Below are positions 1 through 64,000 of a DNA stretch of 64,000 nucleotides, one piece after another. The notes under the pieces are model-generated. The model did not search any database, was not told the DNA's origin, and saw nothing but the letters and a program-made list of their open reading frames with translations. How positions within the stretch are numbered: the first letter of the stretch is position 1; each line of letters begins with the position of its first letter. A program made the position numbers and the translations under genes. The stretch is from an uncultured Verrucomicrobiae bacterium (lineage in GTDB: Bacteria; Verrucomicrobiota; Verrucomicrobiia; Limisphaerales; Palsa-1400), in NCBI GenBank assembly GCA_963707025.1, contig CAVPOM010000018.1:224001-288000 (forward strand), given 5' to 3'.

Positions 1-1065
<1,065 letters not shown>

Positions 1066-1092
1066 TTAATTTCTAGATAAAGCACGCACATT

Positions 1093-1320
1093 TCAACGCC
1101 AATTCAAGAAATCATCGGCTGCGAAACCCGCCTGTTTCAGTATTTGCAAGGCCAAGCCGCGGCCAATGTCATATCCGGTGTGAACCGGAACCGAAACGGT
1201 TTGGCCCGTCGCCGGATTCCGAAGAATCACGTGGCTGCCGCGTTGGCGGTCAAGCATGAAACCATGCGTCTTGAGAAACTTGACCAATTCCGTCGCCCGT
1301 ATAGTCGGGAACCGGCTCAT
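1093..1320 (-). CDS. hicA: HicA-family toxin (mRNA interferase)
   Basis: 75 aa with the HicA pattern FLKTHGF..RQRGSHVIL..VSVPVH..IGRGLALQILKQAG; ATGA overlap with the upstream gene. Confidence 0.9.
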   Translation of the reverse strand: MSRFPTIRATELVKFLKTHGFMLDRQRGSHVILRNPATGQTVSVPVHTGYDIGRGLALQILKQAGFAADDFLNWR

Positions 1321-1559
1321 GCAGGCGCCAGCAGCGCGACCCTTCCCACCTGAACGGCTTTGCGCGGTCTGGGGATTTCCTCACCATGAGCTATGAGGCT
1401 TTCCAGATAAAGTTCCATGGCTTCGCGGATGTTGCGCTTGGCTTCCGCAGCCGTCCCGCCGTTGGAGACGCAGCCCGGCAGAGCCGGACAGTGAACTGAA
1501 AAACCAGCCTTGGGATCTTCTTCGCGTTCGATCACAATTTCGTATGTCAGCCGTTTCAT
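1317..1559 (-). CDS. hicB: Short HicB-family antitoxin
   Basis: 80 aa: YEIVIERE..GFSVHCPALPGCVSNGGTAAEAKRNIREAMELYLE..GEEIP. No C-terminal DNA-binding domain is visible. Confidence 0.9.
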   Translation of the reverse strand: MKRLTYEIVIEREEDPKAGFSVHCPALPGCVSNGGTAAEAKRNIREAMELYLESLIAHGEEIPRPRKAVQVGRVALLAPA

Positions 1560-1570
1560 AAAGTTAGAAT

Positions 1571-2305
1571 CTAACCTCTTCTTAACAATTTTTCCACCCG
1601 CGGCACGTCCGCCGGCACATCCACGCCAACGCTGTCATAGTTGACCCTGACCACGGCGATGGGAATGCCGTTTTCCAGGGCGCGCAGTTGTTCGAGTTTC
1701 TCGGCTTGTTCCAGCGGAGAAACCGGCCAGGCCACCAGGCGCAACAACGTCTCGCGCCGGTAGCCATAAAGGCCCAAATGTTTCAAAAACGGAAACGCCG
1801 CCAACGGCTCGGCACCGGGAGCGGCGTCTCGCACATAGGGAATCGTGCGCCGGGAGAAATATAAGGCCCGGCCGGCGGCGTTGACAACGACTTTTACAAC
1901 GTTGGGATCGGCGTATTCGGCCGGGTCGGTCAGGGCCGTGGCGGCGGTGGACATTTCCGCGCGCTCCAAAGCGCGGGCGACCGCGTCCACCACGGCGGGG
2001 TCCAGGAGCGGTTCGTCGCCCTGGATGTTCAAGACGGCGTCGCACGGGTAATGGCGCGCCACTTCGGCGACGCGGTCGGTGCCGCTGGCGTGATCCAGGG
2101 CGGTCATCTCGGCGCGGCAAAAATTCTGCGCGACCTCCCAAATGCGGGTGTCGTCGGTGGCGACGATGACTTCGGCCAGGGATTGGGCGCTCTGGCAGCG
2201 TTCGACGACATGCTGGATGAGGGTCTTGCCAGCGATGCGGGCGAGCGGTTTGCCGGGAAACCGGGAGGAGGCGTAGCGGGCCGGGATGATGCCGATAATT
2301 TTCAC
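1571..2305 (-). CDS. kdsB: 3-deoxy-manno-octulosonate cytidylyltransferase
   Basis: Motifs IIPARYASSRFPGKPL, SGTDR, NIQGDEP, HLGLYGY, LEQAEKLEQLRAL. Probable start is the GTG at 2305. Confidence 0.96.
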   Translation of the reverse strand: MKIIGIIPARYASSRFPGKPLARIAGKTLIQHVVERCQSAQSLAEVIVATDDTRIWEVAQNFCRAEMTALDHASGTDRVAEVARHYPCDAVLNIQGDEPLLDPAVVDAVARALERAEMSTAATALTDPAEYADPNVVKVVVNAAGRALYFSRRTIPYVRDAAPGAEPLAAFPFLKHLGLYGYRRETLLRLVAWPVSPLEQAEKLEQLRALENGIPIAVVRVNYDSVGVDVPADVPRVEKLLRRG

Positions 2306-2520
2306 GGAGAACAGGAGTTGAGCCGGCCCAATTTCAATGTCATCCGCAAAGTGTAGGGAGAGACAGGGAAATGCAAAATGAAAAAGCAAACCCTTCGGCC
2401 GGGTTGGGCGGAACGGAGGTGCAATGAGTCGGAAATCAGTTATAGGGATGCGGGGGGGCGCTGATCTGCGGTCCCTGGAGCACGCTCATGTGGGCGATGA
2501 TCCAATTGAAGTCGCGCGGG

Positions 2521-3309
2521 TCATCCGAGAACGTCAATGGGCAGGTTGGCGGCGTCGGGGAGCGAGGGCGGCATGGTGCTGGGGCATTTCCAGCGGTAGA
2601 TTTCCAGGTGCCCGTCGGCGTAGGAGAAAGTGGCCCCGCCATGGTGCCAGGAGGCCGGCAGCCGGAGCCATTCCGGATAAGAGTTGCGGTTGACGAAGTA
2701 GCCGTCGGAGATGCTGTCGGGGTGCTCGTCGAGAAAGACGAAGATGCGGGCGGGCACGGGCATGGCGGTGAGCTTGAAGAATTGGACGAGGCCCGGATTA
2801 TTAGTATTGACCCCAGACTGGGTAACGACGCCCACGTCCCCCACCGAGGCGTTCATGGAATAACTGCGCACCCGGCTGCTCCAGCCCGCCGCGCGTTGCA
2901 GCGGGCTGAGGACGGAGTCCGAAGGGCAGAGATAGGGTGTGGTGGCGTTGGCGACATAAGAGCCCAGGGCGGATTGGGAGAGGTCGGCGAGGTTGGTGTT
3001 GTCGGGGGTCAACTCCCAGTCCAGCGTGCCGGCCGCCCAATTGATGTTGGTGCGGGCGGCCGCGTCGGCCAGATTATAGGCCAGGCGCTGAGAGTGGTCG
3101 TCGGCATACATCAGCCAGGCGGTGACCAGTTGTTTATTGTTGTTCTGGCAGAAAAGGCCCCGCGCCTTGGCTTTGCTGCCGGCCAGGGCGGTCAAAAGCA
3201 AAGCGGCCAAAATGCCGATGACAGCCACCACCACCAGTAACTCGACGAGGGTGAAACCACCGCGCTGGGAGAGGTTGACCGGTTGTGGAACAGGAACAGG
3301 GCCACGCAT
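2521..3309 (-). CDS. Prepilin-type N-terminal cleavage/methylation domain protein with H-X9-DG motif
   Basis: GFTLVELLVVVAVIGILAALLL at the N-terminus, CQNNNKQL, YLCPSD and HHGGATFSYADGH; typical PVC family. Confidence 0.9.
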   Translation of the reverse strand: MRGPVPVPQPVNLSQRGGFTLVELLVVVAVIGILAALLLTALAGSKAKARGLFCQNNNKQLVTAWLMYADDHSQRLAYNLADAAARTNINWAAGTLDWELTPDNTNLADLSQSALGSYVANATTPYLCPSDSVLSPLQRAAGWSSRVRSYSMNASVGDVGVVTQSGVNTNNPGLVQFFKLTAMPVPARIFVFLDEHPDSISDGYFVNRNSYPEWLRLPASWHHGGATFSYADGHLEIYRWKCPSTMPPSLPDAANLPIDVLG

Positions 3310-3353
3310 GGGACATTCAGATACAGTTGAACTCTAGCAGCAAACGCCGGAAA

Positions 3354-5312
3354 TTACCAGTCCTTTATTTTGCCCTGGACGGTCTTGGCGGGCTGATTTT
3401 CCGGAGAGAAAACCAGCACCTTCTCGTCGTCTTTTTGCGCGTCCAGCATCTGCCGGGCCTGCTGCAGGGACATTGGGGCGGAGAGGGCGGATGCGGTTTG
3501 CTGGTTTTGGCCGGGTTCCTTGCCGCGCTGGCCGTCCTGGCCTGCCTTGGCCTGGTCGGATTTGTTTGGCTGGTCCTTGTTCGGTTGCGGCTGGGCCTGG
3601 TTTGGCTGATCTTTCTTGTCCTGCTGATCCTGCCGGGCGGATTTCTGTTGCTGGTCTTGCTGGTTTTTCTGGTCCTGGTCCTTTTGGTTCTGCGGCTGCT
3701 GCTGGTCCTGTTTCTTTTGGTCCTGGTTTTTGTCGTCGTCCTGCTGGTTTTTCTGCTGTTGCTGCTGCTGCTGCTGCTGCTGGAGATCCTCCAATTTCTT
3801 TTTGACATACGCGAGGTTGTTGCGCGCGTCCAGGTCGTTGGTGTTGAGGCGCAGGGCGCGGGAGTAATTGGCGATGGACTGCTCCCAGCGCTCCTGCTTT
3901 TTCTGCGGGTCGGCGGCCGGCTCGCCCAGATGGTAGAGGGTGTTGCCCAGGTTGAAATAGGCGTGCTCCTGGGCTGCCAGGTCGGAAACGATCTCCGGGG
4001 AGTTGAGCGCCGCCCCCAATTGCTGCTCCGCCGCCTCCAGCTCCTTGGCGCGGTAGGCCGAGGTGCCGGCGTTGTAGTGGAGGCGGTAATCGTTGGTTTT
4101 CTCGCCGGCCAGGCGGTTGTATTCCTCGAAGGCCGCCTTGAAATCGCCGGATTGGTATTCATGGAACGCGCCCGGCCCGGAAGCCTGGCTTGGGGCCGCA
4201 ACCAGCAGCGCGCACCAGATCACCAGCGCCTTCTGCCAGCCGGCCTTGGCGGCGGCGCGGGCGGTTTCGGCGCGGCGCGGCCGCGGGCCTTCCGGCAGCA
4301 ACATTTCGGCGGCGAGGCAGAGGACGGCAAATCCCAGGAACCAATGATACTGCTCGCGCGGAACGAGCGCCAGGCGGGAAGTGGCTTCGGATTTGGGCAG
4401 CGGCGCCAGGCCCTGGCGGTACAGGATTTCCATCGGGCTGGCTCCGCGCAAGGGCAGATAGAATCCTTCGGTGGCCGTGGCAATCTTCCTGAGCAACTCT
4501 TCGTTCAGGTGCGATTTGACCACGTTGCCGTCCTCATCCTTGATGAAGGAAGTGTTGCCGTGCTCGTCGGTCACCTGCAACAATTCCCCTTCGGCCGTGC
4601 CCACGCCCACCGTGAAAATGCGCAGTCCCGCCTCGGCCGCCTCCTGCGCCGCTCCCATGGTTTCGGCGTCCTCGTCGTGGTCCTCCCCGTCGGTGAACAG
4701 GACGAGGACCTTGTGATTGTTGTTGCCCTTGGCGAAGGCGCCGATGGCGGTGCGAATGGCTTGGGAAAGGGCGGTGCCGCCTTGCGGGATGACCCCTACG
4801 TTGAGCGCCTGCAAGCTTTGGCGGAAGGCCTCGTCGTCCAGGGTCAGGGGACATTGCAGAAAGGCGGCGCCGGCGAAGGCGACCAGGCCGAGGCGGTCGT
4901 CCCCGGCCAGGCGGAACAAGTCAAAGGCGGCCAGCTTGGCCTTTTCGAGACGGTTGGGCGGCACGTCCCTGGCCAGCATGCTGCGCGAAGTATCCACCGC
5001 CACGACGATGTCCAGGCCGCGCTGCCGGGCCTCTTCCCAAGTGGATCCCCAGCGTGGCCCGGCCAGGGCGGCCAGCACGCCGGCCAAGGCCGCCAGCAGC
5101 AGGGCCAGGCGCAACTTCTGGCGGGCCGCGGACAGGCCGACAGTCAGGGTGGAGAACAGGCGCGCCTGCACAAACTGGCGGATGAGCCTTTGCTTGACGC
5201 GCCACGACCAGTAAAAAGCGGCGGCGGCCAGAGGCAGGGCCAGCAGCAGAATCCAAAGGAATTCGGGTTTGGCGAAATGACTGGCAAATTCTTTCACGGC
5301 AGTTTCCTCCAC
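3354..5312 (-). CDS. BatB/BatC-like fused VWA + TPR protein with a Q/D/K-rich tail
   Basis: MIDAS motif DTSRSM, FTDGED, TPR-like YNAG/YFNLGN, poly-Q tail ending KDW. True start may be the GTG at 5297. Confidence 0.9.
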   Translation of the reverse strand: MEETAVKEFASHFAKPEFLWILLLALPLAAAAFYWSWRVKQRLIRQFVQARLFSTLTVGLSAARQKLRLALLLAALAGVLAALAGPRWGSTWEEARQRGLDIVVAVDTSRSMLARDVPPNRLEKAKLAAFDLFRLAGDDRLGLVAFAGAAFLQCPLTLDDEAFRQSLQALNVGVIPQGGTALSQAIRTAIGAFAKGNNNHKVLVLFTDGEDHDEDAETMGAAQEAAEAGLRIFTVGVGTAEGELLQVTDEHGNTSFIKDEDGNVVKSHLNEELLRKIATATEGFYLPLRGASPMEILYRQGLAPLPKSEATSRLALVPREQYHWFLGFAVLCLAAEMLLPEGPRPRRAETARAAAKAGWQKALVIWCALLVAAPSQASGPGAFHEYQSGDFKAAFEEYNRLAGEKTNDYRLHYNAGTSAYRAKELEAAEQQLGAALNSPEIVSDLAAQEHAYFNLGNTLYHLGEPAADPQKKQERWEQSIANYSRALRLNTNDLDARNNLAYVKKKLEDLQQQQQQQQQQKNQQDDDKNQDQKKQDQQQPQNQKDQDQKNQQDQQQKSARQDQQDKKDQPNQAQPQPNKDQPNKSDQAKAGQDGQRGKEPGQNQQTASALSAPMSLQQARQMLDAQKDDEKVLVFSPENQPAKTVQGKIKDW

Positions 5313-6295
5313 ACAGTCTGGCTCAAAATGATTTCCAGGAGGAGCAGGCTCAAACCGCCCAGCCCCACCGGCCGGTACAACTCGTCGAAATGCACGTATT
5401 TTTTCACTTCCACCTCGGTTTTTTCCATGCTGTCAATCTCCGCATAAATGCGCCGCATGGTGTCGGCGCTGTCGGCGCGGTAATACCTGCCGCCGGTCTT
5501 GTCGGCGATTTTTTGCAGGGTGTCCTCGTCCACGTCCGCCGCCATGAGCCGGGTCGTCATCTGGCCGGTGTAGGGATCCGGGACGGGCATGGGGGCCATG
5601 CCGCGCAGGCCGATGCCAATGGTATAGACCTTGACCTTCAAGGTTTGCGCCACATCCGCCGCGGTCAATGGTGGAACTTTGCCGGAGTTGTTCTGGCCAT
5701 CGGTCATGAGGATGATGATCTTGCTTTTGGATTGGATGTCGCGCAAGCGGTTCAAGGCCGCCATCAGGGCCGAGCCGATGGCCGTGTGGTTCTTATCTAT
5801 CACCCCCAGTTGCAGCCGGGCCAGGTTGGTCTGCAAAAAATCGTGGTCCAGGGTCAACGGCGAGGCGGTGAAGGCCTCGGTGGCGAAGGCGACCAGGCCG
5901 ATGCGGTCGTTGGGTCGGCCGTCTATGAATTTGGACAGGACTTTCCTGGCCATATCAATGCGGTTGACGCGCTGGCCTCCTTCCACAAAATCCAAGGAGG
6001 CCATGCTGCCGGAAAGATCTATGGCCACCACAATATCAATGCCGCTGGCTTTGATTTGAGTCTCGCCCTTGACCAGACGCGGCTGTGCCAGCGCCACGAC
6101 AAAGACGGCCAGGGCCAGCCAGCGCAGGCCGGCCAAAATGCGGCCCGCCCACGATTTGTTCAGGCCGGAAATGGGACGGACCAAATCCACCGAGGAATAA
6201 AGGAAGGAGGCGTTTCGCCCCCACTTGCCTTTGAGCCAGGCCAGCACCGGCAGGAGCATCAACCACAACAGAACGGCTGGGTGGGCGAAGGTCAT
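5294..6295 (-). CDS. BatA-like VWA domain membrane protein
   Basis: DIVVAIDLSGSM, RIGLVAFA, TAIGSAL, MTDGQNNSG, IADKTGGRYYRA. Confidence 0.92.
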   Translation of the reverse strand: MTFAHPAVLLWLMLLPVLAWLKGKWGRNASFLYSSVDLVRPISGLNKSWAGRILAGLRWLALAVFVVALAQPRLVKGETQIKASGIDIVVAIDLSGSMASLDFVEGGQRVNRIDMARKVLSKFIDGRPNDRIGLVAFATEAFTASPLTLDHDFLQTNLARLQLGVIDKNHTAIGSALMAALNRLRDIQSKSKIIILMTDGQNNSGKVPPLTAADVAQTLKVKVYTIGIGLRGMAPMPVPDPYTGQMTTRLMAADVDEDTLQKIADKTGGRYYRADSADTMRRIYAEIDSMEKTEVEVKKYVHFDELYRPVGLGGLSLLLLEIILSQTVWRKLP

Positions 6296-6987
6296 GGGAG
6301 TTGCTCCTTCGCTAAAGCTGCCTCCTTCGCCAAGCCTGCCGAGGACGGGGCGGAGGACAGGGCTGACGGGGGAAGAGGCGCGGGCGGACCGCCGGGCCGG
6401 AGGCTGGGCAGGGGCGGCGGGACGTGGGCCGGAACCGGGCGCGGCTCAGTTTCATTGACGAGGCGGAGGGCCGACTGGTAAAGACCGCGCAATTCCATTT
6501 CGGCCGGTTCGTATTTGGCAAATTTAATCAGGTCACAACTGGCCAGAAATTCCCCCAGGCTGCGCTTTTGGTCGCGGGTGAGGAGGAAGCTGCTTTGCAA
6601 CTCGCAGAGGAACTCATCGGTCGTGCGCTCCGGGGCGCGGAAGTTGAACCGCTCCTCCAAGTACTCGCGAATCGCGCCGGAAACCAGGATGGAAAACGGC
6701 TTGGGCTCACTGAGCATGGCCAGGGCCTGCTCCAGCTTGCGCCGGGCGCGGACGTGCGGCGGAATGGGCGGGGGCGCCAACACCGGCTGCTTGCGCCACC
6801 ATCGCCAGGCAAAATAAAGAGCGGTCAGCAGCGCCAGAATCACCACCGCCCAGAGAACCCAGGCCCAGGTGTTGGGAATATAAATCAGGGGCTTGGGCAA
6901 CTCCTGAAAAGCGGGCGCGGCCGCCGCGCCGTTGGTGGCGGGCGATGGGGCGGGAACGATCAGCGCCGATGAATTGGTGATGAGCAT
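6292..6987 (-). CDS. Bat-operon membrane protein (DUF4381-like) with a Pro-rich, repeat-derived tail
   Basis: Single TM helix, REYLEERF..APERTTDEF, DLIKFAKY; lies between DUF58 and batA. Confidence 0.75.
   Translation of the reverse strand: MLITNSSALIVPAPSPATNGAAAAPAFQELPKPLIYIPNTWAWVLWAVVILALLTALYFAWRWWRKQPVLAPPPIPPHVRARRKLEQALAMLSEPKPFSILVSGAIREYLEERFNFRAPERTTDEFLCELQSSFLLTRDQKRSLGEFLASCDLIKFAKYEPAEMELRGLYQSALRLVNETEPRPVPAHVPPPLPSLRPGGPPAPLPPSALSSAPSSAGLAKEAALAKEQLP
6302..6361. repeat. Nested pair of 30-nt hairpin mini-elements inside a CDS
   Basis: tgctccttcgctaaagct [gcctccttcgccaagcct gccgaggacggg] gcggaggacagg; same left/right half layout as 18430-18501. Confidence 0.7.
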
Positions 6988-6995
6988 GCCGGTCC

Positions 6996-7952
6996 TTATC
7001 CGTGGCGGCGCCGTTTTTCGCGCGTTTCAAAAAAATAGCCGAGGGCGGCGGCGTACGGCTGGTCAGTGCGCACTTCAATGGTGTCTATCTTGGCGGAACG
7101 CAGGGCGCGCAGCATGTCTTCCTGGTGGCGGGCGCGCCGTTCGGCAAAGGCGCGCCGCTTGCGCGCGTCGTGGGTGTTGATCTCGACCAACTCGCCCGTT
7201 TCGGCGTCGGTCAACAGCAGCCGGCCCAGGGGCGGCAATTCCATTTCGAAACGGTCCACCACCTGGATGGCGATGACGTCGTGGCGCCGGTTGGTCTGGC
7301 GCAAGGCGGGCAGGGAGCCGGATCCGAGCGTGGGCGAAAGCAAATAGCCTCCGGGCCGCTGGCGGGCGGCTTCTCCGGCCGGCGGGCGTGGCTCGAAGAG
7401 AAAATCCGAGATCACCACGACAATGGCGTGGCGGCGGGCCAGGCGGTTCAAAACATCGAGCGCTTCGCTAAAACGGGTCCCGCGCCGGGCGGGTTGAAAG
7501 AGCAGGATTTCGCGGATCACGCGCAAGACGTGGCGGCGTCCTTTTTTGGGCGGGATATATTTCTCGACCTCCTCGGTGAAAAGAATCAGGCCCACCTTGT
7601 CGTTGTTGCGGATGGCGGAGAAGGCCAGGACGGAGGCGATCTCGGCCGCCAGTTCGCGTTTGGTTTGCGCGCCCGAGCCGAAGATGCCCGAGCCGCTCAG
7701 GTCCACCAGGAGCATGAGGGTCAGCTCCCGTTCCTCCACGTATTTTTTAATGAAGGGATGGTTCATGCGCGCCGTGACGTTCCAATCAATGGAGCGGACT
7801 TCATCGCCGGGCTGGTATTCGCGCACCTCCTCAAAATTCATGCCCTGCCCCTTGAAGACGCTGTGGTACTGGCCGCCCAGGGTCTCGGTGACCAGGCGGG
7901 TGGTGCGCAGCTCGATCTGGCGGATTTTTTTAAGGATGTCGCGCGGGATCAT
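6996..7952 (-). CDS. DUF58 domain protein (MoxR-associated)
   Basis: MIPRDILKKIRQIELRT..GQYHSVFKGQGMNFEEVREYQPGDEVRSIDWNVTAR, plus DLSGS and VISDF. Confidence 0.95.
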   Translation of the reverse strand: MIPRDILKKIRQIELRTTRLVTETLGGQYHSVFKGQGMNFEEVREYQPGDEVRSIDWNVTARMNHPFIKKYVEERELTLMLLVDLSGSGIFGSGAQTKRELAAEIASVLAFSAIRNNDKVGLILFTEEVEKYIPPKKGRRHVLRVIREILLFQPARRGTRFSEALDVLNRLARRHAIVVVISDFLFEPRPPAGEAARQRPGGYLLSPTLGSGSLPALRQTNRRHDVIAIQVVDRFEMELPPLGRLLLTDAETGELVEINTHDARKRRAFAERRARHQEDMLRALRSAKIDTIEVRTDQPYAAALGYFFETREKRRRHG

Positions 7953-8001
7953 GGGGAATTGAGGATTGCGGATTGCGGATTCCGCGGGCGAATAACTCTG
8001 C

Positions 8002-8035
8002 TTGCGCGGGCGAATCCGCGCGGTAAATTAGGGCC
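8002..8035 (+). promoter_or_regulatory. Putative sigma70 promoter for a leaderless antitoxin transcript (cassette 1)
   Basis: TTGCGC-16 nt-TAAATT-6 nt-ATG; identical hexamers and spacing recur at 8794-8827. Confidence 0.65.
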
Positions 8036-8398
8036 ATGAGTGCGACAGAAATTCTTGCAGCAGCGAAGGCGCTTCCGCTCGAAGAGCGAATCGAGATTGC
8101 CCAAGGCTTGTGGGAAGACATTACCAGCAACGGATACGATCCCGATTTGACGCCGGAACAAACAGCGGAACTCGAGCGCCGTCTCGCTGACTTCGAGAAA
8201 AACCCCGGAGCCGGAATTCTCCTGGAGCAAGTCAAAGCCGAGTTGCGGCAACGCTTCCATTTCGATGACCGTTTGTCTCCAGAGCAAATCGCCGAACTTG
8301 ACCGCCGCGCAGAAGACGCATTGAAAAATCCCGGACGCGGAAAACTCGTTGACCAAGTATTTGCTGAAATTGAGGAACGCCTTCGCGCCAAGAAATGA
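8036..8398 (+). CDS. Addiction-module antitoxin with a duplicated C-terminal repeat
   Basis: ALPLEERIEIAQGLWEDI..LTPEQTAELERRL; the C-terminal unit occurs twice; ATGA overlap with the toxin. Confidence 0.85.
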   Translation: MSATEILAAAKALPLEERIEIAQGLWEDITSNGYDPDLTPEQTAELERRLADFEKNPGAGILLEQVKAELRQRFHFDDRLSPEQIAELDRRAEDALKNPGRGKLVDQVFAEIEERLRAKK

Positions 8399-8703
8399 CT
8401 TTGACGGTCATAGTCGAGGCTGACGCTGAACGGGACTGGGATGAGGCCGTGATGTGGAATGATGAGCGCGAACCAGGAATCAGTCATCGGCTCAATGTTG
8501 CGATTCGTGCAGTTCTTCAAACGCTTGCCCGACAGCCAGAACGATTTTCCGGCGCCACCCGGTTGACGCATAAAGCCAAAGTACCGCCGCCGTGGCCTTA
8601 CTCTGTTTATTTCACCATCAACGTGGAACATCGCGAAGTAAAGGTGCTGGCCATCTGGCACGGCGCGCGCAATCCCGCTGAACTGCGCCGGCGGCTGAAA
8701 TGA
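8395..8703 (+). CDS. RelE/ParE-family toxin
   Basis: AERDWDEAVMWNDEREPG..PERF..PWPYSVYF..VKVLAIWHGARNP. Confidence 0.85.
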   Translation: MTLTVIVEADAERDWDEAVMWNDEREPGISHRLNVAIRAVLQTLARQPERFSGATRLTHKAKVPPPWPYSVYFTINVEHREVKVLAIWHGARNPAELRRRLK

Positions 8704-8718
8704 AAAGCCCGCAGGCAG

Positions 8719-8780
8719 TTCGGTCGCGATGCGGTTCGTGCGAATCTCGATCTGGCGGATTTTTTTGAGGATTTCGCGGG
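8719..8780 (-). repeat. Diverged copy 2 of the DUF58 gene 5' end
   Basis: Encodes TREILKKIRQIEIRTNRIATE versus native PRDILKKIRQIELRTTRLVTE; shares AAAAAAATCCGCCAGATCGAG exactly. Confidence 0.92.
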
Positions 8781-8793
8781 TGGAAAACCGTGC

Positions 8794-8827
8794 TTGCGCG
8801 TCCAAGGGGGCATGGTAAATTAATGCC
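8794..8827 (+). promoter_or_regulatory. Putative leaderless promoter (cassette 2)
   Basis: TTGCGC-16 nt-TAAATT-6 nt-ATG. Confidence 0.65.
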
Positions 8828-9049
8828 ATGAGTTCGGAAACAATATTCAAAGAAGCCCGCGCACTTCCATTCGTGGAACAAATTGAGCTGTGCCGCAACC
8901 TTTGGAATGGAATCGTGGGTTCGCACGAACTGACGCCCGGCGAAGCGGAACTAATTGACCGCCGTCTGCAAGACCACCTGGAGAATCCCAACGACGTGGT
9001 TTCGTGGGAAGAAGTCAAAGCCAAGCTCGACGCGAAATACCGAAAATGA
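8828..9049 (+). CDS. Addiction-module antitoxin
   Basis: ALPFVEQIELCRNLWNGI..LTPGEAELIDRRL..NPNDVVSWEEVKAKL; paralog of 8036-8398. Confidence 0.88.
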   Translation: MSSETIFKEARALPFVEQIELCRNLWNGIVGSHELTPGEAELIDRRLQDHLENPNDVVSWEEVKAKLDAKYRK

Positions 9050-9345
9050 AACGCGGATTCGTCCTTCGCCGCGTCGCGGAACTGGAGTATGACGATTCCA
9101 TCGCTTGGTATGAAGGCGAACGGGAAGGCTTGGGGCAGGAATTTCGAGCCACCATCGAGAAATACTTTCACCGCATCGCCGAAACCCCCGAGCGGTTTCC
9201 GAAAGTCAGAGGCGAGGTCCGGCGAGCAGTCGTTCTCGGCCGCTTTCCGTATGTAATTCACTTTCTCGTCGAAAAGGATGGCATCGTGATTATGTCCGTA
9301 TTTCATACGAGCCGCGAACCGGAACAACTGAAATACCGGCGATAA
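9046..9345 (+). CDS. RelE/ParE-family toxin
   Basis: ATG at 9046 overlaps the antitoxin stop; AELEYDDSIAWYEGEREGLGQEF..PERFP..RFPYVIHF..IMSVFHTSREP. Confidence 0.9.
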   Translation: MKRGFVLRRVAELEYDDSIAWYEGEREGLGQEFRATIEKYFHRIAETPERFPKVRGEVRRAVVLGRFPYVIHFLVEKDGIVIMSVFHTSREPEQLKYRR

Positions 9346-9351
9346 GATTCT

Positions 9352-9414
9352 CGCGGTGCGGTTCGTGCGAATCTCGGTCTGCCGGATTTTTCTGGGAATC
9401 TCGCGGGGAATCAT
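9352..9414 (-). repeat. Diverged copy 3 of the DUF58 gene 5' end, including its ATG
   Basis: Encodes MIPREIPRKIRQTEIRTNRTA; its ATG overlaps the HNH gene stop (ATGA). Confidence 0.9.
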
Positions 9415-9806
9415 TTTCCTTTGCTCAACCGTATTTCGATGAATGCTGTCAATTCTTCTGGCGAAACCAATTTTGCTTCGATGCAGCGAATCAAAGTTCT
9501 GCGCTGTTTAACCATCCAATTGCTGTGTTTCAAAGCATCTGCAACTTCGCTCGCCGTCAACCCCAAACCATCGTGTTCAGCTTGATGGTGTTTTTCGCAA
9601 AGCGTAATCAGATTCTCGTCTAATTCATTCCACGGTTCACTGGTTGTGTAGTTGCGATGGTGAGCATTCAGGTCGCCAGCGTGGTCGCCTTCGGATTGGC
9701 AACGCCAGCCGTCACGTTCCATCATGATTTTGCGCTTTGCTCGCCAGCGCGGATCGTCAAAGAATTTCTGCGGAACGCGTGGCCGAGGTTTGTATTTAGT
9801 TGCCAT
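9411..9806 (-). CDS. HNH endonuclease-like protein
   Basis: DPRWRAKRKIMMERDGWRCQ..LNAHHRNY..NLITLCEKHHQAEH; visibly more AT-rich than the flanks. Confidence 0.85.
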   Translation of the reverse strand: MATKYKPRPRVPQKFFDDPRWRAKRKIMMERDGWRCQSEGDHAGDLNAHHRNYTTSEPWNELDENLITLCEKHHQAEHDGLGLTASEVADALKHSNWMVKQRRTLIRCIEAKLVSPEELTAFIEIRLSKGK

Positions 9807-9815
9807 ATTCCACGC

Positions 9816-10823
9816 TCACGGCACGGGCAGTTCGTTGAAGATTTTGGTGATGATGGTTTCGCTGGTTTTTTCCTCGGCCTCGGCTTCGTAGGTCACGGTG
9901 ACGCGGTGGCGCAGGACATCCATGCCGATGCTCTTGACATCCTGGGGGGTGACGTAGCCGCGCCCCCGCAAAAAGGCGAAGGCCTTGGCGGCCAGGGTAA
10001 GGGCGATGGTGGCGCGGGGCGAGGCCCCAAGCTGGATCAGGCCCTGGAGTCCCTGGATTTTATAGGCGGCCGGATCGCGGGTGCAGCAAACCATGTCCAC
10101 AATGTAATCCTTGACCTTGTCATCAATATAAATGTCGTTGATGACCTGGCGGGCCTCCAGGATTTGCCGGGCGCTGACCACCGGGCTGGCGGCGGGGATG
10201 GCGCCGGTGCGGGCCATTAAATCCAGGATCTGGCGCTCCTCCTCGCGCGAGGGATAGACAATTTTCAGCTTCAACATGAAGCGGTCCACCTGGGCCTCCG
10301 GCAGCGGATAGGTGCCTTCCTGTTCGATGGGATTTTGCGTGGCCAGCACCAGGAACGGTTCTTCCAGCTTGAAGGACTGGTCTCCAATGGTGACCTGTTT
10401 TTCCTGCATCGCTTCCAGGAGCGCGCTTTGCACCTTGGCCGGGGCGCGGTTGATTTCGTCGGCCAGGACCAGATTGGCGAAAATCGGCCCGCGCCGGGTG
10501 GTGAAGGCGCCGGTCTGCGGATTGTAAATCTGCGTGCCGATCAAGTCGGCCGGGAGCAGGTCGGGGGTGAATTGCAGGCGGGAAAACTTGACATTCAGGC
10601 ACGCCGACAAGACCTTGACGGACAAGGTTTTAGCCAGACCCGGCACGCCTTCCAGCAGGACGTGACCGTTGGCCAGCAAACCAATGGCCAACCGTTCCAC
10701 CAGGTAATTCTGGCCGACGACGACCTTGGCAATTTCACTAAAGAGGGGCCGGACAAAGGCGCTGGCCCGTTGCACCTCATCGTTGATGGCACTGATTCCG
10801 GTATTCATAATTACAAACAGCAA
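9816..10823 (-). CDS. moxR: MoxR-family AAA+ ATPase
   Basis: HVLLEGVPGLAKT, QFTPDLLPAD, LADEINRAPAKVQSALLEAM, ATQNPIEQEGTYPLPEAQVDRF. Start may be the internal ATG (MNTG). Confidence 0.96.
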   Translation of the reverse strand: MLFVIMNTGISAINDEVQRASAFVRPLFSEIAKVVVGQNYLVERLAIGLLANGHVLLEGVPGLAKTLSVKVLSACLNVKFSRLQFTPDLLPADLIGTQIYNPQTGAFTTRRGPIFANLVLADEINRAPAKVQSALLEAMQEKQVTIGDQSFKLEEPFLVLATQNPIEQEGTYPLPEAQVDRFMLKLKIVYPSREEERQILDLMARTGAIPAASPVVSARQILEARQVINDIYIDDKVKDYIVDMVCCTRDPAAYKIQGLQGLIQLGASPRATIALTLAAKAFAFLRGRGYVTPQDVKSIGMDVLRHRVTVTYEAEAEEKTSETIITKIFNELPVP

Positions 10824-10921
10824 ATAATAATGCCTAAAAGACAGCCGGATTTCAAACTTTGTTCAGAAAAAATCCATTGGGAAAAGCCCCGGCAACACGC
10901 CCAAAGGACCTGCGGCGGAGA

Positions 10922-12427
10922 TTATCCGGCAGAGGCGGCCAGTTCCTCCTCAAAATCCACAATCTCTTTTATTTGCACCAGGAACCAGCGGTCAATTTTG
11001 GTGAGTTGGAAGATTTCCTCGACGGTGAAGCCGGCGCGCAAGGCGTGACGGATGAAGAAAATGCGCTCGGCGTTGGGCGAACTGAGTTTCTGGCTGATGA
11101 TTTCCCGCGGCAAAATATCGCGGTCCTGATAGATGGTGGCGCCGAGGCGCCAGGGCCTGCCGTCGCCGCCCAAACCGGCGCGGCCGATTTCCAGCGAGCG
11201 GAGGGCCTTTTGCAGCGATTCCTTGAAGGTGCGCCCGATGGCCATGGCTTCGCCGACCGATTTCATCTGGGTGTGCAGGGTGGGATCGGCCTGCGGAAAT
11301 TTCTCGAAGGCAAAGCGCGGCACCTTGGTCACCACATAATCAATGGTCGGCTCAAAACTGGCCGGGGTCAGGCGGGTGATGTCGTTGCGGATTTCGTCCA
11401 GCAAATAACCGACCGCCAGCTTGGCGGCGATCTTGGCGATGGGAAAACCGGTGGCCTTGGAGGCCAGCGCCGAGGAGCGCGAGACCCGCGGGTTCATTTC
11501 AATGATGACCATGCGCCCGTTGTCCGGGTTGACGCCAAATTGGATGTTGGAGCCGCCCGTCTCCACCCCCACCGCGCGAATCACGGCGAAACTGGCGTCG
11601 CGCATGAGTTGATATTCCTTGTCGGTCAAGGTCTGAATGGGGGCGACGGTGATGGAGTCGCCGGTATGCACACCCATGGGATCGAAGTTTTCAATGGAGC
11701 ATATAATGACGCAGTTGTCGGCCTTGTCGCGCATGACTTCCATTTCAAATTCCTTCCAGCCGAGCAAGGATTCTTCGATGAGAATTTCCGAGACGGGGGA
11801 CAGCTCCAGCCCGCGCCGGGCCATGATGTCAAATTCCTCGCGATTGTAGGCAATGCCGCCGCCGGTGCCGCCCAGGGTATAGGCCGGGCGAATGATGAGC
11901 GGGAAAGGCCCGACGCGCTCGGCCACGGCGCGCGATTCCTCCAAATTATGGGCCGTGCCGCTGATGGGGACATCCAGCCCGATGGAGAGCATGAGGTCCT
12001 TGAAAATCTGCCGGTCTTCGCCCCGCTCGATGGCGGCGGCGTTGGCGCCGATCATTTCCACGCCGTATTTTTCCAGGGTGCCGCTCCGGGCCAGGGCCAT
12101 GGCCGTGTTGAGGGCGGTTTGTCCGCCCAGGGTTGGCAGCAGGGCCAGTTTGCCCGTAGCGCCCGTCCGCCGCATTTCCTCCGCTTCGCGCGCGATGATT
12201 TTCTCCACCGCCTCCGGGGTGATGGGTTCGAGGTAGGTGCGGTCGGCGAATTCCGGGTCGGTCATGATGGTGGCGGGATTGGAATTGACCAGGACAATGC
12301 GATAGCCCTCCTCGCGCAAAGCCTTGCAGGCCTGCGTTCCCGAGTAATCGAATTCGCAGGCCTGGCCGATGATGATCGGCCCGGCGCCGATAATCAGCAC
12401 CGAGTGAATGTCTGGGCGCCTGGGCAT
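10922..12427 (-). CDS. carB: Carbamoyl-phosphate synthase large subunit, N-terminal half only (501 aa)
   Basis: [76 protein letters not shown]; stops shortly after [10 protein letters not shown]. Confidence 0.92.
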
Positions 12428-12507
12428 AAAGCGGGCGAAACTTTAAGGCATTTGCCCGCGGTTGCCAGCGTTTTTCTGCAAAGCTGCCACCGGCCATGCC
12501 CGCTGCC

Positions 12508-13440
12508 TCACCCGGCCAGCCCCCGCACCGTGGCTTCCAAACTGGCGGCGTCGGCGATGTTGAAACTCTGAGCCCGCGGGTCAATTCGTTTCAAGAAACC
12601 GCTCAAGGTCGTGCCCGGTCCCAGTTCGATGAAGCGCGTGAACCCCTCCTCCAGCAAATAGCGCATGGAATCCTCCCAGCGCACTTCCGAGGTCACTTGC
12701 TCGACCAGGCGGGCGGCGATGGCGTCGGGGCTGGTATGCGGCCGCGCCGTGACATTGGAAATGACCGCCGCCGCCGGGAAATTTATGGAGACAGCCGCGA
12801 GCATGGCCGCCACCTTGGGCCGCGCGCCCGCCATGAGGCGGGAGTGATAGGCCCCCGCCACCGGGAGGGGGACCGCCCGTTTGGCGCCTTTGCTTTTGGC
12901 CAGTTGGCAGGCCCGCGCGATTTTTTCCGTCTCGCCCGAAATGACGATTTGCCCCGGGCAATTCAAATTGGCCACCTCAACGTCCGCCTCGGCGCAAACG
13001 GCGCGGGTGGCGTCCAGATCCAGCCCCAGCACCGCGGCCATGCCGCCGCGGGTCAGATCGCACGCTTCCTGCATGAAACGGCCCCGTTGCCGCGCGAGCT
13101 TGAGGCCGTCGCCAAACTCAAAAACTCCCGCCGCCGTCAGGGCGGTCATTTCCCCCAGCGACAAGCCCGCCGCCGCCTGAAAGGAGAATCCCGGCACGCT
13201 TTCCTTTAACAATTGCAGCGCCAGCCAGCTCACCAGAAAAATGGCGGGCTGGGCGTTTTCCGTTTTTGTCAATTCCTCTTCCGGCCCGTGGGAGCAGAGG
13301 GCGGGGAGATCAAAGCCGAGGAGGGCGCGGCCTTGCTCCAGCCAGGGCCGGGTGGAGGGGAACCCTTCGGCCAAATCGCGGCCCATGCCGGGGTATTGGG
13401 CGCCCTGGCCGGCGAACAACAGTGCGGTTTTAGGCATCAC
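12508..13440 (-). CDS. fabD: Malonyl-CoA:ACP transacylase
   Basis: FAGQGAQYPGMG, AQPAIF, GLSLGE, ANLNCPGQIVISG, LPVAGAYHS, ELGPG. Confidence 0.96.
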   Translation of the reverse strand: MMPKTALLFAGQGAQYPGMGRDLAEGFPSTRPWLEQGRALLGFDLPALCSHGPEEELTKTENAQPAIFLVSWLALQLLKESVPGFSFQAAAGLSLGEMTALTAAGVFEFGDGLKLARQRGRFMQEACDLTRGGMAAVLGLDLDATRAVCAEADVEVANLNCPGQIVISGETEKIARACQLAKSKGAKRAVPLPVAGAYHSRLMAGARPKVAAMLAAVSINFPAAAVISNVTARPHTSPDAIAARLVEQVTSEVRWEDSMRYLLEEGFTRFIELGPGTTLSGFLKRIDPRAQSFNIADAASLEATVRGLAG

Positions 13441-14195
13441 GTCCCCTCACTAAACCACGAACCGCCCGCCGGGGAAAACAGATTTTTGGCCGGCGGCGGC
13501 GCGCCCGGTTGCAGCCGGGCCAGAAATTCTGAAATCGCGCGGACCGAAGCTTCTGGGTGAACCTGGAGAATGAGATGCGGCGACGCAATCCTTTCGAGGT
13601 GAGTCTCTGGAAACCGCCGTTGGACGATTTTAAAATCGCGCGGCTTGACCAAACGGTCTTGTCCCGCCTGCAAATAGAGCAACGGGAAATTCAACGCCGC
13701 CGGCACGAAATCCTCATCGAATTCCAGCAGAACAGAAAACCGGTGCGCCAACACGCGGGGGGAAACCCCGCCAAGCGCATGATAAAACAAAGCAACAACT
13801 TCCTCGGCCGCATCTCCCAATAAAAACCGGCGAACCAGCCAGCGGGGCAGCCGCGTCCTGGTCAGAGCGGTTCCGCAAAATCTTAAGACCGCGATCAAAA
13901 TTCGAGGCGGGGGACATTGCGCGAAGGAGGCGCACAAGACTACCGCTTTGGGAGGCATGACATGGCGCGAAGCTGCCTTCAGCGCGATGGGGCCGGAAAA
14001 AGATTCGGCGACCAAAACGTAAGGTTCACTTTGCGGAAGATGGGCGAGCACAAGCCCGGCCAATTCATCGGCGGAACAGCTCCGGTCAGCCGGGTAAGCC
14101 ACCACCCCCGGCTCAATCTCCGGCGGCAGCACACGAAGCAACGGTGCAAACAAAATCCCTGTTCCATCAAATCCCGGCAGAAAAATCCATTTCAT
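13437..14195 (-). CDS. Alpha/beta hydrolase
   Basis: MKWIFLPGFDGTG, VAESFSG nucleophile elbow, DRLV, SPHLILQ. Confidence 0.85.
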   Translation of the reverse strand: MKWIFLPGFDGTGILFAPLLRVLPPEIEPGVVAYPADRSCSADELAGLVLAHLPQSEPYVLVAESFSGPIALKAASRHVMPPKAVVLCASFAQCPPPRILIAVLRFCGTALTRTRLPRWLVRRFLLGDAAEEVVALFYHALGGVSPRVLAHRFSVLLEFDEDFVPAALNFPLLYLQAGQDRLVKPRDFKIVQRRFPETHLERIASPHLILQVHPEASVRAISEFLARLQPGAPPPAKNLFSPAGGSWFSEGT

Positions 14196-14230
14196 CTCGT
14201 GGAAGACCGCGATTGACAGGCTGATCTTCA

Positions 14231-14260
14231 ATCCGTAATGCGCAATCCGCAATCCGCAAT
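14231..14260. repeat. Heptamer tandem repeat (CGCAATC)n
   Basis: atccgtaatgcgcaatccgcaatccgcaat; the same unit occurs reverse-complemented at 7965-7985. Confidence 0.8.
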
Positions 14261-14266
14261 GTCACA

Positions 14267-15673
14267 TCACGCTGCTCCCTTGCAGCCAAACAATTTCCGC
14301 TCGCGGATGATTTTGGCGACTTGGGGCGGCACGGCGGCTTCCCAAGCCGGGTCGCCCGCGCGAATTTTGGCGAGGATTTCCCGCGAAAAAATGGGGAGCG
14401 ATTTTTCGTCGTAGTCGCGCAGGCCTTCGATGAACCGGTTCTCCATGAGGTAGGCGTGGAGATGGCGCAAATTGGGGGCCACGCGCAAATTGCCCGCGGT
14501 GATGAGGGCGCCCGTTTTGGCCTCGAGCAACGGATAAACATAGAGCTTCAAATCGTTGCGGAACAGGCGCCCAAAGGATTCCAACAGGCCGCCCTCGAGG
14601 TCGGCGTAGTACTTTTCGTCAAAAACTTCCTTCAAAGTCGGCACCCCCATGGCCACGCCGATCATCTTTTTGGTGTAGCGGAAGAAGTAGGCGGCCAGGC
14701 GGTGGTACTCCGCAAAATCGGAAATGAGAACCGTTTTGCCCAGGGCGCCCAGAATATCCACGCGATCCAGAAAATCGCGCGGATCAATTTTGTCCCCGTC
14801 CGTCAGGTTTTTCAGGGTCATTTCCATCAGCGTGAGCACGTCTTCGCCCTGCACCATTGGTTCCTGCACAAAGAGCGCCTGGGCGCAGCGCAACATGTCC
14901 AGGGTGACATTGGTGACGGGGCGGAAACTGCCGCGCTCGACCAGGATGCACTTTTTGTAAAAGGCGTCGGCGGGTTGGACGACCTGGCCGTCGGCGGTGA
15001 ACAAGACGGCGTTGGTCAGGCCGCTCTGCACCAGTTGCAGGGCCATGAGGCGGTTGTCCAAATGGGCGAAGGCCGGCCCGGTGAGCTGGATCATGTCCAC
15101 CTCGACCCTGGCGGCGCCCACATTGTCCACCAGCGAGACGATCATGGTGTTGGGATCGGCGTGCAGGTACATGGCGCCGTGAACAAGGTTGACCCCAACA
15201 ATGCCGAGGGCCTCCTGTTCGGCCAGATTTTCTTTGTCCCACAAGCGGACGTGGGCGATGATTTGCGAAGGTTCCTCTCCCGGCTCCTTTTGAAAGCGGA
15301 TGCCCAGCCAGCCGTGGGCGTCGTCATGGCGCGAATAACTGCGCGCCGTGACCGTGTCGGCGAAGACGAAAAAGCGGGTGTTGGCGCCGCGTTTTTGCGC
15401 CAGCCGCTCCACCAGCAGGCCGTATTCACGCTGCAGCATGGTCTCCAGCCGCTGGCGGCTGACATAACGCTCGGCCTGGCCGTAGATGGCGTCGCTGATG
15501 GTCATGTCGTAGGCGGAAATGGTTTTGGCAATGGTCCCGGCCGCGCCGCCGACGCGGAAGAACCATCGCGCCACCTCCTGGCCGGCGCCGATCTCGGCGA
15601 AGGTGCCGTACTTGGCCGGGTCGAGGTTGACCTGGAGGGCCTTTTGGTGCGTGCTTATTATTTCTCGTTCCAT
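14267..15673 (-). CDS. Conserved hypothetical protein with a C-terminal nucleotidyltransferase (NadD-like) region
   Basis: N-terminal YGTFAEIGAGQEVARWFF; GSFRPVT and a NadD-like tail SREILAKIRAGD..VPPQVAKIIRERKLF. Confidence 0.7.
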   Translation of the reverse strand: MEREIISTHQKALQVNLDPAKYGTFAEIGAGQEVARWFFRVGGAAGTIAKTISAYDMTISDAIYGQAERYVSRQRLETMLQREYGLLVERLAQKRGANTRFFVFADTVTARSYSRHDDAHGWLGIRFQKEPGEEPSQIIAHVRLWDKENLAEQEALGIVGVNLVHGAMYLHADPNTMIVSLVDNVGAARVEVDMIQLTGPAFAHLDNRLMALQLVQSGLTNAVLFTADGQVVQPADAFYKKCILVERGSFRPVTNVTLDMLRCAQALFVQEPMVQGEDVLTLMEMTLKNLTDGDKIDPRDFLDRVDILGALGKTVLISDFAEYHRLAAYFFRYTKKMIGVAMGVPTLKEVFDEKYYADLEGGLLESFGRLFRNDLKLYVYPLLEAKTGALITAGNLRVAPNLRHLHAYLMENRFIEGLRDYDEKSLPIFSREILAKIRAGDPAWEAAVPPQVAKIIRERKLFGCKGAA

Positions 15674-15818
15674 GTCTGCACGAAATCAGGGTTTATCATC
15701 ACTGCTCAATGCACTGCTGACCATTGTTTAATCACGGCTTGCCTTGGTGGAAAGTTTAATGTGGCGCGAACTCACGGCCGGCGCGGCAAAAATCAGGACG
15801 GGGTTGGATTGGCAAAGA

Positions 15819-15858
15819 ATGGGACGGATGGGACGGATGGGACGGATGGGACGCATGG
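15819..15858. repeat. Nonamer tandem repeat (ATGGGACGG)x4
   Basis: Directly visible in the intergenic region. Confidence 0.9.
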
Positions 15859-15876
15859 CGGGAAGTGTTTTTAGCC

Positions 15877-17031
15877 TCACCGCCGGAAGGGCGGTGGCGG
15901 GATTTTGAGGACCAATTTGCGCGCTTCTTCGGCGGTGGTGACATCCTTGTCCAAGGGCAGCAGCAGCCATTTTTCCGGGAAGATGAAGCTGGCCCCGGGG
16001 GCCAGGGTGGCTTCGGGGCTGAGCGGATCCAGCTCCGTCACCCGGCGGTCGAAATAGACTTCCACCGAGTTGCCGCCGCCGCCGTAGTCCCCCCCCGGCG
16101 AAAATAAATAGTACTTGACAAAGAGGAGCCGCCCCCGCGCGTAGGCGATCCATTGGCCGTCGCTGTCCGCGCCCAGGCGGGTGGCGTCCCCGCCCGTTTC
16201 CGCCACCAGCACCCCGCCCAGCAGGCTGACGGCGGAGGAGCCGGGGTGGTCGCCATCATAGTATTTTTGCCCGCCGGCTTCCCGGATGCGGGCCCAGCCG
16301 GCTTTGAACCGGCTTTTTTTATTGAGCGGGAAAAGGACAAAACCGCCGCCCTTGCAAAACGTCCGGTCGGCCAGGCCATACTTGACAGGATTGTCGGAGA
16401 TGTTGCGCAGGCATTGCACCAAGCCCAGTTCGCCGGTGTCGCCCGCCAGCACAAAATCCTTGTCCAGCGCCACGCCCAGGGTCGCGTCCGGGCGGCTGAA
16501 AACCCGGGCGGAGAAATTGGCGTCGGCCTGCCAGCGTTGCGGCCCTTCGGACAGTTGCCAGTGGTCGGGCAGGACGCGGGCGCCCGCGGTGGCATCACAT
16601 TGGTAGCCGCCGAGAAAAAGGTCCTCGTTTTTCAAGCCCAGCGTGGCGCCCTGGCTGGCGGAATTCTCCAGCAAAATGTTCGCGCCGTTCCAACTGTAGT
16701 GCATGATCCGCCCGCCGACCGCCGGGACGACGACGGCCTGGACGGGTTTTTCGCTGGCGTTGAGAAACAGGCAGTTGGCCCATCCGGTGTAATCCCGCAA
16801 CTCCACGCCGGCCGGCAACTCATGCTGGGTCTGGCCGCGGCCGGCCACAAGGCCAAGCCACAGGGCCAGAACATAAAAAACACGTTGATTAGGCTTGATT
16901 AGGCTTGATTGATGTTGATTGGAAAAGCCCTTTCTTGCGCGTAAGTAGTTCATGGATAGTAACTTCCATTGATTTGCCGCAAAAAGGCGCAAAAGGCGCA
17001 GAAACAGCCACTTTTTCGGAGCTGGGAACAC
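15877..17031 (-). CDS. Putative secreted protein, possibly galactose-mutarotase-like; start uncertain
   Basis: VVPAVGGRIMHYS..ENIL-like pattern, SVEVY, TELDPLSP..LAPGASF..EKW. The first ~50 codons look repeat-derived. Confidence 0.6.
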   Translation of the reverse strand: MFPAPKKWLFLRLLRLFAANQWKLLSMNYLRARKGFSNQHQSSLIKPNQRVFYVLALWLGLVAGRGQTQHELPAGVELRDYTGWANCLFLNASEKPVQAVVVPAVGGRIMHYSWNGANILLENSASQGATLGLKNEDLFLGGYQCDATAGARVLPDHWQLSEGPQRWQADANFSARVFSRPDATLGVALDKDFVLAGDTGELGLVQCLRNISDNPVKYGLADRTFCKGGGFVLFPLNKKSRFKAGWARIREAGGQKYYDGDHPGSSAVSLLGGVLVAETGGDATRLGADSDGQWIAYARGRLLFVKYYLFSPGGDYGGGGNSVEVYFDRRVTELDPLSPEATLAPGASFIFPEKWLLLPLDKDVTTAEEARKLVLKIPPPPFRR

Positions 17032-17230
17032 TTAAAGACTGTCATCGCGGGGGCGAATCCGCGCGCAAAGGCAAACGAGTTCAGCGCAGCCAAGCGGAAC
17101 CAAAGGAATTGAGCACCGGATTTCACGGATTTCATGGATAAAAAGGACTCTTCAACGCCAAGACGCCAAGACGCCAAGACGCCAAGGCGGAAAAAGCTCT
17201 TTGTGCCTTCGCGTCTTGGCGGCTTTGCGT
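16885..17230. repeat. Mosaic of short tandem arrays
   Basis: (TTGATTAGGC)x2+ at 16885, AAAAGGCGC x2 near 16982, CGGATTTCA x2 at 17117, (ACGCCAAG)x4 at 17155-17186 with an inverted partner at 17207-17230. Confidence 0.85.
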
Positions 17231-17637
17231 TAAAAATCCCACTGCCATTCGCGGTAAAATCTTTGCGGAAAGGAGTGATGGCAGCGGAGGGAAGATCATC
17301 CTTGTTGAAATTCCCGCTCCGGGATGCCGCCGCGCGCTCCAAGACCGCGCCTGCGCCGGGAGCCTCCTCCCGGATGCGGCCTTGGACTGTGCCTCCGTGT
17401 CTCACGCTGAGTATTCAACCATAGGTTCTAATTTTTGTCAAGCTCCTGTTGGAAAGTGGATTTTGTCATGGGAACCTCGTTCGAACCAGACTGACAAGGC
17501 AAAATCATTGAGGGCAAAATCATGCGGAAATCCGAATGAACTTGGGGTAACCCTTTCGCTGACACTTTCACCTTTCAGATATTAATCTCTCCCCTCCCCG
17601 GCTTGCATTAGAGCGCCCCGTCGCGTACAATGGCAAC

Positions 17638-17859
17638 GTGACATCAGCGGAAATCATTGAGGAGATCAAACGCCTGCCTCGAGCGGAACAGAACCGAGTC
17701 ATTGATTTTGTCCGAAAAGCCGGGGAAGTCCGCCGTCTCCCCCCCGACGAGTTGGGAGAACTGGCGAGGAAAATGGCCGAGGCGAAAGATTCCGGCGAAG
17801 CCGACCGTTTGCAGACAGAGATTGTGCGTGGATTCTACGGCGGGCGAGCCGATGCCTAG
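17638..17859 (+). CDS. Small antitoxin-like protein
   Basis: MTSAEIIEEIKRLP resembles the N-termini of the antitoxins at 8036 and 8828; preceded by TTGCAT-17 nt-TACAAT-6 nt-GTG. Confidence 0.7.
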   Translation: MTSAEIIEEIKRLPRAEQNRVIDFVRKAGEVRRLPPDELGELARKMAEAKDSGEADRLQTEIVRGFYGGRADA

Positions 17860-17868
17860 AATTCGTCG

Positions 17869-18264
17869 CTAGAAACCGCCGAAGAGCGGTGATTTATACT
17901 TGGCCTGTATAATCTTCGGCGGCTTGTTGCGGGCGAGCCATATAAACACTTGATTTGTGGTCACGGCTAGTGTGCCCTCGTCTCCGAACTGGCCGCCGCC
18001 GATTTCAGGGTAGCACTTGTACTGAGTGCCAGCAATTGTAACGACGTTGGTGGATAGCCAGAACCGGTCGGCTGAACTGGAGACGTTCGTGACGTATCCA
18101 TACTTCGCGAAATCCTCGGCGGCGATCTTTAGCATGTATCTGTGCTCCTTCATGCAGGCGTCTCGTTCCGACTGTCCTGAAAGGACAAGCAGTGCGCCTA
18201 AGCAGAAGAACAGGATCAGGACAATTGCTATGATCCGGTTTCTCATGGGCATCGGACTTACCAT
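17869..18264 (-). CDS. Hypothetical membrane-anchored protein
   Basis: N-terminal TM segment RIIAIVLILFFCLGALLVL; lower GC than the flanks. Confidence 0.6.
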   Translation of the reverse strand: MVSPMPMRNRIIAIVLILFFCLGALLVLSGQSERDACMKEHRYMLKIAAEDFAKYGYVTNVSSSADRFWLSTNVVTIAGTQYKCYPEIGGGQFGDEGTLAVTTNQVFIWLARNKPPKIIQAKYKSPLFGGF

Positions 18265-18429
18265 GCCTGCGGTGATTTGAAAACGGAAAACCGCTTACGA
18301 AAGGCGAAGCCCTGCCCTGGTGGAGATGGCGGTGGATTCCAAGATGCGAAGGGCAAACCGGGGGCGAACTGGAATCTAGCGACCTCCCGACCAGGCAATC
18401 ATCGGGGCGGAGCGTTCGCGTGTTGGCAT

Positions 18430-18501
18430 CCCACCTTCGCGGGGCCTTCTGCCTTCGCAGGGCCTACGGCGGACAAGACGGCGGACAAGACGGTGGAAAG
18501 G
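18430..18501. repeat. Nested 30-nt hairpin mini-elements
   Basis: cccaccttcgcggggcct|tctgccttcgcagggcct|acggcggacaag|acggcggacaag|acggtggaaagg. Confidence 0.75.
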
Positions 18502-18625
18502 CGACACGGGAACGAGCCGCGGGGATAAGCCGGACTTTCTCGGGAATACGGAAACGGCGGGAACACCTTGATTTTGAGCAGCAAGAGCGGTTGCATTCAG
18601 GCTCGTTTGGTGTTTATTTACGGTC

Positions 18626-18835
18626 ATGACCGAAAGCGTCGTCGTCCAGGACCCTGAAATTCTCAGTGGCACGCCGGTATTTGCGGGTACTCGCGTGCCG
18701 GTGCGCAACCTGCTTGATTACCTGGAGGGCGGTTACACGCTCGACGAGTTTCTGGATGACTTTCCCGGAGTAACCAAAGCCCAGGTGGTTGCGTTTCTGG
18801 AGCAGGCCAGCGCCAAACTCCTTGTGACGGCTTGA
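18626..18835 (+). CDS. DUF433 antitoxin
   Basis: DPEILSGTPVFAGTRVPVRNLLDYLEGG..EFLDDFP. Confidence 0.92.
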   Translation: MTESVVVQDPEILSGTPVFAGTRVPVRNLLDYLEGGYTLDEFLDDFPGVTKAQVVAFLEQASAKLLVTA

Positions 18836-18836
18836 A

Positions 18837-19154
18837 ATGAGAGTCGTGCTCGACGAGTGCCTGCCAAGGCGATTGACCCGCGAACTGCCTGGACACGAGG
18901 CCCGCACGGTCCAGCAAATGGGATGGAGCGGCATTTCCAATGGCAAGCTGCTCTCTTTGATTCGTGGTCAATTTGACGCCTTCATCACTGTGGACAGCAA
19001 TCTGGCGTACCAGCAAAACCTCTCCGCCCTGCCGGTGGCCGTGGTTGTGTTGCGCGCGCCGTCCAACAAAATTGAAGATCTTCGCCCGCTCCTGCCCCTT
19101 TTGTTGGCGACGCTGACTGTTCTCAAGCCGTGCGAACTGCGCCTCGTGGGGTGA
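18837..19154 (+). CDS. DUF5615 PIN-like toxin
   Basis: MRVVLDECLPRRL..HEARTVQQMGWSG..FDAFITVDSNL. Confidence 0.9.
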   Translation: MRVVLDECLPRRLTRELPGHEARTVQQMGWSGISNGKLLSLIRGQFDAFITVDSNLAYQQNLSALPVAVVVLRAPSNKIEDLRPLLPLLLATLTVLKPCELRLVG

Positions 19155-19250
19155 GGGGATTCTGTCGAGCCACAGGCACGACGCTACAACGCCGGGTCAG
19201 TGGCCCGACGGGACGGGTCCCGACTGCATCGGGATGCCACCCATGCAGTA

Positions 19251-21722
19251 TTATGGGGGCAGCGGAACGGCGGCTTGGAGGGCGAGGGTGGCGGCGGTGA
19301 GGCCGGGGGCGGTGACGGTCAATAGGATTGTGCCGGTCGGGGCGGTGGCTTTGAGGAAGGCAACGCAGCGGCCCTGGAAGGCGCGGCGTTCGGCGGCCTG
19401 AAAGGGTTCGTGGCTGGAGTTGTCGGAATTGTCCACGGCGGCGATAACGCCGGGGCCGGAGAGATTGAAGGTGATCAGATCGTTGGCGGCGGGGACGGGC
19501 TGGCCGTCTTTGTCCACCACGGTGGCGGTGACGCGGCAAACATCATCCCAGTCGGCGGCGATTTTGGAGGCGGTGGCGGCGAGTTGGATTCTGGCGGGCG
19601 GGCCGGCGGTGCGGAGCCGGCTTTCGGCGACGGCGACGCCGCGGTTTTTGGCGACGGCGCTGAGGGTTCCCGGCGCAAAGTCCACTTTCCAAGTGCGCGG
19701 CGTGGCGTCATCATGCAGTTTTTGCGATCCGAGGGACTGGCCGTTGAGAAATAATTCCACCTCCTCGCAGTTGGCATAGACTTCGACGTTTTCCTGGTGG
19801 GGAGCTGAGTTTTGCGGGGTCCAATCGTCGAAGAGGACCTGGGGGCGGCGCAGGACGTTCTGCTGGGCGGGTTCGTAACCGGGATCGGTTGGGGAAGGCA
19901 TGGAGGCGGCGCTGCGGCGGGTGATGGAAACGATGGGCTGGCCGCTCCACCAGCTCTGGCGCTCGGCGGCCATCGGTTTGGGAGCGCCTGTGCGATCCAA
20001 CAGGCCGGAGCCGGCGGCGATGACCGGCCAGCGGCCCGCTTCGCCCAGATAGTCAATGCCGCTCCAGAGGAATTGGCCGGCGTAAGGGGCGTTGTCGCGC
20101 ACGTAGAGCCAGGCGCCGCGGTCGTGATGGTTTTCCGTGCCGATGATTTTGCGGGAGGGCTTTTGCTGATGGGCGGCGAGCAGTTCGTTGTCGCGATAAT
20201 TGGTGCCGATGACGTCGAGGAGGTCGGCCAGGCCGTTGTCGTAATCGTGGCTGACGTTGGGGCGGAAGAGGGCCTGGGTGACGGGACGGGAGGGATCGTT
20301 TTCATGGAAGACCTGAACCAGGCCAGCGAGGATTCTCTTGGAGAGGGCGGCATTGGGGGTGTCGTGAATTTCGTTGCCGGCGCTGTAAAGTATAATTGAG
20401 GGATGATTGCGGTCGCGCCGCACGGTGTCGCGGGTGTCGGTCAGCGACCAGTCGTTGAAATAAAGGTGATAATCGTAGCGGCTCTTGCCCACGGTCCAGC
20501 AATCGAACATTTCGTCCATGACGAGAAAGCCCATGCGGTCGCAGACATCGAGGAAGGCGGGGTCGGGAGGATTGTGGGCGGTGCGGACGGCGTTGGCGCC
20601 GAGGAGCCTGAGGGCGGCCAGGCGCTGCTCCCACACGGCCGGGGGCACGGCGATGCCGAAAGCGCCGGCGTCCTGATGGAGGCAGACGCCCTTGATTTTG
20701 AGGTTTTTTCCGTTGAGCCAGAATCCGGTGTCCGCCTCAAATTTGGCCTCGCGGATGCCGAAGGGAATGACTTCCTCGTCGAGCTTCACCGCTTCAGTGG
20801 AGGCGGCGGTGCTGACCGGATGGAATATCGTTCGGGGATCGGCTGCGGCGGCGAGCGTGATTAGCGTGACGCGGGCGCGATAAAGGACGGGATTGTCCAA
20901 ATCCCAACGCCGCGGATTGTTGACAACAATGTCCTGGTCAAATTGCGCCGAATCTCCGGCGGCGAGATTCAGGGATTTGCTGTCACCCTTGGCCGCGGAT
21001 TTTCCGTCCGGATCGAGCAAGTCAACCATCAGGAAAATTTCGCGCGGCGAAGCGGATTGGTTGGTGACGGCGCATTGGACGCGGACGGTGGCCTGGGCGG
21101 CGGAGACTTGCGGGGTGGTGACGAAGACGCCCCAGTGGGCGATGTGAACCGGACCGGTCGCGACGAGGCGAACGTGACGGTAAATGCCAGCGCCGAAATA
21201 ATAACGGGAGGCCGGTTGGGCCGAGGTGTCGGCGCGGACGGCGAGAACATTATCCGCGCCGCCGAAATGCAAATGGCCGGTGAGTTCGTATTGGAAACCG
21301 ACGTAGCCGTAAGGACGGTGGCCGAGGTTGAAGCCGTTGATCCAGACATCGCTGTTGGCCATCACGCCGTCGAATTCAATGAAGACGCGGCGGGCGGAGA
21401 AATTTTCCGGGAGGGAAAAATGTTTGCGGTACCAGCCGACGCCGGCGGGGAGAAAGGCGCCCGCGCCGCCGGTGGCATTGGAGGAGGCAAAGGGGCCTTC
21501 GATGCTCCAATCGTGGGGCACATCCAATTTGCGCCAGGCGGCGTCGGCCAAGGCGGGTTGTTCGGCGCCCGGGGCGTCGGATTTGAGGAAGAGCCAGGCG
21601 GAGTCGAAGGACTGGGTGGAGCGGGGCGAGGAAAGAGGGGGGCGGACCCTTGGCGGCATGGCGGTGCAGGAAGCAACCAGCGCAACGATTACGAAGGCGA
21701 AGCGGAATGCGTTTTTTTTCAT
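19251..21722 (-). CDS. Glycoside hydrolase family 2 (beta-galactosidase-like), lipoprotein-type signal
   Basis: LDVPHDWSIE, GVGWYRKHF, GVCLHQD, AVRTAHNPP, RDRNHPSIILYSAGNE, WSGIDYLGE. Confidence 0.93.
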   Translation of the reverse strand: MKKNAFRFAFVIVALVASCTAMPPRVRPPLSSPRSTQSFDSAWLFLKSDAPGAEQPALADAAWRKLDVPHDWSIEGPFASSNATGGAGAFLPAGVGWYRKHFSLPENFSARRVFIEFDGVMANSDVWINGFNLGHRPYGYVGFQYELTGHLHFGGADNVLAVRADTSAQPASRYYFGAGIYRHVRLVATGPVHIAHWGVFVTTPQVSAAQATVRVQCAVTNQSASPREIFLMVDLLDPDGKSAAKGDSKSLNLAAGDSAQFDQDIVVNNPRRWDLDNPVLYRARVTLITLAAAADPRTIFHPVSTAASTEAVKLDEEVIPFGIREAKFEADTGFWLNGKNLKIKGVCLHQDAGAFGIAVPPAVWEQRLAALRLLGANAVRTAHNPPDPAFLDVCDRMGFLVMDEMFDCWTVGKSRYDYHLYFNDWSLTDTRDTVRRDRNHPSIILYSAGNEIHDTPNAALSKRILAGLVQVFHENDPSRPVTQALFRPNVSHDYDNGLADLLDVIGTNYRDNELLAAHQQKPSRKIIGTENHHDRGAWLYVRDNAPYAGQFLWSGIDYLGEAGRWPVIAAGSGLLDRTGAPKPMAAERQSWWSGQPIVSITRRSAASMPSPTDPGYEPAQQNVLRRPQVLFDDWTPQNSAPHQENVEVYANCEEVELFLNGQSLGSQKLHDDATPRTWKVDFAPGTLSAVAKNRGVAVAESRLRTAGPPARIQLAATASKIAADWDDVCRVTATVVDKDGQPVPAANDLITFNLSGPGVIAAVDNSDNSSHEPFQAAERRAFQGRCVAFLKATAPTGTILLTVTAPGLTAATLALQAAVPLPP

Positions 21723-24643
21723 TTTTGAAGGGGCCGGGTTTCCGGCGGCCAGAGATAACCGGGGGCCGGAGCCTGGCCGTCATCGGCGGCAATGGTGTCA
21801 ATAACAATGCCCGGGTCCACCATCCAGATTTTCAGGAGGTGCAGGCCGGGCCGGGCGACGGGATGGGAACTGGAGCCCAAGGCGGCGTTGCGCAGAACAT
21901 CTTCCTGCCAGCGGCGGTCGGTTTCGCTGGTGGAAACCGGCAAGGCCACGATCCTGGGGGTTTCGTTGTCGAGGGCGATGGCGTAGCGCTGGGGGCGTCC
22001 GGTTTCGACGGAGAAGGTCGGGAGGGCGCGCACGGTGAAATGCCAGTCGCCGGGATGCTGCATCCAGATTGTGTAATGCAAGGCGGGAGACTCGGCGAGG
22101 ATTTTTTGCGGGTCGGAGCGGACGGGAACCAGGGTTGGGAAAACGGCAACGGCGCTGCCCTGGTAGCCGAGGCCGCGGATGGTTTCCCAGCGGGCGTCCA
22201 GGCCGGGCAAAAAGGCGGAAGCGTGGGCGGCTTGGGCGACGATGTGGTGATTGTCCTCCACAAAATCGGCCGCGCGCATCGGGGCGGTGTCGGCCGGGTT
22301 GAAGAGGCTGAGGAGCACCGCCAGGGGCGGTTGGTTGGAGGAGGCGAACCGGATAAAGCCGCGGACATCGTCGCCCGCCGGCGCGCGCGGCCAGTCAATG
22401 GTCACCCAGAGGCGAGCCTCCTGGCCGCCGGCGCTTCGGCTAAGCTGAATCCAATCCGCGCTGGGGGCGGCCGTCCAGCGCAGCGGTTGGGAGCCGGCAT
22501 TGAAGACATCCACGAAATAAGAGCGGCGGGTCAGTTTGCTGAACTGCGGCAGCACGTTGGTGGAGAGACTTCCTTCCGTGCCCGCCAGGACGGCCTGACC
22601 GGCGCCTTCCAGGAGAAGGCCGAGTTTGGCCGGGGAGAAAGGCCTTTCCGGCACTGGAATTTTGGGGAGGGAAAAGACGGGCTGGGCGCGGGGATTGTCG
22701 GACATGATGAAGCGCCATTTGCCGCCAGCGGTGCGGTTGTTGTAAAGGTCCGTCTGCCGGGCGATTTCCTGCTGGGCGCTTTGGGCCTGGGCGAGAAGAT
22801 CGAGAGGCGGGGGGCGGCCGAGTTTGGAGCAGGCCTGATAGCGGCTGAGGGCGAGCCACTTGTCATTCATGAGGAGGGAGGCGATGACGGGATAGCCGAT
22901 GAGTTCGAAGAAAGCATCCTGCATTTCCGGGGGCAGTTTTTGGGCCAGAGCGGCGGTGAGGGCGCCCAGAGCGCGCCAGGATTGCAGGCGCTGTTCGGCC
23001 TCGTCGCCGTTGGCGGCGCTGGAAAAGATTTCGCCGGAAGTGAGAGCCATGTGTTCGGGTTTGCGCTGGAAGTTGAGGCGGTTGTATTCGGCGAAGACGG
23101 CGGAGATTTGGGGGGCGAGATCGGGGCCGAAATCGCGGGCGAATTGTTGTTCGATCAAGGCCTCGGTGTTGGAGGCGTTCCAGGAATGGGGATTCCAGGC
23201 GAGCTTGAGGAAGAATTCGATGTCCATCTCGGCCGGTTTCAAATCGCCGACGTTGAGCATCCAGACGTGATTGGCGCCGTAGTCATAGGCCTTGGACATT
23301 TCCTCGCCGATAAGAGCGGGCGGGGTGGAGCAAAGCCAGAGATAATCCTGGGGCCGGCCCCAATAGGAAACATGGTAATAGACCCCGGCCCCGCCGGCGC
23401 GGGCGCGCTCGCGGGCGTCGGAAAACTGGCGGACGTAACCGTAATTGTCGTCGGGCCAAAGGAGGGTGATGTCGGAGGGAATGTCCGGGGCGAGGCGGTA
23501 GAGGTCGAGGACTTCCTTGTAGGGGCAAAAAATCTGCGGGACGGAGGAAAGATTAGTGTTGACCCAGCGGGCGAGGAGGGCGCGCTGGTCCTGAATGATG
23601 TGGAGGAGGCGGGCGGCTTTCTCGGAGGGGGCGCCGCCGCCGGGCATGGCGCCGTCGCTAATGCCGCGCATGCCCAGGGTGTAAACGTTGTCGAAAGCGG
23701 CATTCTCGCGGACGCGCTCTTCCCAGTAATTGAGCACGCCGTCGCGATTGAGCACGTAATTGTATTCGCCGTTCTTTTCAGGCTTCCATTCGTCAATATT
23801 GTCGCGGAGCATTTGCTCGCAATGGGAGGAGCCCATGACGATGCCGTAAAGGCCGGCGATTTGCTTGTTGGTGGGAAAGGAATTGAAGGCGGGGGTGCCG
23901 GGATGCATGGCAGGCCAGAGATAGTTGGCGCGCAAACGCAGGAGCAACTCGAAGACTTTGGCGTAAGTGTGTGGGCCGATGTTGCCGGTCTCCGGCTCGA
24001 GGGTTTTGGCCGCCCAGGGGCGCAGCCCCCAATCCTCGTCGTTCAAGAAGATGCCGCGATACTTGACGGCGGGCGGCCCTTGCGTGAAAATTCCCTTGTG
24101 GACGGCCAGGAAATTTTTCCGTTTGGGCGGCACGTCGGCCCACCAGTACCACGGGGAGACGCCGATCCACTCCGATAATTGGTAGAGGCCGTAAATCGTC
24201 CCGCGCCGGTCGCTGCCGGCGATGACCAGGGCGGAGTCCACGCCGGGCAGGGGATTGTCCACCACTTGCAGCAGATAACTTTCCCACCCGCCGCCAATGC
24301 CGCCGGCCTGGATTTTTCCCGCGGCGGCGAGGCGGTCCATGACCTGGCTGCGGCCGAGCGTGCCGGCGATGATGAGGTTTTTGGCGCCGTCCGTATTTTG
24401 CTGGAGCGCGGGTTGGAGACCGGTGACGCGGGCGATGTCGGCGGCCAGATCACCGGCGGCGCGGAGGACGGCGCGGTCATCGCCGGGTTCGACAAAAATG
24501 GGGACGGGGTTTTGGCCGTCGCAGAGAACGAAGGCGTCCGGACCGGGGGAGTCGGCCAGGGAGAGTTGGGCGAAAGCAGGCGGGGCGGGCCAGAGCCAGG
24601 CGGGCAGCAGGAGCAAAGGGAAGGAGGCGCGAAAAGTGAACAT
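21719..24643 (-). CDS. Glycoside hydrolase family 115 (alpha-glucuronidase-like)
   Basis: GSDRRGTIYG, GVSPWYWWADVP, YRGIFLNDEDWG, ELLLRLRANYLWPAMH, MGSSHCE, DDNYGY, NVGDLKP. Confidence 0.93.
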   Translation of the reverse strand: MFTFRASFPLLLLPAWLWPAPPAFAQLSLADSPGPDAFVLCDGQNPVPIFVEPGDDRAVLRAAGDLAADIARVTGLQPALQQNTDGAKNLIIAGTLGRSQVMDRLAAAGKIQAGGIGGGWESYLLQVVDNPLPGVDSALVIAGSDRRGTIYGLYQLSEWIGVSPWYWWADVPPKRKNFLAVHKGIFTQGPPAVKYRGIFLNDEDWGLRPWAAKTLEPETGNIGPHTYAKVFELLLRLRANYLWPAMHPGTPAFNSFPTNKQIAGLYGIVMGSSHCEQMLRDNIDEWKPEKNGEYNYVLNRDGVLNYWEERVRENAAFDNVYTLGMRGISDGAMPGGGAPSEKAARLLHIIQDQRALLARWVNTNLSSVPQIFCPYKEVLDLYRLAPDIPSDITLLWPDDNYGYVRQFSDARERARAGGAGVYYHVSYWGRPQDYLWLCSTPPALIGEEMSKAYDYGANHVWMLNVGDLKPAEMDIEFFLKLAWNPHSWNASNTEALIEQQFARDFGPDLAPQISAVFAEYNRLNFQRKPEHMALTSGEIFSSAANGDEAEQRLQSWRALGALTAALAQKLPPEMQDAFFELIGYPVIASLLMNDKWLALSRYQACSKLGRPPPLDLLAQAQSAQQEIARQTDLYNNRTAGGKWRFIMSDNPRAQPVFSLPKIPVPERPFSPAKLGLLLEGAGQAVLAGTEGSLSTNVLPQFSKLTRRSYFVDVFNAGSQPLRWTAAPSADWIQLSRSAGGQEARLWVTIDWPRAPAGDDVRGFIRFASSNQPPLAVLLSLFNPADTAPMRAADFVEDNHHIVAQAAHASAFLPGLDARWETIRGLGYQGSAVAVFPTLVPVRSDPQKILAESPALHYTIWMQHPGDWHFTVRALPTFSVETGRPQRYAIALDNETPRIVALPVSTSETDRRWQEDVLRNAALGSSSHPVARPGLHLLKIWMVDPGIVIDTIAADDGQAPAPGYLWPPETRPLQK

Positions 24644-24736
24644 GGCGCGAAGCGGATTCAAGAGGCCATTGAAACCACTTTTTGTCAGTTGCGCAATAAA
24701 ACAGACGACGCGGCTGCAGGAATTATGGAAAGCTTG

Positions 24737-24873
24737 GCAAAATCATGGGGGGCAAAATGTTGAGCGCCTGGAGTGCGCCGACTGGCCGGCACTGCCGCTT
24801 TCCGAAAGCGGCGGCAAGCCGCCGCCATGATGTTATTTCCCCTGGTTTGCGGCGGCCAGAGACCGCCGCTACA
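24737..24873. repeat. Cluster of REP-like palindromes
   Basis: GGCAAAAT x2, a GGAGTGCG hairpin, and gcggcggccagagaccgccgctac (GTAG-type, also at 49372, 49762 and 55881). Confidence 0.7.
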
Positions 24874-25138
24874 ATCGTGGAGGCGCGTTTTGCAGAGGTC
24901 TCATTCTCTAAACAACGGCGTTTGTCGGCGGGGTGTCGTTTACCGTTCCGGCCGGCGAGCCGCCTGTGCCACCCAACGGGTTCGGACACGGGTGTGAAAG
25001 GTCCGGGCGAAAATCCGGGGCGTGCAGCGCCACCCCCTGGCCGATGCCGGTCAAAATGAGGAGAATGGGTGCCTAAATTAAGTTGTCATGTTTGCCGATA
25101 AGGAGATAGCATGAAGGCTCGAAATTGCCTGAAGTCAT

Positions 25139-28100
25139 TTGTCCAATTGCGTGAGTTCAGTCGAAACAGTTACGGCCCCTGAAAACCCGGCGACCAAGCG
25201 AGCCGGGGAGTTTTTTCGTCAGCAGAAACAGGTCAATTTCAAGGCGACGGACCGGATGTTCGCCTGGCTGATCGCTTTCGAGTGGCTGGCGGCGATGGCG
25301 GCGGCGTCGCTGATCGCCCCTACCATAGATCAGTTGAAGGAGATCCCCCAATGGCACCTGTTCGAGATGGCGGCCGGATTGTCGGGGCTGATTTACCTGC
25401 TGCCGCTGACCCTGGCCTTGTTTCATCCGGGGCGGGCATACACGCGGCATGTCATTGCCGTCGGGCAGATGTTGACGCCGTCGCTTTTTATATTTCTGAC
25501 GGGGCGGGGATTTGAAACGCATTTTTTTGTATTCGGCGCGCTGGCCTCGCTGGCGGCGTATCGGGACATCAAGGTTTTGATGACGGCCACGCTGGTGGTG
25601 GCGCTGGATGACCGGCTGGGGCAATGGGTGCAGACGATATTTTTTAATCCGACCTATTTGATGCCGTGGACGTGGGTGGAATTCACCGGCTGGGTGTTGT
25701 TTGAGGACACGCTGCTGGCCATCTGGATATGGGAGAGCCTGCGTCTGATGGCCGGATTGGCGCGGCACCAGGCGGAGGAGGAGATTCTCAATGAAATCGT
25801 GGCGCGCGAGGTGGCCGAACGGATCGAGGCGCTCAAGCAGGAGAACACCCGCTACCGGCTGGTGCAGACCTCCCTGGAACGCAGCGAAGCGAGGTTTCGT
25901 TCGTTGAGCGAGTCTTCGCCCGCCGGCATTTTTCTGGCGGATATTTCGGGGGGGCGGGTTTACAGCAATTCCAAGTGGCTGCAGATGACGGGCCTGACGC
26001 CCAGCGAAAGCATGGGGGATGGCTGGATGCGGGCTTTGCATCCGGAGGACAAGCCCGGGGTGGTGCAGTGGTGGCAACAATGCGTGCGGGAGCGCAAGGA
26101 ATACTCCCAGGAATTCCGCCTGGTGACCCCGCAGGGCGAAGTCCACTGGGTATCCTGCCGGGCCGCCTTGATTCCCACCGAAGAGCCGGCCAAGGATGAA
26201 AATGGGGATGCGATTGAAGCCAGCGAGGACAGCGGCGGTTACGTGGGCACGATGCGCGACATCACCGAATACAAGAAGGTGGAGGAAGAACTGCGGGAGG
26301 CCAAGGCCAAAGCCGACGCGGCCGTCAAGGCCAAGAGCGAATTTCTGGCCAAAATGAGCCATGAAATTCGCACGCCCATGAACGGCGTCATCGGCATGGC
26401 CAACCTGTTGCGCGACACGCCGCTGGGTTCACAACAACGCGAATATGCCGACGCCATCCGGCGCAGCGCCGAGTCGCTGCTGCTGTTGATCAACGATGTT
26501 TTGGACTTCTCCAAGTCGGAAGCCAAGAAGCTGATTTTTGAGACGATGGATTTTGATTTGCAGGAAACCATTGAAGGCTCCCTGGAGCTTCTGGCGGAAG
26601 GCGCCCAGGCCAAGAACATCGAATTGGCGGGGTTTGTGCTGGCCGATGTTCCCACCCAGCTCCGCGGCGATCCCAGACGATTGCGCCAGATTGTCGTCAA
26701 TCTGGTCAGCAACGCCGTCAAGTTCACCGAATGCGGGGAAGTGGTGGTTTCCGTCTCCAGCGTGAGGGAAAGCCAGGCACACGTGGAGCTGCGGTTTGAA
26801 GTGCGGGACACGGGCATCGGGATTGATCCGGCCACCCAGCCCAAACTGTTCCAGGTGTTCAGCCAGGCCGACAGTTCGACCACCCGCAAGTACGGGGGCA
26901 CGGGCCTGGGCCTGGCCATTTCCAAGCAACTGGTGGAATTGATGGGAGGGCAGATTGGTTTCACCAGCGTGCCGGGACAAGGCTCGACGTTTTGGTTTAC
27001 GGCCGGCTTCGACAAGCAACCCGCCGGCGCCAAAGCCGCGGCCGCCAAATCGGACAAGATCAATCTCCATGTCCTGATCGTGGACGACAACCAGACCAAC
27101 CGGCAGATACTGGAGGAATTGCTGCACAGTTGGGGCATGCGCTCCTGCGCGGCCCACGGCGCCCAGGAAGCCCTGGAAAAATTGCAGGAATCCACCCACG
27201 ATCCCATTGATGCTGTTCTTCTTGACATGCACATGCCCGGCATGAACGGCATCACCCTGGCCCATGTCATCAAATCAGACCCGGCCATCGCCAAAACCCG
27301 GGTCATCCTCCTCACCTCCCTGGGCAATTTAATGGACGACGACAAACTGGCCCGGACGGGGGTGGACGCCTGCCTGGTCAAACCGGTCAAACGCGCCCGG
27401 CTTTACGAGTGCCTGACCGGCCCGGCCAAGGAAAAGGGCGCTGCCGGGGCGGCCCCCAACCAAGGCCCCGCGCCCAAGCCGCCCATTGTGCTGGCCGCCC
27501 GCCCCCTGCGCATCCTTCTGGCCGAAGACAATCTCATCAACCAGCGCGTCGCGGTCGCCCAGTTGAAAAAACTCGGCTACTCGCCCAACGTGGTCAGCAA
27601 CGGCGTGGAAGCTTTGGAAATGGCCGTCCAGAAAGCGTATGATGTCATTTTAATGGACGTCCAGATGCCGGAGATGGACGGCTACGAAGCCACCGAGCAA
27701 ATTCGGTCGCGCGAAAAGGCCGCGGGCCGCAAACCGGTCTATATCGTCGCCATGACGGCCAACGCCATGCAGGGCGACCGCGAGAAATGCCTGGCGGCGC
27801 AGATGAGCGATTACCTCTCCAAACCGGTCAAGGACACCGAATTGAAGAAAGCGCTGGAACGCGCTCCTCTGCCGGCGGCCGGCGCCGGCGCCGATGGGGC
27901 CGCCGATTTTGTGCCGCCGGAGGCGGCCAGCGACAATGACCTGGTGGACCTGGAAAGACTGGAAGCCGCCGCCAACGAAGACCCTGCCATGTTGCAGGAA
28001 TTGGTGGAGCTTTACTTTGCCCAGGCCAAGGATTTGATGAATGGCCTGCGGGGAGCGATCAACGCCGGGTCGGCCAAGGACGTGGATCATTTCGCCCACA

Positions 28101-28285
28101 AACTTGTCGGGGCCAGTCTGGCCTGCGGCATGTCGGCCATGGTTCTGCCGTTGCGCGAGTTGGAACGCCAGGGCAAGGAAGGCCGCCTGACCAACGCCGA
28201 GGCCTTGTTTGCCCAGACCAGCCGCCATTTGGAATTGACCCGCAGCAAAGTCGGTACTTACGTGCGCGAATACCAACACCCGTGA
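25139..28285 (+). CDS. Membrane hybrid histidine kinase (TM-PAS-HisKA-HATPase-2xREC-Hpt)
   Basis: FLAKMSHEIRTPMNG, NLVSNAVKFT, DTGIG, GGTGLGL, two receiver domains (LDMHMP, MDVQMP), Hpt AHKLVGAS. Confidence 0.95.
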   Translation: MSNCVSSVETVTAPENPATKRAGEFFRQQKQVNFKATDRMFAWLIAFEWLAAMAAASLIAPTIDQLKEIPQWHLFEMAAGLSGLIYLLPLTLALFHPGRAYTRHVIAVGQMLTPSLFIFLTGRGFETHFFVFGALASLAAYRDIKVLMTATLVVALDDRLGQWVQTIFFNPTYLMPWTWVEFTGWVLFEDTLLAIWIWESLRLMAGLARHQAEEEILNEIVAREVAERIEALKQENTRYRLVQTSLERSEARFRSLSESSPAGIFLADISGGRVYSNSKWLQMTGLTPSESMGDGWMRALHPEDKPGVVQWWQQCVRERKEYSQEFRLVTPQGEVHWVSCRAALIPTEEPAKDENGDAIEASEDSGGYVGTMRDITEYKKVEEELREAKAKADAAVKAKSEFLAKMSHEIRTPMNGVIGMANLLRDTPLGSQQREYADAIRRSAESLLLLINDVLDFSKSEAKKLIFETMDFDLQETIEGSLELLAEGAQAKNIELAGFVLADVPTQLRGDPRRLRQIVVNLVSNAVKFTECGEVVVSVSSVRESQAHVELRFEVRDTGIGIDPATQPKLFQVFSQADSSTTRKYGGTGLGLAISKQLVELMGGQIGFTSVPGQGSTFWFTAGFDKQPAGAKAAAAKSDKINLHVLIVDDNQTNRQILEELLHSWGMRSCAAHGAQEALEKLQESTHDPIDAVLLDMHMPGMNGITLAHVIKSDPAIAKTRVILLTSLGNLMDDDKLARTGVDACLVKPVKRARLYECLTGPAKEKGAAGAAPNQGPAPKPPIVLAARPLRILLAEDNLINQRVAVAQLKKLGYSPNVVSNGVEALEMAVQKAYDVILMDVQMPEMDGYEATEQIRSREKAAGRKPVYIVAMTANAMQGDREKCLAAQMSDYLSKPVKDTELKKALERAPLPAAGAGADGAADFVPPEAASDNDLVDLERLEAAANEDPAMLQELVELYFAQAKDLMNGLRGAINAGSAKDVDHFAHKLVGASLACGMSAMVLPLRELERQGKEGRLTNAEALFAQTSRHLELTRSKVGTYVREYQHP

Positions 28286-28671
28286 CACCCAACGAAAACC
28301 AATCCCAGGCCGCCGCCGGCAAGCCGGCGGTGGATTTTAAACAGTTGCGCGACGCGTCGGGCGAGGATCCCACCTTCCTGCGGGACCTGACCAAGCTTTA
28401 TTTCGACCAGGCCGGGGAGATCATGGCCGCCCTGGTCGTCGCCTTGGAAAAGCGTTCCGCGGGCGAGGTGGATTATTTGGCCCACCGGCTGGCCGGGGCC
28501 AGCCTCTCTTGCGGCATGTCGGCCATGGTGGCTCCCCTCCGGGAACTGGAGGCGCGCGGGCGCAAGGGCGATCTGACCGGCGCCGATGACTTCGTGGCCC
28601 AGGCCGCGGCCAACCTGGAGATCGTCCGCGCCGCGGTGCAGGAATATCTGCGCAGCGGCAAAACCGGCTAG
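28282..28671 (+). CDS. Stand-alone Hpt domain protein
   Basis: AHRLAGASLSCGMSAMVAPLRELE; paralogous to the Hpt domain of the upstream kinase. Confidence 0.9.
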   Translation: MTPNENQSQAAAGKPAVDFKQLRDASGEDPTFLRDLTKLYFDQAGEIMAALVVALEKRSAGEVDYLAHRLAGASLSCGMSAMVAPLRELEARGRKGDLTGADDFVAQAAANLEIVRAAVQEYLRSGKTG

Positions 28672-28683
28672 GAGCCTGTTCCG

Positions 28684-29421
28684 GTGGGCCGAATCTTGTT
28701 CATTACAGGCACCGGCACCGGGGTTGGAAAAACCGTTTTGACAGCTCTGTTGCTGCGCCATTTGCGGGAGCAAGGGCTTGACGCCCTGGCCATCAAACCG
28801 TTTTGCTCCGGTTCCCGCAAGGACGCCCGCCTGCTGCAACGCCTCCAAAAAGAGGATCTCACGCTGGCCGCAACCAACCCGTTTTTTTTCAGGCGGCCGC
28901 TGGCGCCGTGGGTGGCGGCCAGGGAGAATGGCCGGGCGCAGATTCCTTTGCGCCACGCTCTGGGGAAGATCCGGCGCCTGGGCAAACGCGGCAGAATCCT
29001 GCTGGTGGAAGGTTCCGGCGGGGTGCTGGTCCCGTTGGGTGAAAATTACGCGGTGGCGGATTTAATTTCGCTGCTCCGCTGTGAAACTGTGCTTGTTGCG
29101 CCCAATAGTCTGGGGACCATCAACCACACGTTATTGACGGCGAAATACATGCAAGCCATTGGTGTAAAGGACATTAAGATTGTGATGATGTCAGGAAGAA
29201 AGCCGGATTTATCATCTAGGAGCAACATTCGTGCCATTTGTGAGCTGCTTCCGGCAATTCCGGTTTTTTCGCTGCCGTATTTGGGTGGGGAGGCCTCAAA
29301 TTTGGCCGCGGTGCGGAAAAATGCAAAAAAAGTGAAAAAAACGCTTGCGCAACTGGTTGGGGGTGGTAGTGTGGGCCGTTCCTTCCAACTGGGAGAAGAT
29401 TGCGCGACAATAAACCGTTGA
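28684..29421 (+). CDS. bioD: Dethiobiotin synthase
   Basis: FITGTGTGVGKT, KPFCSG, PLAP, VEGSGG, LGTINH. Confidence 0.92.
   Translation: MGRILFITGTGTGVGKTVLTALLLRHLREQGLDALAIKPFCSGSRKDARLLQRLQKEDLTLAATNPFFFRRPLAPWVAARENGRAQIPLRHALGKIRRLGKRGRILLVEGSGGVLVPLGENYAVADLISLLRCETVLVAPNSLGTINHTLLTAKYMQAIGVKDIKIVMMSGRKPDLSSRSNIRAICELLPAIPVFSLPYLGGEASNLAAVRKNAKKVKKTLAQLVGGGSVGRSFQLGEDCATINR
29317..29372 (+). promoter_or_regulatory. Putative rrn promoter (A-rich UP element, TTGCGC-16-TAGTGT) inside the bioD 3' end
   Basis: A-tracts at 29317-29341, -35 at 29345-29350, -10 at 29367-29372, GC-rich discriminator; boxA-like TGCTCATTGAAA at 29559. Confidence 0.6.
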
Positions 29422-29695
29422 CAATCCGGCGTTGAAGAGACAGATTGCTTCAACGAAAAGAACAGGTATCTGCGATGCCGAAATGAAGCAGGAGAATTCG
29501 GCAAGCAGGTGTTTTTGTCCATTGGATGGGAAGAGAATTTTGGGGTGGAGACACCCGGTGCTCATTGAAAATTGAATTGTGCGAATAGTGAGAGCCCCTT
29601 TGAAGTTCGCCTGTTAGTTTGGCGGGCTTTAGAGAGTTTTAAAATTGCAAAATCAGTCCGGCCAACCCCCGGACGAGATTCAAGCTAACGTTTTT

Positions 29696-31272
<1,577 letters not shown>

Positions 31273-31491
31273 CATGGACACGGGTTGAAAACCGTGCTCC
31301 TAGGTCGGTCAATCCCGGCTTGCCGGGGTTGATATGGCTTTCACTATCGCACAATTCAATATTCGTGAGCCTTTTGCAGGGCGCTGGTTCGCCCGGTTCG
31401 GCACGCAGACATTTTTTTGCGCCCGGACTTCCGTTCTTTAACAAGTGGTGGAGAGACGAACTTTTGGGGGAATGGCGGCCATCCGGTTGTG

Positions 31492-31567
31492 GGGGCTGTA
31501 GCTCAGTTGGTAGAGCGGTAGCTTTGCAAGCTATAGGTCAGGGGTTCGAATCTCCTCAGCTCCACCA
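31492..31567 (+). tRNA. tRNA-Ala(UGC)
   Basis: GGGGCTGTAGCTCAG..GTAGC-TTTGCAA-GCTAT..GGTTCGAATC..CAGCTCCACCA, 76 nt. Confidence 0.98.
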
Positions 31568-31638
31568 ACTTTCGCGGAGCGAAAGTTGCCCGCCGCCGCG
31601 CGCCGCGCGCCGGCGGGCGGAAGCGACCCGCCAAAAAG

Positions 31639-31715
31639 GGGCGTGTAGCTCAGTTGGTTAGAGCATGCGCTTGATAAGCGCAGGGTCACTGGTTCGAATC
31701 CAGTCACGCCCACCA
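31639..31715 (+). tRNA. tRNA-Ile(GAU)
   Basis: GGGCGTGTAGCTCAG..TGCGC-TTGATAA-GCGCA..GGTTCGAATCC..CACGCCCACCA, 77 nt. Confidence 0.98.
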
Positions 31716-31864
31716 CTTGCGACGATTTGCCCGGAGGCGAAGGTTTGGGGCCGCAAGGCCCCGGCCGGGGCCGCCGGGATTGTTCTTTGACAACTACACA
31801 TAGATAATTAAGGGCATGTAAATTACAATTCGCTGAGTTACCATCGAAAGATGGTTATCTTTGT

Positions 31865-34754
<2,890 letters not shown>

Positions 34755-34871
34755 GCTTTTTTCCTTCACAGGAGAAGCGATTTCGACTCGCGAATTGGAT
34801 GGTGCCCCAAAAATCTATGTGTAGTTTTCAGGGAACTTCCCGGAACTTGCCGGGTTGCTCTTTATCATTTT

Positions 34872-34986
34872 TTGGTGGCCATAAAGCTGTGGTCCGACCC
34901 GTTCCCATCCCGAACACGGCCGTCAAACGCAGCATTGCCGATGGTAGTGGTTGTCTAGCTTCCGCGAGAGTAGGTCGCCGCCAGAT
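34872..34986 (+). rRNA. rrf: 5S rRNA
   Basis: TGGTGGCCATA..CCCGTTCCCATCCCGAACACGG..GCCGATGGTAGT..GAGAGTAGGTCGCCGCCA. Confidence 0.97.
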
Positions 34987-35102
34987 CTTTCCAACCAGAG
35001 CCGAAACAGGTGTTTCGGCTCTTTTGGTCGTGGTGTGCCCTGCGGAAAAGGCCAAACGGCCATTGCCCTCCGGGCGGGTTTGATCTATTCTCCCAAGGCA
35101 AC

Positions 35103-35900
35103 ATGCGTTCCCGCTTCCTCGCCAAAGCCCTGGCGCCCGTGGCGCTGCTCCTCGCCGGGTTGTTCCTGGCGCAGCCAGTTTGCGCAGGCGGCGCCCCCCC
35201 GGCAGCCCCTTCCACCCCGGCCAGTCGCGCCGGGCAGGCCTATCGCGAGTGCCGCGCCCGTTTCGAGTCGCAACCCACCAATCCGGTTGCCGCCTGGCAG
35301 TTCGCCTCCGCCTGCTTCGATCAATGCGAGTTTTCCAAGAACGACACCGATCGCGCGCGGGTCGCCAACGAGGGCATCGCGGCCTGCCGGCAGGCGCTTG
35401 GCTTGGAGCCGAATCTTGCCGCCGCGCATTACTACCTGGGCATGGACCTGGCCCAACTGGCGCGCACCGAGCTGATCGGAGCGCTCGGTTTGCTGGGCGA
35501 AGTGGAGAAAGAGTGGGAAACGGCCATCAAACTGGACGAGAACTTTGATTACGCCGGCCCGGACAGAAATCTCGGCCTGCTCTATCGCGATGCGCCGGGC
35601 TGGCCCTTGAGCCTCGGCAGCCGCGCCAAGGCCCGGCAGCATCTTTTGCGCGCCGTCGCATCGCACCCGGAATATCCCGAGAATCATCTCAATCTGATCG
35701 AAGCGTGCCTCAAGTGGAACGATCGCTCCGAAGGCGTGCTGGCCGCCAAGGCGCTGGAAAAAGTCCTGCCGGAAGCCCAAAAAAAATTCACCGGGCCGGC
35801 GTGGGAGTCCAGTTGGGAGGATTGGAACAAACGCTGGCGGGCCATTCAAACCAAGCTGAACCAACCCTCCGCCCTGGCTCCGCCGCATAACCGAAAGTGA
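35103..35900 (+). CDS. Secreted TPR-like protein
   Basis: Signal peptide after the ATG at 35103; AHYYLG..AIKLDENFDYAGPDRNLGLLY..APGWPLSLG..ARQHL. Confidence 0.75.
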   Translation: MRSRFLAKALAPVALLLAGLFLAQPVCAGGAPPAAPSTPASRAGQAYRECRARFESQPTNPVAAWQFASACFDQCEFSKNDTDRARVANEGIAACRQALGLEPNLAAAHYYLGMDLAQLARTELIGALGLLGEVEKEWETAIKLDENFDYAGPDRNLGLLYRDAPGWPLSLGSRAKARQHLLRAVASHPEYPENHLNLIEACLKWNDRSEGVLAAKALEKVLPEAQKKFTGPAWESSWEDWNKRWRAIQTKLNQPSALAPPHNRK

Positions 35901-36125
35901 GCGGGGATCCTGGCGACGGGCCGCGGCGCAACCGGCCCGGTGCGCATGGCAGTTTTGCCGCACGGCGGTTTTGGAGGGATCGAAGTTCAGGGACGGCGCG
36001 CCTCCCGGGCCGGACTTTCAACCAGGTTCGGCTTGCTTCTGATTTGGGCATTGCTTTTTTAGCGCGCGAAATTATATTGCGCCAACAGTTGTGCATCAAG
36101 CTCGCGAAAAAAAGGACTATTAAAC

Positions 36126-36443
36126 ATGCCTGTGCCGCACTCCCGTCTCCGCCCCCAGCCGCGTTTGTCGCCCGCCAAAACCATCAAGCCCGTCAATTTT
36201 ATCTGCGCCGTCACCACGGCCAGGCGCGTCACCTTGATCGGCGACTTCAACGACTGGCATCCCCAGGCCACGCCGATGAAGCGCCAGCCCGACGGCTGCT
36301 GGCATGCCCAGTTGCCCTTGAGCGCCGGCCATCATCATTACCAGTTTTTGGTGGACGGCAAACCGATGCTGGACCCGCGGGCCCAGGGGGTGGCCCGCAA
36401 TGAGCAGGACGAGAAAGTTTCCATGCTCTGCGTCGGGCATTAG
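36126..36443 (+). CDS. CBM48-like / isoamylase early-set glycogen-binding domain protein
   Basis: ARRVTLIGDFNDW..PMKRQPDGCW..HHYQFLVDG..DP. Confidence 0.85.
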   Translation: MPVPHSRLRPQPRLSPAKTIKPVNFICAVTTARRVTLIGDFNDWHPQATPMKRQPDGCWHAQLPLSAGHHHYQFLVDGKPMLDPRAQGVARNEQDEKVSMLCVGH

Positions 36444-36961
36444 CCTTTGGCCGTGGGGCCTTTCAACTCCGCCGCCGCGCGGCGCTCGGCGAAAAAACTC
36501 CGGAGCAGTTGCCGGCATTCCGCCTGGCGGACACCGGCGGTGATTTGGCAGCGGTGGTTCAGGGAGGGAAATTGCAGCAGGTTCAGCGCGCTCCCCGCCG
36601 CGCCCGCCTTGGGATCGGCGGCCCCAAAGACCAGGCGCTGGAGGCGCACATGGACCATGGCTCCCGCGCACATTGGGCAGGGTTCCTTGGTCACGTAGAG
36701 GGTGGCGCTGGCCAGCCGCCAGCCGCCCACCGCCGCCTCGGCCTGGGTGATGGCCAGCATTTCGGCGTGGGCCGTGGCGTCCTTAAGGGTTTCCACCTGG
36801 TTGAAGGCCCGCGCAATAATCCGGCCTGCGCGCACGATGACCGCGCCGACCGGCGTTTCCGCCGCCGCGAAGGCGCGCGCCGCCTGGCGCAAAGCTTCCC
36901 CCATGAAGTAGTGGTCGCTCTCCAGGTCAATCAACGGCTTTTCTGTTTCTTTCATGGTCAT
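36440..36961 (-). CDS. tadA: tRNA adenosine(34) deaminase
   Basis: FMGEAL, ETPVGAVIV, AHAEM, TLYVTKEPCPMCAGAM, LNH, FF..RR. Confidence 0.95.
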   Translation of the reverse strand: MTMKETEKPLIDLESDHYFMGEALRQAARAFAAAETPVGAVIVRAGRIIARAFNQVETLKDATAHAEMLAITQAEAAVGGWRLASATLYVTKEPCPMCAGAMVHVRLQRLVFGAADPKAGAAGSALNLLQFPSLNHRCQITAGVRQAECRQLLRSFFAERRAAAELKGPTAKG

Positions 36962-37455
36962 TTGAGAATGGATTCCTCCAGAGTCCACTGGTTGCGGCCG
37001 GGCGCGCGGCAACGGCAATGGGCGGAGAAAAAGCCGCCACGATGCCGCCAGAAGAGCGGCCAGATTTGCTCGGCATCGGTTTGTGGAATTCTTAACGAGG
37101 AGATTTGCGCCGCGGTGAAAAAGGCGAAATCGCCTTCGCGGTGCGGCGGCGGCAAGGCGGCCAGGCGCGGTCCGACTTCAAACAGAAACATGAGCCAGTG
37201 GGCCTGTCCTGCGTAACCGTGTTCGCTGACCAGCCCGGTCAAATGCAGGTCGGCCGGCCGCAATTTCAGGCCGATTTCCTCCCCGGCTTCCCGGCAGGCG
37301 CAGGCGTGGGGAGACTCGCCGGCGGCCATGTCCAGCTTGCCGCCGCAGGGACTCCAAAGGCCGCGGTTGGGTTGCTGCCGCCGCCGCAGCAGGAGAACCT
37401 CGTCCCGCCGGCTGAAGCAGTAGAGCAGGGTGGAGATTTTATAAGGCAGCGGCAT
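36958..37455 (-). CDS. NUDIX hydrolase
   Basis: Nudix box GGKLDMAAGESPHACACREAGEEIG. Confidence 0.9.
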   Translation of the reverse strand: MPLPYKISTLLYCFSRRDEVLLLRRRQQPNRGLWSPCGGKLDMAAGESPHACACREAGEEIGLKLRPADLHLTGLVSEHGYAGQAHWLMFLFEVGPRLAALPPPHREGDFAFFTAAQISSLRIPQTDAEQIWPLFWRHRGGFFSAHCRCRAPGRNQWTLEESILK

Positions 37456-37556
37456 GAGATGTAACGATGCCAGGATGCCCCGAAGGCCGGGCGTTGGAAA
37501 GAAAATGCTGGCCGAACCGGGGTTGGTTATGGTATTAGGACAGAACGAGTCACATT

Positions 37557-37994
37557 ATGAAAACATTTGCCAAAAGCGCCTGTTTTTTTCTGCTGGCGGC
37601 GTGGGCCGGCAGCACCACGTCCCTGGCCCAGACCAGCGCCCCCGCCCAGGCCACCAACCGGCCCGCCGCGGCGACGAAACTGCCCGCCCGGAGATTTTCC
37701 GGCAAGATACTCAGCGTGGACAGCAAGGCCAAATCAATCGCTCTGCAAGGGGGCGTGAAGATTGTGATTTTAATCACCGACAAGACCCGGATCATCAAGG
37801 CTAAAACGCCGGCCACTTTCAGCGCCCTGGCCGCCGAACAGGCGGTGACGGGCATCGAGCGCCTGGATGCCGCCGGAAAATGGTACGCGGAAACATTGAA
37901 CGTTGGGGATCCACGACAACCCCTGCAGGAGCCGGTGCTGAAGACTTTTGTTGCGCCGGTTAAAACAAATGCCGCCACCAATGGCGGCCATTGA
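37557..37994 (+). CDS. Hypothetical secreted protein (small beta domain)
   Basis: Signal peptide, then FSGKILSVDSKAKSI..ITDKTRIIK..ATFSAL. Confidence 0.7.
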   Translation: MKTFAKSACFFLLAAWAGSTTSLAQTSAPAQATNRPAAATKLPARRFSGKILSVDSKAKSIALQGGVKIVILITDKTRIIKAKTPATFSALAAEQAVTGIERLDAAGKWYAETLNVGDPRQPLQEPVLKTFVAPVKTNAATNGGH

Positions 37995-38090
37995 TCCGCC
38001 ACGGCCCTGGCCCGGGCGGGCGCCGAAACAAAGAGGGACTTAAGGAAAGGAAAAGGCGGCGTTGGCCGTCCGCCACGCCCGTTTATTCCG

Positions 38091-39095
38091 TCAGCGCCGC
38101 CACCAACTTTTGGAGGGGTCGGTGTGTCCGGTTTGTTGGATTTGGCCTCTCAGCAGGTGGCTGCGCGCGGCTTCCAAGGCCATGCGAAAATCGTCGTAGG
38201 ATTCAAAGCGTTGAGAGGGATGCTTGGCCATGGCCTGCAAGAGGGCATTGCTGGTTAATTCGGTGATGTCCGGCGCGACGAGGTTGGGAGGTGTCAGGGC
38301 GGTATGCACATGGGCTGAGACCACTTCGTCCACCGTCCCTTCAAAAGGGACATGGCCGGTCAAGGCATGGTAAAGGGTGCCGCCCAGGCTGTACATGTCG
38401 GAGTGAAAATCCTCGCCCTTGCGTTCAAGTTTTTCCGGGGCGACGTAATAGACCGTTCCCCAGATGTGCTCTTCCCAAGTGTCGTCCTCCGCGGCCCGGA
38501 CCAGGCCGAAATCAATCAGCTTGGGTTCGCCGTCAATGTTGTAAAGAATATTGCCTGGCTTGATGTCGCGATGAAGCAGTTTGTGTTGGAGGGCGGTGGT
38601 CAGGGCGGAGCACATTTTGATGCCGACATCAAGCACCTCCAATTCCGGCACGCGTTTGTCGGTTTCGATGCGGTTGTCCAGGCTGCCCTGGTCGGCCAAC
38701 TCCATCACCAGGTAGGGTTGGCCCTCGAATTCATCGAAGCTGTAAATATGGATGATGTTGGTGTGGTTGAGGGAGGCGCTGGCGCGGGCTTCGCGATAAA
38801 AGGCCTTGAGGATGGCCGGGTCGGCCGCCATTTCGCGCTTTATCATTTTCAGGGCGACCTGGCGCTGCAATTTCGCGTCCAGCGCGGTATAAACCGTGGC
38901 CATGCCGCCGGAAGCGATGATGGTGAGCAACTCGAAATTGCGCAGCATGACCGGCAGCATGACCGGGTGCTCGCACTTGCTGCACGGCGTCGTGGCAAAC
39001 GGGGCAAGATCGCCCGGAATAAAGGTTCTGGATTTGCATCGGCCGCAAGTGACCATTTTCAGCGGTTTGCTTGCGCCGGTCGTTCCGATACTCAC
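38091..39095 (-). CDS. Ser/Thr protein kinase with an N-terminal Zn-ribbon
   Basis: CxxC..CxxC, GGMATVY, VALK, HRDIKPGN, DFG, YVAPE, SDMYSLG. Confidence 0.94.
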   Translation of the reverse strand: MSIGTTGASKPLKMVTCGRCKSRTFIPGDLAPFATTPCSKCEHPVMLPVMLRNFELLTIIASGGMATVYTALDAKLQRQVALKMIKREMAADPAILKAFYREARASASLNHTNIIHIYSFDEFEGQPYLVMELADQGSLDNRIETDKRVPELEVLDVGIKMCSALTTALQHKLLHRDIKPGNILYNIDGEPKLIDFGLVRAAEDDTWEEHIWGTVYYVAPEKLERKGEDFHSDMYSLGGTLYHALTGHVPFEGTVDEVVSAHVHTALTPPNLVAPDITELTSNALLQAMAKHPSQRFESYDDFRMALEAARSHLLRGQIQQTGHTDPSKSWWRR

Positions 39096-39220
39096 TCTCG
39101 AAGCATAACACGGAATGCGCTGGGGACAAGTAGTTTGCGCCGATCAGATCAGGCTGCCCGGCGGGGCCGCCTCTCCACCGATCGCCCCGGCGGCGGCCGA
39201 GCGGGCCGGGCTGCGGGTCA

Positions 39221-40762
39221 TCACGGCATTTTGATGTCAATCCTGCTGCGCTGGAGGGTGGTTCCCTCATCCAGAGCCAGTTGTTCCAGGGCGATGTTGT
39301 AGTCGGCCAAGGCCCGGATTTCCGCGGAGCGCGCGGTGGTGAGATTGTTCTGGAGCTGGAGAACTTCAAAGCTGGTGGTCGAACCGGCCCGCAAGCGCGC
39401 CTGCCCCGCCCGCAACGCGTCTTCGGCGTATTCGCGCGCCTTGCGGGTCGCGTCCACGCGCAGCAAATCGGAGCGGACGGTCTTGATGTCGTTGTCCACC
39501 GCCACGACGATGGTGGTTTCGATTTTCTTGAGTTGGAGCAGAGATTGCTCCAGGGTGGCCTTGGCGGATTTGTAGGCGTTGCGCGCGCCGGTGTTTTCCA
39601 GCGGGATGGTGAGGGCCAGGCCGTAGGAATAGGTGGGATCGGTGCCCTCGCGGATGGTTTCCACAGTTCGGCCGAACAGGGCGCCGACGGCGTTGAATCC
39701 ATAACTGCCTTTCAAATCCAGTTCGGGGTAAAGCTGGTTTTGGGTGTATTTGATGGCGAGGTGCTGCTTTTCCACGGTGATTTTGGCCTGGAGCATTTCG
39801 GGGCGCGAATCAATGGCGGTGCGCAAGCTCTGGGAAAGGTCGGGATTTTCCGGCACGGCCAGCAAGGATTCGGAGGGCACGGGAGTGACCTCGCGCCATT
39901 GGTCAAGGTGAATGGGGTCGAGGAGGGATTTCAAGGTGTTTTCCTGCACCGCTTGGGCCAGTTGGGCGGCCAGAAGATCGGACTGGCTGCTGGCGGCCTG
40001 GGATTCGGCCTGTCTTTGGTCCAGCGGGGCCAGGGCGCCCAGTTGCACTTTCCTGGCGTTTTCGTCCACCAATTGCTGGGCCAGGTTGACGGCGGCGCGC
40101 TGCACGGCCACGTTTTCGCGCGCGGCGATCAGGTTGTAATAAGCGGTCTTGATGGTGTTGACGGAATTCTCCATCTGAAGGCGCAGGGCCAATAGATCGC
40201 TGCGCAGGGTTCTGCGGGAGAGCTGGATTTGATAGCGGGTGTTGTCTATCCATGAGTTCTTTAAGAGGGGCTGAGCCAACGTCAGGGCGGGAGTGGTGTT
40301 GTATTGGCTGAAGGGGGTGGTTTGCTGGCTTAACGGGGTGGTCACGTTGTAGTTCATACCGAAGGGGAGCGTGCCGCCCAGGTTGGGTGTGTAGTTGTTG
40401 ACGATCGTGGCGTACGGAGGAAAGTTGAACCCCAGGTAGAATTGCCCCGGCGCGGTGTTCAACGCTCTGGAGAGGTTGAAGGAGAAGGCTGGGTCGTAGG
40501 CCGAAAACAGGCCGTTCAAGGCGAATTGGTCCAGAATGGGGGTGTATCTGCTGATGAGGATGTCGAGGTTGTTGGTCAGCGCCATTTGCACCACGTCGTC
40601 CACGGACAGCAGCCGTATCCTGCCCTCCGCCGCGGGCGGGGCCGGGGCGGGCAGTTGGGCGCGGGCGGTGAAGGCCGGGCAAAGGCTGAGCGCGGTCAGG
40701 GCCAGCGCGGGAAGGGCGAGCCGGGATGTTTTGGCGAAGGCCGGGAGGTGGGTCGTGGTCAT
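39221..40762 (-). CDS. TolC-family outer membrane efflux protein
   Basis: ALTNNLDI, LAQPLLKN, AYYNL, RPEM, LYPELDL, GSTTSFEVLQLQ. Confidence 0.92.
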   Translation of the reverse strand: MTTTHLPAFAKTSRLALPALALTALSLCPAFTARAQLPAPAPPAAEGRIRLLSVDDVVQMALTNNLDILISRYTPILDQFALNGLFSAYDPAFSFNLSRALNTAPGQFYLGFNFPPYATIVNNYTPNLGGTLPFGMNYNVTTPLSQQTTPFSQYNTTPALTLAQPLLKNSWIDNTRYQIQLSRRTLRSDLLALRLQMENSVNTIKTAYYNLIAARENVAVQRAAVNLAQQLVDENARKVQLGALAPLDQRQAESQAASSQSDLLAAQLAQAVQENTLKSLLDPIHLDQWREVTPVPSESLLAVPENPDLSQSLRTAIDSRPEMLQAKITVEKQHLAIKYTQNQLYPELDLKGSYGFNAVGALFGRTVETIREGTDPTYSYGLALTIPLENTGARNAYKSAKATLEQSLLQLKKIETTIVVAVDNDIKTVRSDLLRVDATRKAREYAEDALRAGQARLRAGSTTSFEVLQLQNNLTTARSAEIRALADYNIALEQLALDEGTTLQRSRIDIKMP

Positions 40763-40787
40763 GGCTTTGCTTTGATTAAGGTTTGGC

Positions 40788-42098
40788 CTACTCGTAGCGC
40801 AAGGAATCAATGGGATCCAGGTTGGCCGCCTTGTGCGCCGGATAGGTGCCGAAGATAATGCCCACCAGCGAGCATATTCCCAGTCCAATCAGCGCCCAAT
40901 CCATTGGGATGACGGGGGCCAGCTTCATCAACTTGGCCAAAAAGTCGCCGCCGGCGATGCCCAACCCCACGCCAATCACCCCCCCCACTTCGCACAGCAC
41001 GATGGCTTCCATGATGAATTGGGTCATGATGTTGCGTTTTTTGGCCCCGATGGCGCGGCGGATTCCGATCTCGCGCGTCCGTTCTGTCACCGAGACCAGC
41101 ATAATATTCATGATGCCGATGCCGGCGGCGAGCAGGGCGATGGAGCTGATCAGGCTCACGCCCAGGCGGACTTTGAAGGTGAACGACTTGATTTGGTCCA
41201 TCACCGAATCGTTGGAGAAGATTTCAAAATCATCCTCCTGGCCGGGAGGGACCTTGCGCAAAATGCGCATGATGCCGCGCACCTGGTCCACCGTGTTGTC
41301 GTAGTCCGCCTGGCTGGGGGCCTGCACCAGAATGCTGATGTCAATCCATTGCTTTTCGTAATAGCGGGTCAAACCGGTGGTGATGGGGATGATGGCAAAA
41401 TTGTCCTGGCGCCCTCCCGACATGCTCCCCTTGGATTCCAGGACGCCGATGACCGTATATTTGATTCCGTCGTAATTGACCACTTCGCCCACGGCCGGGC
41501 AGTGCGGGAACAAGTTGGTGGCCAGACTGTTGCCCAGGACGCAGACATCGCGCTGGCTGTCCACGTCCGAATCAATCAAGGCGCGCCCTTCCTCAATGGT
41601 CCAGTCCTGGGCGGGGAAGCTCCCGGGCGTGTCCCCCGTGACGAACACATTGGGAGGGGCTTTGGCGTAACGCGAGGTCATGGTGCCGTTGGCCAGACCT
41701 TCTTCCAAGCCGATGCTGCGGGGGAGGGTGGCGCGGCCGGCCAGGGCCAGTCCCTGCGCCAGGCTGATCCTTTTGCGGCGCCGGTACTTCTCCCAGCCCG
41801 CCGGGCCGTCAAATTGCACTTGGGGCCAGCGCTGCACCACGAAGGTGTCGCCGCCCAATTGCGCCATGTTTTTCTCGATGTCCTTTTGCATGGCCCGCAT
41901 GGTGGTCATGACGACGATAATGGAGAAGACGCCGACCAGGACGCCGAGCAAGGTGAGCGCCGAGCGCAGCTTGTGCGCCACCAAAGCGCCCATGGCCATG
42001 AGGAAGCTTTCCTTGACCTCCGCCGCCAGGATGATCGGAATGGTGAATAGGGAATGGTGAATAGTGAAAGAATTCGGAATGTCTGATTCATTTTTCAT
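40788..42098 (-). CDS. MacB-like ABC transporter permease; N-terminus partly encoded by heptamer repeats
   Basis: [55 protein letters not shown]. Confidence 0.92.
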   Translation of the reverse strand: MKNESDIPNSFTIHHSLFTIPIILAAEVKESFLMAMGALVAHKLRSALTLLGVLVGVFSIIVVMTTMRAMQKDIEKNMAQLGGDTFVVQRWPQVQFDGPAGWEKYRRRKRISLAQGLALAGRATLPRSIGLEEGLANGTMTSRYAKAPPNVFVTGDTPGSFPAQDWTIEEGRALIDSDVDSQRDVCVLGNSLATNLFPHCPAVGEVVNYDGIKYTVIGVLESKGSMSGGRQDNFAIIPITTGLTRYYEKQWIDISILVQAPSQADYDNTVDQVRGIMRILRKVPPGQEDDFEIFSNDSVMDQIKSFTFKVRLGVSLISSIALLAAGIGIMNIMLVSVTERTREIGIRRAIGAKKRNIMTQFIMEAIVLCEVGGVIGVGLGIAGGDFLAKLMKLAPVIPMDWALIGLGICSLVGIIFGTYPAHKAANLDPIDSLRYE

Positions 42099-42117
42099 AA
42101 TTCATCATTCATCATTC
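42038..42117. repeat. Opposed heptamer arrays (GAATGGT/GAATAGT and TTCATCA)
   Basis: gaatggtgaatagggaatggtgaatagtgaa ... ttcataattcatcattcatcattc. Confidence 0.8.
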
Positions 42118-42125
42118 CTAATTGG

Positions 42126-43355
42126 CTACTCATTGCGCAGGGCCTCGACCGGGTCCATGCGCGCGGCGCGCCAGGCGGGCAGGAAGCCGGAAACCACGCC
42201 TGTCAATAATGAGACGAGCAAGGCCAGGGCCGTCACGGGCAGCGACAGGGAGGCGGCAAAGAATCTGGACATGAGCAGGGTCAGGCCGAAGGCGATGCCC
42301 AGGCCGGTCAGGCCGCCGAGCAGACAGATGCTGGCCGCCTCGATCAAAAACTGCAGCAGGATGGTGCGCCGCTTGGCCCCAATGGCCTTGCGCACGCCGA
42401 TCTCGCGCGTCCGCTCCGCCACCGAGACAAACATAATGTTCATGATGCCAATCCCGCCCACGAAGAGGGAAAGCCCCGTCACGGCCAACCCCACGGCGGC
42501 AATCGTGCCGGCCAGGTGGTTGAACATCTTGACGATCGTGTCCTGCTGGTTGATGGCGAAATCGTCCGGCTCGCCCGGGGCGACGTGGCGGATCTTGCGC
42601 AGCACGCCGCGCAACTCCTCCCGGGCATCCTCCAGATGGGAAAGGTCGGCCACCTTGACCTGAATTTCAAAGTCCGGGTCGCGCCAGTAGCCGATGAGAA
42701 ACTGTGGAATGGGAAGAATGGCCTGGTTGTCCATGCTCTCGATGCCCAGGAAACTGCCGCGCTTTTCCAGCACGCCGACCACCTCCAGCCAGCGGGGACC
42801 GATCCTGATTTTTTTGCCGAGAGGAGATTCCCTGAGGAAAAGATTGGTGGCGACGTCATTGCCGATGACACAGACCGGACGCCCCCCGGCGGCATCGCTG
42901 GCGGTCAAAAACCGGCCTTGGGCCACCCCAAAACCGGCGGTGATGAGAAACTGCTCGGTGGTGCCAATCACCGTCACCCTGGCCGTGCTGCGATTTTGGT
43001 AACGGATGGAGCGCCCCATATACACGGCCGGAGCGACCGCGCTGGCCAGGGTCATCTGCTTTTCCACGGTTCTGACCTGGTCGCGGGTGACGATCCGCCT
43101 TTTGTACTGTTTGAGCCATTCGTCCTCGCTGTTAATGAACCAGGCCATGCGATCGGCGTAGAGCACGTCGGCCCCCATGGTGGAAATGCTCTGGTGAAAG
43201 GAGCGGTTGAGGCCGTCCATGGCCGCGCCCATCAAAGTGACACTGACAATGCCAATGATGATTCCCAAGGTGGTCAGCCCCGCCCGCATTTTGTTGGCCC
43301 TGATGGCGTCCCAGGCAATGAGCAGGCCTTCCTTGATTTCGATGAAAAAGTTCAC
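42126..43355 (-). CDS. MacB-like ABC transporter permease
   Basis: [57 protein letters not shown]. Confidence 0.94.
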
Positions 43356-44053
43356 ACCGGCGCCCCCGCTTTCTGGACAGCATCGTCGCTGGCAATCAGC
43401 CCGTCCCGGATGCGGATGATGCGGTGGGCGTGCCGGGCCACGTCCTCCTCGTGGGTGACCAGGAAAATGGTGTTGCCCTTGTCGGAAAGCACGCGGAGCA
43501 GGGCCATGATTTCCTCGCCGGTTTTGGAATCGAGGTTGCCGGTCGGCTCATCGGCCAGGACGATGGAGGGGCCGTTGACCAGGGCGCGGGCGATGGCCAC
43601 GCGCTGGCGCTGGCCGCCGGACATTTCGTTGGGCCGGTGGTGGATGCGGTCAGCCAGGCCGACGCTGGCCAGCACTTCCCGCGCCTTGCGCCGGCGCTCC
43701 CCGGCATCCAGGCCGGAGTAGATGAGCGGCAATTCCACATTGCGCAGCGCGTCGGCCCGCGGCAACAGGTTGAAGGTTTGAAAGATGAAACCGATTTCCC
43801 GGTTGCGGATTTCCGCCAGTTGGTTGTCATCCAGGTCGCTGACGTTGGTGCCGTTCAATTCATAGACTCCCGCAGTCGCCGTGTCCAGGCACCCCAGCAA
43901 GTTCATCAGGGTTGATTTGCCCGAGCCGGAAGGCCCCATGATCGCGACATATTCTCCGCGTTGCACCTCCAGGGAGACATCGCGCAAGGCATGGATGGTC
44001 TCCCCGCCCATTTCGTAGAGGCGGGTGATGTGTTGGAGTCGGATCAAGCTCAC
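43352..44053 (-). CDS. ABC transporter ATP-binding protein (MacB/LolD type)
   Basis: [38 protein letters not shown]. Confidence 0.96.
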
Positions 44054-44083
44054 AACCGGAGTCGTTTTGTCGCGGCCGGAAAG

Positions 44084-45406
44084 TCAGTTGGCGGCCGACT
44101 TGGGTTTGCCGGCCAGGGCGGCCTCGCCCAGCACCACCTTTTTCCCGTCCTCCAAATCGCGGTTGATGGCCTTGTAGCCGCCGGAAACCACCACCTTGCC
44201 TTCCTGCAACCCTTCGGTAATTTCCGTGTAATTATCATCGCTGATGCCGCGCTTGACCGGCACGGACTTGGCGTGGTCCCCCTCCACCAGAAAAACGACC
44301 TCGACCGGTTTGGGCGGCTCGTTGGTTTTGCCCGAAGAGGCGATCTCGTTGGTGGGGGTCAGGCTGGCCGGCGGAGAATTGGTCTGACCCGCCGCCGCCA
44401 GGGGCAGGCGGGTGGTGACGCTTTGAATCGGCACGGTCAGGGCATTGGTGCGCGAACGGGTTTCGATGTTGGCCGTCACCGACATGCCCGGCAGAAAAGC
44501 CTCCTTCTCCGTCACGCGGATTTTGACCTGAAATTTGGTCGCGTCCGTCGTGGTGGAGGCGGCCGAGGAGGCGGCGGAACTGGTGTCGTTGTTATTGGCC
44601 GAATTGGCGACATCGGTGACCACGCCATTGAATTTTTGGTCTTTGAAGGAGTCCACCTCCAAATGGACCTTCTGGCCGCAGGCGATCAACACCACGTCCA
44701 CCTCGCCCACATCCACGCGCGCCTCCATCGCGTTCAAATCAGCGATGGTCATGATCTCCGTGCCGGCCATGGTCGCCGTGCCGACGACCCTTTCGCCGAG
44801 CTGGGAATTGAGTTTGCTGACCGTGCCTTCCAAGGGCGAATAAATGGTGGTTTTGGAAAGGTCGGCGGCGGCGTTTTGCAGGGAGGCCTTGGCCATGGCC
44901 ACCGATTCGCGCGCTCCGTCCAGGGTGGTTTTGGCCACATCGCAGGTGGTTTTGGCCGTGAGAAAGTCGGAGTCGGAAATCAGCTTGGCCGTGTAAAGGC
45001 CGGAGCTTCGTTCGAATTCCAGGCGCGCCTTCTCCAAGTTGGCCTCCGCCGTGCTCTTGTTCGCCACGGCCAGATTGTAGTTGGCGGCGGCGGAATTGCT
45101 GGCGGCCAGATAATTATCCGGCCTGATCTTGACCAGCAGATCGTCTTTCTTCACATGCTGGCCCTCCTTGACCGCCAGTTGGATGATTTCGCCGCTGACT
45201 TCCGGGCTGATCTTGACCTGGGTGACCGGCTCGATTTTGCCGTTGGCCACGACTTTTTCGACGAGGTTGCGGCGAAGCACCTTCTCGGTCTCCACCGAGA
45301 CGGGCACTTCGGTTTTCTTCAAGGACGCAACCACCGCCAGCCCAATGCCGGCGGCGGCGGTGATTAAAAAAATGACAATCTTTTTCTTGCTCTTAGTTTT
45401 GGCCAT
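44084..45406 (-). CDS. MacA-like periplasmic adaptor subunit
   Basis: ANGKIEP..ISPEVSGEI..VKEGQHVKK, TIYSPLEG, PGMS, GISDD. Confidence 0.93.
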   Translation of the reverse strand: MAKTKSKKKIVIFLITAAAGIGLAVVASLKKTEVPVSVETEKVLRRNLVEKVVANGKIEPVTQVKISPEVSGEIIQLAVKEGQHVKKDDLLVKIRPDNYLAASNSAAANYNLAVANKSTAEANLEKARLEFERSSGLYTAKLISDSDFLTAKTTCDVAKTTLDGARESVAMAKASLQNAAADLSKTTIYSPLEGTVSKLNSQLGERVVGTATMAGTEIMTIADLNAMEARVDVGEVDVVLIACGQKVHLEVDSFKDQKFNGVVTDVANSANNNDTSSAASSAASTTTDATKFQVKIRVTEKEAFLPGMSVTANIETRSRTNALTVPIQSVTTRLPLAAAGQTNSPPASLTPTNEIASSGKTNEPPKPVEVVFLVEGDHAKSVPVKRGISDDNYTEITEGLQEGKVVVSGGYKAINRDLEDGKKVVLGEAALAGKPKSAAN

Positions 45407-45562
45407 CGGTTTCCTTTGCCGGCCTGGCCGGCGTCGTCAATTTTGATCCCGGCCAGCCCGGTTCTCATTAGATAGACACCACCAAACCTCCGTTTGTGTA
45501 CGCATGCACCTTTCTTTCAATCCCTGAGACGAGCGAGCCGGAAAAATCCTTTGAGATTTTTT

Positions 45563-47013
45563 CACACCCGTCTCATAAGGGGAAAAGTCTGGTGCTGACC
45601 TGTTCATTTGCAAGGGTTTAATTGGTCTTCGGGGTAAAATGAGATTTTGATTTTTCCGAGTTTGGCTTTTGGGTGTGGTATGCGCCTGTTTGGGCGCGTG
45701 TGCTGTCCCATAGCTTTATTGGAAGCCGGGGAAATACGCCTGCTCGGGCCGCGCCAAGTGGCGAAAGCTGCCGCCTGCTGTCCCATAGCACGCCAGCAAA
45801 TTGAGCAGATCATATTTCTCCCAGAGCGCCGCCCGCAAAATCGTGAACAGCCGGGTGAAGCTGTGCGCCCAGTTGGAGAGGTGACTGAGGTAGCGCAACA
45901 GCACGTAGGTCAACAGCGCCGTCCACACCTGCCAGCGCACGGCGTTGGCGTTGTGGCCCAGAAAATCCGCCAACTGCAAGGTCTGCTTGATTTGTTTGAA
46001 GAAGACTTCGATCTGCCAGCGGCAGCGGTAAAGGTCGGCCACGCTGCGCGGACTCCACTCCAGGTTGTTGGTCAGGAAGGTCATTTCCCGTTCCTCTCCA
46101 TCAATCTCGACCAGCGCCACCACCCGGCGCATCAACTCCGGCGCGGGTTTGTTCTCGTTGCTCAGGACGATCACTTCGTCGCGCAAAATCTTCGGGTCTC
46201 TGGAGGCGGGCATTTTCCGCACCACCTCATAGCCCATGTTCTCCTTGGCCCGCGTCACCCAAAAGACCCCGCGCCCGTCCAAATCCCGCAAGTGGCCGAA
46301 GTCCACATAACCCTTGTCGAACAAGGCGATTTCGCCGCTCTTCAAGTCGGCGCACAGTTCCCGCGCCCGTCGGTTGTCGTGCTCGGCGGCAGTGTCCACA
46401 ATGACAAAACCGGGCAAAAGATTCTGCAGATTCAACCGCATATGGGTTTTGGCGGCGGCCTTGCGCCGGCGGTGCTTGGCCCAGTCCAGGCAGTTGGCCA
46501 CCAGTTCCATGGTCGTGCTATCAATCACATGGATGGGCATCTTGAAACGGAAGGCGGGGCCACGGCGCTGGCCCGCGGCAAAGCCGGGCGTCTGTGCTTT
46601 CAAATGCTCCAGGACCCGCCAGAAGAGTTGTTCGGCCATCTGGGCCGGACGCTCCCGGTTGGCGTGGGAGAGGCCGTTGCGGCTGGGGGCGCTGGCGCCG
46701 CGCAAAGTGGACAGCGGCCCGGAATGCAATTGCAGCGAGTCGCACAGATCGTTGAGTCCGATGCAATGGGTGAGTTGCGCGTCCAGCAAACTGACCGTGT
46801 GACTCCACGGACTGAAGGTGCGCGACTTATCCAGAGCCCCGGTCTCCCGCGCTATTTTGGAGACTTCATGCGCAGGAATGAGATTGCAAATCTGGCGCAA
46901 AACGTTAAACCGGGACCGTGTTGGTTTGATTTTTTTGTTTTTCATGCCTGCCTTGTGGCAGGTTCAAATGGTCAAGCCAACACTTTTTTCCAATTTCCTG
47001 TGGGATGGCTGTG
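45563..47013 (-). mobile_element. Complete IS4-family insertion sequence (~1.45 kb)
   Basis: Imperfect terminal IRs CACACCCGTCTCATAAG and CACAGCCATCCCACAGG (reverse complement). TGAGATTTTTTCAC occurs at both junctions (45552 and 47012), giving a 9-13 bp target duplication depending on where the ends are drawn. Confidence 0.9.
45716..46945 (-). CDS. IS4-family DDE transposase
   Basis: IDST, FDKGY, and the YREK-type motif YRCRWQIEVFFKQIKQ. Confidence 0.96.
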   Translation of the reverse strand: MKNKKIKPTRSRFNVLRQICNLIPAHEVSKIARETGALDKSRTFSPWSHTVSLLDAQLTHCIGLNDLCDSLQLHSGPLSTLRGASAPSRNGLSHANRERPAQMAEQLFWRVLEHLKAQTPGFAAGQRRGPAFRFKMPIHVIDSTTMELVANCLDWAKHRRRKAAAKTHMRLNLQNLLPGFVIVDTAAEHDNRRARELCADLKSGEIALFDKGYVDFGHLRDLDGRGVFWVTRAKENMGYEVVRKMPASRDPKILRDEVIVLSNENKPAPELMRRVVALVEIDGEEREMTFLTNNLEWSPRSVADLYRCRWQIEVFFKQIKQTLQLADFLGHNANAVRWQVWTALLTYVLLRYLSHLSNWAHSFTRLFTILRAALWEKYDLLNLLACYGTAGGSFRHLARPEQAYFPGFQ

Positions 47014-47442
47014 AGATTTTTTCACTCCGCCGGATGAGTGGTTGCATTTCACGTTTTTGGGTGGCTTCTCCTAATTTTAAGCTGATTCGCCATTCCCTGA
47101 CGATTCCCCCTTTGCCCCAAACCAAACGCTCCACGCCAGACTAGCGAATGAGGTCAGGCCGGTCAAGGGCGGTGAATGGCTCCTTTTTTACAGAATGCTT
47201 GTTTTTGCAAGGCGTCCGGCGAGAGGGGCCAGCGGTTTGCGCCCCTCCCCAGCAGCGCTTGGCCTTGGCCTGGTTTATGCTTCATGGAAGCGTGCCAGAA
47301 TCCGGCACACCTTCCTTTGCCAACGTCTTCCGCGTTCACGTTAAGTAGAATGCCGGCGGGGGTGAAAAGTTTCAGCGGCCTTGCCGCCCAGACCGCCGCC
47401 CCAGGGGAGCGGCCCGCAAAGGAGGCATGCAATTTGAACGCT

Positions 47443-48354
47443 ATGAAAACAGGTTACCTGATAGACATGGATGGAGTCATCTACCGGGAGGAGTCCTTGG
47501 TTCCCGGAGCGGCGGACTTTGTGCAGACCTTGCTGGCGCTGGGAACCCCGTTTCTGTTCCTCACCAACAATTCCTCTCCCACCCCGGAGGATCTGGCGGT
47601 GCGCCTGAAACATCTGGGCATCCAAGGCTTGTCCGAACGGCACTTCTACACCTCGGCCCTCAACACGGCGGATTTTCTGAGTGAAACCGACCCGGGCTGC
47701 ACGGTCTTCGTCATTGGCGAGGGCGGCCTGCTGGCGGCGCTGCACCAGCGTAAAATTGCCAGCGACACCATCGCCCCGCGCTATGTCATCGTGGGCGAAG
47801 GGGCCGCCACCATGGAACGGCTGGCCAAAGCGCACGAATGCATCGAACGCGGCGCCGGCCTGCTGGCCACCAATCCCGACAACTGGTGCCCGGTCTCCAG
47901 CAAAAGCACCCGTCCGGGCGCCGGCGCCACCGCCGCTTTCCTGGAGGCCAGCACCGGACGCCGGGCCTATTATCTGGGCAAGCCCAACGGCTATATGTTT
48001 CAGCAGGCCCAACGCAAACTGGCCGGGCACGCCCTCAACCAGCCCGACCAGGTGGTGATGATCGGCGACACCATGGAGACCGACATCCGCGGCGCGTTTG
48101 AAGCCGGGTTGCAATCGTTCCTGGTCTTGAGCGGCTCGACGCAACTGGAAAACGTGGGGGACTATGTGTATCAGCCCACCCGCATTCTCCAAAGCGTGGG
48201 CGATCTGGTGGAGGAACTGAAGACCGGCAAGCCGAGCCATAATCTGGACAGCCCCACTTTTGGCAGCGCGCACCCCAACCGCTCCGGCGCGCGGCATCAA
48301 ACCGACATCCTGGCCCTTTACAAACCGCGTCCCCGGCCCGCCATGACCAAATGA
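47443..48354 (+). CDS. HAD-IIA (NagD-like) phosphatase
   Basis: IDMDGVIY, LTNNS, ATNPD, GKPN, MIGDTMETDI. Confidence 0.93.
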   Translation: MKTGYLIDMDGVIYREESLVPGAADFVQTLLALGTPFLFLTNNSSPTPEDLAVRLKHLGIQGLSERHFYTSALNTADFLSETDPGCTVFVIGEGGLLAALHQRKIASDTIAPRYVIVGEGAATMERLAKAHECIERGAGLLATNPDNWCPVSSKSTRPGAGATAAFLEASTGRRAYYLGKPNGYMFQQAQRKLAGHALNQPDQVVMIGDTMETDIRGAFEAGLQSFLVLSGSTQLENVGDYVYQPTRILQSVGDLVEELKTGKPSHNLDSPTFGSAHPNRSGARHQTDILALYKPRPRPAMTK

Positions 48355-48374
48355 ACGCCGCGCATTCCGACCCT

Positions 48375-48458
48375 TTGGAGTGCGGCGGCTTGCCGCGGCT
48401 TTGTCGCGCGCGGATCAGGCTCAACCCGCAAGCGGGACTGGGCTTCCCGCACTCCCAA
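48375..48458. repeat. GGAG-type REP-like inverted doublet
   Basis: ttGGAGTGCGGcggcttgccgcgg ... agcgggactgggcttCCCGCACTCC. Confidence 0.65.
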
Positions 48459-48549
48459 TCAACCGCCCTCACCCTTTCCAGAAAAAGCGGTTGAGGCAAG
48501 TGAAGAGATTTCAGTTTATCGTCCTGCCGGGTTGGGTTATGATTTTTTC

Positions 48550-49320
48550 ATGGATTCACCATTGTCCGGCAAATGGGTTTTGATCACCGGCGCTTCGAGC
48601 GGGTTCGGCGAGGCGGCGGCGCGGGCGTTTGCGGCGGCCGGCGGCCAATTGCTGCTGGGCGCGCGGCGGGTGGACCGGCTGGAAAGGATCGCGGCGGAAA
48701 TCCGCCAGCCCGGCGCCAGCCACGTCCTCGATGTGGCCAGCACGGCGAGCGTGGAGAAGTTCGTGAAATGGGCGCGCGCGAAAACCGCCCGGGTGGATGT
48801 GTTGATCAACAATGCCGGCGGCGCGCAAGGCCTGGACCCGGTGGCCTCGGGCCGGGACGAGGATTGGGAAACGATGCTGCAAAGCAACGTGCTGGGCTTG
48901 CTGCGGGTGACGCGGGCGGTGCTGCCGCTGATGGTGGACCATGCGGGAGGCTCGATTTTAAACATCGGTTCCATCGCCGGCCACACCGCTTACGAAGGCG
49001 GGGCGGTCTATTGCGCGGCCAAGGCGGGCGAACGAAAAATCACCCAGTCGCTCCGCTTGGAACTGAGCGGGACCGGCGTGCGCGTCGGTTCCCTGGATCC
49101 CGGCCTGGCGGAGACGGAGTTTTCCAGGGTGCGATTCAAAGGGGACGAGGCCAAGGCCAAAAAAGTGTATGAAGGCATCCAGCCGCTCACGGCGGAGGAC
49201 ATCGCGGAAACACTGGTCTGGATGGCGAGCCGTCCGCCGCATGTGAACATAGACGAGATGGTGATCAAGCCGACCGATCAGGCGGCCATCCACAAGGTTT
49301 TTCGCCGGACGAAGCAATAA
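48550..49320 (+). CDS. SDR oxidoreductase (YdfG-like)
   Basis: TGASSGFG, LINNAG, GSIAG, YCAAK, PGLAETEFS. Confidence 0.94.
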   Translation: MDSPLSGKWVLITGASSGFGEAAARAFAAAGGQLLLGARRVDRLERIAAEIRQPGASHVLDVASTASVEKFVKWARAKTARVDVLINNAGGAQGLDPVASGRDEDWETMLQSNVLGLLRVTRAVLPLMVDHAGGSILNIGSIAGHTAYEGGAVYCAAKAGERKITQSLRLELSGTGVRVGSLDPGLAETEFSRVRFKGDEAKAKKVYEGIQPLTAEDIAETLVWMASRPPHVNIDEMVIKPTDQAAIHKVFRRTKQ

Positions 49321-49327
49321 GCCTGCG

Positions 49328-49399
49328 GTAGCGGCACTCTATGAGCGCCGCACTTTTTCCGCAGGGAAAAATGCGGCGGTCACAGACCGCCGCTACATT
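49328..49399. repeat. GTAG-type REP doublet, copy A
   Basis: GTAGCGGCACTCTATGAGCGCCG-spacer-CGGCGGTCACAGACCGCCGCTAC. Confidence 0.85.
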
Positions 49400-49634
49400 A
49401 TTTGCGGGGCTTGCTTTTGCCGGTGGTGGTCCCCACTTCCAACCGTGTTACGAGCATCATGTCCATAACATTATACGAGCCGTCCGGTTGGTAAACGATC
49501 ATCTCCCGACCCGTGGGCGCGACCGCCACGAAGTCTTCGTGCTTGACAGGAATACTCCCGCCATCTGCCACCACAATCACAAAATTGCGGAAGGGTTGGT
49601 TGTGCAACCTCTTCCGAATCTCGTCCGCTTTCAT
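49398..49634 (-). CDS. Small hypothetical protein (78 aa)
   Basis: MKADEIRKRLHNQPFRNFVIVVADGGSIPVKHEDF; preceded by TTGAAT-16 nt-TAGGCT-6 nt-ATG. Confidence 0.8.
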   Translation of the reverse strand: MKADEIRKRLHNQPFRNFVIVVADGGSIPVKHEDFVAVAPTGREMIVYQPDGSYNVMDMMLVTRLEVGTTTGKSKPRK

Positions 49635-49724
49635 GCTCCGAGCCTACTTCAGCCGGGCGGGAATTCAAAAGGTTTATTTCAAGCAGCCGGCTAGTTTTGG
49701 GCGGGCCGCGAAGGGCAGGACGGA

Positions 49725-49789
49725 CACTCTATGAGCGCCGCACATTCTGCCGGGGGAAAAATGCGGCGGTCACAGACCGCCGCTACATT
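49725..49789. repeat. GTAG-type REP doublet, copy B (left end truncated)
   Basis: 65-bp direct repeat of 49335-49399 that differs only in the central spacer. Confidence 0.88.
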
Positions 49790-49800
49790 GAATCGGAGGC

Positions 49801-52800
49801 TTATTTCACAAGGGGGGCGTTGGGATCGCGTTCGGGGATTTCGATGACATCGCCGTCGCGCAGCCAGAGATCATTATCGTTGTTGGATGCCATGCCCAAC
49901 CCCCGGCCACCTCCACCACCCCCGCCGCCGCCGCCTCCTCCTCCGCCCCTGCGGCCTCTGCCCCCCATACCGGGGCCGAGCGGTTCAAGGCTGTAAAGCA
50001 GTTCCTTGCCATTGCGGGTGACTTTGACGCGGGACAGGTCGGAGGAAAGCAACAGGACATTGGCTTGATGCACCACCTCGTTGAGGGAAAAGGTGTAAAG
50101 AGTTCTTTCCGCGGGATGACTGGGCGCTTCACCTGCGGGAAGAACGGTCCCCGCCACGGTCACGGTACCGCCTGAAAAAAACACGGAGCCTGGCCCGGGG
50201 TTTTCTGGGATGGCGGGCAACAGGGTCAGCTTCGTGGTCTGTCCTTTGACCACAATTTGCACCTGGCGCTTCAAACAATTTGTGAGGGTTTCCCTTTCTT
50301 TGTCGGACAGCGGAGACGGAGGTTGGTTGAGGAGATGATCCGATTGGGGAATTTGCACCACATCGCCCCATGCCAAGGGCATATCCTTGGAACAGTCGCC
50401 GGAGGCGAGAATGTCCTCCAGATTAACGTTGATTTCCTCCTTGCCGCCGCCTGGCTTGAGACGATTGATGACGACATGAGCAAAGTCGGGAAAGTCCACG
50501 GGCGGGTAGCCGTTGTGACTCTTGCAGGCCTCGGCCAGGGTTTCCAGGAGGGTGTAATGATTGGCTGAATTGGTTCCCTTGTAGAAAACATCCTGGCCAA
50601 TGGAGCCGGTGCCTTTTTGGGCGATGAAAATGCGCGCCAGGCGCTGGTAATCTTCGTTGGCGCCGGCTTTGAGCAAGGCGGCTTTTATTTCTTCCTGGGA
50701 ATTGGGTGAGTATCCCATAAAGGCCAGCGGAGGCATGCCCCGCTCGTCGGGTTTGTTGGGATCGGCATGGTGGTCGAGCAGCTCCTGAACTGATTTTAGC
50801 TGGCCGCGCATGACGGCGAGGGACAACGGTGTCTTTCCCTCCCGGTCCGCCAGGTCGGGATTGGCGCCGTGGTCCAAAAGGATTTTGAGTTCTTCCGCCT
50901 GGTTGTTGTTGTTGCAATGCAACACCCAATGCAATGGCGTGAAGGAGCCTTGAAAAATGTTGTTGGCATAATCATTAAACCAGGCGTTGGGATCCGCATG
51001 GCTGGCCAGCAACAGTTCCATCTCATCGGTCCGGCCAAACTGTATGGCTAAATCCAGCGCATGGATGCCGGGAACAATAGGGCCCCAGGAGCCGCCGTCT
51101 TCCTTGCTGTGAGCTTGCGGGTCCGCGCCGTTGTCCAAGAGAATTTTTACAAGGTAGGTGGCAGCAGAACCCAAGCCCGAGGAGGAGGCGGGCCGTCCGG
51201 GATAGGCACCCAAAGGGAGTCCTCCGGGAAAGTTAGCGTTGCCGGGACCGGCGCCCATTGCATACACGTTTTGCGGGCCTTGTGAGTATCCTCCGCTGGC
51301 GTCAACGTCCGATCTGGCGACCGCAAAAAGCAAGGGCGTGATGCCGGAGTCCGAGGTGGCGTTGACGTCCGCTTTGTCGCTCAGCAGCAGTTTAACCAAC
51401 TCGACCTGGTTGTTTAGGACGGCGGAATGCAGCGGGGTAAAACCGGATTTATTGTGGTGGTTGACCTCGGCCTTGGCGACCAGAAGCAGTTTAGCGGCTT
51501 CGGTTTGGTTGTTCTGCCTGGCCATGAACAACGGCGTCTCGCCTGCGGAATCCGTATAGTTGACGTCCGCCTTGCCGGCCAGGAGCAGTTGCACCAGCTC
51601 GGTGTGGTTGTAGGAAACCGCCGGGAAGAGCGGCGTTTGGCCATCCAGGGAGGCCGCGTTGACCTCCGCGCCGTGGGCGAGGAGCAGTTCGGCCACGGCG
51701 CTGAATCCACTGCTGGCGGCGACATGCAAGGCGGTGGATCTGTCCGAGCGGCGCGCATTGACGGCGGCATTGTGGGCAATAAGGACTTCTGCCACCGTTT
51801 TGAATCCTTTGACGACGGCATTGTAGAGCGGCATCCCGGCATTGACATCGGCCCCTTTGGCCAGCAACAGTTCGATCATGGCTTTGTTGCCGTTTTTCGC
51901 GGCGAGGCTCAGGGGCGTTTCACCCCTGGAGCTGGCGCTATCAACATTGGCGCCATTGGCCAGGAGCAGTTCGGCCGCGGCGATGTTTCCGTTAAGAACC
52001 GATTGTTGCAGAGGAGTGACTCCGTTGTTCGGCGTGTTGATCAGATCGGGGCTGTTGCGAATCATTTCCCTGATCTTGCGGACTTCCTCGTCTTCGGCGG
52101 AAGTGGCGGAATTCTCCACGGCAGAGCCGCCAGCCGGCGCGTTTGCGGCCACCCCTTGCCGGGCTTGATCGAGCAGCACCCGCAGGGAATCGCCCTGATC
52201 GTGCAGCACTTGAGCTTCTTTCTGGAGGCCCCAAACGAGAGCGTCAACACGGTTGGTCACCCTGTAATTAGCCTCGGTCAAAACATTCTGTGCTGCTGAA
52301 TAAGCTGGATGGTTAGATCCGTATCCCATGTGCTGCGCCTCGCTGAATTGGGTGACGGCTTTGGCGCGATCACTCAGAAAACCCACCAGGGTGGAATCGG
52401 ACTTGACGGTGGTAAAGTATTTTTCCTCCTCCGGCTTGCTCATATTGGTGACCGCCGCCAGCTCGGCCTCGACGGGAATCAGTTTCAGCTTTAGGTCATC
52501 GTAAGCGGATTGAAGTTGCTGGAGTTTGGCGTCAGACCCGCCGGCGGCGAGGGTGGCGGCCTTGGCTCCGCCCAAATAGTCGGAGCAGAGTTTGGCCAGA
52601 TTGGTCTGGTCGGGGAACTCGCGCAGGACGCGTTCGTATTGAACGCCGGCCTCGTTGGTCTTGCCCAGTTTGCGGAAGCATTCGCCCAGGCGGAAAACGG
52701 CGGTGGCGGCAAGCTGGCGGTCCGTGTCGAAACCGTCAATGGCCGCCTGGTAGTGGCGCATGGCGGCTTGGAGGTTGTGGTTGGCTTCCTCCTCGAAGAG

Positions 52801-52899
52801 GCCCTTTTGCAGCAGGGCGGTGATGTCGTTGGTAGCGGCGAAAACAGATCCGGCGGACATAAAGAGCGCCGCGAAAATGGCAGTCATTTTTAATTTCAT
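49801..52899 (-). CDS. Secreted TPR + coiled-coil + ankyrin-repeat protein
   Basis: Signal peptide, TPR-like AVFRLGECFRKLG, many G-x-T-P/A-L-H/F ankyrin repeats, Gly-rich C-terminal insert, LRDGDVIEIP end. Confidence 0.9.
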   Translation of the reverse strand: MKLKMTAIFAALFMSAGSVFAATNDITALLQKGLFEEEANHNLQAAMRHYQAAIDGFDTDRQLAATAVFRLGECFRKLGKTNEAGVQYERVLREFPDQTNLAKLCSDYLGGAKAATLAAGGSDAKLQQLQSAYDDLKLKLIPVEAELAAVTNMSKPEEEKYFTTVKSDSTLVGFLSDRAKAVTQFSEAQHMGYGSNHPAYSAAQNVLTEANYRVTNRVDALVWGLQKEAQVLHDQGDSLRVLLDQARQGVAANAPAGGSAVENSATSAEDEEVRKIREMIRNSPDLINTPNNGVTPLQQSVLNGNIAAAELLLANGANVDSASSRGETPLSLAAKNGNKAMIELLLAKGADVNAGMPLYNAVVKGFKTVAEVLIAHNAAVNARRSDRSTALHVAASSGFSAVAELLLAHGAEVNAASLDGQTPLFPAVSYNHTELVQLLLAGKADVNYTDSAGETPLFMARQNNQTEAAKLLLVAKAEVNHHNKSGFTPLHSAVLNNQVELVKLLLSDKADVNATSDSGITPLLFAVARSDVDASGGYSQGPQNVYAMGAGPGNANFPGGLPLGAYPGRPASSSGLGSAATYLVKILLDNGADPQAHSKEDGGSWGPIVPGIHALDLAIQFGRTDEMELLLASHADPNAWFNDYANNIFQGSFTPLHWVLHCNNNNQAEELKILLDHGANPDLADREGKTPLSLAVMRGQLKSVQELLDHHADPNKPDERGMPPLAFMGYSPNSQEEIKAALLKAGANEDYQRLARIFIAQKGTGSIGQDVFYKGTNSANHYTLLETLAEACKSHNGYPPVDFPDFAHVVINRLKPGGGKEEINVNLEDILASGDCSKDMPLAWGDVVQIPQSDHLLNQPPSPLSDKERETLTNCLKRQVQIVVKGQTTKLTLLPAIPENPGPGSVFFSGGTVTVAGTVLPAGEAPSHPAERTLYTFSLNEVVHQANVLLLSSDLSRVKVTRNGKELLYSLEPLGPGMGGRGRRGGGGGGGGGGGGGGRGLGMASNNDNDLWLRDGDVIEIPERDPNAPLVK

Positions 52900-52963
52900 G
52901 GTGTGAGGTTGCCCGGTTGGGAACGATGCGTTGTCATGGTTTTGTAAAATCGGGGGGAGAGCA

Positions 52964-53008
52964 GGATTGAGATTAAGATTAGGATTAGGATTAAGATTAA
53001 GATTAGGA
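52964..53008. repeat. Hexamer tandem repeat (GATTAA/GATTAG), about 7 units
   Basis: ggattgagattaagattaggattaggattaagattaagattagga; it supplies the response regulator stop codon. Confidence 0.9.
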
Positions 53009-53710
53009 TGCGGAGGGAGGGTCCAGGCGGTAGCCGATGCCGTGGACGGTCTTGATCCAGCGCGGCGCTTCGGGATTGGGTTCCAGGGCGGCGCGCAGGC
53101 TGGCGATGTGCGTGTCCACGGTGCGGGTGGTGGGAAAGGCGGTGTAGCCCCAGACCACGTCCAGAAAACGTTCGCGCGAAACCGGCTCGCCGGGCGTCTC
53201 CATCATCAGGCGCAACATGGCGAATTCCTTGGCGGTCAGATGGAGCGGGGTCTTTTTGCGCCAGGCCTGTTGCCGCGCGAAATCAATCTGCACGTCGCCC
53301 AGGCGGAGGGAATCCAGGACGCGCCCGCGCTTGCGGGCGCGCCGCAACAGGGCCCGCACGCGCGCCAGCAGTTCGTCGGTGCTGAACGGTTTGACCAAAT
53401 AATCATCCGCGCCGGCATCGAGACCCCGGACCCGGTCGTCAATCTGCCCTTTGGCAGTGAGCATAAGGACGGGCACCGGGTTGGCCAGACGGCGCAACTC
53501 GGCGCAGAGGGCGTAACCGTCCAGGCGCGGCATCATGATGTCGAGCAGGAGGAGGTCGGGGCGTTCCTCGATGGCGCGGCGGAGGCCGGTTTCGCCCTCG
53601 GCGGCGGTGAGGACGCGGTAGCCTTCGCTTTCGAGACAATCTTGCAGCGCGGTGCGCATGGGCAATTCATCCTCGATGACCAGAATTCTGGGATGGTTGG
53701 GCGGGTCCAT
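53003..53710 (-). CDS. OmpR-family response regulator
   Basis: ILVIEDE, LDIMMP, GADDYLVKPF, LTAKEF, RTVDTHI, TVHGIGYR. Confidence 0.96.
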   Translation of the reverse strand: MDPPNHPRILVIEDELPMRTALQDCLESEGYRVLTAAEGETGLRRAIEERPDLLLLDIMMPRLDGYALCAELRRLANPVPVLMLTAKGQIDDRVRGLDAGADDYLVKPFSTDELLARVRALLRRARKRGRVLDSLRLGDVQIDFARQQAWRKKTPLHLTAKEFAMLRLMMETPGEPVSRERFLDVVWGYTAFPTTRTVDTHIASLRAALEPNPEAPRWIKTVHGIGYRLDPPSAS

Positions 53711-53711
53711 T

Positions 53712-55865
53712 TTAGGGTTGCTCCGGTGTGACGGGCAGTTCGATGGTAAAGCGGCTGCCTTGTCCCACGGCGCTGCGCACCAGGACGCGGCCGCGGTGGG
53801 CTTCCACAATATGTTTGACAATAGTTAAACCGATGCCGATGCCCTGGGTTTCGCGGCGCAGCTCCGAACCGCGGCGATAAAAGCGCTCAAAAATCTTTTC
53901 GTGCTCTTCGGGCGGAATGCCGGGGCCGCGGTCCTCCACCCAAAGACGGATCATTGGCTGGCAGGGCGCGCGCTCCGTGCGCGCCGCGGCGGGCAGCGGA
54001 GTGCCCGCCCTACCTTCCCTCCTCCCGTCACAGGCACAATTCTCCAGGCCGATGGTCACGCTGGCGCCGGGGGGAGAATGTTTGATGGCATTGTCCATGA
54101 GATTGATCAGGGCCTGCTGGAGGGCCAGGCCGTCGCAGGAAAGGAGGGGGGCCGGGCCGGGGCCGGGATTCCAGGCCAGTTCCACCTGCTTGTCGGCGGC
54201 GGCAGGTCGCATCAGCTTCACCGTTTCCGCAAGGATGGCCTCCAGGTCGGCCGGCTCGCGCCGGTATTCTTTGCGCCCTTGTTCGATGCGCGAGAAATCG
54301 AGAACGTTCTCGATCAAGGAAGTGAGCCGGCGGGATTCCTGCACCAGGAAACGATAGTATTCCATCTTCTTGGAGGCTTCAGAAATCTTCCCGCGCTCGA
54401 GCGATTCGGCCAGCAGGCGCATGGAAGCGATGGGGGCGCGCAGTTCGTGGGAAACACTGGAGACGAAATTGGTTTTCATTTCGCTGAGGCGATGTTGCTG
54501 ATAAAAGGCGCGGCGCGCCGCGAGCAGGCCGGCCAGGGCGGCGAGAACGGCGGCGCCAATGAGGGCGCCAAAGAGCCGCGCGCGGCGCTGTTCGGCGGAC
54601 AACATTTTCTCGCGGCTGGCGAGGTAAAAAGTGACGCTGAGGCTGGCCGCATCGGGCCGGGAGGATGCCCCAAATTTTCGCGTGGCATTGGCGAGGCGCG
54701 ACTTTTCCCCGGGCCGGGAATCGCCGCCGCCAACGGACAACGGTTCGTTCTCAATGGAAATGGCCGCCGTGGCGTAATCGGGCACAAGGTACTGGTTGTC
54801 GGCCAAAGCGCGGGCGAAAATGGCTTGGAGCACTTGGGCCGGGACAAAGGAAATGATCCAACCACGCCCGGAAGAGGGCATTCCGTTGGTGTCGTCACTC
54901 CCTATATAATCTTTGTAAAGACAAGGGCAGAAAATGCCAAGGGCGCGGTCCGATGGAGTTTGGCTCCAGCGCGCCCAGAAGGAGTTCGTGCTGCCGGACC
55001 GGATTTCCGGCAGCTTGCGCAAAGCGGCAAGGTGCCGGCGGGCGGCGGACTGGCTGTCCCATAATTGGCGCATGGAGCGGACTTTCTCCTGGGCGAAAGA
55101 ATCCGCGCGGTTGGTCTGGCTTTCGGTCAACGCCAGAAGCGCCGGGGCGACAAACGACGGCGTGTCAAAGAGGCGATGCCAAAGCATTTCCAGGAGCGGA
55201 CGGGACAACGGCCTTTCGACTTGGAGCAACTGGTAATAGGCCAGGTCTTGAAAGGAGATGCCTGTTTCGGTGAGGGGAAAAGGAGGTGCGTAGAGCATCT
55301 GTTCCGGAGTACGGCAAACGGCCAGTGCCGCCTGGCGGGCTTCTGCGGACGGATTGGTGTCAAGAAAGACCTGGTCTGGCACTGACCGCTGGTTCTGGCG
55401 GAGCGCCTCCCAGAGGTTTTTCTGTTTGGGGGAAAGTTCACGAAACCATTCGGGCGGGGAAGGCGTGGCGGGAATATCCGGCGGGGTGATCTGGCGGCCA
55501 TCGGTCAGGATGTCGCATTCGGACTCGGCCAGGGCGGCCAGCTTGAGTCCGGGGTAAGTTCGCTCCCATTTGGCAATGCCAGCCTCAAAATCCTTGTCCG
55601 GGAATGTATTGGCGGGGCCTAATCCCATCATCCATCCGTTTTGCAAGCCCAGGTAGTGTTGGAGTTCCTCGCCGGCCATGTCGGCGATGGCACGGGCGAG
55701 GCTTTGAACGTTTTCAGCCGCCCTTTTGCGGGCGGCTTGTTCGGCGGCCTGCTCGTCCTGGCGCAAGGAAAAGAGGCCGACCACCGCCAGCACCGCCACC
55801 GGCAGGATGATCATCAGGCCCTGCCAGAAAAAGGAGGGGCGCTTGCCGCTGTTGGAACTGTCCAT
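53712..55865 (-). CDS. Membrane sensor histidine kinase
   Basis: VSHELRAP, NLMDNAIKHS, DRGPGI, IFERFYR, GIGIGL. Confidence 0.95.
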   Translation of the reverse strand: MDSSNSGKRPSFFWQGLMIILPVAVLAVVGLFSLRQDEQAAEQAARKRAAENVQSLARAIADMAGEELQHYLGLQNGWMMGLGPANTFPDKDFEAGIAKWERTYPGLKLAALAESECDILTDGRQITPPDIPATPSPPEWFRELSPKQKNLWEALRQNQRSVPDQVFLDTNPSAEARQAALAVCRTPEQMLYAPPFPLTETGISFQDLAYYQLLQVERPLSRPLLEMLWHRLFDTPSFVAPALLALTESQTNRADSFAQEKVRSMRQLWDSQSAARRHLAALRKLPEIRSGSTNSFWARWSQTPSDRALGIFCPCLYKDYIGSDDTNGMPSSGRGWIISFVPAQVLQAIFARALADNQYLVPDYATAAISIENEPLSVGGGDSRPGEKSRLANATRKFGASSRPDAASLSVTFYLASREKMLSAEQRRARLFGALIGAAVLAALAGLLAARRAFYQQHRLSEMKTNFVSSVSHELRAPIASMRLLAESLERGKISEASKKMEYYRFLVQESRRLTSLIENVLDFSRIEQGRKEYRREPADLEAILAETVKLMRPAAADKQVELAWNPGPGPAPLLSCDGLALQQALINLMDNAIKHSPPGASVTIGLENCACDGRREGRAGTPLPAAARTERAPCQPMIRLWVEDRGPGIPPEEHEKIFERFYRRGSELRRETQGIGIGLTIVKHIVEAHRGRVLVRSAVGQGSRFTIELPVTPEQP
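53960..54014. repeat. REP doublet inserted in-frame in the kinase HATPase domain
   Basis: Minus strand GGTAGGGCGGGCACTCCGCTGCCCGCCG-CGGCGCGCACGGAGCGCGCGCCCTGCC. Confidence 0.8.
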
Positions 55866-55879
55866 GGATGTTTTCTAAA

Positions 55880-55905
55880 TGCGGCGGTCATAGACCGCCG
55901 CTACA
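55880..55905. repeat. Single GTAG-type REP
   Basis: tgcggcggtcatagaccgccgctaca. Confidence 0.85.
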
Positions 55906-56001
55906 ATATTGTTCGCGGGTTTGTTCGACAATAGCGCAGGCTGGGGCAAAGCCACAGCGCAATTGTCATGGATTTGTAAAATCGCCGCCGGTTGCGCCGC
56001 C

Positions 56002-57174
56002 TTACCCAACCCGGTGATTGGTCCGCCAGAGGAGAACGGCGCCGACGGCCTGGAAAATGAAATTGGGCAGCCAGATAATCAGGCAAGGATAGCGCTCCGG
56101 ATGAGCCGCCCAAGCCTGGCCCAGCACGATGAAGCTGTAATAGGCCAGCACCAGCACCAAGGCGGTGGCCACCCCCACGCTGGTCTCGCGGCGGTGGGCG
56201 CGAATCCCCAGGGGAATGCCAATCAGGGTGAAGGCAAGGCAGGCAAAGGAAAAGGCCACCTGCTGATTGAGATAGACGAGCACCGGCATGATCGTTTCCG
56301 CCGCCGCGCGTTGCATCTGTTGGCGGGCATCCAGCAGCGCATCCCGGGAGGCGCCGCGCGGGGGGACGACGGCGCGGCCGAGTTCCTGGCGGGCCAATTC
56401 GGCCTGAAGCTGCCGGAAAGTCATGTCGCTAATGGCAATGGGGAGGGCCTCGTCGGCCTTGGGGAAATCTCTGGGTTCCAGCGGCCAGTCGCCAATCAGC
56501 ATCGGCATCCAGCCGTTTTGGTCGTGCTCAAAGCTGGTCATATTCGTCAGAATCAGGGTGATTTTTCTGGCGACGTTGTCAATTATTAAGACGCCTTTGG
56601 GCGCCTTGGCCCAGCGAATCTGCGACCCGCCCGCGTCATATTCAATCACGATAACGCTGTCGAGATTGGTTCCATCCTTGTGGACATGTTCGACAAAAAC
56701 CTGGTACTTGCCGAAGGGAACATATTGTCCGTCGAGGAGGAAACGGCCCGGGCGGTTGCGGCCGACGCTGGCCAGGAGTTCCTTGTAGGCGACGCGGCTG
56801 GCCGGGGCGAGGTCGAAATTGAGCCAGGCGCACAGGCCGCTGACGGCCACGCCCAGCAACAGCACCGGCGGCAGGAGGCTGACCAGGCTGATGCCGCTGG
56901 CGCGGGCGGCGGTCAATTCCTGGTCGGCGCTGAAGCGGCCAAAGACCAGGAGGGTGGCCGTGAGCATGCCGATGGGCAGGGAGAAGGCCAGCACGTAAGG
57001 CAGGAGCAAAAGGATGCCGTGACAGGCCAGACCGAGGGTGGCCTGGCGGTTGACCAGCAAAGTGAGGATTTCCTTGATGACATTGCCCAGCATCAGCACG
57101 AAGGTAAAAACAAAGACCGTCATCCCCCAGGTCGCCAGCATCTGGCGGGTGAGGTAGCCGTACAACGTTTTCAC
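56002..57174 (-). CDS. LptF/LptG family permease
   Basis: KTLYGYLTRQ, LPIGML..FGRFSADQELTAARASGISL, GIPLG, IWLPN. Probable start is the GTG at 57174. Confidence 0.92.
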   Translation of the reverse strand: MKTLYGYLTRQMLATWGMTVFVFTFVLMLGNVIKEILTLLVNRQATLGLACHGILLLLPYVLAFSLPIGMLTATLLVFGRFSADQELTAARASGISLVSLLPPVLLLGVAVSGLCAWLNFDLAPASRVAYKELLASVGRNRPGRFLLDGQYVPFGKYQVFVEHVHKDGTNLDSVIVIEYDAGGSQIRWAKAPKGVLIIDNVARKITLILTNMTSFEHDQNGWMPMLIGDWPLEPRDFPKADEALPIAISDMTFRQLQAELARQELGRAVVPPRGASRDALLDARQQMQRAAAETIMPVLVYLNQQVAFSFACLAFTLIGIPLGIRAHRRETSVGVATALVLVLAYYSFIVLGQAWAAHPERYPCLIIWLPNFIFQAVGAVLLWRTNHRVG

Positions 57175-57300
57175 AGCAGAGCAAGCATGAGCAATGCCCT
57201 GTAAAAAGGCGAGGATGAAGGATGGCGGGCTTTGCGGTTGCCATCCTCCATCCTCCATATTCCCTGCTCCAATGTCGCCGGGCCGCGTTTGCCGGGGCGG

Positions 57301-58968
57301 TTATTGCTGCTTGGCGGTTTCGTCGGCGGCGTCGAAGGCGTGCTGCAAGGCGACCAGGTCTTCGCCCGGCTTAAGGGATTCCAAGATGGCCTGCTCGGCC
57401 TTGAGTTGTTCGTTGGAATAGGCGGCGGCTTTGATGGACAGGCCGATGCGGCGGTCGGTCTTGTCAATCTTGATGACGCGGGCGGTGACTTCCTGGCCGA
57501 CCTTGAGCACATTTTTGATTTTCTCGGTGCGCTCCTCGCTGACTTGGGAGATATGGACCAGGCCGTCAATGTCGTGTTGCAGGCCGACAAAGGCGCCGAA
57601 GCTGGCCAGCTTGGTGACGTTGCCGGTGACCAGATCGCCCACTTTGTAGAACTGATCAATGTTGCTCCACGGATCCACGGTGAGCTGCTTGGCGCCGACG
57701 GAAATGCGCTGGTTGGCCTTGTCCACTTCCAAGACGACCGCTTCGACTTCGTCGCCTTTTTTGAAGACTTCGGAAGGATGATTGATTTTGCGGGTCCAGG
57801 AGATGTCAGAGACATGGATCATGCCGTCCAGCCCCTCTTCCAACTCGATGAAGGCGCCATAGCTGGTGAGGTTGCGGATCTTGCCCTTGACCCTGGCGCC
57901 GGGGGGATATTTCTCCAGGGCCTTGTCCCACGGATTGGTGTCCAACTGGCGGATGCCGAGGGAGATTTTTTGTTCTTCGCGATTGATGCCCAGCACGACG
58001 GCCTCGATGGCCTGGTCGGCCTTGAGCACGTCGGAGGGCTTGGCGATGCGCTTGGTCCAGGAAAGTTCGGTGACATGGACCAGCCCTTCGACGCCCGGCT
58101 CCAATTCGACAAACGCGCCGTAGGGAACGAGGTTGACGACGCGGCCCTTGACCCGGGCGCCGACCTGGTATTTGGCGTCAATGTTTTCCCAGGGATTGGC
58201 CAGCTTCTGTTTGAGTCCGAGGCTGACCCGCTCCTTTTCGCGGTTTATGTCAAGCACCACGACATCAATGTCCTGGCCGACCTTGAGGATTTCGGAGGGG
58301 TGGCCGATGCGGCCCCAGCTCATGTCGGTGATATGGAGCAGGCCGTCAATGCCGTTGAGGTCAATGAAGGCGCCGAAATCGGTGATGTTCTTGACCGTGC
58401 CTTTGCGGATGTCGCCCGGGGTCATTTCGGTGAGGAGTTTGGCGCGCTTGTCGTTGCGCTGCTGCTCGATCAATTCCCGGCGGGACAGGACGATGTTCTG
58501 GCGGTCCTGATTGATTTTGACGACCTTGAATTCGTAGCTGTTGCCGAGGAACTGGGCCAGGTTCTTGGGCGGAACGATGTCAATCTGGGAGGCGGGCAAA
58601 AAGGCTTCGACGCCGATGTTGACGAGCAGGCCGCCCTTGACGGCGGCCTTGACTTTGCCGGTGATGGTGCCGCCTTCGTTGCAGATGGTGAGAATTTTAT
58701 CCCAGTTCTTTTTGAATTCGGCCTTTTCCTTGGAGAGGACGACCATGCCTTCCTTGTCCTCCAGTTTTTCGATGAGGACATCCACCTCGTCGCCAATCTT
58801 GACGGTTTTAATATCTTCAAATTCGTTGCCGGAGACGACTCCTTCACTTTTGTAGCCGATATCCACGAGGACTTCCTTGGGGCGGACTTCGATGACGGTG
58901 CCTTTGACGATTTGACCTGTGGCAAAGCGCGTCGAGCTTTGCTGCAGGGCTTCTTCCATTGTGAGCAT
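57301..58968 (-). CDS. rpsA: 30S ribosomal protein S1
   Basis: VDIGYKSEG, AFLPASQID, KNITDFGAFIDL.GIDGLLHITDMSW; six S1 repeats. Confidence 0.98.
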   Translation of the reverse strand: MLTMEEALQQSSTRFATGQIVKGTVIEVRPKEVLVDIGYKSEGVVSGNEFEDIKTVKIGDEVDVLIEKLEDKEGMVVLSKEKAEFKKNWDKILTICNEGGTITGKVKAAVKGGLLVNIGVEAFLPASQIDIVPPKNLAQFLGNSYEFKVVKINQDRQNIVLSRRELIEQQRNDKRAKLLTEMTPGDIRKGTVKNITDFGAFIDLNGIDGLLHITDMSWGRIGHPSEILKVGQDIDVVVLDINREKERVSLGLKQKLANPWENIDAKYQVGARVKGRVVNLVPYGAFVELEPGVEGLVHVTELSWTKRIAKPSDVLKADQAIEAVVLGINREEQKISLGIRQLDTNPWDKALEKYPPGARVKGKIRNLTSYGAFIELEEGLDGMIHVSDISWTRKINHPSEVFKKGDEVEAVVLEVDKANQRISVGAKQLTVDPWSNIDQFYKVGDLVTGNVTKLASFGAFVGLQHDIDGLVHISQVSEERTEKIKNVLKVGQEVTARVIKIDKTDRRIGLSIKAAAYSNEQLKAEQAILESLKPGEDLVALQHAFDAADETAKQQ

Positions 58969-59368
58969 AATTAGAATGAGTTCATAAACTGCGGGAGGCT
59001 TGGACACGCCCGGAGCGGCGCGCGAAGACTCCATTGCCTACCTGACCACGTTGTCTGGCAACGGAGGTAAAAGTTAGGAAACATGGTTGACTTTTTTTTC
59101 TCAGCCTCAAGGAACGCCGCACACACGGCGTTCAGGCAAGGGGCATCATACGCCTGTTCGGTAGAAAGGCAAGAGGCAAAAACAAGGCAAAAGGAAAGGA
59201 GAGCGAGCCGGGGTGTTGAACTCTGCCAAGTTGTGCTGGGTGCCGAACCCGTTGTTGCCCTGTTGTTTGCGTGAAGTGTGGGGTGGAAGGCAATTGATCC
59301 CGTTGGAACTGACAGCCCGGCAGAATCCGTAAATCAACATATTTATCAAAAAAAGTGATTTTTTTCTG

Positions 59369-59411
59369 TTGACTGATTGAATTATTCAATTATTATATTG
59401 ATTTATTAAAT
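59369..59411 (+). promoter_or_regulatory. AT-rich promoter overlapped by two palindromic operator-like sites
   Basis: TTGACT-16 nt-TATTAT; ATTGAATTATTCAAT (59376-59390) and ATTGATTTATTAAAT (59397-59411). Confidence 0.55.
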
Positions 59412-59790
59412 GAAAAATCCGTCCACAGCCGGCAAGAAACTGATCACGCGCTGTCCCTTTTGCGGGGATGATCTGGCCATTGCCCGGCTTTCCTGCTGTG
59501 GATGCAAGACGCAGATTGATTCGGAATTGCCGATACCGCTGTTCTTCCGGCTGCCGCAGGACATGCAGGAATTCGTGCTCATCTTCCTGCGTTGCCGGGG
59601 AAGTATTCGCGATGTGGAAAAGGAATTGGGCATTTCCTACCCAACGGTCTGCAAACGGCTGGATCTGGTCAACGAACTGCTCGGCAACAAGGGAACGCCC
59701 GTCAACCGCACGCAAATCCTGGAACAACTGGAGCGGGGAGAAATCTCCGTGCCGGAAGCAACCCAACTATTAAAAGAGAGAACCGCATGA
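59410..59790 (+). CDS. DUF2089-family Zn-ribbon/HTH regulator
   Basis: CPFCG..CCGC, FLRCRGSIRDVEKELGISYPTV..RLD, ILEQLERGEISV. Confidence 0.88.
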   Translation: MKNPSTAGKKLITRCPFCGDDLAIARLSCCGCKTQIDSELPIPLFFRLPQDMQEFVLIFLRCRGSIRDVEKELGISYPTVCKRLDLVNELLGNKGTPVNRTQILEQLERGEISVPEATQLLKERTA

Positions 59791-60926
59791 ACCAAAATAC
59801 CCTCCCCATCTTCGGGATCATCGCCCTGGTCATTTTAGTTTTCGTAGTGATATCGTTGGGCGCGAACCTCTACGGCCGCTATCTGCGCATTTCGCGCGGC
59901 AAGGCGGCGGTGCAATTGGTCGCGGCCGTGTTGCTTTCCATTGGCGTCGGTTTCTGGCGGGCCGATCTAATCAGCCGGGGGCAGGTCGAGGCAACCATCC
60001 AATTTGGGGACCGCGACTTCGCCGTGGCTTTTTCGATTGGTTTTGCAGCGCTGCTGCCGTTGGTGGCCATCCCTTTCCTGGCCAAACTTTACCTCACTTG
60101 GATTGCGGGCGCCGTGACCGACGACGAGAAGGCTCCCGGCATCCAGGGTGTCCGCGCCTGGCTGCGCGGCGGCAATCTTGCCTGCGCCGTCCTGGTCGCC
60201 CTCAGTTTTTGGATCGGTTTCGGATACTCGTTCTGGAGCCCGCTGGCGCTGGCCCTGATGGCGCTGCTGGCGTTTCCCTTTTTGAACATGGCCACGGCCC
60301 CAACCACCGCCCAAGCCCCCGCGGCTCCAACCGACGCCCTGTCTCCCGAACGGGAGCGTGTTCTTAAAATGCTGGATGGCGGCAAAATCACCGCCTCGGA
60401 AAGCGCCGAATTGCTCAATGCCCTGGGTCAGTCGGCCCAGCCGCTGGCCGCTAAATCCACCCCCTCGCCGCATCGCAAGCTGGTGTGGATCGGCGCGGCT
60501 CTGCTCCTCATCGGTTTCTTTCTCCCGTGGTTCGTCGTCAAGGTCGGCGACGTTCAAGGCGCCATGAACGATTTGATGCGTCAATTGCCCATGCCCCAAA
60601 GCATCCCCAATGTCAGCGGGATGATGCCCCAGGGCATGAGGGTTTATATTACCGGCGGCGAGATTGAATACGGATTCGGCTGGGGCGTCCTGTTTTTCGG
60701 CATCGTGGCGGCGGCGCTGCCTTTCCTGGCCACGAATCTGGATTCCAAAACCTGTCAAAAAACCTGTCTCATCGCCCTGGGTGTCGGCGCGATAATTCTT
60801 ATTTACCTGCTCACCCGGAGCCTTCGTTTCGCCAGCATCGGACTGCTGCTCGGACTGGCCGGATACGCGCTTGAATTCATCGGCGTGCTCAAAGCGCGCG
60901 AGTTGGATTGGGTCCGCGCCAATTGA
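59787..60926 (+). CDS. Multi-pass membrane protein with an internal SHOCT-like motif
   Basis: ATG at 59787 overlaps the upstream stop; several TM helices; RERVLKMLDGGKITASESAELLNAL. Confidence 0.8.
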   Translation: MNQNTLPIFGIIALVILVFVVISLGANLYGRYLRISRGKAAVQLVAAVLLSIGVGFWRADLISRGQVEATIQFGDRDFAVAFSIGFAALLPLVAIPFLAKLYLTWIAGAVTDDEKAPGIQGVRAWLRGGNLACAVLVALSFWIGFGYSFWSPLALALMALLAFPFLNMATAPTTAQAPAAPTDALSPERERVLKMLDGGKITASESAELLNALGQSAQPLAAKSTPSPHRKLVWIGAALLLIGFFLPWFVVKVGDVQGAMNDLMRQLPMPQSIPNVSGMMPQGMRVYITGGEIEYGFGWGVLFFGIVAAALPFLATNLDSKTCQKTCLIALGVGAIILIYLLTRSLRFASIGLLLGLAGYALEFIGVLKARELDWVRAN

Positions 60927-60988
60927 CGATTCCAGGATGAGGAGCGGATGGGATGGCGGAGGCGGGCGCCAATTGGGGCGCGCTCCGT

Positions 60989-62891
60989 TCATTTGGCGCG
61001 GTGTTGCAGGTAGGCGTTCCAGAGGTTGCTTTGAACGTAGAGTTCCAAAAAGACCTCGGGACGCAATGCATACATGTGGGCCATGATGCCGGCTTTGTCC
61101 TGGTCCACATCGGGTTCCAGTTGGGTCGAGATTATGGTCATGGGCGGATACGGTTCCACGGGCAGATTGTTGGTGCCCAGTTCCGCGGGGTAAGCGTCTT
61201 CCAACAGCCGGCGGTTGAGGCGGGTCAGGTCCTGGCCGTGCGGGTTCTGGCGGCGGAGTTCCACGGTGGCGGGCCGCAAATGAATGCCTTCAAAGCGGTT
61301 GGAATCGTAGAGGGATGGCCCGGCGATGATTTTGTTGAGGTTGGTGACGAGCAAGGATTCCAAATAGTCTGCGCCACCCTTGGCCGGAGGGGCGGCGTCC
61401 ATATGGTTGGTGAGGCCGGAGTCGAGCAAGAATTTGGAAATAGGATCGGATTTGGCCTGCACCTTGCGGAGGAAGGCATCCACGTCCCGGATGTCCCCCG
61501 GGGCAAATTTGGAGTAACCAGGCACGTTTTCGAAATAGCCGACGTTGCCGTAGGAACGCAGATACCACGGCAAAGGCCAATAATCGGAGCCGGGCGCAAT
61601 CACGCTGATGTAGAGGCCGCGGCCTTCGGGCGAAGCTTGCGCCACGGCGTCCACCTTGTCCACCAGGTTGAGGAGGTCGGGCGAGGTTTGGGCGTAAACC
61701 CAGGGGTTGCGCGGATCGGCCGCAAAGCGGACGGCGGCCTGCCAGGCCTGCACGGCGAGTTGGGCCACTCCTGTCAATACTATTATTCCGGCGGCGCGGT
61801 TCAGCCGCCGCCCCGGCAGCCGGCCCAGAAGCGCCGCCGCCCCGACTCCCGCCAGGAGGACGGCGCCGTGCCAGAAGCCCAGGGCGCTCCAGGGCGTCTT
61901 GTAGGGGAGCACGGTGTAAATGAGGGCGAGGATGACGGTGTAAAAGGCGAGGAAACGCACGAAGGCGGAACTGGCGCCGGGCAATCCCCGGCGGGCAAAG
62001 GCGGCGATGCCGCCCCACACGGCCAGGAGCAGAATGAGCGCTTCACTCCAGATTGGCCCGCCCGGACGGTGAAAGAAAAGGAGGCGCTCCCAATAGAAGC
62101 TCCATCCGTAAATGTGAGGCGAAGCGCCCTTGGCGCGCTGGAACCAGATCAGATATGTCCGCGCGGCGTCGAGCGGACCGGATCGGTTGGAGAAGAACGA
62201 GGAGAACAGGACCAGCGCGACGGCCATCCAGACCAGGCCCGCCGCCGCGAGGTGGGCGGGGCAAAAAAGATTCTGCCGCGGCGCGGAAGGCCGGCGCGGC
62301 GCGCGGAAGGCCTTCGTTGAGGAGCAAAGCGCCCATCACGGCGGCGAGGTTGAAGACGAAGGTTTCCTTGGTCGCCTGGGTCAATCCGATGGCGGCGCCG
62401 GCGAGCAGAATCCAGGCGATTTTGCCAGTTTGACTGTAACGCCAGGCGGAGGCGAGGGCCAGAAAGATGAAGAAAACAAAGAGGGTCTCGTGGATGTAGT
62501 CGCGGCTGTAATAGACCAGGACGGGCGACACCGCGGTGAGGAAAGCGGCGGCCAAGGCGGCCTGGCGGCCCAAGCCGTCGGCGACCAGAAAGAGCAGCAG
62601 AACCAGGCCGACGCCGAAGACAACGGTCAGAGACCGGAGGCGGATTTCGGTGAAGCGGGCGAAATCCCCGGCCAGGGTCAGCTTTTCCCAGAGGAGGGTG
62701 GAGTAAGCCAGGGTGGGGCCGTGGAATTCGTTTGGGTCGTAGCGGTAGCCGTGTCCCTCCCACAAATCGCGGATTTTGAGGGCATTGTTGGCCTCATCGT
62801 TGTGCATGGGGCGGCGCTCCAGTTGGACGGAGCGCAGGCCCAGGGCGAGCAGGCCCGCCAGCAACATCCACCAGGGAAAGCCTTTGGTCAT
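60989..62891 (-). pseudogene. TIGR03663-like (GT-C/PMT-like) membrane protein split by a frameshift near 62260-62310
   Basis: ORF1 has RPMHNDEA..YRYDPNEFHGP..YYSRDYIHE..ATKET. ORF2, in another frame, continues HLAAAGLVWMAVALVLFSSFF..YKTPW..DYWPLPWYLR. May be a sequencing error. Confidence 0.7.
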
Positions 62892-63607
62892 TGGACCGGC
62901 CGGCCGTAAACCTCCACTTCGGTGCATTCGTTGTACCTGGCGGCCGTGCTCCCGTTGGAGTAGAGGCGGACGTAGCGGGCCTTGGCGCCCTTGGCGTCTA
63001 TGAGTTTGCCTTCGTTGGTCTCGAAATACTCGCGGTCGGTTCCAACCCCCTGGCCGGCGGCGTTTTCGACATCATTATTGAAAAGGGTGCGCACATTCTG
63101 GGCCGGGCTGAACTCGGGGCCGTCGGCGATCTGGACCACGACGCCATGATAAACATTTTGCGTATTGTGGGCGTGCCAGACGACGATGGCGTAAATTTCC
63201 TGCGGTTTCTCCAGGTCAATTTGCAACCATTGGCTGCCTTTGGTGAGCAGGACCACGTTTTCTTCGGTGGCTTCCTTTTCGCCGTCGGTGACTTTGGCCA
63301 GATCTTCGGCGGCGGCATTGGTGGCGCTGCTGGTGACTTTTTTGTGCAGGGCCACATTGGCCACGCCCGCGGGCGCCAGGAAAGGCGGGCGGGGCGTTTT
63401 ACTGAGCGGTTCGACGTTGGGAGGCAGGGGTTTGTCGGACGGCGTGCCAATGAAGGCGGGGGCGGGCAGTTTAATATTGAGCGGGACGAGGTTTTGCGCG
63501 CGGGAACAACTCCCGCCCAGCCAGGCCAGACCCAGAGTCAAGCATAGCAACAGGCAGCCGCGGCGCGGGCGGTGTGAATTTCCAATCATGCCTTTAATTA
63601 AGCCCAT
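62888..63607 (-). CDS. Secreted discoidin (F5/8 type C)-like domain protein
   Basis: NVALHKKVTSS, VTDG, QWLQIDLE, ARYVRLY..N..EVEVYG. Confidence 0.85.
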   Translation of the reverse strand: MGLIKGMIGNSHRPRRGCLLLCLTLGLAWLGGSCSRAQNLVPLNIKLPAPAFIGTPSDKPLPPNVEPLSKTPRPPFLAPAGVANVALHKKVTSSATNAAAEDLAKVTDGEKEATEENVVLLTKGSQWLQIDLEKPQEIYAIVVWHAHNTQNVYHGVVVQIADGPEFSPAQNVRTLFNNDVENAAGQGVGTDREYFETNEGKLIDAKGAKARYVRLYSNGSTAARYNECTEVEVYGRPVQ

Positions 63608-63640
63608 CCGCCGGCGGATGCCAAGCCTGAATGCGGCCGG

Positions 63641-64000
63641 TCAGGTTTCCTTGCTGTGCCTGAGGAAGGCCTGGAGTTGCTCGGGATGGGTGCGCCAGAA
63701 GCGGACGAGCTTGGTGAAAATGTGCAGGGTCTCCGGCTTGAGATGGTGTTCGATGGCCTCCACCTCCTCCTGCACCGTCCCGGGACTCAAGCCGAGAAGA
63801 TCGAGCATGGCGGTGAGGGTTTGATGGCGCACCTTGATGTGGCTGGCCACGGCCCGGCCCCGGGGGGTCAGGGTGAAGCCGCGGTATTTTTCGTAATTGA
63901 CAAAGCCGCGCGCGGCCAGGCGGCGCACCATGTTGGAGACGGCCGATTTGCTCAAGCCCAGCGAATCGGCGATATCGGTCACGCGGGCATAGCCCTTCCG
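63641..64000 (-). CDS. DtxR/MntR-family metal-dependent regulator (5' end outside the window)
   Basis: ARVTDIADSLGLSKSAVSNMVRRL..YEKYRGFTLTPRG..RHQTL..EAIEHH. Confidence 0.9.
   Translation of the reverse strand, partial: RKGYARVTDIADSLGLSKSAVSNMVRRLAARGFVNYEKYRGFTLTPRGRAVASHIKVRHQTLTAMLDLLGLSPGTVQEEVEAIEHHLKPETLHIFTKLVRFWRTHPEQLQAFLRHSKET

Follow-up and report, generated by a model that had tools for sequence, protein, structure and literature searches.

A 30-nt DNA hairpin with fixed ends and no gene of its own is a mobile, non-autonomous unit, and it strongly favours one site within its own hairpin for insertion. A PWM scan of the 6.96-Mb genome found 72 arrays of this unit, whereas the reversed-genome control gave none. 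The evidence points away from the HUH/RAYT transposases and towards a clade of small GIY-YIG nucleases of about 80 aa, and on balance we lean towards a mobile hairpin that is moved by this clade. The observation in the earlier note on this DNA is confirmed, and its interpretation is partly supported.

Two loci were described in the 64-kb window, which is the whole stretch of DNA that was analysed, and both their coordinates and their division into left (L) and right (R) halves are correct. Each encloses one intact 30-mer. At 6302-6361 the order is L-L-R-R. Parsing of the sequence gives a decayed outer left half of 18 nt (6302..6319, + strand), an intact inner element seated at the L/R site of the outer one (6320..6349, +), and an outer right half of 12 nt with a CARG tail (6350..6361, +). 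As had been stated, this array lies in frame in a coding sequence, a gene of 231 aa without a Pfam match (6292..6987, - strand) directly upstream of a VWA/BatA gene; the translation of ORF 6292-6987(-) across the array is ALSSAPSSAGLAKEAALAKEQLP*. The array is seated at a decayed heptamer-repeat site of the gene and adds 20 residues to the variable C-terminal tail of the protein, and its 60 nt are missing from 13 of 13 orthologues. It is too decayed for the PWM scan and is not counted among the 72 arrays.

The second locus, 18430-18501, reads L-L-R-R-R: an outer left half (18430..18447, +) is followed by an intact 30-nt element (18448..18477, +) and two extra right halves (18478..18501, +), the first of which is identical to the inner one. 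The host is a dispersed repeat. Its left part (18331..18429, +; 84-88% identity to four other full-length matches) runs up to insertion site 1, which is empty in eight copies elsewhere in the genome, and its right part (18502..18525, +) runs from insertion site 2 onward and abuts the last right half. The flanks represent two different insertion sites of one host repeat and the 36 host bases between them are missing; the locus is a deletion composite, and therefore the third right half may be a product of slippage or belong to a second element. A contig from sequencing run X1, possibly from the source sample, spans 18394-18598 with 0 differences. Cover in the sequencing runs was low, and among the matches listed no joint skipped the 6302 or the 18430 array. 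None of the runs listed as carrying this DNA was an RNA run. Folded as single sequences, the decayed window copies did no better than shuffles. As these copies are decayed and the genome's enzyme copy is seemingly inactive (see below), both loci are probably relics.

Across the genome, 45 of the 72 arrays are L1R1 and 13 are L2R2, the others being L3R3 (2), L2R3 (3), L3R2 (3), L3R4 (2), L1R2 (2), L4R3 (1) and L2R6 (1), and the numbers of left and right halves per array correlate strongly (rho 0.93). Nesting is not random: the inner copy sits at position 18 in 25 of 25 nested cases, as expected from the fixed self-site proposed earlier. Nested units make up 30 of 102, in a genome that offers 3836 matches to the self-target 7-mer. 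Copies share ancestry via host repeats, so that these counts overstate the number of independent events.

The hairpin is best read on the strand opposite to that of the earlier reading, where it consists of a 4-nt tag (CYTG), a 6-bp stem, a GWA/GRA internal loop, a 3-bp stem and a 2-nt loop. Mismatches on the + strand are more often A.C (15) than G.T (5), which favours the CYTG strand as the folding strand. On this strand the self-insertion point is GW^A, in the internal loop. The earlier claim that stem bases covary holds within the unit, where 94.8% of the cells are paired, with 27 double changes, and 0 of 500 shuffles reached as high a value for these pattern-selected sequences. In phage copies, the first base, which is not fixed by the search pattern, tracks its partner (27 of 30 GGA-ended copies have T there and 27 of 29 GGG-ended copies have C), and this supports compensatory pairing. 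Between nested shells covariation is weak: the variable stem base agreed with concentric pairing in 5 cases and with crossed pairing in 2, with 5 ties (12 informative of 25 arrays; p=0.45).

Exact empty sites were found for 12 of the 72 arrays, and two insertion sites were also resolved within the host repeat of the 18430 locus. This clean presence or absence of 30 nt agrees with the very small non-autonomous element that had been proposed. Insertion makes no target duplication: none was seen at the seven empty sites in non-tandem hosts, and one end of the element is a 4-nt unpaired tail. MITEs are characterized by target-site duplications and perfect terminal inverted repeats, features that this element does not show.

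Besides its own hairpin, the element enters tandem repeats, the loops of other hairpin repeats, and genes, whose reading frame survives an insert of 30 nt. Loose C-W^Y sites, in genes or in repeats of other kinds, harbour most copies, and CGTC-type repeats are one kind of target. CT^RC, the site noted earlier within the element, did not prove a general target: outside the element, only 2 of the 167 balanced loci from other genomes have it. Rebuilt empty sites fall in loops of stems with 7 or more pairs in 15 of 109 cases, compared with 1.3% of random control sites (n=905) and 2.8% of nearby ones (n=436), and the other 94 targets lie outside strong hairpins. An internal guide, in which an element base dictates a target base, was not supported: positions 4, 23 and 29, tested for association with the 5' flank, gave p>0.3, and the four nominally significant results elsewhere among the 20 tests are uncorrected. 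Orientation relative to replication was 25 versus 12, with 35 ambiguous and a patchy skew. The element is present in many phyla and in phages; a search of phages with a composite pattern gave 0 matches. In-frame copies within domains of AlaRS, LeuRS and SMC, together with the 6302 array, support the idea that the element adds 10-aa blocks to proteins. A crude gene finder assigned 18 of 73 arrays to ORFs, but most of these assignments were doubtful and the count was left unused.

In line with the earlier note's view that the mobilizing enzyme is not in the window, neither a Y1 nor a GIY-YIG match was found there. Clustering of the neighbours of 121 genome and 59 phage element loci gave no common enzyme gene. 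The link that we did find is with a clade of single-domain GIY-YIG nucleases of about 80 aa with a C-terminal LKSGSG motif. They are encoded at the 3' ends of tRNA/tmRNA genes, after leaders composed of the element-type hairpin. Of the 49 non-redundant clade genes, 38 have such a hairpin upstream, a count in which one of three criteria (the junction pattern) was written after those loci had been seen, compared to 4 of 48 downstream and 12 of 3000 random windows; the two structure criteria taken singly gave 22/49 and 27/49. The exact 30-nt unit opens several leaders at the tRNA CCA (L326, L331, L338, L341), and dispersed-type 30-mers are nested inside others (L252, L256, L336) at the same site as in self-nesting. 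Only 3 of 82 clade genes have an R end in the 450 nt that follow them, so that element ends do not simply enclose the gene cassette. Rfam gave no family match for window positions 18200-18700 or for the leaders of five loci.

In 150 genomes of the phylum, the element occurs in 31 of the 47 that have the clade and in 14 of the 103 that do not (OR 12), an association that persists within families (CMH p=1e-6) and among Y1-bearing genomes (OR 9.7). The match is imperfect, as the clade is missing from 14 of 45 element-bearing genomes and an element match from 16 of the 47 genomes with the clade; no small clade match was found in G004 (19 copies, 83% complete) or G015 (6 copies). Since Y1_Tnp also co-occurs with the element, general mobile-DNA load confounds this profile. 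At G000:C4:279295-279525 the source genome has a clade gene of its own, but there Cys takes the place of the first conserved Tyr, the leader is truncated, and the enzyme looks inactive. The other GIY-YIG genes of this genome (C9, C11, C16) have no element nearby, and the protein search found nothing in plasmids. Together these data make it quite probable that the mover is a nuclease of this clade, which would act in trans as RAYT does for REPs.

We know of no GIY-YIG enzyme for which strand transfer or joining has been described. For SsnA, a related single-domain GIY-YIG nuclease that cuts single-stranded DNA a few nucleotides upstream of its tagged hairpin, the available text reports cleavage alone (PMC11893778). 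The nuclease could bind the hairpin in single-stranded DNA and make two cuts, one 4 nt before the 5' side of the stem and the other at the 3' foot. The excised piece, possibly a dumbbell circle with a stem-CYTG-stem junction, would then be inserted where a second bound hairpin has been nicked, with either the nuclease or a ligase of the host doing the joining. A single binding site for donor and target would explain self-nesting. We put this cut-and-join scheme at slightly below an even chance. That the clade represents a new class of single-strand transposase, which excises a 30-nt hairpin and joins it base-exactly into unpaired loops, with a preference for the enzyme's own recognition hairpin, is a more tentative proposal.

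A HUH tyrosine transposase (RAYT or TnpA) could instead move the element in trans, in which case the GIY-YIG leader would be no more than a related hairpin into which the element inserts preferentially. Precise single-strand exchange at hairpins with a 4-nt tag is known for such enzymes (PMC3333891, in the part available), target and element end both often finish in G-purine on the CYTG strand, the source genome has 10 Y1_Tnp matches, and Y1 is present in 40 of 45 element genomes (OR 5.5). However, the other five have no Y1 match, one of them with nine copies of the element, and among clade-bearing genomes the Y1 association is not significant (p=0.21). The linked HUH/Y1 enzyme that the earlier note had in mind was not found: the element is near 0 of the 9 own Y1_Tnp loci checked, out of 10, and near 1 of 30 in relatives. 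We consider movement by a HUH enzyme in trans unlikely.

Somewhat less likely still, the nuclease merely nicks hairpins and host repair or recombination copies the 30-mer in, possibly from an RNA or ssDNA template, without a true transposase step. Loose target choice would fit, as would the partial direct repeats of leaders that flank some clade genes (L334, L337, L339, L345), which are expected from recombination. In addition, G.T and G.A-type pairing suits RNA as well as DNA, and 28 of 49 leaders lie directly behind tRNA/tmRNA genes and are therefore probably transcribed. Base-exact ends in unrelated targets that share no common homology argue against such copying, no reverse transcriptase was present among the largest neighbour clusters of the element loci, and SsnA does not bind RNA according to the text available (PMC11893778). 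Local slippage of halves, with selection for the hairpin keeping the balance and no nesting, would suit the near-identical R runs of unbalanced arrays (L2R6, L2R3) and the weak concentric signal, but it is largely refuted and very improbable, because adjacent L halves (similarity 13.9/18) are no closer than those of different arrays (13.3-14.0) and so are not local duplicates, a single host site occurs with L1R1, L2R2, about L3R3 and L4R3 versions, the outer shells of some arrays are a longer, 33-nt type, and 30-mers occupy the same site inside GIY-YIG leaders; slippage accounts for extra R units only.

The hairpin and its candidate enzyme resemble the Ssn/NTS/SRM system (SsnA of Neisseria, cd10448; Chenal et al. 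2025, PMC11893778), for which the available text describes a short oriented hairpin, an unpaired 5' tag and a small single-domain GIY-YIG gene. Here, too, such a gene is accompanied by its own hairpin, but the clade genes sit at tRNA/tmRNA ends with a one-sided leader, and precise insertion, self-nesting and empty sites are not reported for Ssn in that text. The published degenerate SRM pattern matched 0 of 72 arrays, with 50 matches elsewhere in the genome. Four NTS-flanked proteins, used as a proxy, form a separate branch (length 1.7) in an 82-column tree and align with the clade protein over its first 44 aa only, which suggests that the latter is not a cd10448 member. The best solved relatives of the clade protein are minimal nucleases of the UPF0213/Slx1 type (PDB 1zg2, E 6e-6; 7wme, 0.006). 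To our knowledge, these have no role in mobile DNA.

REP/BIME/REPIN-RAYT (TnpA-REP) systems share a tagged imperfect hairpin in which the unpaired region of the stem matters and a small enzyme that acts in trans and whose gene carries cognate hairpins (PMC3333891 and PMC3116915, from partial texts). In our element, however, the terminal tag is CYTG, with GTAG/GWAG inside the hairpin; the unit is a single 30-mer, as the empty sites demonstrate, and not an inverted doublet; and RAYT linkage is lacking. The CGTC repeats (Di Nocera et al. 2013, PMC3733652) are also tagged stem-loops of 20-40 nt, with a TGTC tag variant and some in frame, but CGTC-1 to CGTC-4, compared by the text available, have 8-9-bp stems with A/T pairs first and a CCA-like tail, whereas our element has a 6+3 stem starting with TCC/CCC and lacks those stem and tail features. 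Rickettsia palindromic elements are likewise in-frame palindromic inserts in housekeeping genes, but, in the part of PMC10969869 available, they are about 150 bp and, as first reported, limited to the genus, whereas ours has a length of 30 nt, nests in itself, and is nearly the same in many phyla and in phages.

Our literature search found no description of this hairpin family, although figures or supplements of PMC3733652 and PMC11893778 could hold its consensus, and the available text of the Minerva preprint (10.64898/2026.09.22.753630) does not mention GIY. In the texts available, CGTC repeats are without a known transposase (PMC3733652), and for Ssn-linked hairpins mobility is a hypothesis, the authors suggesting that nuclease-hairpin units are mobile or domesticated elements (PMC11893778).

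This family bears on how REP-like hairpins without a known transposase spread. Since its ends are exact to the base, empty sites exist, the preferred target is defined and an enzyme can be put forward as a candidate, a small set of oligonucleotides would suffice for a test. Should the nuclease prove to join DNA, the GIY-YIG fold would gain a new chemistry, and ssDNA insertion a very small tool. The element is a source of spurious shared peptides in annotation and of 10-aa loop insertions in conserved proteins. If the GIY-YIG enzyme is indeed its transposase, the two would be among the smallest element/transposase pairs, present across bacterial phyla and phages, and would steadily add 10-residue blocks to essential proteins.

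The 30-nt hairpin element consists of an 18-nt left half (L) and a 12-nt right half (R), and the earlier note was correct in dividing two loci into such halves, one at window positions 6302-6361 (60 nt, L-L-R-R) and one at 18430-18501 (L-L-R-R-R). Scanning the 6.96-Mb genome with a weight matrix derived from 34 seed copies yielded 72 arrays, against none in a control scan of the reversed sequence; the 6302 array is decayed, scores below the thresholds, and hence is not among the 72. In 27 of these arrays at least one side has two or more halves, and the number of L halves strongly follows the number of R halves (Spearman 0.93). The fixed nesting position proposed previously was borne out, as removal of the innermost 30-mer lets the flanks reform an element in 25 arrays, every time at offset 18 and on the same strand. 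Neighboring L halves match each other at 13.9 of 18 positions, about as well as L halves of different arrays do (13.3 to 14.0), and hence the nested shells are not local duplicates. Some arrays contain runs of near-identical surplus R halves, apparently added by slippage at a later stage. Nesting occurs in 30 of 102 units, despite 3,836 genomic sites fitting the self-target 7-mer, so the self-site is preferred about 10-fold beyond sequence alone, a figure inflated by the shared ancestry of the copies. As judged by eye, nested arrays span about 10 distinct host contexts. A variant of 33 nt, in which the inner stem is longer, likewise keeps the frame (C6:227916, with outer shells at C6:228895 and C9:182529), and at C2:107200-108100 element-like hairpins are joined to a second hairpin next to decayed tRNA-like sequences.

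Each unit comprises a stem of 6 bp followed by a 3x3 internal loop and then a stem of 3 bp capped by a loop of 2 nt, plus a tail of 4 nt. In 30 distinct copies, whose selection pattern holds most columns constant and leaves only the free ones informative, 94.8% of the cells are paired, with 27 double changes, a level reached by none of 500 shuffles. Of 108 cases, 104 have CG or TA at positions 12/15, and in 54 of 59 phage copies the base at position 1 goes with that at position 26. The covariation described in the earlier note stands for free pairs within the unit but is weak between nested shells: of 12 informative arrays, 5 favor concentric and 2 crossed pairing at the variable stem base, and 5 are tied (P = 0.45). 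On the plus strand, A.C mismatches outnumber G.T mismatches 15 to 5, and therefore it is probably the opposite strand, with its CYTG tag and GWA/GRA loop, that folds. Sheared G.A pairs may form in this loop.

When 10 nt of each flank were joined and sought elsewhere in the genome as an exact match at zero offset, empty sites were found for 12 of the 72 arrays. Five of these have heptamer tandem repeats as hosts, where target duplication is possible; the other seven lie in three nontandem hosts, and none shows a duplication. At 6302, the 60 nt are absent from all 13 orthologues fetched (24 other genomes had a match), and without them the gene tail reads PSALP*, resembling QSAMP* and QSGLP* in same-genus genomes. 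The host of the 18430 array is a dispersed repeat with two insertion sites, the first of which has eight empty copies and, in a paralogue, a clean L2R2. In the window, the left flank comes from site 1 and the right flank from site 2, and 36 host bases are missing; the locus thus combines a nested pair with a deletion and is no clean three-shell insert. The repeat family (window 18331-18525) recurs at C2:99801, C3:179643, C4:466463, C6:499731, and C12:227284 and in same-genus genomes. Host repeats presumably of the GTAG and CGTC types also occur. Three sites at C5:202644-205700, presumably attC-like, each carry the element at an identical position; no empty copy of this exact site was found. 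Also in the window are an inverted pair of short tandem-like repeats (17130-17300; RRQDAKTPRR and SRQDAKAQR on opposite strands) and a toxin-antitoxin-like gene pair, DUF433 and DUF5615 (18626-19154).

An exact-pattern search found the element in at least 121 stretches, whose record labels include Patescibacteria, Acidobacteriota, Planctomycetota, Verrucomicrobiota, Bacteroidota, Omnitrophota, Alpha- and Gammaproteobacteria, and others, and 59 phage stretches carry it as well. Of 177 distinct loci among the matches listed, 14 are multiunit. The flanks show a loose bias, C-W^Y-M-G. CT^RC, the target named in the earlier note, does not hold generally, being seen in 2 of 167 balanced loci among the matches listed, while CT^[AT]CG is seen in 14. 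Rebuilt empty sites lie within loops of stems of at least 7 pairs in 15 of 109 cases, versus 1.3% and 2.8% in two controls, and most targets have no strong hairpin. The suggestion that the element adds in-frame blocks to proteins was confirmed: in 12 of 43 open frames, selected visually among 168 candidates at 139 loci, it lies inside the best Pfam stretch, including those of AlaRS, LeuRS, an SMC ATPase, a radical-SAM enzyme, and a phage portal. At L005:764-1345, ribosomal protein S16 has two in-frame copies in its C-terminal tail.

Clustering of neighbors gave no shared enzyme gene beside the element, and therefore the mover probably acts in trans. A linked HUH (Y1_Tnp) transposase, the enzyme first suspected, is not supported: the element is near none of the nine Y1_Tnp loci checked in this genome (of 10) and 1 of 30 related ones, and the association across genomes (odds ratio [OR], 5.5) loses significance among those bearing the better candidate, a clade of single-domain GIY-YIG proteins of about 80 amino acids, kin of UPF0213/Slx1. 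The leaders upstream of the clade genes are composed of the element's hairpin in two forms. The long form, which begins at the CCA of a tRNA or tmRNA, has the element's arms and CARG tail; the short form has the opposite sense. We surveyed 84 nonredundant loci, from 101 with 200 nt upstream, using three motif criteria, one of which was drafted after seeing the tested loci. The motif precedes 38 of 49 core genes, defined by KSG-S/P/A-G together with an identity of 46% or more to the query, as well as 6 of 19 close genes lacking KSG-S/P/A-G and 2 of 16 distant genes; it lies downstream of 4 of 48, with a background of 12 in 3,000 random windows. Element ends were found downstream of only 3 of 82 genes. 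Some leaders open with the exact 30-nt unit, and those of L252, L256, and L336 contain a nested 30-mer of the dispersed type, again at the usual position. Among 150 genomes of the phylum, which include kin and so are not independent, the element is present in 31 of 47 with the clade versus 14 of 103 without it (OR, 12; P = 1e-6 stratified over 11 families). Two genomes (G004 and G015) gave no small clade hit despite 19 and 6 element copies. In the genome of the window (88% complete), the clade gene at C4:279295-279525 is situated some 2 kb away from a tmRNA-like 3' end; its first conserved Tyr is replaced by Cys, and its leader is cut. A short palindrome and a tRNA 3' fragment follow two small, nearly identical GIY-YIG genes that belong to another subfamily (C9:13251-13466 and C11:124736-124951). 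At L260, the long leader element of a tmRNA-linked clade gene is exactly absent, and a 7-nt direct repeat offers an alternative explanation of the loss.

The element has fixed ends, causes no target duplication, prefers its own site, and is tolerated in frame. By analogy with SsnA, whose cuts fall a few bases upstream of its tagged hairpin and spare the reverse strand (PMC11893778), the GIY-YIG protein would bind the CYTG-strand hairpin in single-stranded DNA and cut at its ends. Joining of these ends, a hypothetical step for this enzyme, would give a stem closed by a CYTG loop. The stem-CYTG junction sequence precedes 25 of 49 clade genes, which tandem insertion explains equally well. GIY-YIG cassettes at L337, L339, L334, L345, L257, and L266 are tandem units or have incomplete direct copies of their own leader behind them, a pattern expected from a circular intermediate. 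If a single hairpin-binding site served both donor and target, nesting would follow.

The element works like both REP/RAYT and NTS/Ssn but appears to be a member of neither, because it lacks the terminal GTAG and the RAYT link of the former, and for the latter 0 of 72 arrays match the SRM hairpin pattern and the NTS-flanked proteins form their own long branch apart from the clade, in a tree of few columns. Rfam gave no family match for window 18200-18700 or for the leaders of five loci, and literature searches, which covered article text, found no description of the family. We conclude that the element is a real, widespread, new variety of tagged-hairpin mobile repeat with a good candidate enzyme.

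Follow-up and report, generated by a model that had tools for sequence, protein, structure and literature searches.

The junction between moxR and the DUF58 gene was shown to be an integrase-free hotspot, whose alleles hold one slot for sense cargo and one for antisense toxin-antitoxin (TA) genes, and the layout with a duplicated DUF58 start is common in Limisphaerales. The best-supported feature of the array is an open frame on the operon strand that begins at a copy of the DUF58 start. In our preferred reading, to which we assign a probability of roughly 60% on the strength of sequence comparison, translation of this frame would have no purpose other than to take ribosomes across the insert. 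The copies would have come from one-sided recombination and then acted as homology arms.

Organization of the junction in the analyzed window

In the window (the whole analyzed stretch of 64,000 nt), the upstream anchor of the junction is the gene for the MoxR AAA+ ATPase (9816..10808, minus strand; PF07726, E 4e-65; ATG at 10808 read from the sequence), and the native DUF58/VWA gene (6996..7952, minus; PF01882 and PF13519) is followed by a bat-type operon (6292-6987, 5294-6295 and 3354-5312, with VWA and weak BatA matches for 5294-6295). Four imperfect heptamer repeats, read from the sequence, lie directly ahead of the DUF58 start (7954..7981, minus). The first-pass annotation had reported three DUF58 5' copies on the minus strand, and alignment confirmed them as direct copies (native 7889-7945, copy 2 8724-8780, copy 3 9351-9407) with two antisense TA pairs between them. 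Copy 2 as a whole (8704..8787, minus) is recognisable over nt 8-83, its start codon having decayed, while copy 3 (9346..9414, minus; about nt 1-64/69 by sequence alignment) supplies the start of the open frame; the two are in one frame, 627 nt apart. Over a 57-nt stretch, native and copy 3 shared 81-88% identity with copy 2. Counted over nt 8-64, identity was 46/57 for native and copy 2, 40/57 for native and copy 3 and 50/57 for copies 2 and 3; these two thus resemble one another more than either resembles the resident gene, as had been noted.

The description of each unit as a shared promoter, an antitoxin and a toxin also held. On the plus strand, a predicted promoter (8002..8029 for TA 1 and 8794..8821 for TA 2) precedes a TIGR02574 antitoxin gene (8036..8398 and 8828..9049; TIGR02574/PF09720), which overlaps a downstream gene of the ParE/RelE family in the manner of type II TA systems (ParE toxins at 8395..8703 and 9046..9345; PF05016). 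The toxin stops fall at offset 85 (toxin 1) and offset 70 (toxin 2) from the ATG of the respective copy, and antitoxin 1 has its own C-terminal part present a second time. The hexamer pattern TTGCGC-N16-TAAATT with an ATG 6 nt on, a spacing that suggests a leaderless transcript for TA 2, was found at 8002 and 8794 and once more in the genome, and a similar motif, searched with a loose pattern, stood ahead of 68/74 junction antitoxin ORFs. Within the host genome (G000), close relatives of the window TA were found only at this junction.

Two features had gone unmentioned in the first-pass annotation. One is a sense ORF, putatively encoding an HNH-like nuclease (9411..9806, minus), with a stop codon that shares bases with the copy 3 ATG (ATGA); the other is a stop-free frame of 494 codons (7930..9414, minus), which starts in copy 3, crosses the two TA pairs and copy 2, and ends at nt 21-23 of DUF58. 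The HNH-like ORF had no Pfam or PADLOC match and only a weak partial match to the IscB model (27.6 bits vs. a cut-off of 175). Its single homologue among 156 loci (74%) lies at the same moxR-DUF58 junction and none was found elsewhere in the genome; its role as a mobiliser was rejected on these counts. A role of the start copy as terminator for the TA transcript was likewise unsupported, as no terminator-like site was found at the copy; no Rfam structured RNA family was detected either.

The host genome is SD-poor (SD motif in 12.6% vs. 7% in the control) and contains 338 gene pairs at -4 overlap. Translational coupling is described as dropping steeply with distance (PMC10666635). Both rho, in frameshifted pieces in this assembly, and comEC are present; the latter (ComEC domain, E 3e-51) provides a DNA uptake gene, competence being putative.

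Expanded junctions and the traffic of cassettes

Among 116 linked moxR-DUF58 junctions, 66 were expanded, and 57-90 nt copied from the DUF58 start, from the moxR end or from both were found in 44/66 of these vs. 0/50 of the short junctions; outside the junction, DUF58 copies had no match elsewhere in 156 loci. The cargo enclosed by these two core genes showed high turnover, the tandem array was variable while its locus stayed fixed, and the 67 junction ORFs scanned for mobility genes included one IS200-like transposase and no integrase. Cassette number and content varied as anticipated, with 0-3 start copies across loci. The expected rule of one copy per cassette held in part: copy number equalled toxin number in 24/32 linked toxin-bearing loci, while 11 linked loci held a copy without a toxin, which also speaks against a cargo restricted to TA genes. 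In these soil bacteria, small cassettes stack between two tightly linked genes, most of them headed by a start copy. Gene-less units of approximately 200-400 nt were also present (L177, L228 and L090), in L228 as two 272-nt units in tandem, and a junction lacking any insert was seen in contigs of two sequencing runs at 88% likeness. No public sequencing run contained half of the window's sequence words, and no RNA run was listed. Two or three matches were found in 67/217 matching genomes, which is no prevalence figure because 18/38 newly fetched loci carried no fragment.

The two toxins of the window belong to separate clades that also occur in other families, and the junction offset differs between the clades. 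The clade of toxin 2 (support 100/100) includes L164, L098 and L187, all with offset 70, and toxin 1 shares 85% identity with the toxin of L156, from another lineage. All fragments in the window's family-like group (15/15) were nearer to foreign alleles than to those of their own group. The separate toxin clades and foreign-allele matches indicate that a cassette and its copy form a travelling unit and argue against an origin of the array by tandem duplication of the resident allele, in agreement with the first reading of the sequence. The toxin tree required 10 host-group changes, at least 6 of them forced, and the same HNH gene adjoins, at the copy, one TA unit in the window and another in L124. 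Since cassettes appear to move between lineages with their copy, the proposed role of the copy as a homology arm is plausible; the alternative proposal of an att-like site found no support, because breakpoints vary. A single conserved breakpoint was not observed, those of 32 young fragments being spread over nt 43-85 and their junction sequences being diverse, nor is the landing pad specific to DUF58, moxR 3' ends and the ends of other genes being duplicated too.

Joints varied as would be expected of homology-facilitated illegitimate recombination (HFIR), but within a narrow length only, and this length of 57-90 nt is not predicted by simple HFIR because conservation of DUF58 extends as far as about codon 126. 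No sign was seen that cassette traffic had homogenised the first 28 codons, where synonymous conservation showed no excess, and a test for recombination in the flanking genes gave no end-specific homogenisation across species (cross-species genomes only).

The stop-free frame across the inserts

All 42 of 42 TA-spanning segments, which do not represent 42 events because loci share ancestry and most share the offset-85 joint, were stop-free in the frame of the start copy, vs. 7.8 or 4.6 expected to be open under two synonymous/shuffle models that predicted 89-109 stops where none was observed. The remaining frames over the same segments held a mean of 258 stops. The register was invariant relative to the TA genes (36/36 toxins and 47/47 antitoxins), and same-family TA pairs were open in 10/10 cases at the junction vs. 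4/14 elsewhere. For the window alone, the chance of its open frame is not significant (P 0.065). A single frame over the whole array was lacking in 2/30 fragment-bearing loci, and an open frame over the TA was lacking in 4/12 fragment-free TA loci.

Both ends of the frame were positioned with respect to neighboring genes. The fragment ATG overlapped an upstream stop exactly in 26/51 cases and lay ≤25 nt from one in 14 more. Of 57 scored fragments, 39 had a frame ending at the native DUF58 ATGA overlap, 7 one ending at nt 21-23 and 4 one ending where the next fragment starts; the window, with three or four close relatives, belongs to those ending 23 nt inside DUF58 and not at ATGA, which, given the steep drop of coupling with distance, counts against the relay there. 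The pattern recurred in a held-out set of 38 loci with 26 fragments, where the frame ran to the native ATGA in 13 cases and to the next fragment in 6; 1 was an in-frame fusion and 6 ended early. Of the early ends traced in both sets, 10/12 passed to a sense ORF of at least 138 codons. In fragment-free gaps of 4-200 nt a complete mini-bridge was found in 19/42 vs. 7.8 expected. It was shown statistically that surviving joints have three properties: coupling between the leftover start and the stop upstream of it, an open frame, and termination of that frame at the following start.

Single changes in the fragments comprised 130 nonsynonymous and 68 synonymous (65:613 in the natives), with 0 stops vs. 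5.6 expected. Because frames are open at the junction and copies change amino acids without gaining stops, the start-copy frame is likely a translational relay keeping operon coupling in an SD-poor genome. As a genome-wide rule, relay frames were unsupported: antisense islands, delimited with a crude gene model, showed no open-frame enrichment (22/173 vs. 378/1790). A relay role of the moxR 3' copies was inconsistent, a coupled frame being found in some cases only.

Proposed mechanism, alternatives and known systems

Under the favored reading, alleles would be joined either through an illegitimate crossover anchored by homology (HFIR-like) or through integration by a single crossover, leaving 57-90 nt of the DUF58 start or the moxR end. 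The open frame would preserve termination-reinitiation and/or block Rho polarity for DUF58 and the bat genes, and the leftover start would let host recombination stack, swap or excise units. A more far-reaching version, which we regard as rather doubtful, is an undescribed integrase-free cassette system in which a start copy of 60-90 nt would be both recombination arm and launch of a dummy relay ORF, produced by a dedicated genome-wide length-measuring mechanism on gene ends, so that selfish or adaptive genes would pile up in coupled operons free of cost.

A dedicated enzyme acting in trans could instead insert at gene ends and make the duplication of 60-90 nt, in an integron-like manner or as a very long target duplication. 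This is unlikely, even though fragments end at nt 57-90 in 55/59 cases, 10/34 share 57-60 of 60 nt with their own native gene, and the genome holds 22 tyrosine recombinase matches. Gene-end duplications, scanned genome-wide by k-mer and alignment with a paralogue filter ahead of which the signal was weak, also lie on the insertion-type side (3' copies downstream 17 vs. upstream 5; 5' copies upstream 18 vs. downstream 5; mid-gene 0 and 2). However, there is neither a fixed breakpoint nor a common junction motif, the scanned junction ORFs hold no integrase, no IntI scored above cut-off, and the homology begins at the ATG in 53/59, with none upstream even in near-identical copies, unlike the product of a staggered cut. 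One ancient duplication per junction, inherited vertically and kept similar to the native start by gene conversion, would account for the offset-85 joint common to many units and for a toxin tree somewhat clustered by host group (8/500 shuffles as low), yet it is improbable and largely refuted already by the numerous distinct joints, the differences in cargo and copy number between close relatives, the resemblance of the window copies to foreign alleles, and the lack of correlation between toxin identity and host DUF58 identity (rho 0.02).

The frame itself might encode a working protein or act as an antisense regulator (of the TA pair, for instance) and not be a mere relay. Frames reach 682 codons and begin with the native start context, and translated bacterial antisense ORFs under selection have been reported (PMC8850804); this explanation is nonetheless quite unlikely, since frame length and content vary freely, repeat DNA included, nonsynonymous changes in the head peptide occur at a near-neutral rate, mini-bridges of 3-50 codons would serve equally in empty junctions, and the window's frame has no Pfam match. 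That it is a by-product of GC-rich TA codon usage and shared ancestry appears very improbable: antisense stops are indeed rarest in the toxin register, and the chance per segment reaches 0.6-0.8 in a few cases, besides the window's own value, but same-family pairs elsewhere contain 26 stops in 2232 codons, non-coding or repeat stretches of up to 558 nt are stop-free too, and the exact phase to ATGA is held across many different lengths. The probability of an assembly artefact is close to nil. Frameshifts occur elsewhere in the assembly, as in rho, and no public contig found spans the whole stretch; against this, the copies are just 70-88% alike, a 217-nt contig of one sequencing run crosses the HNH/copy 3 joint with 1 mismatch, and the same architecture is seen in dozens of independent assemblies, which makes misassembly, already considered in the first-pass annotation, very unlikely.

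Integrons are defined by IntI, attC/attI and a fixed crossover point. The junction resembles integrons and superintegrons in being a variable tandem array at a fixed point with reverse-oriented TA cassettes under their own promoter, but the integron-like interpretation first offered was not borne out, as IntI, attC/attI and a fixed crossover point are absent here. TIGR02249 stayed below cut-off throughout G000 (88% complete), none of the 22 genome PF00589 matches lies on contig C18, in keeping with the initial remark that no integrase is nearby, and no R-box pair was found on either strand of 7881-9830 with a pattern search for such boxes rather than a dedicated attC model, so that the reported absence of attC-like sites stands on that pattern; bounding inverted repeats were absent from those listed for the region. 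The element e14 at icd is an integrative element that carries a replacement gene end, with an encoded integrase and one fixed att core. As in e14-type elements, a displaced gene-end fragment flanks the insert and the gene is intact; unlike here, those elements have an integrase and a single fixed att core. TA cassettes are described as stabilising Vibrio superintegrons (PMC7167474).

Mycobacterial interspersed repetitive units (MIRUs) insert at start codons and carry their own ORF coupled to the target gene at -4 nt, sparing downstream expression (PMC12548453). The gene-less units at the junction behave alike and a -4 coupled internal ORF was found there, although the window's own frame overlaps DUF58 by 23 nt. 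The present relay ORFs differ in beginning with the first 20-28 codons of the target gene itself, in their length of 130-680 codons, in crossing whole antisense genes with their own promoter, and in being locus-specific rather than a dispersed repeat family. Islets of TA genes free of mobile genetic elements (MGEs) share the variable cargo between two core genes, the lack of integrase, the TA-only islets and the orphan antitoxins left by toxin loss; by their description, they arise by double crossover in flanking genes with allele replacement and no duplicated gene ends, and gene-end copies and relay frames are undescribed there. The immunity arrays of the Vibrio cholerae T6SS, attributed to HFIR and compared with integrons in PMC5361080, are similar in their integrase-free sequential stacking off a conserved anchor with members from different lineages. 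There, anchor and remnants are the effector system itself (PMC5361080), whereas here the remnant is a housekeeping gene start of narrow length that opens a relay frame. Selection for a stop-free opposite strand, with a peptide function not known, is described for ambigrammatic narnaviruses (PMC6884476, PMC8316113), which as RNA viruses of eukaryotes involve no operon coupling. In a literature search confined largely to openly available papers, no paper was found on TA genes with duplicated gene fragments or on antisense ORFs preserving coupling.

If the preferred reading is true, selection keeps a meaningless frame open on the strand of the operon, even where this strand runs opposite to protein genes. 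Being translated, rather than the resulting product, would then be what is selected in long antisense ORFs that cover TA genes, a point of relevance to the overlapping-gene debate and to gene annotation; the arrangement also offers a possible design for polarity-free insertions. Foreign genes could then settle in tightly coupled operons of SD-poor bacteria while the genes downstream stay active, and duplicated gene ends would be the visible footprint of integrase-free hotspots that grow, and do not merely swap alleles.

The array between moxR and DUF58 in the window

The start of DUF58 was present three times on the minus strand of the window: at the native gene (6996-7952, with bat-type genes on the same strand) and as two extra copies, copy 2 and copy 3. 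The three starts are separated by two plus-strand TIGR02574/ParE toxin-antitoxin (TA) pairs with a common promoter-like motif, and an HNH-like ORF of 131 codons (9411-9806, minus) and moxR (9816-10808, minus) follow. Copies 2 and 3 matched at 50 of 57 nt, and the native start matched them at 46/57 and 40/57, respectively. Re-examination confirmed the first-pass annotation in its description of the locus (three starts, two antisense TA pairs, a shared promoter, neither integrase nor attC). Its proposal of an integron-like array did not hold: profile search gave no integron integrase above the cut-off in the genome, a box-pattern search gave no attC-like box pair at the array (7881-9830), and no single crossover point was found. 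None of the three defining features tested being present, integron identity was rejected. There was no tyrosine recombinase on the window's contig.

The C-terminal part of antitoxin 1 (8036-8398) is present in a second copy, and doubled or orphan antitoxins occur at loci L013, L035 and L113. An ORF judged by eye to resemble the carbamoyl-phosphate synthase large subunit (10922-12427) ends cleanly at a stop after 501 codons, roughly half of what is usual, and is possibly a split gene. Further short tandem repeats (7-mer, 9-mer) lie at gene junctions (approximately 14170-14260 and 15750-15860).

Distribution and probable movement of the cassettes

From genomes and metagenomes 190 loci were gathered, 156 of them unique, mostly from Verrucomicrobiota, with Limisphaerales or subdivision 3 as the label wherever one was given; the sample includes near-duplicates, and counts overstate independence. 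moxR was linked to DUF58 in 116 loci, 50 of which had a gap of at most 150 nt and zero fragments. The other 66 junctions were expanded, with a copy of the DUF58 5' start in 38, of the moxR 3' end in 15, of either in 44 and of both in 9, and in the 156 loci no fragment profile match fell outside the junction. Fragments began at ATG in 53/59 cases and ended at nt 57-90 in 55/59. The typical order was moxR, cargo, moxR-end copy, sense cargo, DUF58-start copy, antisense TA and DUF58, the sense cargo being highly varied (DUF4160/DUF2442, MazE/PIN, T5orf172, TPR, KilA-N, ankyrin and many unknowns). A scan of 67 junction ORFs gave a single IS200-like transposase and no integrases. One relative (L218) had three TA units and three copies. 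Toxins were frequently lost and antitoxins retained, so addiction is not required for keeping a unit.

In the family-like group of the window (53 of 146 loci, with DUF58 >76% identical), all 15 fragments were closer to foreign alleles than to those of their own group; outside it, many copies were nearly identical to their own gene (10/34 at 57-60 of 60 nt). Ten host-group changes, at least six of them forced, were needed on a tree of 42 toxins, which was still partly clustered by host group (8 of 500 shuffles equally low). Toxin 1, nearer the native DUF58, had 85% identity with a toxin from a different lineage and shared with it a joint at offset 85 (the distance of the toxin stop from the copy's ATG), and toxin 2, between copies 2 and 3, fell within a fully supported offset-70 clade. 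Locus L124 carries the same HNH gene as the window, linked at the copy with another TA unit. From the foreign-allele matches, the host changes and this joint we infer that units are transferred together with their copy, which is also where they recombine; the evidence for such mobility through the copy is moderate.

The copies had also been proposed as a homology arm or att-like site. Breakpoints of 32 young copies were scattered over nt 43-85, with many differing downstream sequences, which excludes a single att core. Homology stopped at the ATG even for near-identical copies, and because it is absent upstream, the joining of two junction alleles fits better than a staggered cut. No mark of homogenisation was found in the arm region. 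As a guess, the narrow fragment length might be a compromise in which homology suffices for recombination yet stays low enough for the copy to survive.

Gene-end copies elsewhere and known systems

A scan of 3902 predicted genes of the window's genome for non-paralogous end copies gave 17 copies of 3' ends downstream vs. 5 upstream, 18 of 5' ends upstream vs. 5 downstream, and 0 and 2 for mid-gene segments. End copies thus lay mainly on the insertion-type side, where the 35 copies include many weak ones or partial paralogues. Eight sites chosen by hand for small cargo held MNT-HepT, PIN (twice), PemK, MNT-HEPN, DUF4160, ORF6N and one pair without match, at ilvD, LPG synthase, formamidase, parA, argG, ETF-QO (both ends) and carbonic anhydrase; at such sites beyond DUF58 the cargo was in sense direction and the copies were more decayed. 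The duplication footprint is general in this genome. At ETF-QO (C7:389776-391608; L266) the ends are duplicated on both sides; an ORF6N gene lies behind the 5' copies, a PIN pair before the 3' copy. Restriction-modification-like genes, identified by eye (C8:137404-140766, L269; C7:287282-288019, L270), have 3'-end copies 2.5-2.6 kb downstream that flank defence-like cargo.

The moxR-DUF58 junction works like the TA islet hotspots free of mobile elements described in passages of PMC5635113 and PMC13617665, with an array whose growth resembles that of HFIR-type arrays in V. cholerae (PMC5361080). Host operon protection would be like that of MIRUs. The nearest counterpart of a MIRU here is a gene-less unit of ~200-400 nt (L228, with two, and L177, L090, L069 and L225); in each, a DUF58 start copy and palindromic repeat DNA together form an open frame that terminates at ATGA. 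The array is best regarded as a variant of these known kinds. No description of gene-start copies launching stop-free frames across antisense genes was found in the open-licence literature.

An open frame across the antisense genes

In the window, the frame from copy 3, whose ATG overlaps the HNH ORF stop, was open for 494 codons, ran in frame through copy 2, the start codon of which is decayed, and ended at nt 21-23 of DUF58. Such stop-free frames, from a copy's ATG across the TA genes to DUF58 (relay frames), were documented here at the moxR-DUF58 junction only. Among 57 scored fragments (two partial ones were skipped), 39 frames ended at the native DUF58 ATGA overlap, 7 at nt 21-23, 4 at the start of the next copy and 7 earlier. 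All 42 TA-spanning segments were stop-free, vs. 7.8 expected from synonymous permutation with shuffled non-coding bases and 4.6 from pooled codon usage. In a held-out set (40 regions fetched from 67 several-match genomes; 38 new, 20 of which held 26 fragments), 13 frames stopped at the native ATGA and 6 at the following copy, 1 fused in frame and 6 came to an early end. Twelve early ends were traced over both sets: 10 passed to a sense ORF that is at least 138 codons long, one stopped 30 nt before DUF58 and one was broken.

TA pairs of the same family were open in 10/10 cases at the junction vs. 4/14 at other sites. Amino-acid replacements were freely tolerated in fragments, with nonsynonymous to synonymous changes at 130:68 (65:613 in natives), but fragments contained 0 stops vs. 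5.6 expected. The fragment ATG overlapped an upstream stop exactly in 26/51 cases, lay within 25 nt of one in 14 more and had no partner in 11. Of 42 fragment-free gaps of 4-200 nt, 19 contained a mini-ORF linking the stop of moxR with the ATGA of DUF58 (7.8 expected). Taken together, the comparative evidence that the open frame is under selection is strong.

Against this reading, the window alone gave P 0.065 for an open frame, and its overrun of the DUF58 start by 23 nt makes for poorer reinitiation geometry. Four of 12 fragment-free TA loci lacked an open frame across the TA genes, and antisense islands genome-wide showed no enrichment of open frames under a crude gene model. An open antisense frame also occurs at four TIGR02574/ParE pairs located elsewhere than at DUF58 (L193, L196, L216 and C9:87900-88400 of the window's genome).

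Pyrimidine-rich heptamer tandem repeats, differing in sequence, occupy 7954-7981 of the window, between TA promoter and DUF58 start, and also precede the DUF58 ATG at L003, L004 and L030; a 7-nt unit gained or lost would shift the relay frame. Just upstream, a possible fourth copy, strongly decayed, lies at 7975-7996 (minus), where the sequence is similar to the initial ~19 nt of DUF58. Locus L006, with a moxR-DUF58 gap of 67 nt, is a collapsed allele in which the 3' end of the toxin and the -35 box of the promoter survive, as does a 24-codon bridge linking the moxR stop with the DUF58 ATGA.

An SD-like motif preceded only 12.6% of ATG genes in the window's genome (control 7%), and -4 overlaps predominate among its close gene pairs. 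The SD-scarce class includes some Verrucomicrobia, according to a passage of PMC10783764, and reinitiation requires very short distances, as stated in part of PMC10666635. Sections of PMC12548453 describe untranslated RNA as prone to Rho-dependent polarity, some short ORFs as merely delivering ribosomes, and MIRUs as exploiting such ORFs at start codons. rho is present in this genome as frameshifted pieces in the assembly; two rho-like loci (C4:691675-692918 and C4:477387-478153) are each spread over three reading frames, through assembly indels or as broken genes. Inserted backwards, a cassette of 600-1500 nt would interrupt the translational chain of the operon; a copied start with an open frame would restore it.
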